A DNA stretch of 64,000 nt from a virus, in IMG/VR virus record IMGVR_UViG_3300029787_005452, positions 1 to 64,000 of that record. One strand, 5' to 3'. The position numbers and the translations under genes were made by a program. Below, one piece after another: positions 1-64,000 of the stretch. How positions within the stretch are numbered: position 1 is the stretch's first letter; every line of letters begins with the position of its first letter. The notes beneath the pieces were generated by a model. It searched no databases. It saw only the letters and a list, made by a program, of their open reading frames with translations, and was not told where the DNA came from.

Positions 1-165
1 GCCTACGATAAGAAGAGATTTATTCTTTATAGTGAGGATAGCCATACCGAATATCGTATAGATGGCGACGAAGTAATAAGGCTTATGAACGACCCAGATG
101 TAGAGCTTAGTAGTAGGGCTAAGGCAGAGATAGATAAACTTTTAGTAGCCTCATTTGCAATGTAG
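1..165 (+). CDS. 3' end of a hypothetical protein (partial, AYDKKRFILY...LLVASFAM*)
   Basis: Open frame 1 from the window edge to TAG at 163-165, followed by a strong terminator. Confidence 0.7.
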   Translation, partial: AYDKKRFILYSEDSHTEYRIDGDEVIRLMNDPDVELSSRAKAEIDKLLVASFAM

Positions 166-194
166 GCCTAATTAAGATAGTGTGTTGTTGTTGT

Positions 195-229
195 AAGAGG
201 TCGTTCTTATTCGAGAGCGGCCTCTTTTT
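195..229 (+). terminator. Intrinsic terminator
   Basis: 12-bp stem AAGAGGTCGTTC/GAGCGGCCTCTT followed by a T run. Confidence 0.8.
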
Positions 230-420
230 GTCTGCGGCAGCTTTTGCTGCGCAGCAACCCACCCCGCTGAGAGAAGTTACCGTGGGAGAATTCCAATATA
301 GAGAGCGGGTCTCGGGCCTTGGGAGGCCCCATGCCACTTATTTTTTTTGCTGCGCGGGAAAAACGTATATATAACCCCGGGGCTTTTTTATATTAGGAAA
401 CCACCCTTGCAGAGGGTATT
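230..420. other. GC-rich, multi-hairpin non-coding island
   Basis: Palindrome TTGCTGCGCAGCAA (244-257), stems CCCGCT/AGCGGG, GGGCCT/AGGCCC, ACCCT/AGGGT, and direct repeat TTTTGCTGCGC twice. Confidence 0.6.
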
Positions 421-434
421 AGTTATAATACACT

Positions 435-857
435 TTATAAGGTAACTTCTTTACGCTCTATAAGAATGTTCCTATTAGCCAATTGCTCATCGGCTATCTC
501 ATCTTTAGATTTACCAAAGTAAGCTACACCATAATTGTTCTCTATAAGGAACGTATTAACATTAGTACCTTCTAGTGTAACTAGTTCACCTAAAATTCTA
601 CCATACTTACCTCTACTATCATCGGTTTTGGTTTGGAGTATAATACTTGAGCCTACCGGGCAATGTTCCAATACTTTAGACTTGGCTAGGTTACCAAATA
701 CCTTTTCTACTTTATCTCTAGTTCTACTCTCTGGAGTGTCTATACCGTAGAGGCGAATGCGCTGTTTCTTTAACCATACATTAAATCCTAAATCTATATC
801 CACATCAACGGTATCTCCATCAACAACTCGAGTTATAACTGCTTTATATTCGTACAT
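435..857 (-). CDS. Thermonuclease (SNase-like) nuclease
   Basis: RVVDGDTVDVDIDLGF and RIRLYGIDTPESRT motifs; start moved to MYEYKA, behind TAAATA-N5. Confidence 0.9.
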   Translation of the reverse strand: MYEYKAVITRVVDGDTVDVDIDLGFNVWLKKQRIRLYGIDTPESRTRDKVEKVFGNLAKSKVLEHCPVGSSIILQTKTDDSRGKYGRILGELVTLEGTNVNTFLIENNYGVAYFGKSKDEIADEQLANRNILIERKEVTL

Positions 858-937
858 ATTTTTATTTAAGACCATCTGCGACAAATCCGCGCTTTGTTAG
901 GAGCTGGGGAAATTTGCGCGATAGTATAAATATTAGT

Positions 938-1108
938 ATGAGTGAATATCCATTTTTACATAAAGAGAAGATCGTCGAACTTGGCCGCAGATATAATAAA
1001 GAGATAGATGATAGTCTTTCTAAATCTGATATGATTAAACAGCTTGAAGAGCATGTTGGTTCGTTAACTAAAGAAGAACAAGACAACTTATCCATAATAG
1101 GAAGCTAA
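938..1108 (+). CDS. Small HeH/Rho-N-like helical protein
   Basis: KEKIVELGRRYNKEIDDSLSKSDMIKQL; similar to 1770-2072; TAAATA-N5-ATG at 927-938. Confidence 0.55.
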   Translation: MSEYPFLHKEKIVELGRRYNKEIDDSLSKSDMIKQLEEHVGSLTKEEQDNLSIIGS

Positions 1109-1145
1109 ACTTTTAAATTTAAACTTAAATTGATTAAATAATTAC

Positions 1146-1766
1146 ATGGCTACATTTTTAAATACAACAGTTTTGTCGGCAGACGTTATGGCACACCCTC
1201 CAATTGGTGAAGGTAGTGGTTTCAGAAAGTTAACTAATTTAAATCCAGCTACCTTTGCAGCAGCTGATAGATTTAATATCGAACCTGGTAATACAGCAGT
1301 GTTTGAATTGTCCGCTAAGGGTAAGAATAACAGTAATGAAGACGTTTTATTATTTGTTGATAAAATAGGATCAATTAATAGACAACCAGTCGCTCAAATA
1401 TTATTTAACTCAGATGAAATTGTAACTTCTAAAAAGCATCATGGTACAGGCCAGCTATTTACTTATACATTAGTAACACCAGATGGTACTGAAATTAAGC
1501 ATAAGCACAAACATAAGCACAGACCTGCTACAACATCATATACATTTGCAGGTAATACAACTATTATGACTAATTTCTCTGGAGTTGATATCTATCTCAA
1601 GACTGCATCAGAAGAGCATGAAGTAGTAGGAGCTAATACATCAGTTAAATATACTTTAACAAGCCCACATAATGCAGCTGGTCGCACTATAGCAGCAGGC
1701 TTAAGTAGTAATCAAAATCAAATTCTAGGTCCTGAATTTATAAGAAAAAGATTCTTAGGTTATTAA
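1146..1766 (+). CDS. Hypothetical late (probably virion) protein with a KHKHKHKH tract
   Basis: 206-aa ORF; late promoter TAAATA at 1135-1140. Confidence 0.7.
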   Translation: MATFLNTTVLSADVMAHPPIGEGSGFRKLTNLNPATFAAADRFNIEPGNTAVFELSAKGKNNSNEDVLLFVDKIGSINRQPVAQILFNSDEIVTSKKHHGTGQLFTYTLVTPDGTEIKHKHKHKHRPATTSYTFAGNTTIMTNFSGVDIYLKTASEEHEVVGANTSVKYTLTSPHNAAGRTIAAGLSSNQNQILGPEFIRKRFLGY

Positions 1767-1769
1767 AAA

Positions 1770-2072
1770 ATGTCTGATATTAAATCATTAGGTAAAGATG
1801 AACTTGAAGCTTTAGGTCGTGAATACGGCATAGAGCTAGATAGACGTTTATTAAAGTCTAGAATGGTAACTCAGTTACAGGAACATATAGATAGTATTCC
1901 TGCTGATGAAACTCCGGAACCTATAGTGGAGAGTTCCTTATCGGACGATCTTACTGAATTAGGAAGTTTAGATAATGCTAAATTATTATCATTAGCTAAA
2001 GACTATGGCATTGACACCTCAGTAATAGGAACAAAAGGTAAGTTAATTAGTTCCTTAATTGAAAAACTTTAA
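1770..2072 (+). CDS. Protein with two HeH/Rho-N-like repeats
   Basis: ELEALGREYGIELDRRLLKSRMVTQL and KLLSLAKDYGIDTSVIGTKGKLISSL. Confidence 0.6.
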   Translation: MSDIKSLGKDELEALGREYGIELDRRLLKSRMVTQLQEHIDSIPADETPEPIVESSLSDDLTELGSLDNAKLLSLAKDYGIDTSVIGTKGKLISSLIEKL

Positions 2073-2082
2073 TATATAATTT

Positions 2083-2113
2083 AGCCCGATCTTCCAGAAG
2101 ATCGGGTTCTTTA
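2083..2113 (+). terminator. Intrinsic terminator
   Basis: AGCCCGATCTT/AAGATCGGGTT stem followed by CTTT. Confidence 0.65.
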
Positions 2114-2137
2114 TGGGAACTGTGATATAATATTGTT

Positions 2138-2584
2138 GTGATTATAGTAAATTGTAAGTTTAATACGAAAGCAAGAAAGTTATATAAGTCTGTAAATGTT
2201 AAGGTTAAGGAACTGGAACGATTTACTAATTTTATATTGAACGAGTATAAAGCAACTAGAAAGATATGGAACTATGATCTGGAAATTAAAACTATAGATT
2301 GTGATACCTCTGGTTATTACTTTGGGTGTGATGAGATAGAAATAGGAAATAAAACCCCTAAACGTTCCTTGGCTAAAAAAAGAGAATGGTATCTTAGTTC
2401 CTATTTTCATGAGTTATGTCATTTTGCTCAAGATAATTTAGATAAAGTTAAAGAGTCTAAATTAAACTATACAGATAAAGATGCAGCAAATTGTACTAAT
2501 AAATATTATAAAAATCCTATGGAGATACAAGCCAGAGAGTTTGAAGACAAATATACAAAAATCTACTTAGAATTATATTCTTAA
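2138..2584 (+). CDS. Zincin-like metallopeptidase (HExxH)
   Basis: YFHELCHFAQD plus downstream PMEIQAR; GTG start 6 nt after TATAAT. Confidence 0.75.
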   Translation: MIIVNCKFNTKARKLYKSVNVKVKELERFTNFILNEYKATRKIWNYDLEIKTIDCDTSGYYFGCDEIEIGNKTPKRSLAKKREWYLSSYFHELCHFAQDNLDKVKESKLNYTDKDAANCTNKYYKNPMEIQAREFEDKYTKIYLELYS

Positions 2585-2973
2585 TCTGTTGGCCATAATC
2601 GAGCTTTCATATACTCGATATCTTTCTTTATTTCAGCAATATCTACTTCCATTTCTTTCATACTCTCAGTAATAATAACATCGCCATTGGGAGTTATAAA
2701 ATTACTAACTAATGTTTCTATTTTTTCTACTAATGGAAGTAACTCTCTAATTTCTGTTTGATTGGCTAAAGCCATAAATCGTAATGTTTGTGTCTCATTT
2801 TCTAAACTTTCAATTTTTAATCTTATTATTTCTTGATCTTTAACATAAACTTCTTGCGAAACATAATTGCTATTTAACCATAGAGCGGCTAAAGCCCCTA
2901 CTGCTGCTAAGAAAAAAGAAGCAAAATTAATATTTTCTAATAAGGAGCGAAAGAAAGTAATAGGCTTTTTCAT
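2581..2973 (-). CDS. Membrane-anchored coiled-coil protein
   Basis: TM segment FASFFLAAVGALAALWL followed by heptad-rich helices; start moved to MKKPIT. Confidence 0.65.
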   Translation of the reverse strand: MKKPITFFRSLLENINFASFFLAAVGALAALWLNSNYVSQEVYVKDQEIIRLKIESLENETQTLRFMALANQTEIRELLPLVEKIETLVSNFITPNGDVIITESMKEMEVDIAEIKKDIEYMKARLWPTD

Positions 2974-3014
2974 TATAATATATTTATTAAATTTTCTTAT
3001 ATTAAATAATAATA

Positions 3015-3392
3015 ATGAGTGATCAAACAAAAATTTTTAATCTTTATGAAAGTAATTTAAATCAATCGGCTATAGGTTATGCTCAGCAAAGAGATCCAGC
3101 AAAAAATTTAAAATATAGACCAGGAGATGCAAAACCAGGACAGACTTATAGTAAGTATAATTTACCAACCACTAGTCCAGAAAAAGTTAAAGGAGCTGCA
3201 TTTACACCAAATGGTATAAGTGATGAGGAAATTACTATTAAAGGTTATGGTGTTATTGATAGCGAACAAGCTCTTGGTATGTTAAATAGATTAAAAAATG
3301 ATATTCATGATCTAATTAATAAAAATGTAACTGGTTCGGTGCTTAAAAGTAAAATAGATTTATATACATCTATTATAGAACAAATATCTTGA
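3015..3392 (+). CDS. Hypothetical late protein with a possible protease-cleaved leader
   Basis: TAAATA-N6-ATG; N-terminus MSDQTKIFNLYE. Confidence 0.65.
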   Translation: MSDQTKIFNLYESNLNQSAIGYAQQRDPAKNLKYRPGDAKPGQTYSKYNLPTTSPEKVKGAAFTPNGISDEEITIKGYGVIDSEQALGMLNRLKNDIHDLINKNVTGSVLKSKIDLYTSIIEQIS

Positions 3393-3422
3393 TTATCATA
3401 AAATATATATTATAATTAATAT

Positions 3423-3887
3423 GTGGCTGATGTATTAGAACTAAACTGGGATAATGTAGACTTTTTACTTGACTGTTTAAGTGATGAATTGAAAAGAAAA
3501 TCTACTAAATATGATACTATTATTGCTTTAGGTAGAGGAGGTTTAATACCAGCGGCTATTTTAAGTTATAAATTAGGTATACTTAATCTTCATAATTTAG
3601 GTATAAGCACAAGAGAAGATCAAGGTAAATATAAAGAGACTATAGTTTATCAAAAACCTAATAACATAAGTAAAGATTCAAAAGTATTAGTTATAGATGA
3701 TATCAATGATAGTGGTCGAACGTTTACTGCAGTAAAGTCTATTCTTAATTATGGATATGAACTAGATGATACTAATGTATTATATGTTAGTTTAGTTCAG
3801 AGAGAAGGAACTGAATTTTTTAAAAATACTATTTCTGGTAATATTTTGCATACTTCTCGCTGGTTAGTGTTTCCTTGGGATAAATAA
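3423..3887 (+). CDS. Type I phosphoribosyltransferase (Gpt/Hpt-like)
   Basis: LGRGGLIP, PRPP loop VLVIDDINDSGRT, C-terminal WLVFPWD. Confidence 0.9.
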   Translation: MADVLELNWDNVDFLLDCLSDELKRKSTKYDTIIALGRGGLIPAAILSYKLGILNLHNLGISTREDQGKYKETIVYQKPNNISKDSKVLVIDDINDSGRTFTAVKSILNYGYELDDTNVLYVSLVQREGTEFFKNTISGNILHTSRWLVFPWDK

Positions 3888-3891
3888 TTAA

Positions 3892-5076
3892 GTGAAAGCA
3901 CGACCTTTTTATTTCGAAATTAAAGATATGCTAACGCAGTTTGTTGCTGCGTTTGATGAAATAGTTATTGGTCGTTTCAATAGAGATAGGGAAGAACAAG
4001 ATAGAATTAAAGCGCGATATATATACGCTCCTAAACAAAGAGTTTTACATGATTTAATAAATGAAAATAAAACTTTAACATTACCAGTTGTATCAGTTAA
4101 TGTTACAGGTATATCTAGAGATCAAAATAGAGTTTTTAATAAACTTGATGGTTTTTATTATCAAGGTGTTATTGGAGAAGAAAAAGTATCTAGACGAATT
4201 AAAGCACCGGTACCTATTAATATTGCTTTATCAGTTTCAGTATTAACTAGATATCAAACTGATATGGATCAAATTTTAAGTAATTTTGTACCATTTTGTA
4301 ATCCGTATATAATTATCTCGTGGAAAGTTCCTGAAGCATTTAACTTAAGTGTCGATCAAGAAATCAGAAGTGAGGTATTATGGACCGGCGATGTAAGTAT
4401 GAATTACCCTACTGAGTTAAATGGTAATCAAAAAGCAAGAGTAACTGCAGATACAAGCTTTACTATTAAAGGTTGGCTTTTTAAAGATACAGATAACCCT
4501 GATGGTAATATATTCTTTATTGATAATAATTTTCATAATGAAACTCAGTTAGAAAATTATGATAACTATGAATCGTTGTCTGGTACTGATTATTCTTACC
4601 CATTATCTTCAGGTTTAATAGATAATATAGAGACAGTATCAATATCAGGTAGTCCTACCGTAACAGATATATTCTATAATAATGTGAGACTATTTGATAA
4701 TTTAACCTTAACTGCTGGTACAACTGGTAATGTTATTGTTAACGGTTATGGTTTTGAAAAGTTAGATAGTATATATTTAAGTAGTAATAAATTTGATAAA
4801 TTATCAGCCGATGGTATTTTTGTTAACGATAATTTATCTTATTTTGATAATTTTACAAATAATGTAAGTTTTTCAGGATTTGAATTATCATCTTATAATG
4901 TTTTTGGGGATAATGTATTATCATTTAATTTACCTTTATTTTCTGCTTCAAGTTCTTTAAGTGCTGACTTTACTTTTGTACTTTATAATTCTGCAGGTTA
5001 TGATTTAACTACCGATACATTGAACTCACAAACCTTAAGTAGTAATAACACTTTATTAACCTTTACTTTCCCGTAA
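3892..5076 (+). CDS. gp15: Tail sheath stabiliser / tail terminator (T4 gp15-like) with a C-terminal extension
   Basis: FYFEIKDMLTQFVAAFDEIVI, YIYAPKQR and FTIKGWLF motifs; next to the portal gene. Confidence 0.75.
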   Translation: MKARPFYFEIKDMLTQFVAAFDEIVIGRFNRDREEQDRIKARYIYAPKQRVLHDLINENKTLTLPVVSVNVTGISRDQNRVFNKLDGFYYQGVIGEEKVSRRIKAPVPINIALSVSVLTRYQTDMDQILSNFVPFCNPYIIISWKVPEAFNLSVDQEIRSEVLWTGDVSMNYPTELNGNQKARVTADTSFTIKGWLFKDTDNPDGNIFFIDNNFHNETQLENYDNYESLSGTDYSYPLSSGLIDNIETVSISGSPTVTDIFYNNVRLFDNLTLTAGTTGNVIVNGYGFEKLDSIYLSSNKFDKLSADGIFVNDNLSYFDNFTNNVSFSGFELSSYNVFGDNVLSFNLPLFSASSSLSADFTFVLYNSAGYDLTTDTLNSQTLSSNNTLLTFTFP

Positions 5077-5095
5077 AATAAATTAAATAATAATA

Positions 5096-6838
5096 ATGGC
5101 TGACCAACAAAACAGTAAACCATCTGGTTTTTTAAAAAATCTAGTTAATAAACTACCATATCAGTCTGTAGACTTTAATAAAGTTTTAGGAGATTTAAAT
5201 CCTAAGTATAATACTTTTGAAGAAACAGGTATGAGAAGAGTAGAAGCTTTAGCAAAAAATTCTATCTTTTATAATAATGATTTTAATAACAATGGTGCTG
5301 GTCAAATAAGTGTTGATGGTAATTATAGTTCATTAGTATATGCCAATGTAGAAGAAAATAAAGGTGGTCGTATGAGAGACTACCGCATAATGGCTGCCTT
5401 TTCTGAGATTAGCGATGCTTTAGATGAAATATGCGATGAATGTATAAACAAAGATGATAATGGTAATATTGTTAATTTAATCTTTAGAAATACTGATATA
5501 GATGAAGAGAAGCAACAAAATATAAAAGATGAATTTGAAAAATATATTGATTATTTCAACTTTGAAAAGAAAGGGTTTGAATATTTTAGACAATTATTAA
5601 TTGAAGGTGAGCTATATTTTGAGCATATTATTCATCAAGGTTATACAAATGATGGTATTTTAGGTGCAGTTGCTTTACCTACAGATTTAATTGATCCTAT
5701 ATATGATAATATACAAAATATGATCATTAAAGGTTATATTTTACGTAAACCTATATTTGATCCTAATAAACCTGAAAAAATAGAAAAGTTTGATTTTATT
5801 CCAATGGATGATAATCAAGTTTCATATATTAATTCAGGTATATGGAATCAAGATAAGACATTTAGATTACCTTTTATTGAAAATGCTAGAAGAGCATATA
5901 GACAATTATCATTAGTAGAAGATGCTATTGTAATATATAGGTTAGTAAGAGCTCCAGAGCGTTTAGTGTTTAATGTAGATGTAGGTAATATGGCTCCACC
6001 AAAAGCTGAAGCATATCTTAGAAAGCTTATTCAAGAGTATTGGAGTAAAAAGACTTTTGATTCTAATCAGTCTGGTCAAGTTCAAAAATTTAACCCTCAA
6101 TCAATGTTAGATTCATTCTGGTTTGCTAAAAGAGCTGGTTCAGAAGGTACATCAGTTACGCAGTTAGCTGGTGGTGCTAATTTAGGTGAGTTAGCAGACT
6201 TAATATATTTTGTAAATAAACTTTACAAAGCATTAAAAGTACCTCTTAATAGATTAAATCCTGAATCTACATTTGACGATAGTCAAAATATTTTAAGAGA
6301 AGAATTAAAGTTTGCTAAATTTATTATTAGAATGCAACAGCAATTTGCAGGTGGTCTTAAAAATGGATTTATAACTCACCTAAAATTAAAAGGATTCTTT
6401 GATGAATATGATCTTAAAGCTCCTAACATACATTTAGAGTTTAATGTACCAACTAATTTCTATGAATTAAGAGAGAGTCAGAAGTTAGAACTTAAAGCTA
6501 CTAACTTTAATAGCTTAGCTTCTAATGAATTTGTAGCTGCTACATATGCTCAGAAAAGATATCTTGGTTGGAACGATGTTGATATAAAAGCTAATAGAGA
6601 GTTTTTACGTAAGGATGCTGAGTTACAATGGGAATTACAACAAATAGGTTCAGGTGGTCCTAATTGGAGAGATGAAATGCAACCTGCTGGGGGAGAAGAT
6701 GCTGGTGGCGGTTTACCTGATGCTGGTGCTGGTGGTGTTAGCCCTGAAACACCACCTGACTTTGGAGGGGGACCCGCTGATGTAGGGGCTCCTGAACCAG
6801 TTGCAGCTGAAGCTCCAGCTCCAGAGCCTGAAGTTTAA
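5096..6838 (+). CDS. gp20: Portal protein
   Basis: EDAIVIYRLVRAPERLVFNVDVGNM, GGANLGELADL and ILREELKFAKFI; acidic P/G/A-rich tail. Confidence 0.97.
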   Translation: MADQQNSKPSGFLKNLVNKLPYQSVDFNKVLGDLNPKYNTFEETGMRRVEALAKNSIFYNNDFNNNGAGQISVDGNYSSLVYANVEENKGGRMRDYRIMAAFSEISDALDEICDECINKDDNGNIVNLIFRNTDIDEEKQQNIKDEFEKYIDYFNFEKKGFEYFRQLLIEGELYFEHIIHQGYTNDGILGAVALPTDLIDPIYDNIQNMIIKGYILRKPIFDPNKPEKIEKFDFIPMDDNQVSYINSGIWNQDKTFRLPFIENARRAYRQLSLVEDAIVIYRLVRAPERLVFNVDVGNMAPPKAEAYLRKLIQEYWSKKTFDSNQSGQVQKFNPQSMLDSFWFAKRAGSEGTSVTQLAGGANLGELADLIYFVNKLYKALKVPLNRLNPESTFDDSQNILREELKFAKFIIRMQQQFAGGLKNGFITHLKLKGFFDEYDLKAPNIHLEFNVPTNFYELRESQKLELKATNFNSLASNEFVAATYAQKRYLGWNDVDIKANREFLRKDAELQWELQQIGSGGPNWRDEMQPAGGEDAGGGLPDAGAGGVSPETPPDFGGGPADVGAPEPVAAEAPAPEPEV

Positions 6839-6881
6839 TTAAACTTTTAAGTTGATACCCACGGCCAGAATAGAAGTCCAC

Positions 6882-7759
6882 CAACTTTGTTATCGCATTT
6901 TTTTTAATTAATGCTTCTGTATGTTGCCATACAGTTCAGACTATATCTTCATCCTTTCGGATGCCGGACGCTCTTGGGTAGATTATTGTTGGGACTCACC
7001 ACCTAGTCGTTGCACCTTCCGCAGAACTTAAACCCTCTGCGGCTTGGCTCAGTATTGTCTCATAGAGAGTTCTACTGAATTCATCCAGTACGGGCATTAA
7101 AATTTAAAAGAACAAAAAAATATTTAAGCTACTTTAGCAAAAAAGCATTGATATGCAGAATCATCAACAATACCTCCACCACTACCAGTATTACTTCTTA
7201 TATAGCTATAATTAAAAACAAAAACATAGTAACCATCTTCTTTAGGAACAGGGTGGTTATTTTTAAAAACCTCAAATATATTATAATTTAAATCTCCTGG
7301 AGATTGAACTGAGAATATTTTCATCCCTACTCGACTACCTTTGAAAACTTCAAAAATTTGACCATCTTTAATTCGCATAGGTAGGCATCTAAATCTATGA
7401 CCATCTTTTAATTTTTGATTTTCACTTAACGCTCTATTTCGCTTTGCACCGTTAATTTGCGATAGAACATAAAGCTGTATTCTTTTAGTAGAATCATCAG
7501 CAAAGTCACCAAAGTCAGAAGCACTTCTAAAACTCTTAAATCCTATATCAAAAAGAGTAGGTAATATATATGCTTTTTTATGACCATCATTTGTTAAATA
7601 GTGATCAAATTCTACTAAATGACCATCCTTATGCAATGCATATGCTTTACCATCTTCTATACCATCAATAGCTAATTGGGTATCTCCTCTAAAACATGTT
7701 TTACCATTATTAAAATAAATACAATCATCTAAAATCTCTTGCATTGAAAAGACTTTTGA
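6882..7759 (-). ncRNA. Group I self-splicing intron (core 6917-7095 well supported; splice sites tentative)
   Basis: Minus strand: P3 CUGGAUG/CGUCCGG, P4 UUCAGUA/UACUGAG, P5, P6a CCGCAGAG/UUCUGCGG, R element GCAACGACUA, S element AAGAUAUAGUCU, P7 GACUA/UAGUC, P8 CAUCC-GAAA-GGAUG, P9 CUGUAUG-GCAA-CAUACAG; IGS GCCCGU (7095-7090) pairs with GCGGGU (7765-7760). Confidence 0.88.
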
Positions 7760-7828
7760 ACCCGCCGAATCCTCTGCACCGGGACTTTCAAATGATTGTT
7801 TATTTATATGAGGTATAGAAGGTATCAT
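7124..7828 (-). CDS. Hypothetical protein, probably mostly intron-encoded (internal ATG at 7744)
   Basis: 234-aa ORF coupled to the upstream stop (TGATG); ends about 30 nt before the intron IGS/P3; no recognised family. Confidence 0.7.
   Translation of the reverse strand: MIPSIPHINKQSFESPGAEDSAGSKVFSMQEILDDCIYFNNGKTCFRGDTQLAIDGIEDGKAYALHKDGHLVEFDHYLTNDGHKKAYILPTLFDIGFKSFRSASDFGDFADDSTKRIQLYVLSQINGAKRNRALSENQKLKDGHRFRCLPMRIKDGQIFEVFKGSRVGMKIFSVQSPGDLNYNIFEVFKNNHPVPKEDGYYVFVFNYSYIRSNTGSGGGIVDDSAYQCFFAKVA
7801..7808 (-). promoter_or_regulatory. T4-type late promoter TATAAATA upstream of the putative 5' exon
   Basis: Perfect TATAAATA; predicted +1 about 7795. Confidence 0.5.
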
Positions 7829-8130
7829 CAGAACTGATTTAGATTGCTGAAATAAGCAGATCTAAAGTAAACTGATCCAGAAATATATTGTGAATTAGTC
7901 TTAGCACTTACTTCATTTGTATTAGTAATACCTCTCAAAACCATACTTTCACTGGTTTTAATTAAAAAACGACGATCGTCAGTGGTATAATCATTATCAT
8001 AAATAAATAAATCTTGTCCTGATTTATTTGAAATTAAAACTTCACTAGCTGTAAAACCTGATAATGCAACCAAATTAGTATCAATTAGCATATTAAAAGT
8101 ATACGATTTATTTTTATTAACGAATGGCAT
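7828..8130 (-). CDS. Hypothetical late protein, beta-rich
   Basis: 100-aa ORF; TAAATA-N5-ATG. Confidence 0.7.
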   Translation of the reverse strand: MPFVNKNKSYTFNMLIDTNLVALSGFTASEVLISNKSGQDLFIYDNDYTTDDRRFLIKTSESMVLRGITNTNEVSAKTNSQYISGSVYFRSAYFSNLNQF

Positions 8131-8170
8131 ATAATTATTTAATATAATTGATAACTAATTAAATAATTAT

Positions 8171-9376
8171 ATGTCAAAATGTGAAATATCTCCTATATCC
8201 GGATTCCAAAGTACTAATCTAAATTCAAAAGTAGATAACTTTAATAGACTTAGTGATAGAATATTGAGAACGTTAGGTTATCCTTTTGCTAATGTAGAAA
8301 TACATAGAGATCAATTATTTGAAAATATAAGTATTGCTATAGAATATTTTAGTAAGTTTGCTGGCTACACAAAAGAATACCTTATATTCGATAGTAATTT
8401 ATATACAAAAGATTATGGCATTAAAATAGACGATTTATTTACTTTACAAAATACTGATACATTTAGAGAACAAAAAGATTTAAAAACTCTTAATAAAGAT
8501 TTCAACAAAGATATAGAAAATAATTCTCTTTTTGTATCAACTTCTGCAATACCAGGGTCTTTATTCCTGTCATCTTCAGCATTATCATCTACCTTTTACG
8601 ATAATATAACCGGTAGCTTTACTAGTATATCTGCTAATGATATATTTACAACTGATTTTTATAATGCATTAACCCAATTTTCAGATAATGAAACTCTATC
8701 TGGTATTGGTAGCTTATTTTTAGAAAAGAAACAGCAAGGGTTTACTGTAAAAGGTTCGTTAACATCTGTTGATGGTAATCCTAATACCGATAGTTCATAC
8801 AATAATAGCTTTGATTATGATATAATGGATTATAGAAAAGTAATGGCAGTTACTGATTTTGAAGAAGGTTCAACAACAGGTATCAATACTCTTTTTACTA
8901 TCGAGCAAACATTGGCTCAGCAAACATATTTTAGTTATGCTATGGGTAATTATGGTTTTGATTTAATTAGTTGGTATACTTTAAAGAACTGGTTAGAAAC
9001 TAGAGAAAAAATGTTAGCTACTAAACGTTCATATAGTTTTGATGAAAGAACGCAACTTCTAAGAATGTACCCTCAACCAAATGCAAGTAGTGATGTTAGA
9101 TTTTTTGGTGTAGTATCGTGCTACGTTGAACGACCTATAAGAGATATATTAAAAGAGCTTTGGGTATATCAATATTCATTAGCATTAACTAAAATGGCAG
9201 TTGCAAATATAAGAGGTAAGTATGGTAATGTAACTCTATTTGGAGGAGGTAGTTTAAATTCTTCAGACTTAATGACACAAGGATTAGCAGAGAAAGAAAA
9301 ATTAGAAGAACAGTTAATGACTGGTTCAGCTCCTGGTCAAGGAGATGCAGATCCACCTCTATTCTTTGTTGGTTAA
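8171..9376 (+). CDS. gp13: Neck protein (T4 gp13-like) with an S/T-rich insertion
   Basis: ILRTLGYPFANVEI, WVYQYSLALTK and RGKYGNVTLFGGGSLN. Confidence 0.88.
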   Translation: MSKCEISPISGFQSTNLNSKVDNFNRLSDRILRTLGYPFANVEIHRDQLFENISIAIEYFSKFAGYTKEYLIFDSNLYTKDYGIKIDDLFTLQNTDTFREQKDLKTLNKDFNKDIENNSLFVSTSAIPGSLFLSSSALSSTFYDNITGSFTSISANDIFTTDFYNALTQFSDNETLSGIGSLFLEKKQQGFTVKGSLTSVDGNPNTDSSYNNSFDYDIMDYRKVMAVTDFEEGSTTGINTLFTIEQTLAQQTYFSYAMGNYGFDLISWYTLKNWLETREKMLATKRSYSFDERTQLLRMYPQPNASSDVRFFGVVSCYVERPIRDILKELWVYQYSLALTKMAVANIRGKYGNVTLFGGGSLNSSDLMTQGLAEKEKLEEQLMTGSAPGQGDADPPLFFVG

Positions 9377-9895
9377 TTATTTAGCGTTAAATACTTCTAT
9401 TAGCTTTTGAATAACTATACTTGCATCTTCAACATCAATTGTTTGTGTTGTAGTTGTAGAGGATTTAACAGAAATTTCTTCTTCCGTTTCATAATCGCCG
9501 TAAACGTCTTCACCCTCACTAAATGATAGATCAAGTTCTTCTTCTTTATCATCATCTATAATTTGAGTTATAGGTTGTGTACACCCAATATCGGTTAATA
9601 TTACACTTAATAATTGATTTGTATAGCTTTCTTCTTTAGCTCTACCAACAAAATCTATAATTTCTGATTGAGTAAATTTACCTTTTAAATCACTTATAGG
9701 ATTTTTAAAACTACCATACGATAGTAAAGGTAAATATTTTATAGTTATATCAGCCGAGTCTTTTATTAAGAAGTAAGCACCTTTTTTATTAATGGTTACT
9801 CCAGTATCAGGTTTATCAAATGCAATTTTAGCAGGTCGCATTAAATTTCTTTGTCTTATTTCACTATTTTTAATGATTTTCTCTTCAAATGTCAT
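9377..9895 (-). CDS. Hypothetical acidic protein
   Basis: Start moved to MTFEEKII, behind TAAATA. Confidence 0.6.
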   Translation of the reverse strand: MTFEEKIIKNSEIRQRNLMRPAKIAFDKPDTGVTINKKGAYFLIKDSADITIKYLPLLSYGSFKNPISDLKGKFTQSEIIDFVGRAKEESYTNQLLSVILTDIGCTQPITQIIDDDKEEELDLSFSEGEDVYGDYETEEEISVKSSTTTTQTIDVEDASIVIQKLIEVFNAK

Positions 9896-10355
9896 AACTA
9901 TATTTATTAAAAAGAATAAAAAATTTAGACAAGGCATTTTTAAACCTATTAATTCAAAAAAATATATCGGTAAAGGTAACCCTACATATCGCTCTGGGTG
10001 GGAATTAAAATTTTTTAGATGGGCTGATTTAAACGAAAATATATTAGCGTGGGGAAGTGAGAATATTATTATACCTTATTTGAACCCTTTAGATGGTAAA
10101 GTTCATAGATATTTTGTTGATAATTATATTGTATTCAAAGATATAAATGGTAATAAAAATAAATTCTTAATAGAAATAAAACCAAGTAAGCAAACTCAAC
10201 GACCGGTTAAGACAAAATATAAAAAACAAAAAACTATATTATACGAGCAAAAAATGTATGTACAAAATACTGCAAAGTGGAAAGCTGCTAATGAATGGTC
10301 CAAAAAGAAAAATTGTAAGTTTCTTATACTAACTGAAAAAGAATTAAACATATAA
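9873..10355 (+). CDS. gp4: Head completion nuclease (T4 gp4-like); start uncertain
   Basis: KYIG...YRSGWELKF...WGSENIIIPY...HRYFVD...IEIKP; conserved part begins KKNKKFRQG after an ATT codon. Confidence 0.88.
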   Translation: MIFSSNVITIFIKKNKKFRQGIFKPINSKKYIGKGNPTYRSGWELKFFRWADLNENILAWGSENIIIPYLNPLDGKVHRYFVDNYIVFKDINGNKNKFLIEIKPSKQTQRPVKTKYKKQKTILYEQKMYVQNTAKWKAANEWSKKKNCKFLILTEKELNI

Positions 10356-10389
10356 TTGAATAACACATATTTTGACCTAAATATCCTAT

Positions 10390-13300
10390 ATGCATGCAGG
10401 TTGTCAAGTAAATAATATTGATATAGATTTAATCTATTCAGATACTATTGAAGAAAATATTATTTCTATCAATACAAAAAAAGAATTATTCTTTGACGTT
10501 TATGAATGCACGGTAAATGATGAAAAATTAGTTTTAGAAAAGGTAGGTGACTCTGAATTAGGTCCAAAAGTCTTACTAGAAATTAATATTGAAGGTAAAA
10601 AATATTCTGCAGAAGCTATTTTAGTAGATAATGGTACAACTTATATCGAGCTAAATAAAGAAAATATATATTTTATTAGAACTATACCTGAAGAAAATGT
10701 AACTGTTGAAAATAATGAAATTGAAGAGGTTAATACTGAAGAAGAAACATCAGATAACTTAGAAGTTAATTATGAAAATATAATTGAACATCATGTTAAT
10801 AATAAGTTAGTTTTTTTACATGAACTTGAAGAACAATTTGAAGAAAAAATTGTATCTTTAAAAGATGATATTTCTAATAAATTAGATTTATTTTTTGAAA
10901 AGTTAGAAGATAAAAAAAAAGTAATAGTTGAAAAAAAATTAGAAAAAATAACTGCTAATTTAGATGAAAAATTTACTACCCTTCGATCAGAACTTCAAGG
11001 GGTAGAAGACTTTAGTAAAGAAAATATCGATAAAATTTTAGAAAATAAGATTATTGAGATCGATAATAGTGTAAGTTTATTTTTAGAAGGTATAACTAAA
11101 GAGTATAAAAATAAAATTATTTCTAGTGATAAAAAAATTACTCATAATTTTTTAGAATTAAATTCTATAAAAGATAAATTAAAAGAAAGTAATAGTGTAA
11201 CAAACAAAAAATTTGAAGATTTAAATCTTTTAAAAGAAAAACTATTACAACAAGATGAATTAGTTTTAAAGAATCAGGAACTTAAAAAATTTATTACTGA
11301 AGAGTTTGAAAATATTGATAGTAAGTTTAAAAATTTATCAGAAGAAGAAAGTAAAAAATATGATGAATTATTAGCTGCAGTTAATAATAAAGATGTTGTA
11401 GAGTATAAAACTATCTTAAAAGAAAAAATACAAGATGTAGAACTAACTCAAATAAAAGAGTCTTTACAAGAAGAAATCAGTAGTGCATTAAAAGGTGATA
11501 TAGTTTCTTTAAAAAGGTATGTAGAAATGTCTTCCGGCGGCGGTAGTACTGCAAAACAATTCGCTGCTGGTGGTACAATGGACGGTACTTTAAATGTTAA
11601 TGGTGATATATTATCTGGAGGAACTAACTTAATTGATGTTTTTAATACTGATACTTCTATTAATTTACAAGATGTTACTAATAACGGGAATACTACTACA
11701 AATTTAATTAGTAGTAATAATACTATTGTTGCTGATACTATACTTGCTACTAATATTTTATCTAGTACTAATTTAGATATAGGGTTTGAATTATCAGGTT
11801 TTAATGTTACTGGTGATTTATCAGCTAGTGGTAATATATCTAGCAGTAGTTTAATTACATCAGCTTTATCTACAGATGGTATAGATGCAAAATTTACCGA
11901 TAATGTAATTATTGCTGGTGATTTAGATATCGGGTTTCCTAATGAAAATGAAAATCAATGTATAGTAATACATGGTAGTACCTCTTCTGGTAAAAGAACA
12001 ATGTTAAAGCAAGACGGCGATAAATTTTGTCTTTCACCTCAAGTAGGTAATCAAACTTTAATATTAGGTAGTGGTTCTAATAACGTAACTTGTATGTGTG
12101 GTAATGCATCTCATGAAGTAAGAATGCCAACTAAGGTTAGTATAGGTATAACAGGTGGTACTGAAAAATTAACCGTTGCAGGTAACATAAGTGCAAGTGG
12201 TAATTTATCTGCAGCAGAAATAAAAGGTACTAAATTAATCTCAACTGGTAATGTAGAACTTGGTGGTAATATTTTAGATACTGATGCAAATGAACTAATA
12301 AATATTGCGTCTAATGATATTACCTTTGTTGGTAAACATATTAAATCTGGTTTTGGTTTAGGAGTAAGAAATCAACGAGGTAATGCAAAAGGTATGGACT
12401 GTAGTACGGGTTCTAATACATATAATTTAGGAATTTTTAACTGTAGTGTGGAAGCTATAACTATAGATAATACTGGTAATGTTGGTATAGGTACTACAGC
12501 CCCTAATAATCAACTTACTGTTTCGGGTAGTATATCATCTACTAGTCTTGCATCTGTATCAGCATTAAATGTTGCAGGTGGCCAAATTAACTTTGGTGAT
12601 AGAACAAGCAATGATATACTTATAAAGGCTGAATCTGATTCAAACGATTTAACTTTATTTAGAGCTGCATCGTTTGCAGATAGTGTAGGGGTAAGTTTAA
12701 AATATCTGGGTTCGGGTAGTGATGATGAAAATATATTTGAAATTAAAACTGATGCTGGTGGTTCATTAAAAATAGATAATAGTGGTGACGTTGGCATTAA
12801 TACCGCTCCAATTGATGGTAAAGATTTAACTGCAGATGAAGTAGTGGTTAATACTAATTTAGGTATAGGAACTACAGCACCCTCACAATTATTACATGTA
12901 TCTGGTGGCAAAGCCCTTGTTGAACAAACTAGTTCTGCAGGCTCTGTTATAGTCAATAGAACTGATGGTAGATCTACTGCATTGGTTGCAGCTGGATTAG
13001 AGTCAGCGCTTTTATACGATAGTGGTGGATTTTTTAGTATTCAAGCTAGAAGTGGTAGTGATGTTTTGGTTGGCAATGGAGACACTAATGATGAGGTTAT
13101 AAGAATTGACTCTTCTGGCAACGTTGGTATAGGAAGAACAGATCCAAGTAAGTTATTAGATATAAAAGATGGCGATTTTAGAATTTCTTCTACTGAACCA
13201 AAAATATTTTTAAATGACACAAATAATAATTCCGATTTTAGTATTAAGAATAATAATGGTAGTTTTCAAATTTCCGATACAACCAATGGGCCGACTAGAC

Positions 13301-15219
13301 TGGCTATTGATTCTTCTGGTAATGTTGGTATAGGAACTAATTCACCTAATGAAGCTTTAACAGTTGTAGGTAGTATATCAGCAACTGGCCTTGCATCAGT
13401 ATCATCATTAGAAATTATTTCTGACGGAAGTTCTTCAAGCGATAACTCGCCATTCAAATTTGAAGTTGCTGCTGATAGAAAAAATACTGCGACTACTGCT
13501 CTGTACATTTACCCTAAAGATACAACCAACCATAGAGTATATTTTCAAAATCCTGCGCAAGATAGAAATTCATACGCAGTTAATTTTTCAGGGTTAACTC
13601 AAATTGAAGACACACCAGCATTTAACAATTTAACTGCAAAAAGTACTACCACAAATGGTGATAACTTTGGTTTAGGTACTGTTACAGCAGGTACAGGTGT
13701 AAGAAGAAGTGGTACAACTGACAATTTTGATTTATTTGTAAGTCATTCATCTAATACGCCAGACTTTGTATTCCATACTAAAACTGGTGGGTTCTTTTCA
13801 TCTGATAGTCAGCTTGATGGTACAAATGAGGTTATGAGACTAACCAATGATGGTAAAGTTGGGATAGGAACTGCAACACCTAATGTAGCTTTAACAGTTG
13901 CAGGTAACATATCAGCAACTAATACAATTGCTTCTTCAGCAGGTCATTTTGCAGATGCTGTTGGAGATGGCAAGGTTCTTATTGGTCATACAACATCATT
14001 GCATAACACCGCTGACTTAGAAATTTCGAGTGCTGGCACTGCTAGAATAATGTTAAAAGATTCAGATGATTCGGATCTACACGCATTTATAGATAAAAAT
14101 CACGCACAATTAAGCTTAATCTCTCAATATAATACCAGCCATGGTACAATAGCTCTTAGGTCTTTTAACGGAACAACTACCAGAACAAATTTATTCATTG
14201 CTGTAGATGGAGATGTTGGTATAGGAACTACAGCACCTGGTGCAAAATTAACAGTAGCTGGTAATATATCAGCAAGTGGAGGGTTATCAGCTACTAAAAT
14301 AATTGGAGGTATAAATAATAATAATTCAGGACCTGATTCTTTTATTGGTGGTGGTGCATCTTTAAGTGCATTAGGTAACTGTTCAGTAGTTACAGGTGGT
14401 AAACAAAATATAGCAACTGTAGCTTATGCTACTGTAGGTGGTGGTATTGGTAACCGTTCTACAGGTATTTATGGTTCAACCGTAGGAGGAGGTTACTTTA
14501 ACTTTGCTACCGGTTATTCTTCTACCGTAGCAGGTGGTCAAAACAATCGTGCTCAATGTACAGGTTCATTTATAGGGGGTGGTTCTAGTAATTATGCAAC
14601 TGGGTTTCGTTCATCTGCTGTAGGAGGTACATATAATAGAGCTATTGGGCAAAATAGTATTGTAGGTGGAGGTTATACTAATAGAGCATGTGCAAATAAT
14701 TCTTCGGTATTAGGGGGTCATAGTAATTTAAACTCAGGATTATGTAGTTCTATTTTAGGAGGTGCTAATAATTGTATTAATACTGGCCATAATTGTTCTT
14801 TTATTATTGGTACAGGTATAACATCTAGTGCAGCATGTACAACTTTTGTTAATAATTTAACTTCATTGGGAACATTAGATGGTTGTTCTATAGAATCAAA
14901 AAATGGATTTAAAATTGGAGAAGATGCAATAGTAACTTATAATACTTCATTTACTTTACCTTTATCAGATAATGGTAGAACCACTCTTTTAGATACAACT
15001 AGCGGTTCAATAGTCGTAACCGTTCCTAATTTAGAAACAGGCTTTAGTAATAGATTTATAAAGGAAGCTGGAGCAGCTCCTGTTGTATTTAGCGTAGGTA
15101 ATGGGTTAAGTGCACTTGGTAGTTATCAAGATAGAAATCAATTGAATATAATATATGCGCAAGCGGATATATTTTATAAGAATGAAAATTATGCATTTAT
15201 AGGGGGTAATTTAGAATGA
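10390..15219 (+). CDS. Tail-fibre-like protein with an N-terminal acidic coiled coil
   Basis: About 370-aa E/K-rich coiled coil, SSGGGS hinge, several GNVGIGT-x-x-P repeats, Gly-rich GGGxxN repeats near the C-terminus. Confidence 0.8.
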   Translation: MHAGCQVNNIDIDLIYSDTIEENIISINTKKELFFDVYECTVNDEKLVLEKVGDSELGPKVLLEINIEGKKYSAEAILVDNGTTYIELNKENIYFIRTIPEENVTVENNEIEEVNTEEETSDNLEVNYENIIEHHVNNKLVFLHELEEQFEEKIVSLKDDISNKLDLFFEKLEDKKKVIVEKKLEKITANLDEKFTTLRSELQGVEDFSKENIDKILENKIIEIDNSVSLFLEGITKEYKNKIISSDKKITHNFLELNSIKDKLKESNSVTNKKFEDLNLLKEKLLQQDELVLKNQELKKFITEEFENIDSKFKNLSEEESKKYDELLAAVNNKDVVEYKTILKEKIQDVELTQIKESLQEEISSALKGDIVSLKRYVEMSSGGGSTAKQFAAGGTMDGTLNVNGDILSGGTNLIDVFNTDTSINLQDVTNNGNTTTNLISSNNTIVADTILATNILSSTNLDIGFELSGFNVTGDLSASGNISSSSLITSALSTDGIDAKFTDNVIIAGDLDIGFPNENENQCIVIHGSTSSGKRTMLKQDGDKFCLSPQVGNQTLILGSGSNNVTCMCGNASHEVRMPTKVSIGITGGTEKLTVAGNISASGNLSAAEIKGTKLISTGNVELGGNILDTDANELINIASNDITFVGKHIKSGFGLGVRNQRGNAKGMDCSTGSNTYNLGIFNCSVEAITIDNTGNVGIGTTAPNNQLTVSGSISSTSLASVSALNVAGGQINFGDRTSNDILIKAESDSNDLTLFRAASFADSVGVSLKYLGSGSDDENIFEIKTDAGGSLKIDNSGDVGINTAPIDGKDLTADEVVVNTNLGIGTTAPSQLLHVSGGKALVEQTSSAGSVIVNRTDGRSTALVAAGLESALLYDSGGFFSIQARSGSDVLVGNGDTNDEVIRIDSSGNVGIGRTDPSKLLDIKDGDFRISSTEPKIFLNDTNNNSDFSIKNNNGSFQISDTTNGPTRLAIDSSGNVGIGTNSPNEALTVVGSISATGLASVSSLEIISDGSSSSDNSPFKFEVAADRKNTATTALYIYPKDTTNHRVYFQNPAQDRNSYAVNFSGLTQIEDTPAFNNLTAKSTTTNGDNFGLGTVTAGTGVRRSGTTDNFDLFVSHSSNTPDFVFHTKTGGFFSSDSQLDGTNEVMRLTNDGKVGIGTATPNVALTVAGNISATNTIASSAGHFADAVGDGKVLIGHTTSLHNTADLEISSAGTARIMLKDSDDSDLHAFIDKNHAQLSLISQYNTSHGTIALRSFNGTTTRTNLFIAVDGDVGIGTTAPGAKLTVAGNISASGGLSATKIIGGINNNNSGPDSFIGGGASLSALGNCSVVTGGKQNIATVAYATVGGGIGNRSTGIYGSTVGGGYFNFATGYSSTVAGGQNNRAQCTGSFIGGGSSNYATGFRSSAVGGTYNRAIGQNSIVGGGYTNRACANNSSVLGGHSNLNSGLCSSILGGANNCINTGHNCSFIIGTGITSSAACTTFVNNLTSLGTLDGCSIESKNGFKIGEDAIVTYNTSFTLPLSDNGRTTLLDTTSGSIVVTVPNLETGFSNRFIKEAGAAPVVFSVGNGLSALGSYQDRNQLNIIYAQADIFYKNENYAFIGGNLE

Positions 15220-17591
15220 TAGGAAGAACATTAGGACCAGCACCGTTATCAACATCTAACCTTGCTAATTTTTATTATAAAAGACCTCCAGAGTTTTTAG
15301 ACTTAGCAGTAATACCTAATAAAGGAGAGTCATCAGGAGTTACTGATATGTTTACATTTTTAGTAGCAGTATTTCCTGAACCTGATCCTAATGATTATCA
15401 ATACCAGATTTCAGGAGCTCCTTCTTTATCTGCTATTAATAATGTTGCTTTACATTGTGACGTTACCAATAGTGGTTCGTGGACAGTAGATTGGGGTGAT
15501 GGTAACCCAGCATTAACTGCATACCATTCTAACTTTTCTTCTGATACGGATGGGTTTGGGTCAAGCTATGGCATTACTGAATTATCTGCATCATATGAAG
15601 GTAAATCAGATGTTATAGTTCATACACCATTTGCCAGTGGTGATCCTAATAACGGAGGTGGTAGAGTAGAGATACAAAATACTTCTGTAAGTTTAGTTCA
15701 AGGAAATAATTATACAATTACCTTTGAATATTTTGCAGCTTCTGATTATAGTGGTAAATTTTGGGGGACTGAAGATGGTTTTTCAAATCGTGTAAGTATT
15801 TCTAATACACCAGCAATTGCCACAGGTTCGTGGTCAACTGCTACGCTTAATGTTTCTGCAACTCGGCCATCAAGTTCATCTATTCAGGATTTAAGAATAC
15901 GTCCGCAAGATACAACTGACGCATCATATGGTACTTTATCTGACCAAGTAGTTGGGGATAAACTAGCATTTAAAAATATAGAAGTAGTATTAGATAACAA
16001 CGGTTTAGGATATAGTTATCTTAACGGGGCAGAAATATACCATGTTTATAAATATGATGACTTACCAGCTTCAACAGAGTTTAGAGGTTATAGGCAAGTA
16101 GTTTTATCAGGGTTTCCTACTGATAGCAATAATTTATTTGGAGAAGTAAAAACTGATATAGATGGACCATTTGTACCTGGTTTTACAAGTAGTCATAGTA
16201 GAAACGGGTCAAATATTTTAGATATGGAAATAAGTAGTAGAAACGCTACTTCATTTGATATAGGTGGTAATTCTAGACCACATAAAATGTGCGAAAGGGT
16301 AGGGTTATATAATACAACAAGTAATAGATTAACTAATGCGCAAAATCAAATGTGGAGTGGTATGTCAAATTTGCAAGAAATAGCATTTGTACCTTATATG
16401 CATGTAGATAATACTGAAAGTCATTCTGGAGCATTTAGATATTGCAATAAACTAAGATATTTACCTGATGAATTTGCTGACCATACTAGATATTGGTTTT
16501 GGAATTCAGAGAGTTTTTATATTTGTTTTGATGCATGTTATAAATTAGAATATTTACCTGAAGGTATATTTACTGGCCGCGGCCATATAACTGAATTAAC
16601 CAATGTTAGAGAGTTTAGATATATGTTTAGATACTGTTATATGATAAAATATATACCAGAATTACCTACAAGAACAAGTGGTAGTTATATATCTGTAAGA
16701 GATGTATTCCGTGATTGTCAACATTTAAAACGACCACCTAAAAATTTTAGAGCTAATAATGTAACTTCATCATCAACAGATGGATTAAGAAATATGTTTT
16801 ATAATTGTATTGATTTTGAAGATTTTAACGATTGGAATTTATTAGATATGGATTCTACTGCTAAACAAAAAAATTCAATAAGAGTTGGAGGTTATATGTA
16901 TAATTGCGGTAGAGATTCTTTTTATACTGTTCCATGGGTAGGTTTATATTTAGATGAAATAAGTAAAGAAACTGATTATACTACTAATATTAATGGGGTT
17001 TGGAGATGCCATCGCGGTCCACAATTTTTTGCTAAAGAATATTATGAAAGAGGGTATATTGATTTTACTAGAGCAATAGATATGCAAGATCAGTTTAGCG
17101 GAAATTATTGTATTAAAGAATATCCAATAATACAAGTTTCACCTAATACATTAACTAATAATAATTCTATATATAGAACTTTTTTTGCTAACTATAATTT
17201 ACAAACTCTTACATTTTCAGGTTTTGCTGTAGATGAAACATTTGGTAATGGTGAATATTATCAAGCGTTCTATCAATGTCTTCAACTAAAAAGTATTATA
17301 GGTTTACCATGGAATGCTGCCAACGATAGTGGTGATTATAGTAATACTTTTAATAGTGTAAGAAATATAGGTCATTTTGGATTTCCTGGATTATCCTCTG
17401 ATCAAACTGGATTCAGTCAAAGTATAAATTTAAGTTATCAACCTCATGATTTACAAAGCATTGAAAATATATTTAGATATCTTAAAACTGGCTCTCATAC
17501 TATAACTTTAAATAATAATAATTATGCTGATGCAATACCGGCTACAATAGAGGCTATTGCAACGGATAAAGGCTGGACAGTAACACACTAA
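15216..17591 (+). CDS. Fibre-associated protein with BspA-like leucine-rich repeats
   Basis: Repeats FRYCNKLRYLP, FDACYKLEYLP, FRYCYMIKYIP, FYQCLQLKSI; W(T)VDWGDG; ATGA overlap with the fibre gene. Confidence 0.7.
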   Translation: MIGRTLGPAPLSTSNLANFYYKRPPEFLDLAVIPNKGESSGVTDMFTFLVAVFPEPDPNDYQYQISGAPSLSAINNVALHCDVTNSGSWTVDWGDGNPALTAYHSNFSSDTDGFGSSYGITELSASYEGKSDVIVHTPFASGDPNNGGGRVEIQNTSVSLVQGNNYTITFEYFAASDYSGKFWGTEDGFSNRVSISNTPAIATGSWSTATLNVSATRPSSSSIQDLRIRPQDTTDASYGTLSDQVVGDKLAFKNIEVVLDNNGLGYSYLNGAEIYHVYKYDDLPASTEFRGYRQVVLSGFPTDSNNLFGEVKTDIDGPFVPGFTSSHSRNGSNILDMEISSRNATSFDIGGNSRPHKMCERVGLYNTTSNRLTNAQNQMWSGMSNLQEIAFVPYMHVDNTESHSGAFRYCNKLRYLPDEFADHTRYWFWNSESFYICFDACYKLEYLPEGIFTGRGHITELTNVREFRYMFRYCYMIKYIPELPTRTSGSYISVRDVFRDCQHLKRPPKNFRANNVTSSSTDGLRNMFYNCIDFEDFNDWNLLDMDSTAKQKNSIRVGGYMYNCGRDSFYTVPWVGLYLDEISKETDYTTNINGVWRCHRGPQFFAKEYYERGYIDFTRAIDMQDQFSGNYCIKEYPIIQVSPNTLTNNNSIYRTFFANYNLQTLTFSGFAVDETFGNGEYYQAFYQCLQLKSIIGLPWNAANDSGDYSNTFNSVRNIGHFGFPGLSSDQTGFSQSINLSYQPHDLQSIENIFRYLKTGSHTITLNNNNYADAIPATIEAIATDKGWTVTH

Positions 17592-17606
17592 TTTATATAT
17601 ATTATT

Positions 17607-17909
17607 ATGAGCACTGAAACAGTAAGCCCTAGTACGTTTGATGGATTTTATATGAAGGATGGTCCAAGTGCAAGAACGGGAAGAATAATGTTATTTTGGG
17701 GTAAAAACTTAGTTAAATTTCCTGATGGTAATAAATTATTAAGAGAAAATCATGAATCATATTCTTATCCTATTAGTGGTTGGACTTGGTTTGATAGTTT
17801 ATCTGATTGCTGTAATAGTTTTGGTATTAATATTGAAGATTATGAACAAGAAATTTATGGTCCTTATTATGAAGCAATTACCGGTAAAGATCCTTTAGAG
17901 ATAATATAG
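17607..17909 (+). CDS. Small fibre-associated (chaperone-like) protein
   Basis: GFY...YSYPISGWTWFDS motif, directly downstream of the fibre genes. Confidence 0.55.
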   Translation: MSTETVSPSTFDGFYMKDGPSARTGRIMLFWGKNLVKFPDGNKLLRENHESYSYPISGWTWFDSLSDCCNSFGINIEDYEQEIYGPYYEAITGKDPLEII

Positions 17910-17942
17910 TGTAAAAATGTATACTTTTATATAAATATTAAT

Positions 17943-18611
17943 ATGAGTTTAAACCTTATAGTAGAAACACCTGCTCCTAAAGAGGAATTCGAGTATATTG
18001 TCGAAGAAGGTAATTCTAAAGACAAGCAAAATTTCTTTATTAAAGGTCCTTATATGATGGCCGAAGGTGTTAATCGCAATAAAAGAATTTATCCATTAGA
18101 TGAAATGGTTCGTGAAACTAAGCGTTATGAAAATTTAATGGTTAAGACTGGAAGAGCAATGGGTGAGTTAAATCACCCTACAACAGCTGATGTTGACCTT
18201 GAAAGAGCATGTCATTTAGTTACTGAAATGAATCAAGATGGTAATGTTTTTTATGGTAAGAGTAAAGTTTTATCAACACCGACGGGTCTAATTGTAAGAA
18301 GTCTTATTAATGATGGTGTTAGAGTTGGTATGAGTTCAAGAGCTCTTGGTCAATTAATACCTGAATCAGGTAGCGATGGTGTTAATAGAGTTAAAGACTT
18401 TAAGTTAGTAGCTATTGATTGTGTAGCTGATCCATCTTTTCCAAAAGCATTTGTAAATGGCATCTTGGAAAGTAAACAATATGTAGTAAATAAATATGGA
18501 CAGTTCGAAGAAACATATGATCGTTTTGAAAATAATATTTCCGCTATGCCTCTAAAGAATAAAGATCAATTTTTAAGAGATAATATAATTAAATTTCTAA
18601 AAACCCTTTAA
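17943..18611 (+). CDS. gp21: Prohead core protease
   Basis: NRNKRIYP, GELNHP, VGMSSRALG and DCVADPS. Confidence 0.96.
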   Translation: MSLNLIVETPAPKEEFEYIVEEGNSKDKQNFFIKGPYMMAEGVNRNKRIYPLDEMVRETKRYENLMVKTGRAMGELNHPTTADVDLERACHLVTEMNQDGNVFYGKSKVLSTPTGLIVRSLINDGVRVGMSSRALGQLIPESGSDGVNRVKDFKLVAIDCVADPSFPKAFVNGILESKQYVVNKYGQFEETYDRFENNISAMPLKNKDQFLRDNIIKFLKTL

Positions 18612-18614
18612 ATT

Positions 18615-18758
18615 ATGAAAGAAATAAAACAAGATATAAAAAAATTTATAAATAATGTTATGAATCGACATTATAAAAGTGCAAGTACTGATTTATCTAC
18701 TGTTATTGATAAAAAAATTCAACAGAAGATATTAAATAATAATATAAATATATTCTAA
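18615..18758 (+). CDS. 47-aa prohead-core-like microprotein (not in the ORF track)
   Basis: MKEIKQDIKKFINNVMNRHYKSASTDLSTVIDKKIQQKILNNNINIF*; fills the gp21-gp22 gap. Confidence 0.7.
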   Translation: MKEIKQDIKKFINNVMNRHYKSASTDLSTVIDKKIQQKILNNNINIF

Positions 18759-18760
18759 TT

Positions 18761-19624
18761 ATGGACATAAAACAAATTTTATCTGAAGCTACTGGTGGAG
18801 CACTAAATGAAGAAGTGCTATCTGAAATTGAAAACGTTTTCGAGCAAAAAGTAAACGACAAGGTTGAGATCCATGTCGAATCAGCTCTTAACGATCAAGA
18901 TGAATTATATACAGAAAAGCTCAATGAGCTAGTAGTGAAAATTGATGAAGATCATTCTTCTAAATTAAAGAAAGTAGTTGGTGCAATTGATGCTGATAGA
19001 GCTAATAAATTAAAATTAGTTGTTGATAAGTATGAAACAGCTCTAGATAATGAAGCAGAAGGGTTTCAATCGCAATTAATTGAAAGCATTTCTGATTATT
19101 TAGATGTATATCTAGAAGAAAAAATACCAGTTGAAAGTGTTCAAGAAGCAGTAAAGAATACAAAAGCTAAGAAAATTTTAGAAGGTTTAAGAAGCCATCT
19201 AGCAGTTGATAGTGCTTTAGAGAAAGAAAGCATTAAAGAGGCCGTTATGGACGGTCATAATCAAATTAATGAAGCTTCTAAGAAGCTTGAGTCTGTTGCA
19301 GAAGAAAATGCAGTTTTAAAAGAAGAATTAGATACAGTTAAAGCTGGTCTAGTACTCGAACAAAAAACTGTTGGTCTTGATAAGAGAACAAAGCAATATA
19401 TAAACAAGGTATTAAAAGGTAAGAACGCTGAGTTCATTGCTGAAAACTTTGATTATACTTTGAAGCTTTTCAAGAAAAAAGAAAGTAGCAGACTCGAGAC
19501 TTTGAAAGAAGAGGCTTTAAGTACTAGAGAAGACGTCGATAGAGTAGTTTACGAAGACACAACACAAGAAATTGTTAGTGAAAGCGCAAGCTCACCATAT
19601 ATGGACGAGCTTTCTAAGTACTAA
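18761..19624 (+). CDS. gp22: Prohead core scaffold protein
   Basis: Acidic coiled coil, IFEQKV-type and ISDYLDVYLEE motifs, directly upstream of the capsid gene. Confidence 0.9.
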   Translation: MDIKQILSEATGGALNEEVLSEIENVFEQKVNDKVEIHVESALNDQDELYTEKLNELVVKIDEDHSSKLKKVVGAIDADRANKLKLVVDKYETALDNEAEGFQSQLIESISDYLDVYLEEKIPVESVQEAVKNTKAKKILEGLRSHLAVDSALEKESIKEAVMDGHNQINEASKKLESVAEENAVLKEELDTVKAGLVLEQKTVGLDKRTKQYINKVLKGKNAEFIAENFDYTLKLFKKKESSRLETLKEEALSTREDVDRVVYEDTTQEIVSESASSPYMDELSKY

Positions 19625-19698
19625 TTTCCTAAACTTTAGGTCTTCCTGAGTTTCCTGGTTTTTAAACCTTGGGGTCGAATATAAGGAAAAATACAATT

Positions 19699-21177
19699 AT
19701 GAATTCAATTAGACCTACACAGGCTTATATTGATGAATCAAGAGCCGCACAACTTATGGAAAAGTGGGCTCCTGTACTTGACTACACTTCAAAGAGCGTT
19801 GCTCCTATTGAAGATAGCCATACTCGTTTAAATACTGCTATGCTTTTGGAAAACCAAGAGTCATGGTGTTTGAATGAAGCAGGTCCTAACTACGCAGGAT
19901 CCAGCAACGTTGCTGGTAATGGTGGTGCACTTGGTGACGCATCCTCGATCGGTGCTGCAACAAATGTAACTGGTACTCCAGGTACAGACAGTTATGCTAC
20001 TAGCGACTTCCGTCTTCCAAAGATCTTGATTCCTATGATTCGTCGTACTTTTCCCGAGTTAATTACAAATGAAATCGTTGGTGTTCAACCAATGGCGGGT
20101 CCTGTTGGACTTGCATTTGCTCTTCGTTACCGTTACTCAGGTGAAACACTTGGTGATGGAATCGATGGCAAGGGTGGTTCAAGCGCAGCAGCTCTAAATC
20201 CAGGCACAGTTAATGATGCTAAGGATAAAGAAGCTGGCTACCAAGAACTAAGAACATCTTACACCGGTACATCTGCAGGTTATCTCTCTGGTAATACAGA
20301 GTTTGGTGCCTATAATGCAGCTGATAATGGTGTTGCTAAGTTACTTCAAAACTTTGAAATAACTGGTAACATTCCTACAATGGAAGTCTCTTTCGAGAAG
20401 ACTGCTGTTGAAGCTGGTACAAGACGCCTTGGTGCACGCTGGTCGGTTGAACTTGAACAAGATCTTAAGAACATGAATGGTATCGATATCGATACTGAAT
20501 TAACAAACGCTATGTCGTATGAAATTCAGGCCGAAATCGACCGTGAAATGCTTATGAGAATGATTCAAGTTGCTCTTAATGCAGGATCCGGAAACGGATT
20601 TTCTGTATGGAGCCCTGCTTCTGCAGACGGCCGCTGGTTAGTAGAACGTAATCGCGACTTCTATCAAAGACTGATCGTTGAAGCAAACAGAATCGCAGTG
20701 AGAAATCGCCGTGGTGCTGCTAACTTCATCGTAGCTACACCTCGTGTATGCGCTATTCTTGAAATGCTCCCTGAATTCCAGTGGGTACCTGTTCAAGGTA
20801 ATGTTAATACACAACCAGTTGGTGTTGCTAAGATTGGTAATCTTGGTGGTCGTTTCAACGTTTACAGAGACACACGTACTGAAGGGCAGACAATGGGTAA
20901 TGACCTTGCAGCTGCTTCTAGCACGTCTGTTGAGTATGCGTTACTTGGTTACAAGGGTCCAGAGTTTTATGACACTGGTATCATCTACTGTCCATACATT
21001 CCAGTCATGGTTCAGAGAACAATTGGTCCTAATGACTTCGCGCCACGTGTTGGCTTGCTAACACGTTATGGTGTCGTAGACAATATCTTCGGAGCAAATC
21101 TCTACTACCACGTTATCATTGTAACAGGACTCGGAGAAGCATTTACACCGGGTACAAATTCGGTATACTTTGCGTAA
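19699..21177 (+). CDS. gp23: Major capsid protein
   Basis: LIPMIRRTFP, VGVQPMAGPVGLAFALRY, EIQAEIDRE, YCPYIP and TRYG; SD AAGGA. Confidence 0.98.
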   Translation: MNSIRPTQAYIDESRAAQLMEKWAPVLDYTSKSVAPIEDSHTRLNTAMLLENQESWCLNEAGPNYAGSSNVAGNGGALGDASSIGAATNVTGTPGTDSYATSDFRLPKILIPMIRRTFPELITNEIVGVQPMAGPVGLAFALRYRYSGETLGDGIDGKGGSSAAALNPGTVNDAKDKEAGYQELRTSYTGTSAGYLSGNTEFGAYNAADNGVAKLLQNFEITGNIPTMEVSFEKTAVEAGTRRLGARWSVELEQDLKNMNGIDIDTELTNAMSYEIQAEIDREMLMRMIQVALNAGSGNGFSVWSPASADGRWLVERNRDFYQRLIVEANRIAVRNRRGAANFIVATPRVCAILEMLPEFQWVPVQGNVNTQPVGVAKIGNLGGRFNVYRDTRTEGQTMGNDLAAASSTSVEYALLGYKGPEFYDTGIIYCPYIPVMVQRTIGPNDFAPRVGLLTRYGVVDNIFGANLYYHVIIVTGLGEAFTPGTNSVYFA

Positions 21178-21207
21178 CGATTAATCTTGATATAAGATAC
21201 AAAACTT

Positions 21208-21240
21208 TGAGACCTGGTTCTATGAGCCAGGTCTCATTTT
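21208..21240 (+). terminator. Intrinsic terminator, probably bidirectional
   Basis: 13-bp stem TGAGACCTGGTTC/GAGCCAGGTCTCA followed by TTTT, between convergent operons. Confidence 0.85.
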
Positions 21241-21242
21241 AT

Positions 21243-21314
21243 CTATACCATTGATATATACCATGAATATAATATGATGCATATAATTGCACCCCATATC
21301 ATTATTACTTCCAT
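21243..21314 (-). CDS. 23-aa hydrophobic microprotein coupled to queF (not in the ORF track)
   Basis: MEVIMIWGAIICIILYSWYISMV*; TAATG overlap with the queF stop. Confidence 0.55.
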   Translation of the reverse strand: MEVIMIWGAIICIILYSWYISMV

Positions 21315-22243
21315 TATTGCTTAGAAGTTTTAATATGAACTGCTTCAGGATCAATTAGATTAGCAGCATACTTATCAATAAGGTCTTGACTTGAAGCCCT
21401 TACAGGGTTAATATCAATACCACCTCTACGAGCATATAAACACATTACTAATAGTTCAGAAGGATCGAAAGCATCTTTTAATCTTTTATAGAAACACTCA
21501 CATATTTCTTCATGAAAATGACACTCATCTCTATATGATACTACATAGTTTTTAATACTATGGGCATCAATAGCAGTCTTAGATTTAATATAGATAAATA
21601 CATCCCCCCAATCCGGTTGAGAAGTAACACGGCAATTACTCTTTAATAGACCAGAATAAAATTTCTGTTCTAAATCTCTTTTACGAGTAATACCTTCTAA
21701 TAAGCTAGGATCTTCAGTATATTGTGTATATATAAAATCTTTATGATCATCGAGTAAATCTACATTCAAATAATCATCAATTTCCCACTCCATATTAGGA
21801 CTATCATATTTCTTATTAACTCGATCACCATCTTGAAATTTAACTTGAACGTCTGTCTGTAATAATCTACTTAAGTCTCTACTCGAGGTTTCTTCAAATG
21901 AACGAATAGCTACATCTCTTTTAGCAGCCATTTTAGTCATATTAAAGGAATTAAAGTATAACTTAATACTTTTACTCTCAACAATATACTTACTACTACA
22001 AGAGTATACGCACTTTACAACACCAGTTACCGGGCGACCATTATCTAAAAGGAATGAACATTCATATGCATTCCATGTATCAGAACCTACAAAGGGTAAA
22101 TCATCATCAAATATATTTAAATATACTCGATTATTACTACGAGGTTCTCTTACAAGCAATCCTGAATCATACGTACTCTTATATTGAGACGTTTGACCTA
22201 AATGCTTACTAATTCTACTATTATCTAACTCTTTATTTGCCAT
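21314..22243 (-). CDS. queF: NADPH-dependent preQ0 reductase (bimodular QueF)
   Basis: DTWNAYE, VESKSIKLYFNSF, catalytic LKSNCRVTSQPDWG, FHEEICE and YARRGGIDINP. Confidence 0.93.
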   Translation of the reverse strand: MANKELDNSRISKHLGQTSQYKSTYDSGLLVREPRSNNRVYLNIFDDDLPFVGSDTWNAYECSFLLDNGRPVTGVVKCVYSCSSKYIVESKSIKLYFNSFNMTKMAAKRDVAIRSFEETSSRDLSRLLQTDVQVKFQDGDRVNKKYDSPNMEWEIDDYLNVDLLDDHKDFIYTQYTEDPSLLEGITRKRDLEQKFYSGLLKSNCRVTSQPDWGDVFIYIKSKTAIDAHSIKNYVVSYRDECHFHEEICECFYKRLKDAFDPSELLVMCLYARRGGIDINPVRASSQDLIDKYAANLIDPEAVHIKTSKQ

Positions 22244-22781
22244 AATTATCAAATGTATTATATATTGTTTCCATACGAGTATCCACATCTCCTTTTAATC
22301 TAACAACATTTATCTTATAATGATCTATTGCTTCTTCAAATAGATCTATCATTTTATTTCTAAATTCCTTATTTGTACTTCTTTCTCCATCTTCTACTAA
22401 CGGTATATCAGGTTCAGTATAAAATATAATATCATACTTCTTAATTAATTTCTCAAATAGATAACTAGCCTGCAATGTAATAGCCTCAGGTATTTTATTT
22501 GTATAGTATTGATAAGTTGAATACATAAACCCATCTAATATACATCTATCTAATATTACATTTTTATCCCTATAAACCAAATAATTATGTAAATGACTAT
22601 TCAATATAGCTAACTGCGTAAATTCATCACCATCTTCATTATGATTTAAATTATACTGCTTCATTAATCGTCTAGTAATTTGCGGAACAAAATCAAACTT
22701 ACGAAATCTATCATCTGTTCTCATTTTATCAAGCAAAGTAGACTTACCTGTACTTTGAGCTCCTGTAAAACTAATAATCAT
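22233..22781 (-). CDS. P-loop nucleotide kinase (AAA_28/NadR-like)
   Basis: FTGAQSTGKST, ILDRCILD and LVEDGER. Confidence 0.8.
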   Translation of the reverse strand: MIISFTGAQSTGKSTLLDKMRTDDRFRKFDFVPQITRRLMKQYNLNHNEDGDEFTQLAILNSHLHNYLVYRDKNVILDRCILDGFMYSTYQYYTNKIPEAITLQASYLFEKLIKKYDIIFYTEPDIPLVEDGERSTNKEFRNKMIDLFEEAIDHYKINVVRLKGDVDTRMETIYNTFDNYGK

Positions 22782-23562
22782 GTCCAATTATCTCCTTAAA
22801 ACTATTAACATTATATTGTATATTTTCCCATTCTGTATCACTAACTTCATGATCAATTAAATCAGCTAACATTATAGAAGGTTTTTCATTTAATCCTAGA
22901 TCACTAGTATATCTGAGTTCCTTAATACCAGCAACAACCGGGTTAGATGTATCAACCGATCTAATTGATCTATCACCTCCATATTCTTTAAATTCTTTAG
23001 CAAGAGAGCATCCAAGTAGATGGTGAGGTTTACTTTTATTCCAAACTCCATCTTGTTTAAGGTCATTTATTAACTTTTGTCTACCAGTACACCATCTTTC
23101 TAATTTAGTTTTACCTCTACCGGTAACTATATAATAACTGAAGTCGAAACTTATTGCAATATAATCAGCATTTTCTGACATATAAGTATAACAATCTACT
23201 ATTTCATCATACGTTTTACCTTGAACAGCCCCAATTTTTAAACCTGGTAAATCAGGATACTTACTAATAAAGTCGTGAAAACTTTTAATAGTAGCGTAAC
23301 CGTCTTCTAATATATCAGGTACAATATAATATGAAGGTTTTAGTTCTTTTGCATATTTAGCAAACTTTTCAGGGTTAAATGATTCCCCGAGTTCAAAAAT
23401 ACTATTATCGAGCAAAACTTCTCTACCCAACTTTACGCTATTTTTAAAAAAATTATAATATTCAGGATGCGTTTCAAATAAATGAACTAATGCATAATCA
23501 TAATTATTATATGTTCGTGATTTATCTAAAATAGATATAGGACTTTCATGAGATACAATCAT
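22771..23562 (-). CDS. TGT-like transglycosylase, probably DpdA family (DpdA3-like)
   Basis: TIM-barrel motifs LLDNSIFE, IVPD, GAVQG, HHLLG and RSVDTSNP; same operon as queF. Confidence 0.65.
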   Translation of the reverse strand: MIVSHESPISILDKSRTYNNYDYALVHLFETHPEYYNFFKNSVKLGREVLLDNSIFELGESFNPEKFAKYAKELKPSYYIVPDILEDGYATIKSFHDFISKYPDLPGLKIGAVQGKTYDEIVDCYTYMSENADYIAISFDFSYYIVTGRGKTKLERWCTGRQKLINDLKQDGVWNKSKPHHLLGCSLAKEFKEYGGDRSIRSVDTSNPVVAGIKELRYTSDLGLNEKPSIMLADLIDHEVSDTEWENIQYNVNSFKEIIGHDY

Positions 23563-23610
23563 ACTATAATTATACATACAAAATTGATAATATCAAGTAA
23601 ATAATTATAT

Positions 23611-24438
23611 ATGCCTTTAAAAATACCGAAAGCAGATAGTTTTACTGAAAAAATTAAAAACATTACCCCAGCTGGTTTAGATGGTAAGTCCGCAAAAGTA
23701 AAAACTGACTTTATTTCTGATACCGTTAATAGTATAACTTCAGAAATAAAAAATAAGGTATGCGGTTTAATTGATCTAGCTATAGATATACAAAGCGGCA
23801 TTTCAAAAATTGCTAATAGTATTGGTGATGTTAATTTAGAAAGTTTTATTAATACCGGGGTATCCGCAGTTAAAGATACATTAGAAGATGCTAAAAATTT
23901 AATAACAGATACAGCTGACACTTTAGCCGAAAACGCAAAAAATATATTATCTGAAATAGACGACCAAATACAAAATATAGATGATAATATTATAAAGGGA
24001 GTTGAGACTGCTAAATTAGCAGCTCAAGGTCTAGTAGATACTGCAGTAGATATTGCTAAATTTCCTAACAAATTAATAAGAGATATATCTCTTGACGGTG
24101 GTTTAAAAAGTGCTCTTTGTGATGAAGAAGTAAATAAAGCAAAAACTGATATGGTTAATTCAGCTAAAAAACAAGTTTCGCAGTTTAAAGTATCTACTGA
24201 TCAAAATGAAAAAATTAAATCAGCAGCTACAAATTTAGTAGACAATACTAAAATTTTAGAGACTGAACAATTGAGTGAGTTTGAAATAGAAAACAGCGAT
24301 TTAGGTACATTAAAAAATGCAGATGGAAAAATTATAGCTAGAACTGTTGAAATTAAAGGTGTAGATGAAGACGGATTTTCATTTACCGAAACAAAACAAA
24401 TAAAAGTTGACCCTAACACAGGTAAAGATATAACGTAA
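23611..24438 (+). CDS. Hypothetical helical late protein next to the baseplate hub gene
   Basis: 275 aa, amphipathic helices; TAAATA upstream. Confidence 0.65.
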   Translation: MPLKIPKADSFTEKIKNITPAGLDGKSAKVKTDFISDTVNSITSEIKNKVCGLIDLAIDIQSGISKIANSIGDVNLESFINTGVSAVKDTLEDAKNLITDTADTLAENAKNILSEIDDQIQNIDDNIIKGVETAKLAAQGLVDTAVDIAKFPNKLIRDISLDGGLKSALCDEEVNKAKTDMVNSAKKQVSQFKVSTDQNEKIKSAATNLVDNTKILETEQLSEFEIENSDLGTLKNADGKIIARTVEIKGVDEDGFSFTETKQIKVDPNTGKDIT

Positions 24439-24477
24439 CGTTGTAATGCATAGTAATTAATTTAAATATATAAAAAT

Positions 24478-26730
24478 ATGAAAGAATATAATAGCATTTA
24501 TTTTGGAATTGTAGTACAAAATAATGACCCAGAAAAAAGAGGAAGAGTTAAAGTTTTCGTACCTCATATAACATCTACTGTTTATAAAAAATGGGTTGAA
24601 GATAAAACAAATAAAAAATTTAATTTTCCGGGTGATAATATTGAATCAGACCTTACACCTATTTTAAACGATTTAAAACCTATATTACCTTGGGCTGATA
24701 TATCTGCCCCATTAACTAGTGAAAATGCTTCTGGTAGGTTTAATAATTTTAATTTAAAAGGAAATATATCAGATGCAAATTTTTATACTAATTTTGAAAA
24801 TGGCTCTGCAACAGCCCCGGGTGAGGTTTACGAAAAAAATATATTTCGATTAAATGATGCTTTTACCGGTAAAAATAAAGCTACTAATAATCCTAATCCA
24901 TATTCATATATGTATAAACCAAGTACATATTCAAATAAAGCAAAAGGCTCATTTGGTATACCTAATGTTGGTTCGCATGTATATGTTTTCTTTAGAGATG
25001 GAGATCCTCATTTTCCTACACTGATAGGGGTAAGTTATGGTAAATCAGATTGGAGCGGTATATATGACGATGCATTAGATTACCCTGGTAAGTTTGAAAA
25101 CTTTTCTCAATCTATAACTGAAGATGATGTTAATGTAAATAACTATAGAAACAAATACGTTTTAAATCAAAAAGGTGGTGTTTTTGAAATAGTAAATTCA
25201 GATTTAAATGAAAAAATAAAACTTACACATTATTCAGGTTCATTTAAAGAATTTAATAATCAAACTAATATTGAATTAGCTACGAAAAATGATCAAAAAT
25301 TAGTACTTAACGATCAATATAATACAGTTCAAGGAAATAAAAATGAATATACAGGTAAGACTTTAGATACTATAATAACTAGAGATAATTATAGGAAAGT
25401 GGGTAACCTAAATGAGGAATATTTTAATCAGTGGAAAGAAATAGCTGGCATAGTTCAAGATAATAAACAATTATTTGAAATAAAAAGAACTGGTATTAAC
25501 AATGTAAAAGACGCTAAAGGAAATACTATTATAAAAAGGAACAGTATTAAACAAACTAGGTCTGGTAAATTTGATACTTTTCCAGTAACAGATGGAAGAA
25601 CTAGTTATAAGGCTTTAGCTAATACTGATAATGCCCCAGGTACAGGATATAGTCAAATAACTCAATATGTAGCTGCAACAACTAACGCAGCAGTTGATGG
25701 CCCATCAGGTATGAATGATGCTAAAACCGCAGCAGGTGATACAACTACTGCTCCTAATGTTAGTAGATGGCCTGCTGAAAGTGGTAAAACATTTGTTAAT
25801 GGTTCTGGTAAAAGTTTATCAACCCAAGATGGTACTTGGGATGTAGAAGATAAAAAGGAAAAATTAAAAGATATTATAGATGTTAACTTAAAAAAATTAA
25901 CTGATATAGAATTAGAATTAGGATTAGGTGGTAGTGAAATTATAGAAATATCAAAACATAAATTAGAAACAATTGGTGTTTTAATGAATGATTTTGGAAG
26001 TATTAGATTAGATAAAATTGGTAAATTATTATCTAATGAAATTTTAGTAGATGATGACGGTGTATATGTTAATAAATCAGAAAGCCCAATGCTTGAATAC
26101 GTTCATGTACAGGACTTACCAGGTGGTAATTATACATTAAACGTTTGTAATAGATATAACGTTATGGTTGGGGCTGGCGGTTTAAGTATGAAATCATATG
26201 GACCGGTGAATATATCAGGAACTATTACCAACATTGCTGGTGAACAAATTAATCTTGGTTCCGATAATGAAATTAATATTGATGCAAATACTATTAATAT
26301 TAGTGCTGAAATTTTAAGATTAAGAAATAAAAGACAAAGACAAATCTTAATAGATAATAGTTTAGGTGTAAATAAAAATGTAATTATTGGTGGTGGGTTA
26401 CATGTTGAAGGTGAAACATTCTTGCAACACGTTACAGCCCCTAAGGAGTGGCAGAGAACAGAATTAACTCGACTATTCGGCAAATCAGTTGGTTCTCCTA
26501 AAATTGGTGAAGTTACTATTCCTGGCGGCTCTTCAGCTGGTACTTATGATGTAGTTGGAGATAATGCTGCTGAAAATAGTCTAATAATGTATGATCACTC
26601 TCATGCTTTTGTAAACTTACCTTTAACTCTAAAAGATACTAATGAAGAAGTAAGACAAGCTGCAAAAGAATTAAACTCTGGTAGTGATAGGAGTATTGCA
26701 GAAGCGCAACATAACGAGTATAAAGGTTAA
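24478..26730 (+). CDS. gp5: Baseplate hub/spike (T4 gp5/VgrG-like); no lysozyme domain seen
   Basis: YFGIVVQNNDPEKRGRVKV OB fold, IPNVGSHVYVFFRDGDP, H-x-SGS beta-helix repeats. Confidence 0.8.
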   Translation: MKEYNSIYFGIVVQNNDPEKRGRVKVFVPHITSTVYKKWVEDKTNKKFNFPGDNIESDLTPILNDLKPILPWADISAPLTSENASGRFNNFNLKGNISDANFYTNFENGSATAPGEVYEKNIFRLNDAFTGKNKATNNPNPYSYMYKPSTYSNKAKGSFGIPNVGSHVYVFFRDGDPHFPTLIGVSYGKSDWSGIYDDALDYPGKFENFSQSITEDDVNVNNYRNKYVLNQKGGVFEIVNSDLNEKIKLTHYSGSFKEFNNQTNIELATKNDQKLVLNDQYNTVQGNKNEYTGKTLDTIITRDNYRKVGNLNEEYFNQWKEIAGIVQDNKQLFEIKRTGINNVKDAKGNTIIKRNSIKQTRSGKFDTFPVTDGRTSYKALANTDNAPGTGYSQITQYVAATTNAAVDGPSGMNDAKTAAGDTTTAPNVSRWPAESGKTFVNGSGKSLSTQDGTWDVEDKKEKLKDIIDVNLKKLTDIELELGLGGSEIIEISKHKLETIGVLMNDFGSIRLDKIGKLLSNEILVDDDGVYVNKSESPMLEYVHVQDLPGGNYTLNVCNRYNVMVGAGGLSMKSYGPVNISGTITNIAGEQINLGSDNEINIDANTINISAEILRLRNKRQRQILIDNSLGVNKNVIIGGGLHVEGETFLQHVTAPKEWQRTELTRLFGKSVGSPKIGEVTIPGGSSAGTYDVVGDNAAENSLIMYDHSHAFVNLPLTLKDTNEEVRQAAKELNSGSDRSIAEAQHNEYKG

Positions 26731-26915
26731 GAGCACAACCTTTCCATCTTAGTATACCAAGCTTTTCTATGGTACCTACTCCATAAAAAAACCGCTTTAT
26801 GTTTTCCAATATCGCGGCCTAATTTCTCTGATTCTATCCATTTGAGTTTATCTATTTCTTGCTTTTCAAGCTTCAGAAATAAGTACATTTTGGAGTTCAT
26901 AAACTCAAAAGACAT
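26727..26915 (-). CDS. Small DUF4032-like protein of PVC type
   Basis: EIDKLKWIESEKLGRDIG...W...HRKAW; TAAATA-N5-ATG. Confidence 0.65.
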   Translation of the reverse strand: MSFEFMNSKMYLFLKLEKQEIDKLKWIESEKLGRDIGKHKAVFLWSRYHRKAWYTKMERLCS

Positions 26916-26923
26916 ATATATAT

Positions 26924-27181
26924 TTATTTTTTCCGATAGTAAAAAAATGTAATAATCATAATTAAACTGCATAGGGAACCAAATATATAATTAGTTATTA
27001 AAATAATATTAAAACCTATTTCTCCTAAGGTATACACTATAGCAGCTATATATCCAGTTAGTGAAAGCATAAAAAGAGTCACGCTAACATCATCTACTTT
27101 TTTAGTTTTTAAACTTTTAACTATTTGAGGGATATAACAAATAGCAAAACATAGAGTATAAAACCAACCTATTACATCCAT
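26924..27181 (-). CDS. PQ-loop/SemiSWEET-like membrane protein
   Basis: CYIPQIVKSLKTKKVDDVS motif and three TM helices. Confidence 0.82.
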   Translation of the reverse strand: MDVIGWFYTLCFAICYIPQIVKSLKTKKVDDVSVTLFMLSLTGYIAAIVYTLGEIGFNIILITNYIFGSLCSLIMIITFFYYRKK

Positions 27182-27192
27182 AATACTACTTA

Positions 27193-27723
27193 TTAATACC
27201 AAGCAGGTTTTTTAGTTCTAGTCCAAGTAGCAAATGGTTTATCTTTTCTAATATATTCTCTATATTTGTCAATAGTTGATAAATTATCAAACTCTTTATT
27301 TTTTCTACATTCGCAATTTTCTCCTATAGCTATAGCAAAAGGAGTTATACCTTCTTTAATTATAGTAGTATTATGTACGTTACTATAACACCATTCTATA
27401 AATGATAAAGTATGGTGAGTAGCACTACCAGGCCATCTAAAATTTCTTTCTTCAAACATTGCTAAAGTATGATCTACTAACCATAAAAAATTATCTTTAG
27501 TTTCTCTTGCCCATATACTACATTGATGATTAAAATAACCTTTACCACTTTTACGAGGTTTACCAAGTTTAGTTCTAGGACAGTCCTTATGATTTAATAC
27601 TTCTTGATCGAAAGCATGGGCTAACATTATAGCCCCTTCAATTTGCATTTTTGATCTTACATGCTGATCGCAAAGTTCAAAGGCAGCTATATCAGGATCA
27701 TTATTTGTACAAAAAATATTCAT
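27193..27723 (-). CDS. Pyrimidine-dimer DNA glycosylase/endonuclease V-like protein
   Basis: MNIF...LCDQHVRSKMQIE...HQCSIWARE...YREY...W. Confidence 0.85.
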   Translation of the reverse strand: MNIFCTNNDPDIAAFELCDQHVRSKMQIEGAIMLAHAFDQEVLNHKDCPRTKLGKPRKSGKGYFNHQCSIWARETKDNFLWLVDHTLAMFEERNFRWPGSATHHTLSFIEWCYSNVHNTTIIKEGITPFAIAIGENCECRKNKEFDNLSTIDKYREYIRKDKPFATWTRTKKPAWY

Positions 27724-27761
27724 TACTCTATTATATTATAGTTCCTAAATTAAATAATAAT

Positions 27762-28823
27762 ATGGCTTTAATTACAATTAATTGTTTATCAGATGCAGCA
27801 ACTTTAACAGGTGATGAAAGTTTCTTACTTTATCAAAAAAATCAAACTCTCAAAACTAGTATTTCAGGTTTAAAAAATGTTACCAATTGTTTTGAAGGTT
27901 TTAATAATAGCGCAGTTTGTGACCCTTCTCCTACCGGTAGTGGTAGATCTGGTATTATAGGAGGTACGGGTGGAAGTTTATCAGGTTGTAATAGTGGTAT
28001 ATTATTTGGTAATTGTAATACTATTTTCAATAGCGGTGCATGTTTTCCTTTAAACAGTGCTATTTTAGGAGGTTATGGAAATAAAATATGTGATGATGTA
28101 GGTGGGGGCGCTATTATAGCAAGTCAATGTGCTGTATTAGCTGATACCGGTGGGTCAGGTAATCCATCATTTAATGCTATTATATCTTCAGCAAATTCGG
28201 CAATTTCAGGAGGTTTGAATGCATTTAATTTTATAGCTGGAGGTAAAGTTAATATTATTTCATGCGAATCTAGTGGTTATTATACTACAAATAGTTCAAT
28301 AATTGGGGGGAACAATAATAGAATATATGGTCAATCTAATGTTATTATTGGAGGTTCTTATAGTAAAGCTGGTTCATTAGCCAAAACTCAAAATAATAGA
28401 TTATGTGGTCAATATGCAGTCGTTATTGGTGGGGGAAAATTTGCTGATTTATTTTCAGGTGGAGGTAACGAAGCTGTAGCTGGTTTTACTAGTGTAATTA
28501 ATGGTACAAATAATTTAGCTTGTGCTGCGGGTGGAACTATTATAGGAGGCTGTAGTAATACTGTACAACAACATAGTGCTAGTTGTTTTCTAAATTTAGA
28601 ATCTGGAGGGACTATATTAGGCGGGGCTAATAATACTATATTAACAGGTCATGAAAATAGTAGTATTATAGGTGGCACTAGTATGTCAACGGTATCATCA
28701 AATATGTTACACACTAATACATTATTTTTAAGTGCAGATATATTACCTACTTCTAATCCTAATATTAAAGGTGTTGTATGGAATGATTCAGGTACTTTAA
28801 AAATTAGTCTTTCAACCCTATAA
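27762..28823 (+). CDS. Gly-rich beta-repeat fibre-like virion protein
   Basis: Many IIGG-x-x-N repeats; C-terminal LPTSNP...VWNDSGTLKIS. Confidence 0.7.
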   Translation: MALITINCLSDAATLTGDESFLLYQKNQTLKTSISGLKNVTNCFEGFNNSAVCDPSPTGSGRSGIIGGTGGSLSGCNSGILFGNCNTIFNSGACFPLNSAILGGYGNKICDDVGGGAIIASQCAVLADTGGSGNPSFNAIISSANSAISGGLNAFNFIAGGKVNIISCESSGYYTTNSSIIGGNNNRIYGQSNVIIGGSYSKAGSLAKTQNNRLCGQYAVVIGGGKFADLFSGGGNEAVAGFTSVINGTNNLACAAGGTIIGGCSNTVQQHSASCFLNLESGGTILGGANNTILTGHENSSIIGGTSMSTVSSNMLHTNTLFLSADILPTSNPNIKGVVWNDSGTLKISLSTL

Positions 28824-28835
28824 TATAAGTCTAAA

Positions 28836-31025
28836 ATGGCAATACCCCCTACACTAAAAGACCTTAATAGGGTAAAATCAAATCTAGTTAATCCAATTAG
28901 AAGATTTCCTATAGCAACTACAGGTGAAAATTTTATAGACATAAAATTAAATAAATTTGCTACACCTGATATATTAGCTGTTGACTCGACTAATACTTTA
29001 GGGGTCTCAGCAGATTTAAATCTTTCACCAAAAAATCTTAATACTGGAGATTTTATTTTAAATACAATTAGTGAAAATAATACTATATTTTCTCCAGGTA
29101 GTATAGAAGTTTCTAGAAACATAGGAGGTGATAAAGTAACTGATTCACCTAATCATGTGTTATATTATCAAGGTCCAAAGCCTATTGAAGTGAGTAATAA
29201 TTTAGTACAACCTTTACCCGATGAAAATTTTGAAATAAGAGTATCTTTTTATAATGAAGAAAATTCTAATCAATCAACTGCATCTTTTCCTATATCAGTA
29301 ATAAATTTTAGTAATACAGATAAATCTGAATTAAAAAAATTACAAGGTAGTTTATTTAATACTAACGTACTTACTATATCTACTAATAAATTTAATAATA
29401 CGGGTAGAAAAGTTGGTGTAGGTTTTAATATTACATTATTAGATAAAGCAAATAAAAGATTTTTAAAAAACAGTCTATTATTAACTGATCCTATTTCAGT
29501 TTTTAAAGATAATATATTTTTAACTTCAATTAATGAAAAAAGCTATCCTAATTTATCTCAATCGCGACCTATAAGCGCACAGAGTAACTATAGTCCAGGA
29601 AAATTTGTTAATAATGCTAGACTTTTTGCTTTTTGTAAAGACTATAGTGAATTTACTGTACCTTTGAGTTCTACAGGTATAGTTGAGGATTTAAAAACTA
29701 ACCCTGGAAAAGTTCAATCATTAGGTGATAGCACATCAGGTATTGAAGACTACAAGTATTCATTAGGTGCATATAAAAATATAGGATTAGAAGACGGTAT
29801 AATAATATATGAAGAATATCTTTCTGCAGGTAATTATGAATTTAAGTTTAATATAAAAGATAAAAATAATAAATTTAATAATAATAATATATCATCATCT
29901 TTTTCTTTAAGTGTAATTGAAGTTGAAAAAGAAATGGTTACCCCTTCGTTGAGTGCTATTGTCAGAGCTGTATCGGGTAACCCAAATTATACTAATTTTA
30001 ACCACTTAAGACTTTTTAGTGATACCCCAGCTACTACAGGAGCAACTTGGAATACAGATTTTTGGGGATTTTCCGCTAGAGATCTTTTAAATTTTTCAGG
30101 GGTTGCGTGGAGGGGTAATGGATCTAGTAATAATAATATTACCCTAATAACCCCCAGACACGGGGTAGCTGCTGAACATTATAAAAGATTCAATCAACAA
30201 TGTGAGGTAGGTCAAGTGGATACTTTTATTGATCATACTACCGGTAATCCGGTTTCAGCTACAGTTTTAAAAGTTTTTCATTTAGCCAATTTTGGTATAG
30301 GCAGTAATAGTCCATATGATGCTGAAAACAAGGGTAATAATTTTAGATCTATTTCTGCTTTTTTCGATATTGATGAATTGACCAATACAATAGATGATTT
30401 AAGCGGTTCTAGAACCGATGACCGTGGCGCAGTAATAAATGATTGTTCATTAGTTTTATTTGATAGAGATTTAACTTCCGGTGGTGATATAAAAGCTTAT
30501 CCAATAGCTAAAAATATGTATAATGATTATATACCTCATACATACCCAGCAATACCGACCGGGGGAAGATTAAGACATACCGATGGAGATAATGTAGGTT
30601 TAGGAACTATAAAAAATTTAAGTAGAAATAGAGATGATACATCATCGAAGCCCCCTGCTACAATTCCTTACTCTAAAGTAGGCCTTCCTAATGGACAAAC
30701 TTCATTAGTTGTAGAGGTAAATAATTTATCTGCTACTAACTTAAAAGATATTTTTACTGATAGTGGTCGGCTAACTGCTTATCAATTTGAAAAAGGTAAA
30801 GTAGGTGATAGTGGTAACCCTAATTTTTTAATTTTAGATAATAAATTATGTTTCATAATGGATAATAAATCAGAAGGTTATAACACAAATGATGAAGGCA
30901 TAAAGGTGAATGGTTTGTCCGGGCCTGATTTTACTAGTCCTGATACTCAAGTAGTTTTACAATCTGCAATAGATTTAATTGGTAATCCTGAAGGGTATGA
31001 ATTATCAGCTGTAGAAATGGTATAA
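28836..31025 (+). CDS. Late protein with a C-terminal trypsin-like serine protease domain
   Basis: TLITPRHGVAAEH (His), NDCSLVLF (Asp), VGDSGNP (Ser). Confidence 0.75.
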   Translation: MAIPPTLKDLNRVKSNLVNPIRRFPIATTGENFIDIKLNKFATPDILAVDSTNTLGVSADLNLSPKNLNTGDFILNTISENNTIFSPGSIEVSRNIGGDKVTDSPNHVLYYQGPKPIEVSNNLVQPLPDENFEIRVSFYNEENSNQSTASFPISVINFSNTDKSELKKLQGSLFNTNVLTISTNKFNNTGRKVGVGFNITLLDKANKRFLKNSLLLTDPISVFKDNIFLTSINEKSYPNLSQSRPISAQSNYSPGKFVNNARLFAFCKDYSEFTVPLSSTGIVEDLKTNPGKVQSLGDSTSGIEDYKYSLGAYKNIGLEDGIIIYEEYLSAGNYEFKFNIKDKNNKFNNNNISSSFSLSVIEVEKEMVTPSLSAIVRAVSGNPNYTNFNHLRLFSDTPATTGATWNTDFWGFSARDLLNFSGVAWRGNGSSNNNITLITPRHGVAAEHYKRFNQQCEVGQVDTFIDHTTGNPVSATVLKVFHLANFGIGSNSPYDAENKGNNFRSISAFFDIDELTNTIDDLSGSRTDDRGAVINDCSLVLFDRDLTSGGDIKAYPIAKNMYNDYIPHTYPAIPTGGRLRHTDGDNVGLGTIKNLSRNRDDTSSKPPATIPYSKVGLPNGQTSLVVEVNNLSATNLKDIFTDSGRLTAYQFEKGKVGDSGNPNFLILDNKLCFIMDNKSEGYNTNDEGIKVNGLSGPDFTSPDTQVVLQSAIDLIGNPEGYELSAVEMV

Positions 31026-31097
31026 AAAAAGACACCGGAGTGTCTTTAGTTTGCCCACCATCCATCCCCTGTTTGATTATTAGTTATGCTCCGGCCT
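31024..31097 (-). ncRNA. Candidate ~74-nt late small RNA
   Basis: TAAATA at 31108-31103, terminator AAAGACAC/GUGUCUUU + U run, alternative CCGGAG/CUCCGG stem, GGA-rich loop. Confidence 0.35.
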
Positions 31098-31110
31098 ACT
31101 TTTATTTAAG

Positions 31111-31530
31111 TTAGACGGTGTACTTTTTAATGTATTCCTCTTTCTTTCTGCGAGGTACTTGTACTCTAAGCATACCATCAGCATATTTGAACTTAATCTT
31201 ATTAAGGTCATACTCTTTACCAATAGAAAAACTTCTATTATAAGTTTGAGTTTCTTCACTGTCATGTGTTAAGACAGATCTTTTACCTTCAATATAGACA
31301 TCTCTTCGTTCTGAATCAACCTTAAGGTCAAGATCATCTTTCTTGACACCAGGTATATCAATGTCTACGTTAAGCCCATCCTCTCGTTGAGCGAAACGAA
31401 CTTGATCACCAGTTCTATATACTTCTTCCAAATTATGGAAGACAGGGGTTATGTTAAAAAAGCCATTTAAGGCTTGCTCTATTTCATTTATGGGGTTGGT
31501 ATACCCTCTCATTGTAGTTAGTTTAGTCAT
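31111..31530 (-). CDS. Small heat-shock protein (Hsp20)
   Basis: IDIPGVKKDDL, YNRSFSI and YADGMLRVQVP alpha-crystallin motifs. Confidence 0.93.
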   Translation of the reverse strand: MTKLTTMRGYTNPINEIEQALNGFFNITPVFHNLEEVYRTGDQVRFAQREDGLNVDIDIPGVKKDDLDLKVDSERRDVYIEGKRSVLTHDSEETQTYNRSFSIGKEYDLNKIKFKYADGMLRVQVPRRKKEEYIKKYTV

Positions 31531-31596
31531 AGAAAAATATTTATATTATAAAATAAAAAATCATATAATTCAACCTGAATTTGATTAAATATATAT

Positions 31597-31670
31597 GAGT
31601 CGTTCATCTCTTTTAGAGATCTCTTTAAAGGAGACGGAAGTAAGAGACATAGTGTCCCTGAAGGAACGCG
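31597..31670 (+). promoter_or_regulatory. Glutamine riboswitch (glnA RNA motif)
   Basis: P1 CGUUC/GAACG, 11-bp P2, conserved ACGGAAGUA and GAAGGAACGC, P3 GACA/UGUC; TAAATA at 31586-31591. Confidence 0.88.
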
Positions 31671-31701
31671 TGAATTAAAAAACACGTACCAAAGGAAAAT
31701 T

Positions 31702-31839
31702 ATGAAAAAAATAAGTTGGAGAGGCGCTGAATACGATCCTAAAGAAAGATCGAAAAAGGTAGCTAAGCATACTGTTGAAGGTATATATAGAGGGGTAAAG
31801 CACCTTATAGAACTACCTAGTAAAAAAGTAAAAGTATAA
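31702..31839 (+). CDS. 45-aa DUF4278/GS-inactivating-factor-like peptide (not in the ORF track)
   Basis: MKKISWRGAEYDP...GIYRGVKH... with two [WY]RG motifs; SD AAAGGA; downstream of the riboswitch. Confidence 0.8.
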   Translation: MKKISWRGAEYDPKERSKKVAKHTVEGIYRGVKHLIELPSKKVKV

Positions 31840-31860
31840 TAGCCTCGTAGTTAAAGTTCA

Positions 31861-31890
31861 AGAGCTGATTCCGGAGTCAGCTCTTTTTTT
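31861..31890 (+). terminator. Intrinsic terminator
   Basis: AAGAGCTGATT/AGTCAGCTCTT stem followed by a T run. Confidence 0.85.
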
Positions 31891-31895
31891 GCGCA

Positions 31896-31924
31896 AAAAA
31901 AAGCGTGACCTAAGCCACGCTTTT
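31896..31924 (-). terminator. Intrinsic terminator of the porin/nrd operon
   Basis: Minus-strand AAAAGCGTGG...TCACGCTTTT stem followed by a T run. Confidence 0.75.
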
Positions 31925-31942
31925 AAAATTATAATAATTAAA

Positions 31943-32689
31943 TTAAAAACTAAATGCTAAACCAGCAGTAATAGTTACATCAAAATCACCATCAGTGCCT
32001 TCAGATGAAATATTATTAACTACGCCTTGATTATTTTTAAGAGCATTAACTTGTACAAAGACCGGTAAGTCATTTGCTAAAGTATCAAATCTAACATAAC
32101 CATAAGTATATTCAAGCTCATCGTCATCAAGACCAATCGATTGACCATACTCTGCCCCTACAGTAACATCTACCGCATCCTTAACTGTAAAGGTCTTAGA
32201 TACTTCAATAGCAGGAGTTACAATAGTACTATCATATTCTGATCCAACTTCACTTCCATCTTCCAATGCAACTGTAAAAGTAGTATCAAAAGCTTTAAAC
32301 CAATTAAGGTCATAAGCCCCTTCTAACTCATAACTTGTATCAGCATTTTCAATAGAATGCATAACTAATCGTGTGTCAATTCCACCTACTGGGGTATCAA
32401 TATATGTTCCTAATGATGTATGAAACTGAGAATTATCTGAGTTTACATATTCAACACCGCTAACAAATGAAAGACCGGCAATGACACCAAGTTTGGTCGA
32501 TCCCTTAATATAGGCCACATCTTGCGCCCCGTAAAGACCGCCTGATATGCGCTTTTCATAATAACCCGTGGTAACATCAACCTTCCAGGTCTTTTCTTGT
32601 CTTGCTTCTTGAGCTTCTGCCTTACCACAAAATGCAAGTAATGCAATTATAGCTGCAGCAGCTCCAATAATAATATATTTTTTTTTCAT
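31943..32689 (-). CDS. Outer-membrane beta-barrel/porin-like protein
   Basis: Sec signal peptide, alternating amphipathic beta strands, C-terminal GLAFSF. Confidence 0.75.
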   Translation of the reverse strand: MKKKYIIIGAAAAIIALLAFCGKAEAQEARQEKTWKVDVTTGYYEKRISGGLYGAQDVAYIKGSTKLGVIAGLSFVSGVEYVNSDNSQFHTSLGTYIDTPVGGIDTRLVMHSIENADTSYELEGAYDLNWFKAFDTTFTVALEDGSEVGSEYDSTIVTPAIEVSKTFTVKDAVDVTVGAEYGQSIGLDDDELEYTYGYVRFDTLANDLPVFVQVNALKNNQGVVNNISSEGTDGDFDVTITAGLAFSF

Positions 32690-32705
32690 AGCTATCTATT
32701 ATAGC

Positions 32706-32942
32706 TTATGATTCTTCAGTTTCAACTGTTTCGGGTACTTCTTTTGGTGTAAAATACTTATCAATAGTATCAATCCTAGAATCAAGACTATCAATATTTT
32801 CTATTTTTTTCTCAATTTCTTCTCCTATATTTGGATGTTCTCCAATTGCTACTGGGTTACTTAGATATATTTCTAAATCAGCGATTTCAATATTTCGTTG
32901 ACCTGTTAGTTTTGTTTTAATTGCTTGAATGTAATTTGCCAT
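32706..32942 (-). CDS. Conserved hypothetical phage protein
   Basis: YLSNPVAIGEHPNIGEEIEK motif, familiar from marine T4-like phages. Confidence 0.7.
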   Translation of the reverse strand: MANYIQAIKTKLTGQRNIEIADLEIYLSNPVAIGEHPNIGEEIEKKIENIDSLDSRIDTIDKYFTPKEVPETVETEES

Positions 32943-32956
32943 AGATAATATTTATA

Positions 32957-34018
32957 TTAAAGATCAAAATCATCAAATGCTTCTTCATCTATTTCTGTAT
33001 CTCTTGCACCTATTTTATAAGAACTAATTTCAGTTTCTTGAGGAGCTACCTGTACTTTAGAACTATCGGTATAACTATTTAACCAGCCTCCTATCGGATT
33101 AGTAGTTTGATCGAAAATCTTATTATATCCTAATGAACGTAATCTTGTATTAGCTAACCATTCGATATAACCATTAAGCATTTCAGTATTCAAACCTAAT
33201 AATGAACCTTCAGAAAATAAATATTCAGCCCATTTCTTTTCATTTTCAACTGCTAACCCATACATGTCATAAATTTTTTGCTCATTATCTTTAACTATTT
33301 GCTGAAAACCTTCATCTTTATTTTCTTTCCAATATTTCATAATATTTTGAGTAATAGCAGCATGTAAGTTTTCATCTCTTGCAATTAAACCTATAATTTT
33401 AGCATTACCTTCCATCTTACCTTTATAACCAAAAAAGTATGAGCAAGCAAATGAAACATAAAATGCTAAACCTTCTGTAATCTGAGTAGATAATACTGCA
33501 TTAAAGATCTTTTGTTTAATGTCGCCTTTATCATCTCCAAGTAAGGTATTATATGCTCCGCTTATTTCAGTGGCTCTTCTAGTTATCTCTTTATCTTCTA
33601 ATATAGAATCAAAAAATGCAGTTGCATCTTTAGCAATATTTTGTAAAGTATATGTGTATGAATAACTATGTATAGTTTCAAATCTAGCCCAGCTAGTCAT
33701 ACATATTTCTAATTCAGGGTTAGATACATAATTTTTAATATTATGAATACTTCTAGAAAGCATACTATCTGTCATAGTTTGCCATCTAAGATTACTATTA
33801 AAAATAAATCTTTCAGTGTCAGATAAATTTTCATAGTCATTACGATCTTTAGTTAAAGATACTTCTTCTGGCAACCAATGAAACTCTTCTTGCTTTCTCC
33901 ATAGATCGAAAAATTTAGGATATTTAAATCTATCATATCTTTGTAAAGCTAAATCTTCACCTAAGAACATAGGCTGCTTTGTAGTATCGACATTTTTAAC
34001 ATTTAGTACAGTTTCCAT
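32957..34018 (-). CDS. nrdB: Ribonucleotide reductase class Ia beta subunit
   Basis: WLPEEVSL, ETIHSYSY, EGLAFYVSF, IARDENLH and VAPQETEISSY. Confidence 0.97.
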   Translation of the reverse strand: METVLNVKNVDTTKQPMFLGEDLALQRYDRFKYPKFFDLWRKQEEFHWLPEEVSLTKDRNDYENLSDTERFIFNSNLRWQTMTDSMLSRSIHNIKNYVSNPELEICMTSWARFETIHSYSYTYTLQNIAKDATAFFDSILEDKEITRRATEISGAYNTLLGDDKGDIKQKIFNAVLSTQITEGLAFYVSFACSYFFGYKGKMEGNAKIIGLIARDENLHAAITQNIMKYWKENKDEGFQQIVKDNEQKIYDMYGLAVENEKKWAEYLFSEGSLLGLNTEMLNGYIEWLANTRLRSLGYNKIFDQTTNPIGGWLNSYTDSSKVQVAPQETEISSYKIGARDTEIDEEAFDDFDL

Positions 34019-34025
34019 AAATTTA

Positions 34026-34256
34026 TTATCCATCATCTCCTATTGCTTCAACTGGGCAACCTTCCATTGCCTCTACACATAACTCTAATTCTTCTTCGTT
34101 TTCAGGCTGTTTAAAAACGTATGAGTATCCTCCATCTTCTTCTGCAGTAAAATTATCGGGAGCAGTTTCTCTGCATAAGTCACAATCAATGCATTGTTCA
34201 TCTACATAGAACTTACCTTCGACATTTTCTGCCCACTTTTCTTCTTTATCCGCCAT
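34026..34256 (-). CDS. Single-cluster Fe-S ferredoxin
   Basis: CIDCDLC...CPVEAI. Confidence 0.93.
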   Translation of the reverse strand: MADKEEKWAENVEGKFYVDEQCIDCDLCRETAPDNFTAEEDGGYSYVFKQPENEEELELCVEAMEGCPVEAIGDDG

Positions 34257-34267
34257 AGTTTATATAT

Positions 34268-36535
34268 TTAAAGCGCACAAGCTCCTGATTCACACCCATC
34301 TTCATTATTATTTTCAGATTCTCCATCATTTAAGCTCTGCTTATCCCCATCATCAGTATTGTTATAGTAACCAGTTCTCCAACCTAATTTATAAGCAAGT
34401 AATATTTCTTTTATTACTTTAGAATCAGGTAAAGCTCCCTTTTCATAATGAGCATAATTATAATACATATTTGCACTAATACTCATATCTACCCATTTTT
34501 GTAAAGCTCCTACTATTTTAATTAAACCAGTATTATCTTCCATGTCATAAGCTAAAGTATATTTATTTTTATATGATACATAGTTTGGAACGATAACCGG
34601 TAAGGTACGAGCTTTAGATTTTTTATAGGTAATATAGGATCTAATAGGTTCTATACCATTGGTAGAGCACTGAATTACTGAAGAGCTCTCGCAAGGCATT
34701 ATAGCCGATACAGTACTATGCCTTAAACCATGCTCTTTAATCCTATCTCTTAAACTTTCCCAGTCCATAGAATTTTTTCTGGTAACAAATTCATCTATTT
34801 CTTTCTTATAATTATCAATAGGTAACCATCCTTGACTATATTTTGTTTTATTAAACTTAGGACATCTACCTTTTTCACTAGATAAATTACAAGAAGAACT
34901 TAATAAGTAGTATTGAATCTTTTCCATTAACTCATCAGCAACATTAGGAGCTTCATCATCAGTATATTTTACTCCTTGCTTTGCAAGATATGCAGCAAAG
35001 TTAGTAATACCTATACCTAATGATCTACGATTCTTAGTAAAGTTTTCTGCAGCTGGTAAGAAATAATCTTGGTAATCAATTAACTGATCTAAAATTCTTA
35101 CTATAATATCACATACTTTTTCCATTTCTGCATCTGATTGAATTTCTAATACGTTAATTGCAGATAAAATACAAATACCTATTTCAGCATTCTTATCATC
35201 TGGATGCTGTAATGGTTGGGTAGGGTGTAATACCTCAACACAAAGATTAGTCATTTTAATATCATCATCCCATGCTGATCGTTGATTACAATGATCAATA
35301 TTCATAAAATATATACGACCGGTTTCAACCCTTTCTTTAATAAACAAAGACATTAGCTTTCTTGCTTTAATAGTCTTTTTAAATTTTAAACTTGTCTTAC
35401 GTTCATACGTCTCATACAATTCATCAAAATTTTCATGACCGAAAGCATCATATAATTCTTTAGCTTCGTAAGGAGAAAAAAGAGTTATATCTTCGTTCTT
35501 TAAAAATCTTTTATAAAATAATTCACTAAATTGAATACAATAATCTAACTTACGAACTCTATTATCGTCGGTACCAGAATTATTTTTTAATACTACCATA
35601 TCTTCAACTTCGTAATGCCAGAAAGGAAAGTTAACTGTAGCTGATCCTCCTCTTATACCATTTTGATGACAAGACTTAACAGTAGATTCCATTAGTTTTA
35701 AAAACGGAATTACTCCAGTATGAATAACCTCACCATTACGTATAGGAGAATTTATTGGACGTATACGACCTATATTTAAACCTATCCCATATCTTGAACC
35801 TGTAGCATAACCTGCAGCTGTAGATGAAGAGAAAATTGAAGGTAATGTATCATCTACATCTATTAAACAGCATGATGCATATTGTCTAACTTTGCTTCTT
35901 ACACCGGCCATTAAAGGGGTAGGTAAATTAATTTTAAACTTAGAAAAATAATCATAAGCTTTTTTAACATATGAAATACGAGTAGCACCTTCATATTGAC
36001 CAAAACATACCATAGCTATAATCATATATGCAAACTGAGGAGTCTCATAAATTTTAGTTTCAGATCTATCTTGAATTAGATACTTATCACATAACTGACG
36101 CATACCAGCATAGGTAAATAAATTATCACGTTCATGGTCTATATATTCATCAAGTTTATTAATCTCTTTATCGGAATAATGCATTAAAATATCTTCGTCA
36201 TATACGTCATGCTCATGAACGTTTTTATTAATAAAATCTACTAACTTAGGAGGATTCTTACCTCCCCATACATCCTTACGTAATTGATATGATAATAATC
36301 TAGAAGCTACATATTGATAATTAGGGTGCGTTAAACTAATTAAATTGACTGTCGAGTCAATAAGAACGTTATGTATTTCAGCAGTTGTCATTCCTTCTTT
36401 CTTTTGAAGATTAGCATTAATCTCTATATCCGAAGCTGTAACTCCTTTTATATTATCTACTGCCCAGTTTACAACTCTATGTATTTTATCTACATCATAT
36501 GGTACAGACTCCCCGCTTCTTTTCTTAATATTCAT
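34268..36535 (-). CDS. nrdA: Ribonucleotide reductase class Ia alpha subunit with ATP cone
   Basis: ATP cone, ETPQF, PTPLMAG, SCC, TNLCVE, MPCESSS and C-terminal CESGAC. Confidence 0.98.
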   Translation of the reverse strand: MNIKKRSGESVPYDVDKIHRVVNWAVDNIKGVTASDIEINANLQKKEGMTTAEIHNVLIDSTVNLISLTHPNYQYVASRLLSYQLRKDVWGGKNPPKLVDFINKNVHEHDVYDEDILMHYSDKEINKLDEYIDHERDNLFTYAGMRQLCDKYLIQDRSETKIYETPQFAYMIIAMVCFGQYEGATRISYVKKAYDYFSKFKINLPTPLMAGVRSKVRQYASCCLIDVDDTLPSIFSSSTAAGYATGSRYGIGLNIGRIRPINSPIRNGEVIHTGVIPFLKLMESTVKSCHQNGIRGGSATVNFPFWHYEVEDMVVLKNNSGTDDNRVRKLDYCIQFSELFYKRFLKNEDITLFSPYEAKELYDAFGHENFDELYETYERKTSLKFKKTIKARKLMSLFIKERVETGRIYFMNIDHCNQRSAWDDDIKMTNLCVEVLHPTQPLQHPDDKNAEIGICILSAINVLEIQSDAEMEKVCDIIVRILDQLIDYQDYFLPAAENFTKNRRSLGIGITNFAAYLAKQGVKYTDDEAPNVADELMEKIQYYLLSSSCNLSSEKGRCPKFNKTKYSQGWLPIDNYKKEIDEFVTRKNSMDWESLRDRIKEHGLRHSTVSAIMPCESSSVIQCSTNGIEPIRSYITYKKSKARTLPVIVPNYVSYKNKYTLAYDMEDNTGLIKIVGALQKWVDMSISANMYYNYAHYEKGALPDSKVIKEILLAYKLGWRTGYYNNTDDGDKQSLNDGESENNNEDGCESGACAL

Positions 36536-36552
36536 ATTATTTTATTTACAAT

Positions 36553-37062
36553 TTAAGTTATTATTAATGATAGAATAGAACCAAATTTTTGAAAGTCAAA
36601 TTTATTTTCATTTAAGTTTAGCATATGCTGTAATATTTTTTTATCCTTAGATATTGAATCGTCGGTTAAATATCTAAATTTATTGAAATCGATGGGGTAA
36701 ATACCTCTTTTGAAATACCCATAACTATCATTACATGTAATGTTATATTGACTCAATAAATTTTGATAAACCACAAGATTAATATTATTTGCTTGTTCTT
36801 GTCTTTTAATTAAATTTATAATTTCTTCACCAGTTTCATTTAATTCTAAACATATACCATAAAGAGGTAACATTTTTATGGTACCATCTTCTTTATATAT
36901 TCTAAAAAACTTTTTTGGTTTAAATTTATCGCTTATATGCAACCGTTTATTATCGTATTCATTTTTCAGAATAAAACCTAAAAATATAGAAGGTAATAAA
37001 GGTATTTGACCTGAAAAGTTATCAGAAGATACAGGTTCATCAACTAAAGATACATCTATCAT
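36553..37062 (-). CDS. Hypothetical protein
   Basis: 169-aa ORF within the operon. Confidence 0.65.
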   Translation of the reverse strand: MIDVSLVDEPVSSDNFSGQIPLLPSIFLGFILKNEYDNKRLHISDKFKPKKFFRIYKEDGTIKMLPLYGICLELNETGEEIINLIKRQEQANNINLVVYQNLLSQYNITCNDSYGYFKRGIYPIDFNKFRYLTDDSISKDKKILQHMLNLNENKFDFQKFGSILSLIIT

Positions 37063-37063
37063 A

Positions 37064-37285
37064 TTACATTGAAATTGATCTAATTAATCTACCAGTTTTA
37101 AGATTATAAGTGCGAATAACATCATTTGAGTTATTATGTTGTACGGTTAAAGATACTGTGTCTCCGGTAACGATAGGATTGCTATATGTAGCATTACTTG
37201 GTAATTGAGCTGTTCTATGTATTGAACCGTTATCAATATTATAAAATTTTAAAACGTTTCCGTCTATTCTTGGCATTATGTTCAT
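37064..37285 (-). CDS. Hypothetical beta-rich protein
   Basis: 73-aa ORF coupled to its neighbours. Confidence 0.6.
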   Translation of the reverse strand: MNIMPRIDGNVLKFYNIDNGSIHRTAQLPSNATYSNPIVTGDTVSLTVQHNNSNDVIRTYNLKTGRLIRSISM

Positions 37286-37644
37286 GATTTAATTATATGA
37301 TTATTTATAAAAGATTCAACTTCGGGATCGGATTTATTATAGGTAAATGAAGATAAATTTTCATTTATAGTAGGCACCTTTAAACTACCAGTTTTAAATC
37401 TTTCTTCTAACTCAGATATTACGGTTTCATCTGGTATAGAAATATCGTCAGAAATATTTAAAATATTCCTTATTTCCATAACACCATAACCTCTTTTAAA
37501 TAAAGTTTTTACATCTCTACTAATATAAAGTCTTTGTAAGTTTTCTACATTATTATATTCATTTACCTTTTTCTTCAAATAGTCACCTGAGAATAAACTC
37601 TCTTTACCCGTAACTATACATTTAACCTTTAAAGATTTAACCAT
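37282..37644 (-). CDS. Hypothetical protein
   Basis: 120-aa ORF; CIVTGK motif. Confidence 0.65.
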   Translation of the reverse strand: MVKSLKVKCIVTGKESLFSGDYLKKKVNEYNNVENLQRLYISRDVKTLFKRGYGVMEIRNILNISDDISIPDETVISELEERFKTGSLKVPTINENLSSFTYNKSDPEVESFINNHIIKS

Positions 37645-37666
37645 ATCTTATTATAAATATAAATAT

Positions 37667-37903
37667 ATGAATTTCAATACCTTAGTTAAAGATATATTAG
37701 AAGATTTTAAAGCTCCAACTGATACTAAAAGACGAACTAAAAGATCAGAAGGTAAATATGGTACAGTAAATCCTCAATTAAATGACCCTCATAATACTAA
37801 AGCTATATCAGGATTTAAAGGTCAACCTGGCGGCAAACAAAGAACTTTAAAATTTAAATTACCTACCAAGAAGAACGGATCCAAACAGCAGCAGCCATCG
37901 TAG
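37667..37903 (+). CDS. Basic putative internal virion protein
   Basis: Leader MNFNTLVKDILE followed by a K/R-rich body; TAAATA upstream. Confidence 0.55.
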   Translation: MNFNTLVKDILEDFKAPTDTKRRTKRSEGKYGTVNPQLNDPHNTKAISGFKGQPGGKQRTLKFKLPTKKNGSKQQQPS

Positions 37904-38414
37904 CAGCTAAAGTATCATTCTTTAATAATAGATCAGCCATTTGCTGCTCATTTAAACCTTGAAGACTTTGCAAGGCATCTTCACCAAATATTTTTCTAAA
38001 TTTAGGACCAAAATATGCGGATGAATTTTTAACTAAGTCCATTGCAGTTTTAGGTTCAACTTGCCAATAACTTCTAGCAGGCCCTCCACCCATTTGGGTT
38101 TTAGTTCTATAACCTGATTCAACAGCTCCAGTTTTTTCTAAATAATCTTTTATTTCTGCAGCACTATGACCATCATCACCATCGAATATAAATGATGCTG
38201 TATTAATAGGTTTGACTGCTTCAGATGGTACTTTAAAGCCTTGTTTTAAAACTGCAGTAGCTCTTGCTTCCTTTGCAGGGTCTTGACTAGTCTGATAATG
38301 TTTTGACCAATCTTGTACAAAATTACCAAATGCTGAACTAGCAGCTAAAGCACCCATTGCAGCTATTTTACCTAACTTACCTTCTTCAATAACATATTCA
38401 TTAAATGTCTGCAT
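37863..38414 (-). CDS. Putative lysozyme-like internal virion protein
   Basis: Leader MQTFNEYVIEE, hydrophobic helix, AVESG...GGGPARSYWQVEP. Confidence 0.55.
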   Translation of the reverse strand: MQTFNEYVIEEGKLGKIAAMGALAASSAFGNFVQDWSKHYQTSQDPAKEARATAVLKQGFKVPSEAVKPINTASFIFDGDDGHSAAEIKDYLEKTGAVESGYRTKTQMGGGPARSYWQVEPKTAMDLVKNSSAYFGPKFRKIFGEDALQSLQGLNEQQMADLLLKNDTLAATMAAAVWIRSSW

Positions 38415-40042
38415 TATACAAATCTTTCTATAAAGTATTTAGGCAATTTGTTCTTATTTCGGATGATAGCTTCGTATACACCTGCATCTAAAATATACGT
38501 TTTACAATGGTCTTGTTTACTTCGGATACCTCTACCACATTGCTGCACAACATTACTTAACATCTTATTTGAATACCATGCTTTATCTAATTCAAATAAC
38601 TTCTTAATTCTATTATCACCTAAAGGTAAGTAAGGAGCTTTAATTACTATTTGAAATCTTGCTAGATCATCTTTCAAGTCTATACCTAAACCTAAAGACG
38701 GGCTTACTAACACAGTCGGGTTCTTACTCTTTGAATGCTGTCTTAATATTTCTTCATTTCTTGTTTCTTTATCTCTATATAGAAAACGTTTACTCTTTAA
38801 ATTATTTTGCAAGTAAGACGCAATAAATCCTGTATGGGTATGGATAATACCTTTTTCAAACTCATGCTGATTACATATTTCTTCTATCTGTTTAACTATC
38901 TTAGGTAAAGTCTTTTTAAGATTATAATGGTTAATCTTTTGCTTAGTATTAATATAGATAGGAGCTTTTTGAGGATCAAAAGTACTATCAGACTCTACAT
39001 ACTCATACTGCTTTATACCTAAACTTTTAGCAAAATGCTTATGATCAATAATAGTAGCTGACATTAACAATACATTATCAGCATACTTAAAAATATATTT
39101 TGATAATACATCTACCTTCAAAGGCATAACTCTTGCAGTCTTGCCTTCCCTTTGAACTACATACTCACATTCTTCCCAAGTTTCATTAATTAAGTTTAAA
39201 CTTCTATGTAAATTTTTAAGATAACTTAATTTTATATTATCACTATTACTAAGTTTTAAGTCTTTATTATTACTTCTATTAGTTAAAGTATTAATATATT
39301 CACTAACTTCTAATACGCAAGAGCATATCCATTTATATATAGCATCTTGTTTTTCAGAATATAAACTTGGTACTTTTACTCCTAATAATTTTAAACGGTC
39401 AGGATCAATAAAGACTGAATATTGTTTTACTATTTCATCTTCAAGTTCAGATGCTTCGTCACATATAATAAAATTCTTACGTTTAACATGGCCAGGTAAA
39501 GATAAAAACATTTTATAATTTAACACGCCAAACTTTTCAATTAAACCTTCATTACGGGCATTATGATAATTACATTTATGAGCTTTTCTATGATCTTCTA
39601 ATATCTTACGAGGCATAACAGATGTCTCCATTTCTACATCTATATCAGGATTTAAAGTACTCATATAGTTACTCTTACCTTTCATAACCTTACTATCATC
39701 AAATAATTCTAAATATTGATCTTGTAAAGATTTAGTTATAGTTAATGCAAAAGCACCGCTAGCCGGCTCATCCAAACATTCAGGTTCATTGATATAGTTA
39801 CTAACATTATCCATTTTAAATGCGTCATAACTATCAATTAACTCTTTAAAACTATCAGTAGATTCATTGGATACATTAGCTAATGTTTTTGATATAAAAC
39901 TCTTACCACTACCAGTGGGAGCACTACAAATAACAAACTTATGACCTTTATTAAACGCATGCTCAACCTTCTTTATTATATTAATCTGCTGAGTACTCGG
40001 ATTATACCCATCGGGAAATTTATTAAGGTATCGGCTCAGCAT
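38414..40042 (-). CDS. DinG/XPD-like SF2 helicase
   Basis: APTGSGKS, ICDEA, MSAT and QQCGRGIRS. Confidence 0.9.
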   Translation of the reverse strand: MLSRYLNKFPDGYNPSTQQINIIKKVEHAFNKGHKFVICSAPTGSGKSFISKTLANVSNESTDSFKELIDSYDAFKMDNVSNYINEPECLDEPASGAFALTITKSLQDQYLELFDDSKVMKGKSNYMSTLNPDIDVEMETSVMPRKILEDHRKAHKCNYHNARNEGLIEKFGVLNYKMFLSLPGHVKRKNFIICDEASELEDEIVKQYSVFIDPDRLKLLGVKVPSLYSEKQDAIYKWICSCVLEVSEYINTLTNRSNNKDLKLSNSDNIKLSYLKNLHRSLNLINETWEECEYVVQREGKTARVMPLKVDVLSKYIFKYADNVLLMSATIIDHKHFAKSLGIKQYEYVESDSTFDPQKAPIYINTKQKINHYNLKKTLPKIVKQIEEICNQHEFEKGIIHTHTGFIASYLQNNLKSKRFLYRDKETRNEEILRQHSKSKNPTVLVSPSLGLGIDLKDDLARFQIVIKAPYLPLGDNRIKKLFELDKAWYSNKMLSNVVQQCGRGIRSKQDHCKTYILDAGVYEAIIRNKNKLPKYFIERFV

Positions 40043-40058
40043 ATAGTTAATTATAATA

Positions 40059-40400
40059 TCAAACAGCTGATAAAACAACCATGTTATTATATAACTTACT
40101 TTTCTTTTTAAAATTTAATACTTTACCTTTAAACAAAACAAATTCATTATTTTTAGCAAATGATTCTAATGTATAATCAAAAAGCAAGTGATCATGTTTT
40201 AATTCCCATTTAAATGGCATAGGTAATTCATACTCTTTCAATTCATTTTTATCGTTTAGCAATGTTAAAACAAAGTAAAATTCCTTGACACTAAAAAGTT
40301 TTAGTTTACCTTTTTTAAGATTTTTTTCCGGGTTGATATATACAACTATATCTCTCAATAGTAAATTTGTTAAATCATCTTCTAATTTTTCAAATTTCAT
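40059..40400 (-). CDS. Hypothetical protein
   Basis: 113-aa ORF within the operon. Confidence 0.65.
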   Translation of the reverse strand: MKFEKLEDDLTNLLLRDIVVYINPEKNLKKGKLKLFSVKEFYFVLTLLNDKNELKEYELPMPFKWELKHDHLLFDYTLESFAKNNEFVLFKGKVLNFKKKSKLYNNMVVLSAV

Positions 40401-40771
40401 GTACCCATATAATTCCTCTTTTCATCCGCAGACATTGGATATATATTTTCATTAAAATATTCAAAAAAATCATCTTGAGGTATTGTATTTACTATTGCAC
40501 AATTATCCATACTAACCATTCTCCAACCCTGCATCATAATGTCCCACACTGGTAATAAATTTTTACTTGTTGGATCATATTTAGGAGGACCGGAAGGAGG
40601 TTTATAATTTAATGTAGTCCTACCATTTACACTATTAAGTAAACTTTCATCTAGAGTACATAGCATTCTTCTTTGAGAACTATCACCGGGTTTTGGTCTT
40701 CGTTTTTCAAAAATTATTTCACAGACATTACCCTGTAAAGTATTTTTAAGATTCGGTAGACTTACTTTCAT
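40397..40771 (-). CDS. WYL-like/Sm-like SH3 protein
   Basis: IFEK...RRMLCTL...VWDI...GWRMV pattern. Confidence 0.65.
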   Translation of the reverse strand: MKVSLPNLKNTLQGNVCEIIFEKRRPKPGDSSQRRMLCTLDESLLNSVNGRTTLNYKPPSGPPKYDPTSKNLLPVWDIMMQGWRMVSMDNCAIVNTIPQDDFFEYFNENIYPMSADEKRNYMGT

Positions 40772-41180
40772 CTTTCTTTTTTGCTATACCAAATAGTCTA
40801 CTTTCATTTAAGAAAACACCTTTATTGAGTTTACCGTATCCTGATATATCTGCATTTGCAATACCTACGCCAAGATTATTAGGAAAAATTACAATTTCAC
40901 CACCTTTAATATATTTACATTCAGGACCAGCTAATATTACTTTAGCTTTTCTCCATGCCCTTTGAACTGAATTAGTAGGTATATAAACACCGCCTCTTAA
41001 AACAGCTTCCCCTTGACCATCTGATACTTCATCAATAAATTCAACTAAAATAATATCATCAAAGATAAAACCTAATTCATAATCTTGATCAATTATACCA
41101 TCTAATGAGTCATTATGTGCCCCACCTAAATCAATTATACTTTTTTTAGGTGCTAATACATCAATATTTGCTTGTGCCAT
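40746..41180 (-). CDS. GroES-like co-chaperonin
   Basis: DDIILVE...GGVYIP...AKVILAGP...IKGGEIVIF. Confidence 0.75.
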   Translation of the reverse strand: MAQANIDVLAPKKSIIDLGGAHNDSLDGIIDQDYELGFIFDDIILVEFIDEVSDGQGEAVLRGGVYIPTNSVQRAWRKAKVILAGPECKYIKGGEIVIFPNNLGVGIANADISGYGKLNKGVFLNESRLFGIAKKKDESKSTES

Positions 41181-41184
41181 ATAA

Positions 41185-41547
41185 CTATTTACTTATAAAA
41201 TTTTCTAATTCAACAAGTTGTTTATACTCACGTTGACTATAAAATTCAGGTATCAATTGCTTTTCTTCTTTACTCTTTTTTTCTTTCTTAATTTTTTTAA
41301 GATAGTTTAATCTTTTAAATTTTAATCTAGGTAATATAGAATAGATATAGTTATATTGAGATAATTTATCATCAAATAAATTCCAATACTTATTAGTAGT
41401 TTCATTTATGTATTCATTTAACTCTTTTGAATACATACTGGTCCATCTATTAACCATAAATAGATTAAACTGCGATTCATCATCACAGTTCATATCTATT
41501 TTTTTCTTACTAAAGAGTAAGCTATTAATATATTGAAATATTGTCAC
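41185..41547 (-). CDS. gp62: Clamp loader small subunit-like protein
   Basis: IFQYINSL...FMVNRWTS...QYNY...LP...KF...Y pattern. Confidence 0.6.
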   Translation of the reverse strand: MTIFQYINSLLFSKKKIDMNCDDESQFNLFMVNRWTSMYSKELNEYINETTNKYWNLFDDKLSQYNYIYSILPRLKFKRLNYLKKIKKEKKSKEEKQLIPEFYSQREYKQLVELENFISK

Positions 41548-42131
41548 AGATTAATTTTAGTAGTCGCGATAAACATATCATCGTTTATTGCGTAAAATAA
41601 ATCAATAATATCTTGCATAAACTCTTCACACTTCTCATCTGATAGCTTTGTACTATAAGCAAAGTTTGGAGCTTTCGGCCCCGCATTTACGTTAATACCT
41701 GTATGCCCTATAGCTACATTATCCTTTGAATATGTAATACTAACACTGCATTTACCTACCTTTTGTAAGCTGCCATCACTGCCTTCAAATTCATCATGTA
41801 CCATAAGATCATCTCCATCCACTTCAATAGGCTTCTTAATATACTTTGAAGATAGAATATTAGCAATCTGCGTATTTAAAAGTCGCTGATACGCTACAGC
41901 ACCAAACTTATCCAGGTTGGGAATTTCCCAACAAAAACTAATTGCATCATCGCTTGCAATATAATCGTTTTGAAGTACGTCTTCTTGATCGATCATACCA
42001 TCAATACCTACGTTCATATAACCTCTAAAGGCTATAATATTCCCGATAGGTAAAGTTTTCTTTCGAAAGAAATTATACGCAAAACGTTTATGAATTAAAT
42101 CACCGTCATAATTAAGATTCTTAATAATCAT
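41544..42131 (-). CDS. DUF366-like protein (lipoate/biotin ligase-like fold)
   Basis: YDG...FRG...MIDQED...I.S...EIP...GAVAYQRL...DGDDL...SVSI...HTGINV. Confidence 0.65.
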   Translation of the reverse strand: MIIKNLNYDGDLIHKRFAYNFFRKKTLPIGNIIAFRGYMNVGIDGMIDQEDVLQNDYIASDDAISFCWEIPNLDKFGAVAYQRLLNTQIANILSSKYIKKPIEVDGDDLMVHDEFEGSDGSLQKVGKCSVSITYSKDNVAIGHTGINVNAGPKAPNFAYSTKLSDEKCEEFMQDIIDLFYAINDDMFIATTKINL

Positions 42132-42158
42132 ACATTAATTATATGAACGTTCCTTAAC

Positions 42159-43136
42159 TTAATCAAGTTGTGTTTTAATCCAATTATATGTTTTTTCTAT
42201 ACCTTTCGCGAGGGGGTAATTTGGAGACCATCCAATTTGTTCTTTAATAAATTTATTATCTGAATTTCTACCTCTGACACCTAAAGGTCCATCTATATGG
42301 TTTTTAACTAAAGATTTATTTTCAATAGAACACGCTATATCAACTAATTGATTGATAGTTACCATTTCATCTGAACCTATATTAACTGGCTCTAAACAAT
42401 CTGATTCCATTAAACGTCTTACCCCTTCTAAGCATTCATCAATATACAAAAATGATCTTGTTTGTTTACCGTCGCCCCATATTTCAATATCTGATTCAGC
42501 TTCAAGTACTTTACGACACATAGCTGCTGGAGCTTTTTCTTTACCACCCGTCCATGTACCTTTAGGTCCAAAAATATTATGAAAACGTGCAATTCGAACA
42601 TTTAATCCATAATTTCTATTATAAGCTAAATATAATCTTTCACTAAATAATTTTTCCCAACCATATTCAGAATCAGGATTAGCAGGGTATGCTGATGATT
42701 CTTCGCAGTTAGGGTTATCGGGATCTAATTGATTATGTTCGGGGTACATACAAGCAGATGATGAATAAAATATTTTACCCACTTTAGTTTCTACTGATCT
42801 TTTTGCTACATTCAAATTTACTAAAGCTGAATTATGCATAACATTAGCATCATTTTCTCCAGAGAATATGTAACCTGCACCGCCCATATCAGCTGCAAGT
42901 TGATATACTTCATCAAAACCTTGATAGGTAAAATCATCATTTACCCAAAATACATTTGTAACGACACTACTATCTTTTAAATCACCGATAACAAAATCAT
43001 CTGCATCTGATTTTTCTTGATATTCAGGGTATTTTATATCTACCCCTCTTACCCAATAACCCTCATTTTTAAGACGGGTAACCAAATGGTTTCCTATAAA
43101 TCCGCCTGCTCCTAATACTAATGCTGTTTTATTCAT
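42159..43136 (-). CDS. NAD-dependent epimerase (GDP-mannose 3,5-epimerase-like)
   Basis: GAGGFIG, LAADMGGAGYI, SSACMYP and YGWEK. Confidence 0.92.
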   Translation of the reverse strand: MNKTALVLGAGGFIGNHLVTRLKNEGYWVRGVDIKYPEYQEKSDADDFVIGDLKDSSVVTNVFWVNDDFTYQGFDEVYQLAADMGGAGYIFSGENDANVMHNSALVNLNVAKRSVETKVGKIFYSSSACMYPEHNQLDPDNPNCEESSAYPANPDSEYGWEKLFSERLYLAYNRNYGLNVRIARFHNIFGPKGTWTGGKEKAPAAMCRKVLEAESDIEIWGDGKQTRSFLYIDECLEGVRRLMESDCLEPVNIGSDEMVTINQLVDIACSIENKSLVKNHIDGPLGVRGRNSDNKFIKEQIGWSPNYPLAKGIEKTYNWIKTQLD

Positions 43137-43879
43137 TTTAAATTTATTATATAATCGAGAGCTAAACTATCAAAAAATTGTTTGCATAGTTCAGCATTTG
43201 GTACAACGCAATGACCTCCTATCTTTCCATCTTTAGGTGGGTATAATACTGGTCTTATAACATTTTCCATACCTAATTTATTATAACCTTCATTATAAGT
43301 TTTATTCCATTTAGTAGCTACTTCTTCATATTTAACATTATGTTCTTTACATAATTTGTTCATATCATCGTGAAAAGCTATACACAGCCCGTAATAAGTC
43401 GTCGATAATACTTTTGCTAATTCAGTAGCTTTACTCCCTTTAAACATTTCATAATTTATCTCTAGTTCATTATAATGTTCTTTTGTTGCAGCAGTTGCAA
43501 CTTTATTATCACTTCCAATAAATTTAGTAAACGTTTTTAAACCTTCGTATAAATTAGGATGTATACCTCTTACTGGTGAATGTACTACTAAATGTTCACC
43601 TTCAAGTTTATCTAAAACTTTTAATGTTGTACCTGGAGTTATCGTACTGTGAATAATTGTTAATTTCGGTTCTAAGTCTAGAATATAATGACTAACTATA
43701 CTAACAAATTTTTCTTGATCAGTAAACGGAATAGCTATATTTAGTACATCAACATCAGATGTTATCTGATTTAAATCTAACCCGGTATCATTAATTTGTA
43801 TTTCAAAATCTTTACCTAAATAAAGTTTTTCTAAAGATTGGCCAATTTCACCATAACCTATAATTCCTATTTTTTTCAT
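43133..43879 (-). CDS. UDP-glucose/GDP-mannose dehydrogenase family protein (short form)
   Basis: GYGEIG, ELAKVLSTTY and IGGHCVVPN. Confidence 0.8.
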   Translation of the reverse strand: MKKIGIIGYGEIGQSLEKLYLGKDFEIQINDTGLDLNQITSDVDVLNIAIPFTDQEKFVSIVSHYILDLEPKLTIIHSTITPGTTLKVLDKLEGEHLVVHSPVRGIHPNLYEGLKTFTKFIGSDNKVATAATKEHYNELEINYEMFKGSKATELAKVLSTTYYGLCIAFHDDMNKLCKEHNVKYEEVATKWNKTYNEGYNKLGMENVIRPVLYPPKDGKIGGHCVVPNAELCKQFFDSLALDYIINLK

Positions 43880-44832
43880 TTGTTTTTAAAATATTCAATA
43901 ACATCATTTACAATATAATCAATATCGTATTTTGGTTTCCAGTTTAACATCTTTTTAATTTTTGAAGGTTCAGGTACTTTATCCCAGGCTTCTTCATATA
44001 AAGGGCCGTGAATAGTTTTAGGGTCAACTAATTTAATTTCCGATGCAGTATCAATTTTTTGTTTTACCATATCAGCTAATTCCTTTATAGTACATTCATT
44101 ATCAGGGTTACCTATATTCCATATCTCATTACCGTCTTCATATTGAGATATTAAGTATATACCCTCAACGATATCCTTAACATGGGTAAAAGCTCTTATT
44201 TGTTCACCGTCACCGAAAACTGTTATATCTTCACCTTTCAAAGATTGGGTAACAAATGTCGGTAGTACAAAACCGCCTGTTACTTGTTGACGTGCGCCGC
44301 TAATATTAAATGGTCTAATTATTTGATATTTTAGATTAGATACTTTTGATGTATTGGATAATACTATTTCAGATAATAGTTTTGATACACTATATTCATT
44401 TCTTACTTTATAATCACCGACAAGAATTTTTTCTTCATCTTCATTTAATCTTACAGCACTGTCACGAAAGCCGTAAATTTCTGAAGTACTCATAAACAAT
44501 AATGGGCAATTATTTTTTAATGCACCTTCTATTGCCCAATAAACATCATCCATAATATACCTTGCCATATTACCAGAATGCTTTAAAACCCCTGCAGGTC
44601 CAACTGGACTAGCCATGTGTAATATTAAATCATAATCTTCAAGATCATCCCATTTATAATCTAATATATCACCTTTAATTAAATTTACATCTTCAAATAT
44701 TTTGTCATTATCATTTTGTCCAGTAGTAGAAAAGTTATCTAAAACTGTAACACTATACCCTTCATTTTTAAATTTTTCAACACAATAAGAGCCGATAAAA
44801 CCAGCACCTCCAGTTATTAGTATTTTTTCCAT
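43876..44832 (-). CDS. NAD-dependent epimerase/dehydratase (UDP-glucuronate decarboxylase-like)
   Basis: TGGAGFIG, STSEIYG, YSVSK and RAFTHVKD. Confidence 0.9.
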   Translation of the reverse strand: MEKILITGGAGFIGSYCVEKFKNEGYSVTVLDNFSTTGQNDNDKIFEDVNLIKGDILDYKWDDLEDYDLILHMASPVGPAGVLKHSGNMARYIMDDVYWAIEGALKNNCPLLFMSTSEIYGFRDSAVRLNEDEEKILVGDYKVRNEYSVSKLLSEIVLSNTSKVSNLKYQIIRPFNISGARQQVTGGFVLPTFVTQSLKGEDITVFGDGEQIRAFTHVKDIVEGIYLISQYEDGNEIWNIGNPDNECTIKELADMVKQKIDTASEIKLVDPKTIHGPLYEEAWDKVPEPSKIKKMLNWKPKYDIDYIVNDVIEYFKNK

Positions 44833-44861
44833 AATATATTTTATATTATAAATTTATTATT

Positions 44862-45836
44862 TCAAGTGTTATCCTGCATTACTCTGAGTATATGAGTTGC
44901 CCTTGCTTCAGTGGTACCTACATTTAATAACCATTTCATTTGTTCATCTAAATAAAACATATATTCATCAGTAGGTTTATTATTTACTACCAATCTATTT
45001 GTAATTTCATCTAACTCTTCCTTGGACGAATACCATAAGCAAGGTATACATTGTGGTGAACATGTAGCTGCTTTTAAATTATAATCTTTAAATAATAAAA
45101 CAGATCTAGCTGCAATAATTTCATAATGTCTTAAGCAGTCCCATCCTCCTTTTTTGCATGTAAGTCCGAACCACGATTTATTTAAATCATTATAATAATC
45201 TTCTTCAACTGTAAATTTATGATGAGAAAAACCTCCCCCTAGATCTTTTACCTCATTAAAAATAGCATTATCTGGTGCAGTCTTTTGATATAACTGTTCT
45301 TTTTTAGATACATCAAACTCCATAATTCTATGTTTAGGTATACCAAAACCCGTAGGGTATACATCTTCTACCTTTTCAATTAATTCTCTCTTGAATGACT
45401 TTCTAAATTGCACACCAATAACATTTAATTCTTCTTCACCTTCTTTTATATCAATTTTTCTTGGAGCATCACCATGTAAATCATGACCATCTAAAACCCA
45501 TACATTACCATTAGCAAGTTTGTTTAATTCTTTATCAGTGCTTTCACCATACATATGACCATCTCCATATAATATAGCATCAAATTTATCAAGGTTACGC
45601 TGTTCTTGAGTTAGATCTTTAATTGGTTTTGTTAATAAGCTAAAACCTCTACCATGAAGACCATCTTTAGGTGACTCAGAAAAATCATGGTACATTATTT
45701 TCTTTTTTGGGTAATCGACACAATTTTCTCCCATGATAGTTCTTAAACCGTTTAATATACCAACTTCAAGTAAATCATTTTGAGGTCCAGGATTTTTAGT
45801 TGGTACGAATAAAATTTTATAATTATTATTTTTCAT
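44862..45836 (-). CDS. Glycosyltransferase-like protein
   Basis: KGGWDCLRHYEI, a GT-B-like C-terminal motif; cluster context. Confidence 0.55.
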   Translation of the reverse strand: MKNNNYKILFVPTKNPGPQNDLLEVGILNGLRTIMGENCVDYPKKKIMYHDFSESPKDGLHGRGFSLLTKPIKDLTQEQRNLDKFDAILYGDGHMYGESTDKELNKLANGNVWVLDGHDLHGDAPRKIDIKEGEEELNVIGVQFRKSFKRELIEKVEDVYPTGFGIPKHRIMEFDVSKKEQLYQKTAPDNAIFNEVKDLGGGFSHHKFTVEEDYYNDLNKSWFGLTCKKGGWDCLRHYEIIAARSVLLFKDYNLKAATCSPQCIPCLWYSSKEELDEITNRLVVNNKPTDEYMFYLDEQMKWLLNVGTTEARATHILRVMQDNT

Positions 45837-46518
45837 ATTTTGCATTTGTTAAAAATAGTTTTGAACCATTTTTGCATTTTATATATGCATTTGGGTATGG
45901 ATCTTGTAGCCCTATTATTTTATTAAAAATTTGTTCTGCGGTAAAATATTTAAAATCTGATAAATTTATTTCACTTTGTTTAGGGGTTCTTCTTTTATAA
46001 TAACTACCTTTCTCTTTTTGAACGATAAATTTAAGTTCATCATCTTTAATTAGATCTAATATAATTTTTTTCAATCCTCTCACCCCTAAATTAGTAATTT
46101 TTTTATATATGCCGTTTAAACCTGATAATTTAACTTCTTTTAAATTGAATTCTTCTTGATATATAATTGGACCTTTATCTAACGATTCATCCATTTTAAA
46201 TAGAGTTATACCAGATTTTTTCTCATTATTAATTAATTGATTTTGTAATGGACTACCACCTCTATATAATGGTAATAAAGAAGGATGCAAACATATGCAT
46301 AAATTATTATCTACTATATCTTTTTGTATAATATCGCTCCACCCTATAAAAAATATTATATCAAATTTATCTTTTTTTAATAAATTGAGAAATTTTTCTT
46401 GTGTATTACATCTTATAAATTTAACATTATCATATGAAAATGTAAATTCAATTTTCTTACAGATTTCATCAGACCAATCCCTATAAGAACATAATAAGAC
46501 TTTTTTTAATCCACCCAT
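45826..46518 (-). CDS. N-formyltransferase (Fmt/sugar formyltransferase family)
   Basis: LHPSLLPLYRGGSP and MDESLDKGPII. Confidence 0.88.
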   Translation of the reverse strand: MGGLKKVLLCSYRDWSDEICKKIEFTFSYDNVKFIRCNTQEKFLNLLKKDKFDIIFFIGWSDIIQKDIVDNNLCICLHPSLLPLYRGGSPLQNQLINNEKKSGITLFKMDESLDKGPIIYQEEFNLKEVKLSGLNGIYKKITNLGVRGLKKIILDLIKDDELKFIVQKEKGSYYKRRTPKQSEINLSDFKYFTAEQIFNKIIGLQDPYPNAYIKCKNGSKLFLTNAKYEK

Positions 46519-47129
46519 CTTAATATTTGAAATGATTCTGCATTTTTGTAATTAGATTGCACTCCTCTCATTCGAGCTATTAATTTTAACATTTCTGGAC
46601 TTCTATGACCTCTTACTTGAGATTTTAAAAACTTATATGATTTTATTTTATCATCAATATCAATTGGTACAAAATAATTACCTTTGAATGTACTATTAAT
46701 ATCATGGGTATAGTCCCATAAAAAGCTATGTACTTCTTCATACGCTAAAACCTTTTTTACAAAATGATTTTCATCATGATGTCTTAAAGCAACTAAGCTT
46801 GCATCATATACAGTAACGTGATCTTGATTATATGAAGGATATGGTATAAAAATTTTATCAGGTTTAATTAAATTAATTTGCTCTTCAATTTGATGTATTA
46901 AATCTCTAATCGCATAATTATTAACTCTGTTATCAAAAACTTCAAAAGTAAATTTTTTATATTTTTGTAAATCTTTTAATTCTTCTATTCTTTCTTCCCT
47001 ATTTACTACATGAAATTTATCTACACCACATTCCATTACATGAGCATTATCATGTAATGCGCAGTAACAACCTAATACTTCATCGTCAATATGCGGAGAT
47101 ATTATTAATGTTCTTTCTTTATTACTCAT
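46506..47129 (-). CDS. PIG-L/LmbE family deacetylase
   Basis: SPHIDDEVLG and QDH motifs. Confidence 0.85.
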   Translation of the reverse strand: MSNKERTLIISPHIDDEVLGCYCALHDNAHVMECGVDKFHVVNREERIEELKDLQKYKKFTFEVFDNRVNNYAIRDLIHQIEEQINLIKPDKIFIPYPSYNQDHVTVYDASLVALRHHDENHFVKKVLAYEEVHSFLWDYTHDINSTFKGNYFVPIDIDDKIKSYKFLKSQVRGHRSPEMLKLIARMRGVQSNYKNAESFQILRWVD

Positions 47130-47850
47130 ATTCTACAAAAATTTCTCGACCACCAATTAAGCTCGAACTTGATGGACCAGCTCCTTCAGCATCTGGTTTT
47201 ACATCCAATATTGATTCACTCCACGTTTGCCAGCTATCACTTATATCTTTTCTTTCTTTTCCTAAAAATTGATCCCAATGAAAATATTCCTCATCTGGTA
47301 TATGTTTTACTATCCTATGACCTTGATCGGTATATTTTTTTAACCAAAAAGGAGTCGATTGATGGCCGCCTGGTACATTAAGATGTGATTTCCAACTTTG
47401 ATCATATTCTGCTTCATGACCTTCATATATACGTAAGTTAGCAATTTTTAGTCTATAAACCCAATCCCTATCTTCCCATCCACCGTTAATAAATCTTTCA
47501 TCCCACCAACCAATTTTTCTAACTAGTTCTTTTGAAAAGGCCATAAAAGCAACACCCCAAAAAGTTGTCCATGCATAACCATTTTCTAAATGTTCAATCA
47601 TTTTTTCTACTTCTTCTGGTTTAGGAAAAGTTCTATCATTTATAAAAAATACCCACTCAGTTGGTGATGTAACTATAGAATGATTAATTAGTTGAGAATA
47701 CGATGGGTATATACCTGGGTGTCTATCTATTCTATTATTCCAATGTACTTTATACTTATCGGTTATAGGTTTAAGCATTTCAATCTGCTTATCAGTGACC
47801 TTTCTATCACTTCCACAGTGCAAGCAAATAGTAAATTCTTCTATTTTCAT
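47122..47850 (-). CDS. Glycosyltransferase family 2-like protein
   Basis: FINDR, IGWWDERF...WEDRDW. Confidence 0.7.
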   Translation of the reverse strand: MKIEEFTICLHCGSDRKVTDKQIEMLKPITDKYKVHWNNRIDRHPGIYPSYSQLINHSIVTSPTEWVFFINDRTFPKPEEVEKMIEHLENGYAWTTFWGVAFMAFSKELVRKIGWWDERFINGGWEDRDWVYRLKIANLRIYEGHEAEYDQSWKSHLNVPGGHQSTPFWLKKYTDQGHRIVKHIPDEEYFHWDQFLGKERKDISDSWQTWSESILDVKPDAEGAGPSSSSLIGGREIFVEYE

Positions 47851-48656
47851 AATGGATATTTTATACTATATTCTTCAAATCTCCAGGGTTGCCCTCCAGC
47901 AAAATGTCTATAAATTGTTTTTTCAGGTGTTGTTCTATTAATGTCATATGTATTAGGTTTACCTATTTTATGGTCTCCTGTTTCTTCATAAAGTTGAGTT
48001 ACATTCCATTCTGTTGGTAAAACTTGAACATTTTCTTTTAATTCCTCTAATGAAAATAATGTATGTTCAGTTGGGTAAGAATGAAAACCTAAGTTTTCTA
48101 TTTCATAAAATGATTTCCAACTATGAGGCTTAATACCTGCACATGTATAATACATTTGCTGATCTGCAATATGCCATTTGCCTTTTTCATTATTATGCTC
48201 ATTAAAAAATTCATAGTTACTTACTTTAAGCCATCTCTCTCTATTAATAATTGCATTAATTAATTTTCTACTAAATTCATTAATTTTTAATGCAAAAAAT
48301 CCAAAACAATGTGTATTTCCAGAATCTATAGCGTAAGTAAATCCTTTATCTACATCTATAAATTCATCCATTTTATTTATAAAAATATCTGCATCATAGT
48401 TATAAATTACATCGCCATCTTTTAACGAACCTTTATCTAAAAGATCTTTAAAAAGCATCCACCTGTTAAAATGCATATTTTCTCTTTGATCAAATTCAGG
48501 ATGCAATGTTCTAATATTAAAATTAGAATGATTCATTTCAATAAATTTTAGACCATGCATCTCAGCATATTTTTCAAAACGAGGTCTAATATATTTTTCA
48601 TACATGGCCTGTCTATGCGGGTCATATAATACAAATGTAGTTAAAAATTTTTTCAT
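47847..48656 (-). CDS. GT-A glycosyltransferase
   Basis: DADIF DxD motif, DQQMY and PTEWN. Confidence 0.7.
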   Translation of the reverse strand: MKKFLTTFVLYDPHRQAMYEKYIRPRFEKYAEMHGLKFIEMNHSNFNIRTLHPEFDQRENMHFNRWMLFKDLLDKGSLKDGDVIYNYDADIFINKMDEFIDVDKGFTYAIDSGNTHCFGFFALKINEFSRKLINAIINRERWLKVSNYEFFNEHNNEKGKWHIADQQMYYTCAGIKPHSWKSFYEIENLGFHSYPTEHTLFSLEELKENVQVLPTEWNVTQLYEETGDHKIGKPNTYDINRTTPEKTIYRHFAGGQPWRFEEYSIKYPL

Positions 48657-49399
48657 AATAAGTTCATATATTTTTTAGTATGACCTTGGAAGTGTAAACC
48701 ATAAAATTCGACTTCTTTATTATTATAATTAATACCAAAAACTTTATTATCAATTTTTTTTAATTGTTTAATTTCATTTTTCATTTTAAATTCATCTTCA
48801 ATGTTATTTTTAGACATACCTATACCTCTATCAAATACACCACCTTCTAATTTATAAAGATTCTTATTACTTTTATACCAATGGTACATTAAAGTCATAT
48901 CGCATATACCCCCTCCCGTCTGGGTAGATACATGCCATTGCCATTTAGGCATTAATATTTCAATATTTTTTTTATACGTTTCAATTAAAAAATTACAAAA
49001 GTCTTCTATACCATTTTTTGTCCATATCGAATTGTGTATACATACTATATCATCAAACCTAGATTGATCTTTAGGTTTACAAGCAACGCATAATTCATCA
49101 TCTAAAATTTTTTCAAAGTCTAAAAATTTAAGAAATATTGCATCAGTATCACACATTAAAAATTTATCTATTTTGTTTTCAGTTGCATATTTTAATGCTG
49201 AAAAATATCTATAAAAACAAAACCTTTCAAAGTATTCAGCATTATAAGACATATGTTTATAAACTGAATCAAATAATGGAAAATTATTATCTTTTAATCT
49301 AACAATATTTTTAAAAATTTTACCATTTAATGATAAACTTTTTTCAAGATAATCAACATCATTCGGCTGATAATAAAATAATGGTAAATCACTTTTCAT
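48653..49399 (-). CDS. GT-A glycosyltransferase
   Basis: CDTD, CDMT and LHFQG. Confidence 0.6.
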   Translation of the reverse strand: MKSDLPLFYYQPNDVDYLEKSLSLNGKIFKNIVRLKDNNFPLFDSVYKHMSYNAEYFERFCFYRYFSALKYATENKIDKFLMCDTDAIFLKFLDFEKILDDELCVACKPKDQSRFDDIVCIHNSIWTKNGIEDFCNFLIETYKKNIEILMPKWQWHVSTQTGGGICDMTLMYHWYKSNKNLYKLEGGVFDRGIGMSKNNIEDEFKMKNEIKQLKKIDNKVFGINYNNKEVEFYGLHFQGHTKKYMNLL

Positions 49400-50252
49400 C
49401 TTGCAAATATCTTAAAATTGTTTTACTCATACCTTCCATAGTAAAATATTCATTATATACTTCTTTACCCCGTTTAAGCATATTTTCTATATCTTTTTCA
49501 GAATAACTTTCTAGTTTACTCTTCAAATTAGGTATTTCATCCTCATGTATACAAACAGCAAACTCAGACCAATCAATATATTTTTTGAAAGGAAACCATT
49601 CAGGGTTGTAAATAAATACCGGTATACTACCTAATTGCATTACTTCATAAAATCTAAAACTTTGTTTACCATAACCACGTGGACATAAAGAAAAAATTGA
49701 TCTTTGAGTAGTATAAATAAATTCTTTCAAATGATCATTTTGTACTTTATCAGTCCACATTCTCGGCTCATTAAAATAAAAACTATTATCATCATAATAA
49801 GTTTTATATAATTTAACTCTAGCAGATGCATTATGAGATATAGTACCAACAAAAGAACAGAAAATATCTTTATTCACTTCTTTAATAAGATTTTTTTCTA
49901 TAGGGCTACATATTAAAGGTAAAGGTATACCATTTTTATTACCACCTGCTTCGAAGCTCAAAGTACCAGGGGGGAGTATTTCTTGTACTGCATCATCATG
50001 TTGCGATACTGTAAAATATTTTTTATCTTTCGGTAACCAATTTAAATATGGTTGTAATAATTCTTTGTTTTTACTCGTAATATATACACTTGTCCAATAA
50101 ACAGGAATATAGGTATAACCTGTTTTATCGAACGTATCCTTATGGTTTTTATAAAACTTATAAAAGTATTCTTCTAAGTAATCACCTTTGTGATAAGGTG
50201 GATACGTAGGATAGTCTGCTGGTACTCTTAAATTTTTAAAATTAACTTCCAT
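49389..50252 (-). CDS. Exostosin-like (GT47) glycosyltransferase
   Basis: FSLCPRGYG...RFYEVMQLGSIPV. Confidence 0.85.
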   Translation of the reverse strand: MEVNFKNLRVPADYPTYPPYHKGDYLEEYFYKFYKNHKDTFDKTGYTYIPVYWTSVYITSKNKELLQPYLNWLPKDKKYFTVSQHDDAVQEILPPGTLSFEAGGNKNGIPLPLICSPIEKNLIKEVNKDIFCSFVGTISHNASARVKLYKTYYDDNSFYFNEPRMWTDKVQNDHLKEFIYTTQRSIFSLCPRGYGKQSFRFYEVMQLGSIPVFIYNPEWFPFKKYIDWSEFAVCIHEDEIPNLKSKLESYSEKDIENMLKRGKEVYNEYFTMEGMSKTILRYLQDEK

Positions 50253-50940
50253 TTATTCTTTTTCTAACTATATCTAAAATTTTATACTTATCATCTTTTG
50301 TACGAGTCCAGTTACCATGGTGTATAAAAATATTATCTGGTATTGGAAAAGTTTCATCTGTATTAAACCAATGACCTTTTAAACCACCTTTACCGTCTGG
50401 TTGACCTGCTATGTGTCCGTAGGTCCAATATTCATCAGGTAAAACTGCCCATTTAATTTGTATCGATGGAAAGTTATGTAGGTTGCGTAATAAATAATTT
50501 GCAGTTCTTTGTTCTTCTTCAAATTTAGTTAAATTACCTAATACAGTTTTAAAAAATGATCTTGTAGTTTTATTATTTCTAACGCAGAAAAAACCAGTAT
50601 TGACTCCACCTGGTCCGTCATTTTGCCATACAACGTCTTTACCTTCCATCCTTTTTATAATATCATCATAAAAATCTCTGTATATTACTATATCAGGATC
50701 TATAAACATAAAATATTCTTTTTCTTCATCACATCTTTTTAAATTTTCATAAAAGCATGAAGCTTTATATTCCATAGTAGCATTCCAGCCATCAGTACCA
50801 AACTCTGCAGTATCGCAAAGCTGTGGTTTATTAATAATAGTTAAATCTATATTTGGGTTATATTTAAAAGAATCTAAAAGATATTCTTTTAAAAACTTTT
50901 CATGCGAGGGGGTAAATAAAGTATATGCTTTAATTTTCAT
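50242..50940 (-). CDS. Nucleotide-diphospho-sugar transferase (GT77-like)
   Basis: DPDIVI, VNTGFF, EEQ and HHGNW. Confidence 0.75.
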   Translation of the reverse strand: MKIKAYTLFTPSHEKFLKEYLLDSFKYNPNIDLTIINKPQLCDTAEFGTDGWNATMEYKASCFYENLKRCDEEKEYFMFIDPDIVIYRDFYDDIIKRMEGKDVVWQNDGPGGVNTGFFCVRNNKTTRSFFKTVLGNLTKFEEEQRTANYLLRNLHNFPSIQIKWAVLPDEYWTYGHIAGQPDGKGGLKGHWFNTDETFPIPDNIFIHHGNWTRTKDDKYKILDIVRKRINGS

Positions 50941-51700
50941 TATTTAAAATCTTTCTTTCTAATTGTAGCTCATTTTCAAAAGGTTTCCACCATAATATAT
51001 CATTTACAGTTTGTCTTTTAAGTAAAACGTTTTGAACAAAATTCCACCATCTACTCATTTCAGGTACTGTCTGTGCAATATTAGTATTATGCTGCTCATA
51101 CTCATCTGTATCTTTACATGAAACAGAATCATGTTCTATGTGAAAAATTACTGGTGGTTGTTTATTTAAAATTTTATATTTACTATTTATTACCGATATA
51201 ATAAAAAATACTGTATCCCAATATGGTTTACCCAAATAAAGAAAAGGAAATTTATATGAATTTTTTACCCACCAATCTCGTTTAAAAGCAAAAAGATCAA
51301 AACCATGTACACTATATGATTGTATTTTAAGTTCTTCATCTAAAGAATTAAGTTCATGTAAATGACCTCTACTTGCTGGATATGATTCAATATCATCTTC
51401 AAGTTGTTTAAAGAATGTATTATTTAAAACTATATCGTTGTTAATAAAAACAATTAAGTCATTATCTGTTTTTGATAATGCGTTTAGTAGATCGTTTACG
51501 AAGGGATACTTACCTTCTTGTTTAATTTTTATAGTTTCAAAATCATTAAAATTTATATCATCTTCATCAGATATAATATTATATAAAGTAACATTATCGT
51601 TTTTATCTTTACATTTTCGTAAAGATTCTAAACATAATTCTTCTCTTCTACTGAGATCTTTTTCATTTTTAAAACTATTGATTCCTATTGCTATTTTCAT
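50930..51700 (-). CDS. GT-A glycosyltransferase-like protein
   Basis: FINNDIVL, GFDLFAF and PYWD. Confidence 0.6.
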   Translation of the reverse strand: MKIAIGINSFKNEKDLSRREELCLESLRKCKDKNDNVTLYNIISDEDDINFNDFETIKIKQEGKYPFVNDLLNALSKTDNDLIVFINNDIVLNNTFFKQLEDDIESYPASRGHLHELNSLDEELKIQSYSVHGFDLFAFKRDWWVKNSYKFPFLYLGKPYWDTVFFIISVINSKYKILNKQPPVIFHIEHDSVSCKDTDEYEQHNTNIAQTVPEMSRWWNFVQNVLLKRQTVNDILWWKPFENELQLERKILNNEN

Positions 51701-52445
51701 AAATTTTACTTTTTACTTCTTCCTTAGATAATTTAGGGATAGTTTGAATATTATCATGATGTTTATCGAAAAACATTTTATATTCAGCTGAAAGTTTTTT
51801 ATCTCTTGCCCCACCCTCATTAATTCTTGTTTCAGTTTCAGGGTGATTCATAATTAAATCATCTGAATTTTTTATATCTGGAAAATACCAAAATGCTGGT
51901 ATATGTTTAGTTTTTGATATTCTATATACATTTTCTACATCAAAAATATATCTAAATTTATTATCATAAAGACCGGTATCATTTAAACATTCTTTAGTTT
52001 TAAAAGTAAATTCATTACACATATTAGGATATAAACCGACTGATACATCTTTACTATATTGTAATTCAACTGCAGGTGTCCTATTACCAGGTTCACCCGA
52101 ACCCCAACTGGTACTTGCAAAACAAAAATAACCTATTTTACTCTTTTCAGCTGCTTCAATATATTTTTCAAATATATCTGGATCTTTAATAACCATATCA
52201 TCTTCTAAAGTAATATAATAATCACAATCTCTTTCTTGTAAAAATCTTAGATTATCATTTCTACAAACTGAGGGATAATAATTTTTTTTATGCTGTATCC
52301 AATGTGCATCTTTATAATTACCTTTGTAAGGTTTACCTCCGTTAACTACTACTAATTCATCAATTTTATCTAAAGGTAAAGAATCGTAAAGATCCTTAAA
52401 ATAATGCTCTGCATTATATGTTGTTATACCTATACCTATTTTCAT
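51675..52445 (-). CDS. Glycosyltransferase family 2
   Basis: GITTYN, VVVNGG and LEDDMV. Confidence 0.8.
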   Translation of the reverse strand: MKIGIGITTYNAEHYFKDLYDSLPLDKIDELVVVNGGKPYKGNYKDAHWIQHKKNYYPSVCRNDNLRFLQERDCDYYITLEDDMVIKDPDIFEKYIEAAEKSKIGYFCFASTSWGSGEPGNRTPAVELQYSKDVSVGLYPNMCNEFTFKTKECLNDTGLYDNKFRYIFDVENVYRISKTKHIPAFWYFPDIKNSDDLIMNHPETETRINEGGARDKKLSAEYKMFFDKHHDNIQTIPKLSKEEVKSKIYENSNRNQ

Positions 52446-53209
52446 AATTCTTTAAAATATTTTATTACACTATTAATATCATCATATTGTTGGTTAGCGT
52501 TTGTTACATCTATATTAAATTTATTTTTAAACCTTTCAACCCCCTCTTTAAAATGTTTTAACCAATCACCTTTTCTTATTGTTGATTTTCCATGATTTTC
52601 ATCTTGATCATCCATGTATTGATTACTATTTTCAATATCAATAAACCATCTAAAGGGAGGGTGATATCCTTTATTAATTGCTTCCATAGTATGGTCTACA
52701 TGTTCCATAGCATTGTAATAAACTTCATCCATTAAACCTATATCTTTCAATACTGAACTGTGATAATACGAGCATGCTCCATAAACATTAAAATATAAAG
52801 CAACTTTTACACCTCTTATATCAAATATTTTTCTCGGATTAGGTTTGGCCCCATTTATTTTATTATCATGCCCGTGTAAACAATAATTAAAATGTTTAAC
52901 TTTTGTTTTTTTAGATGCTTCTATATATTTTTCAAATACATTTTCTTTAAAAACAACATCATCTTCAACTATAAATATATGTTCACATTCATTATCTAGC
53001 AAATGCTGTAATGCTTTATTTTTTGTTTTACCTACACCTAGATTTTTTTCATTATTAATTATATTTTTATTTGAATCTTGTAAAGGTATTTCACCGTCAT
53101 TAATTATAACTAATTCATCATACCAATCTTTTTTTATACTTTTAATACAATTTTTTAAAAAATTATTACGATTACACGTTATAACTCCAATTCCAATCTT
53201 TGATATCAT
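52442..53209 (-). CDS. Glycosyltransferase family 2
   Basis: VITCNR, INDG, VEDDVV and EHVDH; paralogue of the preceding gene. Confidence 0.8.
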   Translation of the reverse strand: MISKIGIGVITCNRNNFLKNCIKSIKKDWYDELVIINDGEIPLQDSNKNIINNEKNLGVGKTKNKALQHLLDNECEHIFIVEDDVVFKENVFEKYIEASKKTKVKHFNYCLHGHDNKINGAKPNPRKIFDIRGVKVALYFNVYGACSYYHSSVLKDIGLMDEVYYNAMEHVDHTMEAINKGYHPPFRWFIDIENSNQYMDDQDENHGKSTIRKGDWLKHFKEGVERFKNKFNIDVTNANQQYDDINSVIKYFKEL

Positions 53210-53232
53210 GATAAATATATATAAATAAAGTT

Positions 53233-53547
53233 ATGGCAGATCAAGTAAGCATTAAACAATTACCACAAGTAACCGAAATTAATACAGGAGATTTACTTCT
53301 AGTACAAACACCTAACGCGACAAATACATTATTATTTGAAAATTTCATTATAGGTTTAAACAATACTACGTTTTCATCAACTGTATCTGGTCAAAGAAGT
53401 GATATCGATTCTCTTTCATCATCTATTTTTAGCAACGATATAAAAGCAGTTCCTTTAACAAAAGATGATGCTTTAAATTTAAGTGGTATTCCAATAGTTA
53501 TAGGTGGTAAAACGTTCAATATTCTATTATCTGGAGTACATGTATAA
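53233..53547 (+). CDS. Small virion/fibre-type protein
   Basis: VSIKQLP...GDLLLV N-terminal motif; TAAATA-N5-ATG. Confidence 0.55.
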   Translation: MADQVSIKQLPQVTEINTGDLLLVQTPNATNTLLFENFIIGLNNTTFSSTVSGQRSDIDSLSSSIFSNDIKAVPLTKDDALNLSGIPIVIGGKTFNILLSGVHV

Positions 53548-53552
53548 AAAAA

Positions 53553-54317
53553 TTATTTTTTAGATTTTTCATGTAGCTCTTTAAAAGTTTCCATTTGATC
53601 TTTTAATTCCTTTTCTTCTTTTTTAGCCATACCTTGAGATTCTAAAAGTTGCTCCATTAGATCTAAATTTTCTGGACTAAACACATCTGAACTACTACCA
53701 TCTCCACCTACTAGATCCCCTTCTACATCCACATATAATTTAATCATTTGCATCCGTTCTTGTGGGTTACCAAATACTTCAATTAACGCTGGGGCTGTAT
53801 CTCTTGGAAAAAATGGATTTTCTTGTGGATTCTCATGATAATGTCTCTGTAAAACTTTAAAAAAGTTATCTATTTCTTTAATATAGTTTTCATCAGTTTC
53901 TCTTACACCATCACTTTCGACTTGTATTTTATTAAATTTAGTAATTGGTATAAAGAAAATTATATCAATATTTTCTAAAGCTTCTCTAACAATTGGTATA
54001 CATTCATCGACGAAAGCCTCATCGATATCACTGTCTTCTTGACTCATAGCCCACATTGAGTATACTAAGTTATCTAACGGGCATCTGTCAAAAATAACTT
54101 TATCATCCCTATCGAATTCCTTTAAGGATTCTGCCATATAGTCCAAGATAGCTTTCTGGGTTTCTTTTGTAGTATGCTTACTATGAGGTAGTTGTTTTTC
54201 TTTTAATATATCTCTATAAGAATTAACCTCGTATCCATACATTGGCCATTCTTGTAAAAAATCTTTAATTAAGGTACTTTTACCTAAGTTTGCGGATCCG
54301 CTAATTGCAATTCTCAT
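53553..54317 (-). CDS. P-loop nucleotide kinase (AAA_28-like)
   Basis: ISGSANLGKST, FDRCPLD and SDGVRE. Confidence 0.8.
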   Translation of the reverse strand: MRIAISGSANLGKSTLIKDFLQEWPMYGYEVNSYRDILKEKQLPHSKHTTKETQKAILDYMAESLKEFDRDDKVIFDRCPLDNLVYSMWAMSQEDSDIDEAFVDECIPIVREALENIDIIFFIPITKFNKIQVESDGVRETDENYIKEIDNFFKVLQRHYHENPQENPFFPRDTAPALIEVFGNPQERMQMIKLYVDVEGDLVGGDGSSSDVFSPENLDLMEQLLESQGMAKKEEKELKDQMETFKELHEKSKK

Positions 54318-54323
54318 ACTATT

Positions 54324-54367
54324 ATTTTATAATAAAAATTTGATATATCAAGTCTATATACTATAAT
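54324..54367. promoter_or_regulatory. Divergent sigma70-type promoters sharing a palindromic -35
   Basis: TTGATATATCAA at 54340-54351; N16 to TATAAT on plus and to TAAAAT on minus; each -10 is 6 nt before an ATG. Confidence 0.65.
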
Positions 54368-54373
54368 TAATAT

Positions 54374-55081
54374 ATGATAACGTTTGACGAAAAGTCTCAT
54401 ACTTACAAGTGTAGTAAGACTGGTAGAGAGTTAATATCAGCAACTACTTTAATAGGTAAGTATAAAAAGCCATTCGATAAAATGGAAAATGCAACTCGTG
54501 TAGCCAATAGAGAAGGTTTAGATGTTGAGTTTGTATTAGATATGTGGGAGAAAGAAAAGAATCGAGCTTGTGATTATGGCACTAATATTCATAAGGTTAT
54601 GGAGGACTATTTAACTGAAGGGGTAGTAGAAGAAGAGCATGAATCTTTATACATTTCTTTTAATAAATGGAATCATATCTTTAAAAAGTTTCCTACTTTA
54701 TTATGTGAAGAAAAATTACATGATTTAGATAATTTTATTGCTGGTACTGCAGATTTAATTTACGAAAATAAAACTCATTTTATGGTTGGTGATTTTAAGA
54801 CTAATAAAGCATTTAATTTCTTCTCTCCTTATAATGAGTTTATGCTAAAACCAATGGACCATTTAAGTGTATGTGAATTCAATACATACGGGTTGCAGTT
54901 ATCTTTATATGCATATTTACATGAAAAGAGTTCAGGTAAAAAATGCACTGGATGTGTTATATTCTATAAGGATAAAGAAAATAGATTTTACCCTATTAGG
55001 GTCAACTATATGAAGAAAGAAATTATTTCTCTAATAGAAGATTACAATAATCCCAATTCACTATCTTCAAAAATTGATTAA
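54374..55081 (+). CDS. PD-(D/E)XK exonuclease (Cas4/YqaJ-like)
   Basis: GTNIH, IAGTAD...GDFKTNK and LQLSLYA. Confidence 0.85.
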   Translation: MITFDEKSHTYKCSKTGRELISATTLIGKYKKPFDKMENATRVANREGLDVEFVLDMWEKEKNRACDYGTNIHKVMEDYLTEGVVEEEHESLYISFNKWNHIFKKFPTLLCEEKLHDLDNFIAGTADLIYENKTHFMVGDFKTNKAFNFFSPYNEFMLKPMDHLSVCEFNTYGLQLSLYAYLHEKSSGKKCTGCVIFYKDKENRFYPIRVNYMKKEIISLIEDYNNPNSLSSKID

Positions 55082-55643
55082 TATATTTTTCTCTATCTGG
55101 TCCATATTTCTTGTAATATGCGTGTTCCCAAACGTCAATACCTAATATAGGGGTTCCCATATTATACATTAATGGGTTATCTTGGTTGTCGGTGGGAACT
55201 ATTTTTAATTTATTTCCTCTTTTTACTAACCAAACCCAACCGGAACCAAAATGCGTTTTTGCTTGTTCCTTAAATTGTTCCTTAAATTTATCAACAGTCC
55301 CGTATTGTTTTTCCAGTAACTCTTTGATATTTCCCTTTATTGTGGGTCTATCAGGGGACATCATGTTCCAGAATAGTTGATGATTGTAAGCCCCACCTGC
55401 ATTGTTCCTTATAGCTGGTTTTTTCTTAGCTGATTTTGTAACTAATTGTTCCAGTTCCATTTTTTTAGTTCCTATAGCTTCATTTAATTTTTTTATGTAC
55501 CCTTTATAGTGTTTATTGAAGTGTAATTTCATTGTTTCTTGATCAATAAATGGTTCTAAACTATTAAAATCATAAGGTAGTTTTATGGGTTTGTACCCAT
55601 TTAATTCTTCTAAAAGTAAATCTGTTAAATTATCGTAATTCAT
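55023..55643 (-). CDS. sod: Fe/Mn superoxide dismutase (Mn-type signature) with an N-terminal extension
   Basis: H...KHYKGY, GGAYNH, FGSGWVWL, NQDNP and DVWEHAYY. Confidence 0.96.
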   Translation of the reverse strand: MNYDNLTDLLLEELNGYKPIKLPYDFNSLEPFIDQETMKLHFNKHYKGYIKKLNEAIGTKKMELEQLVTKSAKKKPAIRNNAGGAYNHQLFWNMMSPDRPTIKGNIKELLEKQYGTVDKFKEQFKEQAKTHFGSGWVWLVKRGNKLKIVPTDNQDNPLMYNMGTPILGIDVWEHAYYKKYGPDREKYINQFLKIVNWDYCNLLLEK

Positions 55644-55837
55644 TTCTTACCTCCCTTCATATTTGCACACCAATGATACATTTTTCCTTTTTCTCCTCCG
55701 TATTTTTTTGCTTTTCTCCTCAATTCAGTAACAGACCCCTTACAACTTGCACCAGACTTCTTAACTCTGCCCGGTCTACTCTTTCCTTTGACCTTTTTAT
55801 CGGCATAATTTTCAAAATATGTACTGAAATTAATCAT
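55640..55837 (-). CDS. Basic putative internal virion protein
   Basis: Leader MINFSTYFE; K/G-rich body. Confidence 0.6.
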   Translation of the reverse strand: MINFSTYFENYADKKVKGKSRPGRVKKSGASCKGSVTELRRKAKKYGGEKGKMYHWCANMKGGKK

Positions 55838-56192
55838 TTTCTCTCATTCTCTGTGTCTTTTTCTTGCTAGCTTCTTTCTTTTTACTAATATATTTAAAAG
55901 CTGACCGTAAACTTTTTTTCTTTTTAGGGTCTTTTGTTCTACCTACTGCAGCTCTAACGCGCTGATGTATTAAATTTATAATTTGCGACTGTCTTTTATG
56001 TGATTTTGATTTAAAAGATGGTTTATTCAATGTATCTCTTACATCAGCTGCTGAGCTAAACTTTACACCTACAGTATCTTTAGGATTTTCATCGGTATAT
56101 AATCTTCTACCTGAACCTTTAGGCTTTTTACCAGTACCTTTTTTAGGGTCAGCTTCTAATAATATTTTTTCTACTAAAGTAGTAAACTTCAC
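55830..56192 (-). CDS. Basic putative internal virion protein
   Basis: Leader MKFTTLVEKILLE; LYTDENPKDTV; TAAATA-N5-GTG. Confidence 0.65.
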   Translation of the reverse strand: MKFTTLVEKILLEADPKKGTGKKPKGSGRRLYTDENPKDTVGVKFSSAADVRDTLNKPSFKSKSHKRQSQIINLIHQRVRAAVGRTKDPKKKKSLRSAFKYISKKKEASKKKTQRMREND

Positions 56193-56228
56193 CTAAATAT
56201 TTATTAGAGAAAGATAGATTAAAATGTT

Positions 56229-56711
56229 ATGTTTGGACTTATTACAATGTTACTTACAACGCTCGGCGCAACGGGTATGGGATCAATGCTTAAAATTGTC
56301 GGAGGCCTCTTTGCAGGTATATCAGATGCTAAAGAAGCAAAACATAAAAGAGAGCTTATTAGGGATATGCAAATGCAAAAAGCCGATCTTGAGTTTCAAA
56401 AAGCCGTCTTCGGTGATATGGATAAAGACACATCTGTTTTTACCAGGGGTACTCGTAGGCTCATTGCTCTTATCGGGATGTGTAACTTTTTCGTCATCTC
56501 AGTCCTCTGCACCCTCTGGCCAGGGGTCGAACTTATTACCTTCACCCCTCCAGAAAACAAAGAGTCGATCAAGCTCATCTGGGGATTGGTTACTTTCCCC
56601 TCAGGAGCAGACATTACCACCTCAATTACGACAGGGCACATTGCTTTGGTCTCAATCGCCACTCTGGGAGCGATAATAGGTTTTTACTTTACACCGGGTG
56701 GTAAAAGATGA
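56229..56711 (+). CDS. Holin-like multi-pass membrane protein
   Basis: N-terminal hydrophobic helix, charged coiled coil, two TM helices ending GFYF; GC-richer than its neighbours. Confidence 0.5.
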   Translation: MFGLITMLLTTLGATGMGSMLKIVGGLFAGISDAKEAKHKRELIRDMQMQKADLEFQKAVFGDMDKDTSVFTRGTRRLIALIGMCNFFVISVLCTLWPGVELITFTPPENKESIKLIWGLVTFPSGADITTSITTGHIALVSIATLGAIIGFYFTPGGKR

Positions 56712-56800
56712 TTGCAGAAATAATATCTTGTATAGTAGTGGGAATTATTGTATTTTGGATGTCTACTGATCTATATAAAGCATTAAAAAATAAAAAATAA
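56708..56800 (+). CDS. 30-aa single-TM microprotein (not in the ORF track)
   Basis: MIAEIISCIVVGIIVFWMSTDLYKALKNKK*; ATGA overlap with the upstream gene. Confidence 0.55.
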   Translation: MIAEIISCIVVGIIVFWMSTDLYKALKNKK

Positions 56801-56803
56801 CTT

Positions 56804-58852
56804 TTATTTAGATTTAGCTCTATATACTTGATCCCAATCTTTACCTGGGTCATTTACCTTAAGATCAGCAACTCTTTCTTTCATCATATTATAATAATAT
56901 TCCAATATAGGGTTTATTTTAATGCATTTATTAAGTAATTTATTAGCCTCTAACCATTTTCTTTCTTTATATAGTTTTAAGAATAAATCATGTTGTAAAT
57001 AATCAAATTTTCCATCAATCACTGTATATACTTTTATACCTTCTTTCTTACCCTTAACAGCAATTTTATCTAATTCTATAAATTTAAATTTATTACCTAT
57101 TAGTTTAGTAGTTTCTTGACCTAATAGAATACCTACTCCATATGATTTTGTCTGACCTTCAAGTCTTGCAGCTAAATTAACACCATCCCCTAAACATGTA
57201 TAATCAAATCTTTGTTCTGAACCCATATTACCAACTACAACTCTACCAGTATTAATGCCTATACCAATTGCTAATGGTTTCTTACCTTCTTCAATTAACT
57301 GTATATTAAGATTAGAAAGTTCTAATTGCATTTTTATTGCAACTTCTATAGCTTTAATGCGATGAGATAATTGATCTTCAGGTAAAGGTGCATTCCAAAA
57401 TGCCATTAACGCATCGCCGATATATTTGTCTATTGTACCACCGGATTCCATAACTATTTGAGTCATGGGTGTGAGATATCGATTAATAAGATAAGTTAAC
57501 CCTTGAGGGTTATCTTTAAACTGCTCACTAATAGTGGTAAAACCTCTGATATCGGAAAATAATATAGTTAAGTCTTGTGTATCACCTCCAAGTTTTAACA
57601 TATTAGGATTTTTTTGTAATTTCTTAACTATTTCAGGGGCTAGGTAATGCTCAAACTGTTTTTTAATTAACATCTTACCCTTATATTCATGTATAAATCT
57701 AAAGAATATAGCTAATGTAAATACTAAAAAAGTACTATAAATTGGGTATGTAAAATCGTATAATAAATTATGAAAACTAAATAACCAAAAGCCATATATA
57801 GGTAAAGCAACTATAACTACACCTATTAGTAAACTGTTAATAACCCATAGAAACCTAAGCGCACATAGCGTCAACAGTAAGCTCAGTGCTATAGTAAATA
57901 GTATTTCATATAAGGTTGCTTCAACTGGTCTTACTAATATATTTTCATTAGCTAATGTTTCGACGACTTGTAAATTTAATTCATGACCACTACTAACCTT
58001 TATAGGGGTTGCTACTGAATTAGATAACCCTTCCGCTGTTAAAGCTATTACTGCTATAGTATCCTTTACAGAAGACCAATCTTCACTAGTTAGTGAAATT
58101 TTATTAAACTCAGTATCATAATTAATCCATACTCTTGCGTTTTCATCTGTTTCAAAAGTCCCAACATTTCTTAATCTAATAGCACTTACACCAGCATGGT
58201 CTACTTTAACCTGATACGATCTATCATCTACTAAAGTTCTTAAAATTTCTAAAGGTAAAGTTGGGTATACTTCATCTTTAACTTGTATCATTAAAGGCAC
58301 CCGTCTAACCACCCCATCAAGCTCGGGTGCAGTAACAGTCATACCCACTCCTTTAGAAAACATACCTACACTTTCAATAGGACCTATACCATTAGGGTAA
58401 TCAAATAACCAATCATTTAACTTTACCGAACCTATTGTTGTAATATTCTGTTTTACTAATACACCTTTACCTTGTAATGCAGCAGACTGAGTAGTAACGA
58501 CTGGGTAATGATATAAAATATCAGTAAAAGTTTTATCTCCTCCTAATCTATCTTCTTCAGCAAATAAGATAGGTAAAACTACTAATCCTGCCCCATGGTA
58601 ATAAGCTTTTTCTATATAATGAGCTAAGACATCTCTCTTCCATGGCCATTGACCATATTTTTCTAAACTTGATTCATCTATTTCTATAATAGTAAATAAA
58701 TCAGATTTTTTTACTTTTTGTGTTTTTTGATAATAGTCTAAACCTTTTAATCTTAAGATTTCTACAGGATAGGGGTCATATATTCTAAGTACTGAAAATA
58801 AAACTGCAGCTATAGTACAATATATGAATGGTTTGAATTTATTAAGTTTCAT
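56804..58852 (-). CDS. CHASE2-domain class III adenylate cyclase
   Basis: CHASE2 motifs (YGQWPW, DGVVRR), three TM helices, FSDIRGFT, IDKYIGD and FDYTCLGDGVNLAARLE. Confidence 0.95.
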   Translation of the reverse strand: MKLNKFKPFIYCTIAAVLFSVLRIYDPYPVEILRLKGLDYYQKTQKVKKSDLFTIIEIDESSLEKYGQWPWKRDVLAHYIEKAYYHGAGLVVLPILFAEEDRLGGDKTFTDILYHYPVVTTQSAALQGKGVLVKQNITTIGSVKLNDWLFDYPNGIGPIESVGMFSKGVGMTVTAPELDGVVRRVPLMIQVKDEVYPTLPLEILRTLVDDRSYQVKVDHAGVSAIRLRNVGTFETDENARVWINYDTEFNKISLTSEDWSSVKDTIAVIALTAEGLSNSVATPIKVSSGHELNLQVVETLANENILVRPVEATLYEILFTIALSLLLTLCALRFLWVINSLLIGVVIVALPIYGFWLFSFHNLLYDFTYPIYSTFLVFTLAIFFRFIHEYKGKMLIKKQFEHYLAPEIVKKLQKNPNMLKLGGDTQDLTILFSDIRGFTTISEQFKDNPQGLTYLINRYLTPMTQIVMESGGTIDKYIGDALMAFWNAPLPEDQLSHRIKAIEVAIKMQLELSNLNIQLIEEGKKPLAIGIGINTGRVVVGNMGSEQRFDYTCLGDGVNLAARLEGQTKSYGVGILLGQETTKLIGNKFKFIELDKIAVKGKKEGIKVYTVIDGKFDYLQHDLFLKLYKERKWLEANKLLNKCIKINPILEYYYNMMKERVADLKVNDPGKDWDQVYRAKSK

Positions 58853-59757
58853 TGTTGAATAATATTTATAGACACGCTACCACCTGCATTTAGAACGCCT
58901 TCAGTTATGGTACCTTTATTATCATATTTTAATGATACGTCAGAAACTGAAGGTACAATTAATTTAATTTTATTTTCATTATCAGATGTAAATGTAGCTT
59001 TATCATCTTCTATCTCAAAAATTGAGTTTTGATCATCATCTTCAAATTCTATAAATGATGCTTCTTCTAAAAAATCATCATTATTATCTTTTTCTACTGT
59101 TTCATCTTCAACGTTTTCGTTTATTTCATTTTTGATTTCAATAGTTTGATTTTTTCTATTATTATCAATTATAGGTTTGGATGGGGAAGAAAAAGTAGAG
59201 GCAACTGAAGTTACTTCAAATGCTTTAGTTAGAACTACTGAACCTATATTATTAAAAACTTCTATAGAACCAACGTAAGTATTACCATTACTATCTTCTG
59301 ACGGTAATAAAGTAAACGTACTTTCACCGGATTCTTTAACTATAACTTCAAAATCAGTACCTCTAACTGATACAGAAGCTGTAGGAGTAGTTATCTTTAT
59401 ATTTTCTTTACTATTTTTAGCAATTAAACCTGATGTATATCTTAGTTTACCGAAAGATGCTTTTAAACTTACTTTACCCTTTTTTGTATTATTGTCATAC
59501 ACGAATTCATCTATTATTAACGTTGAATATTTTGCAATAGTAACTTTGGTATCATCTACAAATATTATTTTTATATTACCGTCTAAGGTTTCTATTTCAT
59601 CATACATTTCAACTGGCGTACCTAAACCAGTTAAGTATTTTTCTGTACCTCTAGTAATTTGCCCGGGTTGAGACTGAAAAGAAACCTCCCCAACTTTAGA
59701 AAAAGCAGAGGAGGTTATAAAAACAAATACTAAAAAAAGATTAAGGACCGACTTCAA
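58849..59757 (-). CDS. FecR-domain exported protein
   Basis: Signal peptide (probable TTG start), F.DDTKVTI, GKLRY and TPTASVSVRGTDF. Confidence 0.88.
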   Translation of the reverse strand: MKSVLNLFLVFVFITSSAFSKVGEVSFQSQPGQITRGTEKYLTGLGTPVEMYDEIETLDGNIKIIFVDDTKVTIAKYSTLIIDEFVYDNNTKKGKVSLKASFGKLRYTSGLIAKNSKENIKITTPTASVSVRGTDFEVIVKESGESTFTLLPSEDSNGNTYVGSIEVFNNIGSVVLTKAFEVTSVASTFSSPSKPIIDNNRKNQTIEIKNEINENVEDETVEKDNNDDFLEEASFIEFEDDDQNSIFEIEDDKATFTSDNENKIKLIVPSVSDVSLKYDNKGTITEGVLNAGGSVSINIIQQ

Positions 59758-60526
59758 TAAATGTACCTTGTGCGAAATCAGGTGTTGGTACCGGTTGTGT
59801 ATAACTTCCATCAAAATTACTTATAGTACCAAGACCTTCCAATCCAGCAGTATAATTACCATCAGACTGTATAATTGTAAAAGTTGTATCATTACCATAA
59901 TGGGTAAGCTCTAATGTTTGGTATTCAGATCCTGATTGTACCAAGTTAAGAATATTACTATCACCTTGAAGTTGTACGATTTGGCTATGACCTAAACCAA
60001 GATTACCTCCTTCTTGAATAGATGTAATTGTATTACCATTACCAATTAGGGAAATATCTGATACTGCTGCAATATTATCATTAAGATAAAAATCTAATAT
60101 ATTACTGTTACCAATAATATAATTTTTAAGATATTGCTGAGAAATATTTGAAGCTTCAGCTGTTGTATCATCTTTCTTAATTGAAATATCGTTACCATCA
60201 CCTAATAAGGTATTAGTAAATGTATTTTGATCACCTGATACTAAAATATCTTGCTTATTACCATTACCTTCAATATATAAATCGAAATCTGTTTGATCTC
60301 CAGACCATTCAATATCTAATTCATTAGCGTTACCGATTTGAGAAATATCAAAATCACTACTATCTCCTGCAATAGTAGAAATGTCAGTTGAAGCTCCTAT
60401 TCTATTTCCTGAACCTACTTGAGTAATATCGAAGGTACCTGTTGAACCTTCTTGTTCTAAGTAAATTTCGTTATTTGCAAATGCAATAGAAGTTGTTAAT
60501 AATAATGCTAGTAATGTTGTTTTCAT
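59741..60526 (-). CDS. Curlin-like repeat protein (CsgA/CsgB-like)
   Basis: Signal peptide and about 8 x-Q/x-G-x-x-N repeats (QVGSGN, QIGNAN, EGNGN, QGDSN); TATAAATA-N5-ATG. Confidence 0.8.
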   Translation of the reverse strand: MKTTLLALLLTTSIAFANNEIYLEQEGSTGTFDITQVGSGNRIGASTDISTIAGDSSDFDISQIGNANELDIEWSGDQTDFDLYIEGNGNKQDILVSGDQNTFTNTLLGDGNDISIKKDDTTAEASNISQQYLKNYIIGNSNILDFYLNDNIAAVSDISLIGNGNTITSIQEGGNLGLGHSQIVQLQGDSNILNLVQSGSEYQTLELTHYGNDTTFTIIQSDGNYTAGLEGLGTISNFDGSYTQPVPTPDFAQGTFIEVGP

Positions 60527-60560
60527 AATTATATTTATAAAAATATAACTATAATTTTTA

Positions 60561-61352
60561 CTATTCAACAAAATTCCACAAGCCTTTTTCGTCTCCTTGT
60601 AACATTAAATCAATTATGCATGCATCTATAGCTTTTCTTGTTGCAATTGAAACTCTTTCATTTCTAGCATAACCTATTTCAGCTTCACCATAATCATTAA
60701 ATTCACCCAAACCTAATTCATCAGTATCAAAATACTTAAAAAATGTTGCGCCGGCACTAACACTTAAAATAGTTTTACTTACTGTGGATGATAATAATAT
60801 TTGACCTGAATTAACACTAACAAATCTCATTGAAACTGTCACATTATCTTTTCTATATTGTTTTTGACCACCTATACCTAAGTAACTGGCACCAATACCA
60901 CCTGATACAATATTACTTTCATATGAAATAATTCCCCCCTCGACCAACATACCAGCAAATAATAAAGCTCCTAAATCTTCTTCTTTATCATTAAAAGATT
61001 TTCTATTAGTTTTAATAATATTTCTTTCGTTAAGTAAATTAGCAAGATTAGCTCTTTCAACCACTTTAAACCATTTACTATTACCAGCTTCTATTAATGA
61101 TTCTATAACCCAAGCTTCCCCACCTTGGGTAACTGCTGATGAAAAAGATGCATAATTATCAGCTGTCTTTCTTTGACCAGTTTTATCGTCAAAAGAATAA
61201 ACTGCAACAAATATAGGAGCTTCTTTTACTTCTTTCATATCCCCTTGTTCAATCATATAAGGTGGTTTTTGAACCCATGGAGGATTTTGTACAGGTGTCG
61301 ATACACAACCTACCATTAATAATAAACTTAAACTAATTAAAAATTTTATCAT
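60561..61352 (-). CDS. csgG: Curli secretion channel CsgG
   Basis: Lipobox LMVGC, VYSFDDKTGQRK, SSAVTQG, WFKVVER, LLNERNII and QYRKDNVTVSMR. Confidence 0.93.
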   Translation of the reverse strand: MIKFLISLSLLLMVGCVSTPVQNPPWVQKPPYMIEQGDMKEVKEAPIFVAVYSFDDKTGQRKTADNYASFSSAVTQGGEAWVIESLIEAGNSKWFKVVERANLANLLNERNIIKTNRKSFNDKEEDLGALLFAGMLVEGGIISYESNIVSGGIGASYLGIGGQKQYRKDNVTVSMRFVSVNSGQILLSSTVSKTILSVSAGATFFKYFDTDELGLGEFNDYGEAEIGYARNERVSIATRKAIDACIIDLMLQGDEKGLWNFVE

Positions 61353-61813
61353 GGGGTCTCAGTTGCTGCTGGTGGTATGTATAAAGAACCTATTGGTATA
61401 ATAATACTTGTAGTCGAACCATCAGTTAAATCGTTTATAGTCAAATAAATTTGATCGTCAGCAGATTTATACCATGTTATAGTACTATTCTCAATCGAAA
61501 AAGTACCTGTCTCTAATCCATCATCAGCAAATAATTGCTCTGTAACTTGTTTAGCTAATTCAGAATAAATTCTAGCCTGCAAACTTGATAAAAATGTATT
61601 TACCGCTGATCGATCTTCAGCTAATTGAGCTTGCAATTCAGCTGATTCAATTTCATCTTCTATAGCTTTTTTTCTATTAAATGAAATTTGCTCTAAAGTT
61701 AATTTATGAGCAGAATAACCAATACCTGTAAATGTCGGTGATTTAAATTGAAATACTAATTCACTTCCTAATAAAGTTAATGGAAGTAACAAACATAGAA
61801 TAATCTTATTCAT
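61349..61813 (-). CDS. csgF: Curli assembly protein CsgF
   Basis: ELVFQFKSPTF.G...F...LQARIY...L; TATAAATA-N5-ATG. Confidence 0.88.
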   Translation of the reverse strand: MNKIILCLLLPLTLLGSELVFQFKSPTFTGIGYSAHKLTLEQISFNRKKAIEDEIESAELQAQLAEDRSAVNTFLSSLQARIYSELAKQVTEQLFADDGLETGTFSIENSTITWYKSADDQIYLTINDLTDGSTTSIIIPIGSLYIPPAATETP

Positions 61814-61828
61814 AGAATTATTTATATG

Positions 61829-62137
61829 TTACTTTGTCTTTTTCAATAATTCTTCTTCTTTTGCTTTAAACTCTTTTTCTAAAATTTCTCTTCTTTCTTT
61901 TTCTTGAAGTATCATTTTAAGTTTAATGTTTAAACGAATCATATCGTTATCTAACATTCTAACTTTATCTATTAAACCTATAAGAGTTTTTTTAGATGAT
62001 CCAATGGTAGGAGATATTTCTTTTGTAACCCATTGCCATACATAATATACAAAATAACCTAAACCTATTGCAGCTATAATTGGAAATCCAAAGTCATTAA
62101 CTAACTTTGAAAAGTGGTCTATCATTTGATCATTCAT
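61829..62137 (-). CDS. GFPI-motif membrane/coiled-coil protein A
   Basis: FGFPIIAAIGLGYFVYY TM helix, then LIDKVRMLDND. Confidence 0.7.
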   Translation of the reverse strand: MNDQMIDHFSKLVNDFGFPIIAAIGLGYFVYYVWQWVTKEISPTIGSSKKTLIGLIDKVRMLDNDMIRLNIKLKMILQEKERREILEKEFKAKEEELLKKTK

Positions 62138-62145
62138 ATTTTTTA

Positions 62146-62403
62146 TTATTTAGAAGCGAGACCACCACCCATTCTATTTTCTAAGAATTTTTTTATTTGC
62201 TCTAGTCGTGAACGGTGTACCATAAGCGTGTCCATTTGACTACTAATTCTTACATCATGGTAACCAAGTTGTTTTTTTAAATCGTCAATTTGTATTTGTT
62301 GTTCTTGTACTATTTGAGAATATTTATTTATATCTCTATCTAATAGATAAAAAGATGTTACTACAAGTAAACCTAATACGGTAAATATTATATTTTTTTT
62401 CAT
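62146..62403 (-). CDS. Single-TM coiled-coil protein
   Basis: N-terminal TM helix followed by heptad repeats. Confidence 0.65.
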   Translation of the reverse strand: MKKNIIFTVLGLLVVTSFYLLDRDINKYSQIVQEQQIQIDDLKKQLGYHDVRISSQMDTLMVHRSRLEQIKKFLENRMGGGLASK

Positions 62404-62684
62404 TAATCTTTTCTTGCGTCCTCCTTTCCTTCAGATGCTGCTATCCTATCTAAGTTTGGTTCAACATTAAATGCATGAGATATTAAAGTATCAATTTTAA
62501 CTATTTCATTAGTCATAACATCGACTCTATTTTGTAAACTTGCTATCATTCCTCCTAGACCAGCTACACCGCCTTTTACCCCGTTTAATATAAATTTTAA
62601 AATAATAAAAATAAATACACCACCAGATAATGCCCCTGCAATAGGAAAGCCAACCTCGGTAAGAAATCTAATAAAACCACTCAT
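62403..62684 (-). CDS. GFPI-motif membrane/coiled-coil protein B
   Basis: VGFPIAGAL TM helix, then LQNRVDVMTNE. Confidence 0.7.
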   Translation of the reverse strand: MSGFIRFLTEVGFPIAGALSGGVFIFIILKFILNGVKGGVAGLGGMIASLQNRVDVMTNEIVKIDTLISHAFNVEPNLDRIAASEGKEDARKD

Positions 62685-62764
62685 TAAAAATATTTATTAA
62701 AAATAACATGTTGAAATATATATTATTATAAGTAAATATAAAAGATAAATAATATACCGGGGAT

Positions 62765-63145
62765 ATGGAACAATTAATTTTACACTTGACAGGAGATTAC
62801 CTGTTACAGAGTGACTGGATGGCTCTTAATAAGATTAAAAATAGTAGGGCCGCAGCTACCCATGCTTTTGTATATTCATTACCATTTTTATTGTTACAAC
62901 CATCATGGGAAGCATGGTTTGTAATATTTTTTACACACTTTTTAATTGATCGTTTTGCTATTGCTAAATATATAGCATTTGCTAAAACTAAAATAGCTCC
63001 TAATAAATGGTGGCCATCATGGAAAGATTGTTCTGTAAATGGTTATAATAAAGATATACCTGTTTGGTTATCAACTTGGTTATTAATTATAACTGACAAT
63101 ACTATCCATCTTATTATAAATTACTTAGCTTTAAAGTATCTATAA
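62765..63145 (+). CDS. DUF3307-like membrane protein
   Basis: LHLTGDYLLQSDWMA...H...Y...THFLID...DNTIH. Confidence 0.8.
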   Translation: MEQLILHLTGDYLLQSDWMALNKIKNSRAAATHAFVYSLPFLLLQPSWEAWFVIFFTHFLIDRFAIAKYIAFAKTKIAPNKWWPSWKDCSVNGYNKDIPVWLSTWLLIITDNTIHLIINYLALKYL

Positions 63146-63196
63146 AAAAAGCCCTACCAAAGTAGAGCTTGTTATAATAATTAATTAATAATTAAA

Positions 63197-63397
63197 TTAT
63201 TTTTTTACAGTAGGTTTTCTACCTCTTTTTTTTGCAGTTGGCTTTGCCTTGCTTTTTAGTTCAGCTAATTCTTCTTCTGCTTTAGCAGCTAGCTCCTTAG
63301 CTTCAGTAACTAATAGATTGACTTTATCTAAATGTTTTCTTGCGACTAAAAGGCCAACAACAAAACCTACCACAAACGTTGCGATTAATGTTAACAT
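63197..63397 (-). CDS. Small TM plus basic coiled-coil protein
   Basis: FVVGFVVGLLV TM helix; K-rich tail. Confidence 0.65.
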   Translation of the reverse strand: MLTLIATFVVGFVVGLLVARKHLDKVNLLVTEAKELAAKAEEELAELKSKAKPTAKKRGRKPTVKK

Positions 63398-63435
63398 AAG
63401 AAAATTATTTAAACTAATTTTTATACATATCAATA

Positions 63436-63464
63436 AAAAAAGCCACCTCTTTCGAGGTGACTTG
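63436..63464 (-). terminator. Intrinsic terminator
   Basis: AAGTCACCTC-GAAA-GAGGTGGCTT followed by a T run on the minus strand. Confidence 0.8.
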
Positions 63465-63503
63465 AAAAATATTATAACTACCGCGGAGACTGTATAATAT
63501 TTT

Positions 63504-63731
63504 TTATTTCTTTAGTAATGCAACTAAAACAAAAAGAGCAACTAGCCCGATAAGACCGTTTTCTCCTCCTATAGAACCAACTAATGTGGTTATATTTCCA
63601 ATAACGTCTGCTCCAAAAAGAGCTCCTTTACCGAATAATATTTCAGCGAGTACACTAATAGAAACCAGTGCCACGCCTATGTCAGTGATAGCGGATGTAC
63701 CGCTTTTTATATATGTAATTATGTTATCCAT
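63504..63731 (-). CDS. Small two-TM membrane protein
   Basis: 75 aa with two hydrophobic helices. Confidence 0.7.
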   Translation of the reverse strand: MDNIITYIKSGTSAITDIGVALVSISVLAEILFGKGALFGADVIGNITTLVGSIGGENGLIGLVALFVLVALLKK

Positions 63732-63761
63732 AGATAAGTATTTAATCTTCTCGCGGAGATT

Positions 63762-64000
63762 TTACTTATCTTTTGTTTTCCAGAAATATTCATCAGTGTC
63801 TCCTAAACGGTATTCAAAACCATTTTCAACTTGATAAAATTCAGTACTAACCATAAAATCAGGTGTTTTAGGAGTTTGAGGCGTTAATGAATTATCATAA
63901 ACTCTCATTCTATTATTAGGGTATAAAGCATACTGTCCATTTTCTAATTCAATAACATTAAACGATTTATGTTCTGCAGGTACTTCAGCTGTGGAATAAT
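63762..64000 (-). CDS. 3' part of a conserved T4-like phage hypothetical protein (partial)
   Basis: Open frame ...EHKSFNVIELENGQYALYPNNRMRVYD...PDFMVSTEFYQVENG...* running from the window edge. Confidence 0.75.
   Translation of the reverse strand, partial: YSTAEVPAEHKSFNVIELENGQYALYPNNRMRVYDNSLTPQTPKTPDFMVSTEFYQVENGFEYRLGDTDEYFWKTKDK

What the first reader, a model, noticed from the sequence alone, without database searches (positions are those of the whole stretch)
6882..7759. Hidden group I intron that appears to carry an orphan ORF in its P1 loop
Seen: every canonical core helix (P3-P9, G-binding G-C pair in P7) lies on the minus strand between the portal stop and ORF 7124-7828. The sequence just before P3 is GCCCGU (7095-7090), a suitable internal guide. 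Its best partner, with the required terminal U.G pair, is GCGGGU at 7765-7760. The 3' end GAUAACAAAGUUG (omega-G 6882, alternative 6885) allows a GA/UU P9.0. Inference: an ~880-nt intron whose L1 encodes ~206 aa (from ATG 7744) with no LAGLIDADG, GIY-YIG or HNH motif. This could be a new class of intron-encoded mobility protein or maturase.
Basis: partly seen in the sequence, partly recalled or inferred. Interest (0 to 1): 0.85.

Follow-up and report, generated by a model that had tools for sequence, protein, structure and literature searches.

The report
Back-to-front group I ribozyme behind phage gene
A genuine self-splicing-type (group I) RNA enzyme sits right after the stop codon of a phage gene, but its cutting site lies behind it rather than in front, so it most likely cuts the message, and may close a 25-base RNA ring, instead of splicing out an 880-base intron that carries the gene.

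Summary
The group I core is real: Rfam scores 84 bits at 6917-7151(-), and P3-P9.1 covary across 19 related units. GCCCGU (7095-7090) sits just before P3 like an internal guide, and G6882 fits the family's 3' tail. The proposed P1 partner, GCGGGU at 7765-7760, is not supported. A relative reads GGUGGU at that spot. Upstream GGGU sites in relatives are scattered or absent. The ORF starts at 7828 and its family always ends ...AK[VLI]x*.

In about 25 distinct uncultured-phage loci the guide's partner lies downstream of the core. A GGGU follows the omega-G tail after a variable 7-211-nt insert. In the window, GUGGGUAU (6862-6855) pairs with AUGCCCGU; this was also predicted blind by RNAalifold and by the single-sequence fold.

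Every unit directly follows a relative of the 234-aa ORF. That protein has no nuclease or maturase signature, matches no known fold, and in three relatives lies in or beside the tail or tail-fibre module.

Best reading (about 50%): a natural guide-first, L1-permuted group I ribozyme that cuts after U6857 and may circularise 6881-6857. I found no published phage case. Earlier AI notes of this scan describe the same layout on other phage DNA. None of the chemistry has been tested.

The parts
7124..7828 (-). ORF-A, 234 aa (P0001). Member of a phage protein family whose natural C-terminus is ...DDxYxxFxAK[VLI]x*. Its stop codon UAA is at 7126-7124.
   Evidence: hhalign between subgroups gives 85% probability, E 6e-6
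7099..7123 (-). AU-rich spacer between the ORF-A stop and the guide. It is conserved only among close relatives and is 0-51 nt long across the family. No P1 hairpin is conserved here.
7090..7098 (-). Guide strand a' (AAUGCCCGU; GCCC at 7095-7092), the counterpart of the internal guide sequence of canonical P2-less relatives such as L038.
6895..7088 (-). Catalytic core. P3 7088-7082 with 6970-6964; P4 7078-7073 with 7054-7049; P5 7068-7065 with 7061-7058; P6/P6a 7048-7014; P7 7008-7004 with 6943-6939; P7.1 7003-6977; P8 6962-6951; P9 6934-6917; P9.1 6914-6895.
   Evidence: Rfam alignment; helix map; covariation counts; RNAalifold
6882..6894 (-). 3' tail GAUAACAAAGUUG ending in the presumed omega-G at G6882. 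The 3' splice site would lie between 6882 and 6881.
   Evidence: Tail conserved in the subfamily and in canonical relatives. UAACA is nearly invariant.
6857..6881 (-). 25-nt insert between the two splice-site-like positions. It holds an imperfect hairpin (GUGGAC...GGCCGU) followed by GGGU. This would be the exon of a permuted intron and the candidate RNA circle.
   Evidence: In relatives the insert (without GGGU) is 7-211 nt, is variable, and usually forms a hairpin of different sequence.
6855..6862 (-). Target strand a (GUGGGUAU). It pairs with 7097-7090 over 8 bp, including U6857.G7095. The predicted cleavage site (5'-splice-site equivalent) lies between U6857 and A6856.
6849..6854 (-). CAACUU, complementary to AAGUUG (6887-6882, including omega-G). 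This 'clamp' helix would bracket the insert.
   Evidence: 6 bp or more in 6 of 20 units against 2-3% in controls; it covaries in the I1-like group.
7760..7765 (-). It lies inside codons 22-23 of ORF-A and is not conserved in relatives.

Best explanation
The element at 7098-6849(-) is a complete group I ribozyme whose P1 helix is split in the reverse order. The guide strand (AUGCCCGU, just before P3) opens the RNA. The strand that carries the reactive U (GUGGGU|AU, 6862-6855) lies 3' of the core, 25 nt beyond the omega-G. This amounts to a natural circular permutation in loop L1, or a 'guide-first' ribozyme like the laboratory L-21 form with its substrate tethered to the 3' end. The ribozyme is co-transcribed with ORF-A. 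Inferred mechanism: guanosine or GTP bound in P7 attacks after U6857. That severs the ORF-A message from whatever is transcribed beyond it, which here is antisense to the converging portal gene. The freed U6857 3'-OH may then attack the bond after omega-G6882. This would release 6881-6857 as a 25-nt circle and leave the ORF-A mRNA ending in a folded ribozyme at G6882. What is shown is the core, its selection, the conserved reversed pairing and the strict linkage to ORF-A. All of the chemistry is inferred.
For: Core and selection. Reversed P1: in all 25 units with 3' sequence a GGGU follows the tail and a variable insert, at +230 to +292 from the guide in 24 units and at +432 in L154. The pattern used to collect these units specified nothing downstream of P4. 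The central G.U plus three C-G pairs are present in 19 of 19 units. The next pair covaries (U-A 10, G-C 2, G.U 2, unpaired 5), and the -4 pair reads G.U, A-U or G-C. RNAalifold predicts this helix without being told, and so does the single-sequence minimum-free-energy fold of the window (z -3.1). Canonical relatives with the same core use GGGU| with GCCC as an ordinary P1 in front of the core (L042, L038), so a' corresponds to an internal guide. The omega-G tail stays conserved, which suggests the 3' site is still used. A clamp helix joins the omega-G region to +2 to +12 after GGGU; it is enriched over controls and covaries (TATGCT/AGCATA, TTTGCT/AGCAAA, TACGCA/TGCGTA). There is no room for a front P1: the gap from stop codon to guide is 0 nt in L145 and L147. 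No terminator-like site is found between ORF-A and the portal gene.
Against: No experiment and no transcript data are available. The four central pairs never vary, so the helix rests on position, one or two covarying flanking pairs and blind prediction, not on full covariation. Five of 19 units have a G/A mismatch at the +1 pair. The insert hairpin is weak in the window itself (-1.9 kcal/mol, z 0) and absent in L145, L146 and L171. The insert joins the exon-distal end of P1, so omega-G is several base pairs away from the reactive U, and the clamp helix would have to open before a second step. Circles of 11-25 nt have not been shown for any group I ribozyme. No benefit to the phage has been demonstrated. 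Many of the loci are closely related, so they count as fewer independent cases.
Confidence: 0.5

Rival explanations
1. The a/a' helix is only structural or regulatory. The ribozyme fold is kept as a stable 3' cap of the ORF-A message, or as a switch that hides the GGG of downstream ribosome-binding sites, and nothing is cleaved at GGGU. Alternatively only hydrolysis at the 3' site occurs.
For: The helix closes the whole fold. In L138, L145 and L146 the GGGU lies 3-4 nt before an AUG and could serve as a Shine-Dalgarno element. No terminator is present. The geometry for a second step looks strained.
Against: A purely structural helix does not need an invariant U.G wobble at the position homologous to the 5' splice site of canonical relatives. 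P7, J8/7 and the omega-G tail remain invariant or nearly so, which suggests catalysis is under selection. The window, L003 and L176 have no downstream gene to regulate.
Confidence: 0.2
2. A conventional ORF-less intron at the 3' end of ORF-A. The 5' splice site would be in the stop codon (GCU U|AA, after U7126) or at Rfam's P1 (after U7142). The 3' site would be after G6882 or G6885. Splicing would then add a short C-terminal tail (...AKVA-CGLLFWPWVST* after G6882, -F-GGLLFWPWVST* after G6885).
For: Rfam aligns a P1 hairpin at 7147-7127. Homology among the window, L003-I1, L003-I2 and L138 begins at U|AAAUA. The three differences between the window and L003 in the first 12 nt after omega-G are synonymous in that frame.
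Against: Distant family members end AKLD*, AKID* or AKVG*, so AKVA is the natural C-terminus. Rfam places P1 differently in L003. The exon-side pairing at U7126 has two mismatches in five (read from the sequence). My own reading of the sequences gives unrelated tails after splicing: window CGLLFWPWVST, L176 WAHPRA, L003 SARAGSVMRII followed by a third-exon peptide. More distant units have a different spacer or none (0 nt in L145 and L147), which leaves no room for P1. The 'synonymous' changes also fit hairpin X: the A-to-C change restores a pair.
Confidence: 0.1
3. One reading: an ~880-nt intron whose 5' splice site is after U7760, with P1 formed by GCGGGU and GCCCGU. ORF-A would lie in L1 and be read in frame from the upstream exon. 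The spliced product would be a short peptide.
For: There is a 6-bp match with a terminal U.G. In the window and in L003 the only GGGU inside ORF-A lies in the first 70 nt. Canonical relatives of this core do have endonuclease-like ORFs ending just upstream of P2/P3 (L028-type, L060, L064). In some homologues similarity starts only near residue 24-30.
Against: The site is not conserved. L003 has GGUGGU there, and its own GGGU is 18 nt away at a different codon. L140 has no GGGU within its ORF-A, and none was found upstream in L165, whose ORF-A is incomplete on the contig. Other upstream sites come from W-V codons at unrelated positions. The +1 position never pairs at the upstream sites but does at the downstream ones. 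The N-terminal motif P-x-INK-x-x-[FW] recurs inside longer homologues (P0011, L138), so it belongs to the protein rather than to a foreign exon. The predicted spliced peptides differ between the window and L003 (my reading).
Confidence: 0.07
4. A decaying remnant of tandem intron copies. On this view the downstream GGGU is just the orphaned 5' splice site of a lost second intron, and the ribozyme has no present function.
For: Tandem units exist in L003 and a gutted unit in L154. A 15-nt direct repeat flanks the extra unit of L003 relative to the window.
Against: Core helices show many compensatory changes and no decay across lineages whose ORF-A proteins are only 12-60% identical. The orphan GGGU is retained in every single-unit locus and matches its own upstream guide at +1: C with G in I1 and L147, A with U in the window.
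Confidence: 0.08

Closest known systems
Canonical phage group I introns of the td-like kind with P7.1 (Rfam RF00028), including the canonical relatives fetched here (L042, L038, L048, L121)
   Same: The same core (P3-P9.1, P7.1), the same J8/7-P7 sequence, the same GAUAAC...G 3' tail, and in L042 and L038 the same GGGU/GCCC P1 with a U.G wobble.
   Different: In those introns the GGGU strand lies in front of the guide and the intron interrupts a gene; for example, the capsid-like exons in L048 join in frame. Here the GGGU strand lies behind the core, there is no upstream P1 or P2, and no gene is interrupted.
Engineered permuted intron-exon (PIE) constructs and trans-cleaving L-21-type group I ribozymes (established laboratory systems; my own knowledge plus reviews listed)
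   Same: The 3' splice site precedes the 5' splice site on one transcript, so back-splicing would circularise the piece between them. A ribozyme that begins with its guide and cleaves a paired substrate after U is the classical L-21 design.
   Different: PIE constructs are usually opened in P6, P8 or similar loops and carry long exons. Here the break is in L1, the whole core is in one piece, and the insert is only 25 nt (11-215 nt with the GGGU in relatives). This arrangement is natural, not engineered.
Natural circularly permuted group II introns of bacteria (Roth et al. 2021, PMC8637638) and the back-splicing giant group I intron of mushroom-coral mitochondria (Chi et al. 2019, as cited in PMC8637638)
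   Same: Natural self-splicing ribozymes whose splice sites are in reversed order and which produce RNA circles.
   Different: Either a different ribozyme class or a different host and scale. The coral case restores a mis-ordered mitochondrial gene. This element is a compact phage ribozyme fixed to the 3' end of one protein family.
Lariat-capping ribozyme (GIR1)
   Same: A group I-derived ribozyme that does not splice but cuts just downstream of its own core, which defines an mRNA end (as described in PMC8637638).
   Different: GIR1 has no P1, uses branching, and has its own fold. In the 5-kb Rfam scan around this element the only hit up to E = 1, apart from a 15-bit tmRNA-like chance match, was RF00028, and a P1-type U.G helix is present here.

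Membership tests
Group I catalytic intron (Rfam RF00028) | Conserved core P3-P9 with the P7 guanosine-binding helix | tested here: met
   84.4 bits against a gathering score of 50. Covariation in P3, P4, P5, P6a, P7.1, P8, P9 and P9.1, with P7 invariant in 19 of 19 units.
Group I catalytic intron (Rfam RF00028) | P1 helix with a U.G wobble, formed by an internal guide and a 5' exon that lies upstream of the guide | tested here: not met
   A U.G helix with the guide exists, but its U strand lies downstream of the core. No conserved upstream partner exists, and the spacer is 0 nt in L145 and L147.
Group I catalytic intron (Rfam RF00028) | Terminal omega-G at the 3' splice site | tested here: met
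   The tail GAUAAC plus about 6-8 nt ending in [U/C]G is kept in all units and in canonical relatives. In the window the G is G6882. Its use is inferred.
Group I catalytic intron (Rfam RF00028) | Interrupts a gene whose exons join into one continuous product | tested here: not met
   ORF-A ends at its family's natural C-terminus. No frame is conserved after the element, by my reading. The converging portal gene follows at 6838.
Group I catalytic intron (Rfam RF00028) | Self-splicing or GTP-dependent cleavage activity | not testable with these tools
   Needs in-vitro transcription and labelled GTP.
   No conserved 5' splice site exists upstream of the ORF. The ORF lies directly 5' of the guide but outside any demonstrable intron.
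   No Pfam or PHROG family. The model has pLDDT 74.7. Foldseek against PDB and BFVD gives nothing at E <= 0.001, and VIA-align gives a best Z of 2.9. A missing match does not exclude a novel nuclease.
Circularly permuted / permuted intron-exon group I ribozyme | 3' splice site (omega-G) lies upstream of the 5' splice site (U.G of P1) on one transcript, with a complete core | tested here: met
   In the window, omega-G 6882 precedes U6857. The same order holds in all 25 units with 3' sequence.
Circularly permuted / permuted intron-exon group I ribozyme | Back-splicing yields a circular RNA from the enclosed segment | not testable with these tools
   Needs RNase R or 2D-gel analysis, or junction RT-PCR for U6857-G6881.
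Lariat-capping ribozyme (GIR1) | Match to the GIR1 model; no P1 | tested here: not met
   Apart from a 15-bit tmRNA-like chance match, only RF00028 was reported up to E = 1 in 5000-10000. A P1-type helix is present.

The most novel reading that the evidence does not exclude
This is one member of a widespread family of natural guide-first (L1-permuted) group I ribozymes fixed to the 3' end of a tail-module phage gene. They cut the transcript with GTP at GGGU| and release 11-215-nt RNA circles. In some relatives (L151, L161) the added G would complete a GUG start codon at the 5' end of a leaderless downstream mRNA.
Probability: 0.4. Interest if true: 0.85.

Novelty: new variant of a known kind. 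Interest (0 to 1): 0.72.

Why it matters
Group I ribozymes are known in nature almost only as introns. A naturally reversed version, kept by selection in many uncultured phages and always attached to one gene family, would show that phages have reused the splicing chemistry for message cutting, 3'-end formation or small-circle production. It would also be a natural counterpart of the permuted intron-exon designs used to make circular RNA. It can be tested directly with a 300-nt transcript. It is also a warning for annotation: an Rfam 'intron' hit here does not mean a split gene, and the neighbouring ORF is complete.

Tried and rejected
1. Rfam's own P1 (5' site after U7142). Rejected because FAKVA is conserved as protein in distant homologues and because Rfam places P1 differently in L003.

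2. A splice site in the stop codon with a C-terminal extension. I favoured this early because three changes between the window and L003 looked synonymous. I dropped it when L176, L138 and distant units showed unrelated tails, variable or absent spacers, and a structural explanation for those changes.

4. Reading the downstream GGGU as P10 or as the 3' strand of a P2. The distance from omega-G varies from 7 to 211 nt, and the invariant U.G matches the P1 of canonical relatives.

5. The first AlphaFold run with 4 sequences gave pLDDT 35 and was useless. A 23-sequence alignment gave pLDDT 75, but no fold match followed. The ESM Atlas search gave only a 0.75-score lead, which is below use.

6. tblastn of three ORF-A types against 50,697 GenBank phages found no match. 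blastn of the region found only short core matches to other introns.

7. The first metagenome scan with the protein found nothing. The search for related loci with the broad alignment failed because no stretch was conserved enough.

The DNA around homologues P0004-P0014 could therefore not be examined, and an intron-less allele could not be sought there.

9. Six pattern matches (L156, L162, L166, L168, L174, L177) lack the core motif and were set aside.

Full report
**What is at the coordinates**

The window comes from a 185-kb T4-like phage record. It carries a T4-type portal gene at 5096-6838(+) and a gp15-like tail-sheath stabiliser gene at 3892-5076(+). On the minus strand, Rfam finds a full-length group I intron model at 6917-7151, with 84.4 bits against a gathering score of 50 and E 4e-21. 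It is the only such hit in the whole record. Directly upstream on the same strand lies ORF 7124-7828, 234 aa, which I call ORF-A. ORF-A has no Pfam or PHROG family. What remained open was where its ends and splice sites lie.

**Relatives**

ORF-A has homologues of 52-65% identity that all end ...YQC[FY]xAKVA*. Eight IMG/VR contigs, represented by L003, encode a 57%-identical ORF-A followed by two group I cores in tandem. The second core is 93% identical to the window's core over 272 nt.

A profile search of 1.8 billion representative proteins found more distant homologues, P0006 to P0014. These have varied N-termini, but all end [FY]xAK[VLI][ADG]. AKVA* is therefore the natural end of the protein. 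That argues against Rfam's own P1, which places the 5' splice site inside ...QCF|FAKVA, and Rfam aligned P1 differently in L003.

A 30%-identical ORF-A in L138 is again followed by a closely similar ribozyme. Pattern scans for the guide-P3-P4 sequence in viral and metagenome contigs then gave about 25 distinct units. A pattern that left the guide unspecified returned the same viral contigs plus one canonical intron.

GCGGGU at 7765-7760 does pair with GCCCGU over 6 bp. Several points count against it:

- At the same codons L003 reads GGUGGU. Its only GGGU lies 18 nt away, at a different residue.
- Across the family, upstream GGGU sites fall at unrelated positions, several of them created by Trp-Val codons.
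- L140 has no GGGU anywhere in its ORF-A. No upstream site was found in L165 either, though its ORF-A is incomplete on the contig.
- The N-terminal motif of ORF-A (P-x-INK-x-x-F/W) recurs internally in longer homologues, so it is part of the protein and not a separate exon.
- Met29, the suggested start at ATG 7744, is Phe in two homologues.

**A conventional intron at the stop codon**

I considered this reading seriously. It would put the 5' splice site at GCU U|AA and the 3' site after G6882. Homology among the closest ribozymes starts exactly at U|AAAUA. Against it:

- The exon-side pairing is poor.
- In more distant units the spacer between stop codon and guide differs in sequence and ranges from 0 to 51 nt. 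It is 0 nt in L145 and L147, which leaves no room for a P1 hairpin.
- The peptides that splicing would add are unrelated between the window, L176 and L003.

**What is conserved instead**

In every unit whose 3' side is on the contig (25 units), the conserved tail (GAUAAC, about 6-8 nt, then G) is followed by a variable insert of 7-211 nt and then GGGU. That GGGU pairs with the GCCC of the guide.

- In the window, 5'-GUGGGUAU-3' (6862-6855) pairs with 5'-AUGCCCGU-3' (7097-7090). This is 8 bp and includes U6857.G7095. It is the best partner of the guide within 1.5 kb upstream and 0.5 kb downstream.
- In an alignment of 19 units, the G.U and three C-G pairs are present in all 19. The next pair covaries (U-A 10, G-C 2, G.U 2, unpaired 5). 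The -4 pair reads G.U, A-U or G-C.
- RNAalifold, given no structure, predicts this helix together with P3-P9.1. The single-sequence fold of the window also predicts it (z -3.1).
- Canonical relatives with the same core (L042, L038) use GGGU| with GCCC as an ordinary P1 in front of the core. L038 has no P2, as here. The guide is therefore homologous to an internal guide sequence, and the invariant U.G corresponds to the 5' splice site, but it lies on the wrong side of the core.

Two further features fit a functional RNA that extends beyond the omega-G:

- The insert usually folds into a hairpin whose sequence differs between lineages. Examples are GUGGCC/GGCCGU, GGGGCC/GGUCCC, GGGCUC/GAGCCU and a GNRA-capped CCGC/GGUG. 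The hairpin is weak in the window and absent in three units.
- The omega-G region is complementary to +2 to +12 after GGGU. This match is 6 bp or longer in 6 of 20 units, against 2-3% in controls, and it shows compensatory changes in one subgroup. In the window it is AAGUUG 6887-6882 with CAACUU 6854-6849.

**The core is under selection**

Across the 19 units, 92.6% of cells are paired and 31 of 61 pairs show changes on both sides. No shuffle of 500 reached these values, and slid controls fall to about 35% paired. The matching ORF-A proteins are only 12-68% identical to the window's.

**Most likely mechanism (inferred)**

The layout is a group I ribozyme permuted in L1. The order is guide first, then the core, then omega-G, then a short enclosed segment, then the reactive GGGU|.

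1. Bound guanosine would attack after U6857. This cuts the ORF-A message free from downstream RNA, which in the window, L003 and L176 would be antisense to the converging portal gene. No terminator-like site lies there.
2. A second step would join U6857 to G6881. This would release a 25-nt circle and leave the ORF-A mRNA ending at G6882.

The retention of the omega-G tail argues that the second site matters. The geometry and the clamp helix make the second step less certain than the first.

**ORF-A**

Four subgroups share a C-terminal domain (...LRxGxxFxxL...DGxYVFxFxFGxW...DDxYxxFxAKVx). hhalign between subgroup profiles gives 85% probability and E 6e-6. With 23 sequences, AlphaFold gave a mainly beta model (pLDDT 74.7, pTM 0.75). 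It has no convincing match in PDB or BFVD: Foldseek found nothing at E <= 0.001, and the best VIA-align Z was 2.9.

In L140 and L167 ORF-A directly follows a tail-fibre gene. In L147 it follows a tape-measure module. In the window it lies with a 100-aa ORF on the opposite strand between the portal gene and another structural gene. A TATTAAATA motif sits 6 nt upstream of that ORF's start codon. None of this points to a nuclease or maturase. I read ORF-A as a virion or fibre-associated protein of unknown role. Why it is always coupled to the ribozyme remains unexplained.

**Evolution**

L003 has two tandem units. L154 has a gutted first unit, with the leader, tail and GGGU kept but the core deleted. 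L138 has a 22-nt duplication of the ORF-A 3' end. This shows that duplication and deletion are frequent at these loci. A tandem duplication of a canonical intron followed by loss of the outer parts is a plausible route to the reversed order.

**Novelty**

In the paper library I found natural circularly permuted group II introns (PMC8637638). That paper cites a back-splicing group I intron in mushroom-coral mitochondria. I found no natural reversed group I ribozyme in phages or bacteria.

Earlier AI notes of this same scan describe the same layout on other phage DNA (e1-5855838, e1-5373870, e1-5373894, e1-5802341, e1-5661718). I saw these notes only after reaching this reading. They are leads, not evidence.

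**Limits**

- No RNA data were available.
- The central four pairs of the reversed helix never vary.
- Many loci are close relatives of one another.

Noticed in passing
L151:6790-6830 and L161:590-620 (also L145, L146, L147, L138 downstream of their GGGU): In L151 and L161 the target reads GGGU|UG, and the downstream Cys-rich ORF runs in the frame GGG UUG.... A guanosine added at the cut would create 5'-GUG in frame, giving a leaderless start. In L145 and L146 (GGGU|AAAAUG), L138 (GGGU|AAAUG) and L147 an AUG follows within 3-7 nt.
   Followed up: partly
L003:4676-5171: Two ribozyme units lie in tandem, separated by a 15-nt insert plus GGGU and a 47-nt leader. The second unit could use either the upstream or the downstream GGGU. 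The window looks like a recombinant that kept the first unit's leader and the second unit's core.
   Followed up: partly
L154:2340-2500: A relic first unit: the leader, the tail UAUAACAUUUG and GGGU|AAAC are kept but the catalytic core is deleted. It sits directly before an intact unit whose insert is about 210 nt.
   Followed up: no
L138:3565-3615: A 22-nt tandem duplication of the ORF-A 3' end (UAUGCCAAAGUG occurs twice), which gives the ORF a stop codon 51 nt before the guide.
   Followed up: no
L028, L024, L031, L035-L037, L091, L108, L111, L129, L060, L064 (upstream of P2/P3): Canonical relatives of the same core have endonuclease-like ORFs that end just upstream of P2/P3. The ORF ends are HNH-like CxxCH, or ...AGGYRWKK-type C-termini.
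   Followed up: no
L138:4453-4538: A glutamine-riboswitch-like match (RF01739) scores 33.2 bits, just under the gathering score of 35. It lies downstream of the unit, among small ORFs.
   Followed up: no
window 8136-8144 (-): TATTAAATA, resembling a T4-type late promoter box, lies 6 nt upstream of ATG 8130 of the 100-aa ORF that precedes ORF-A. It is a plausible start of the transcript that carries ORF-A and the ribozyme.
   Followed up: no
window 5062-5145 (+): A tmRNA-like partial match of 15 bits (gathering score 47) inside the start of the portal gene; it looks like chance.
   Followed up: no
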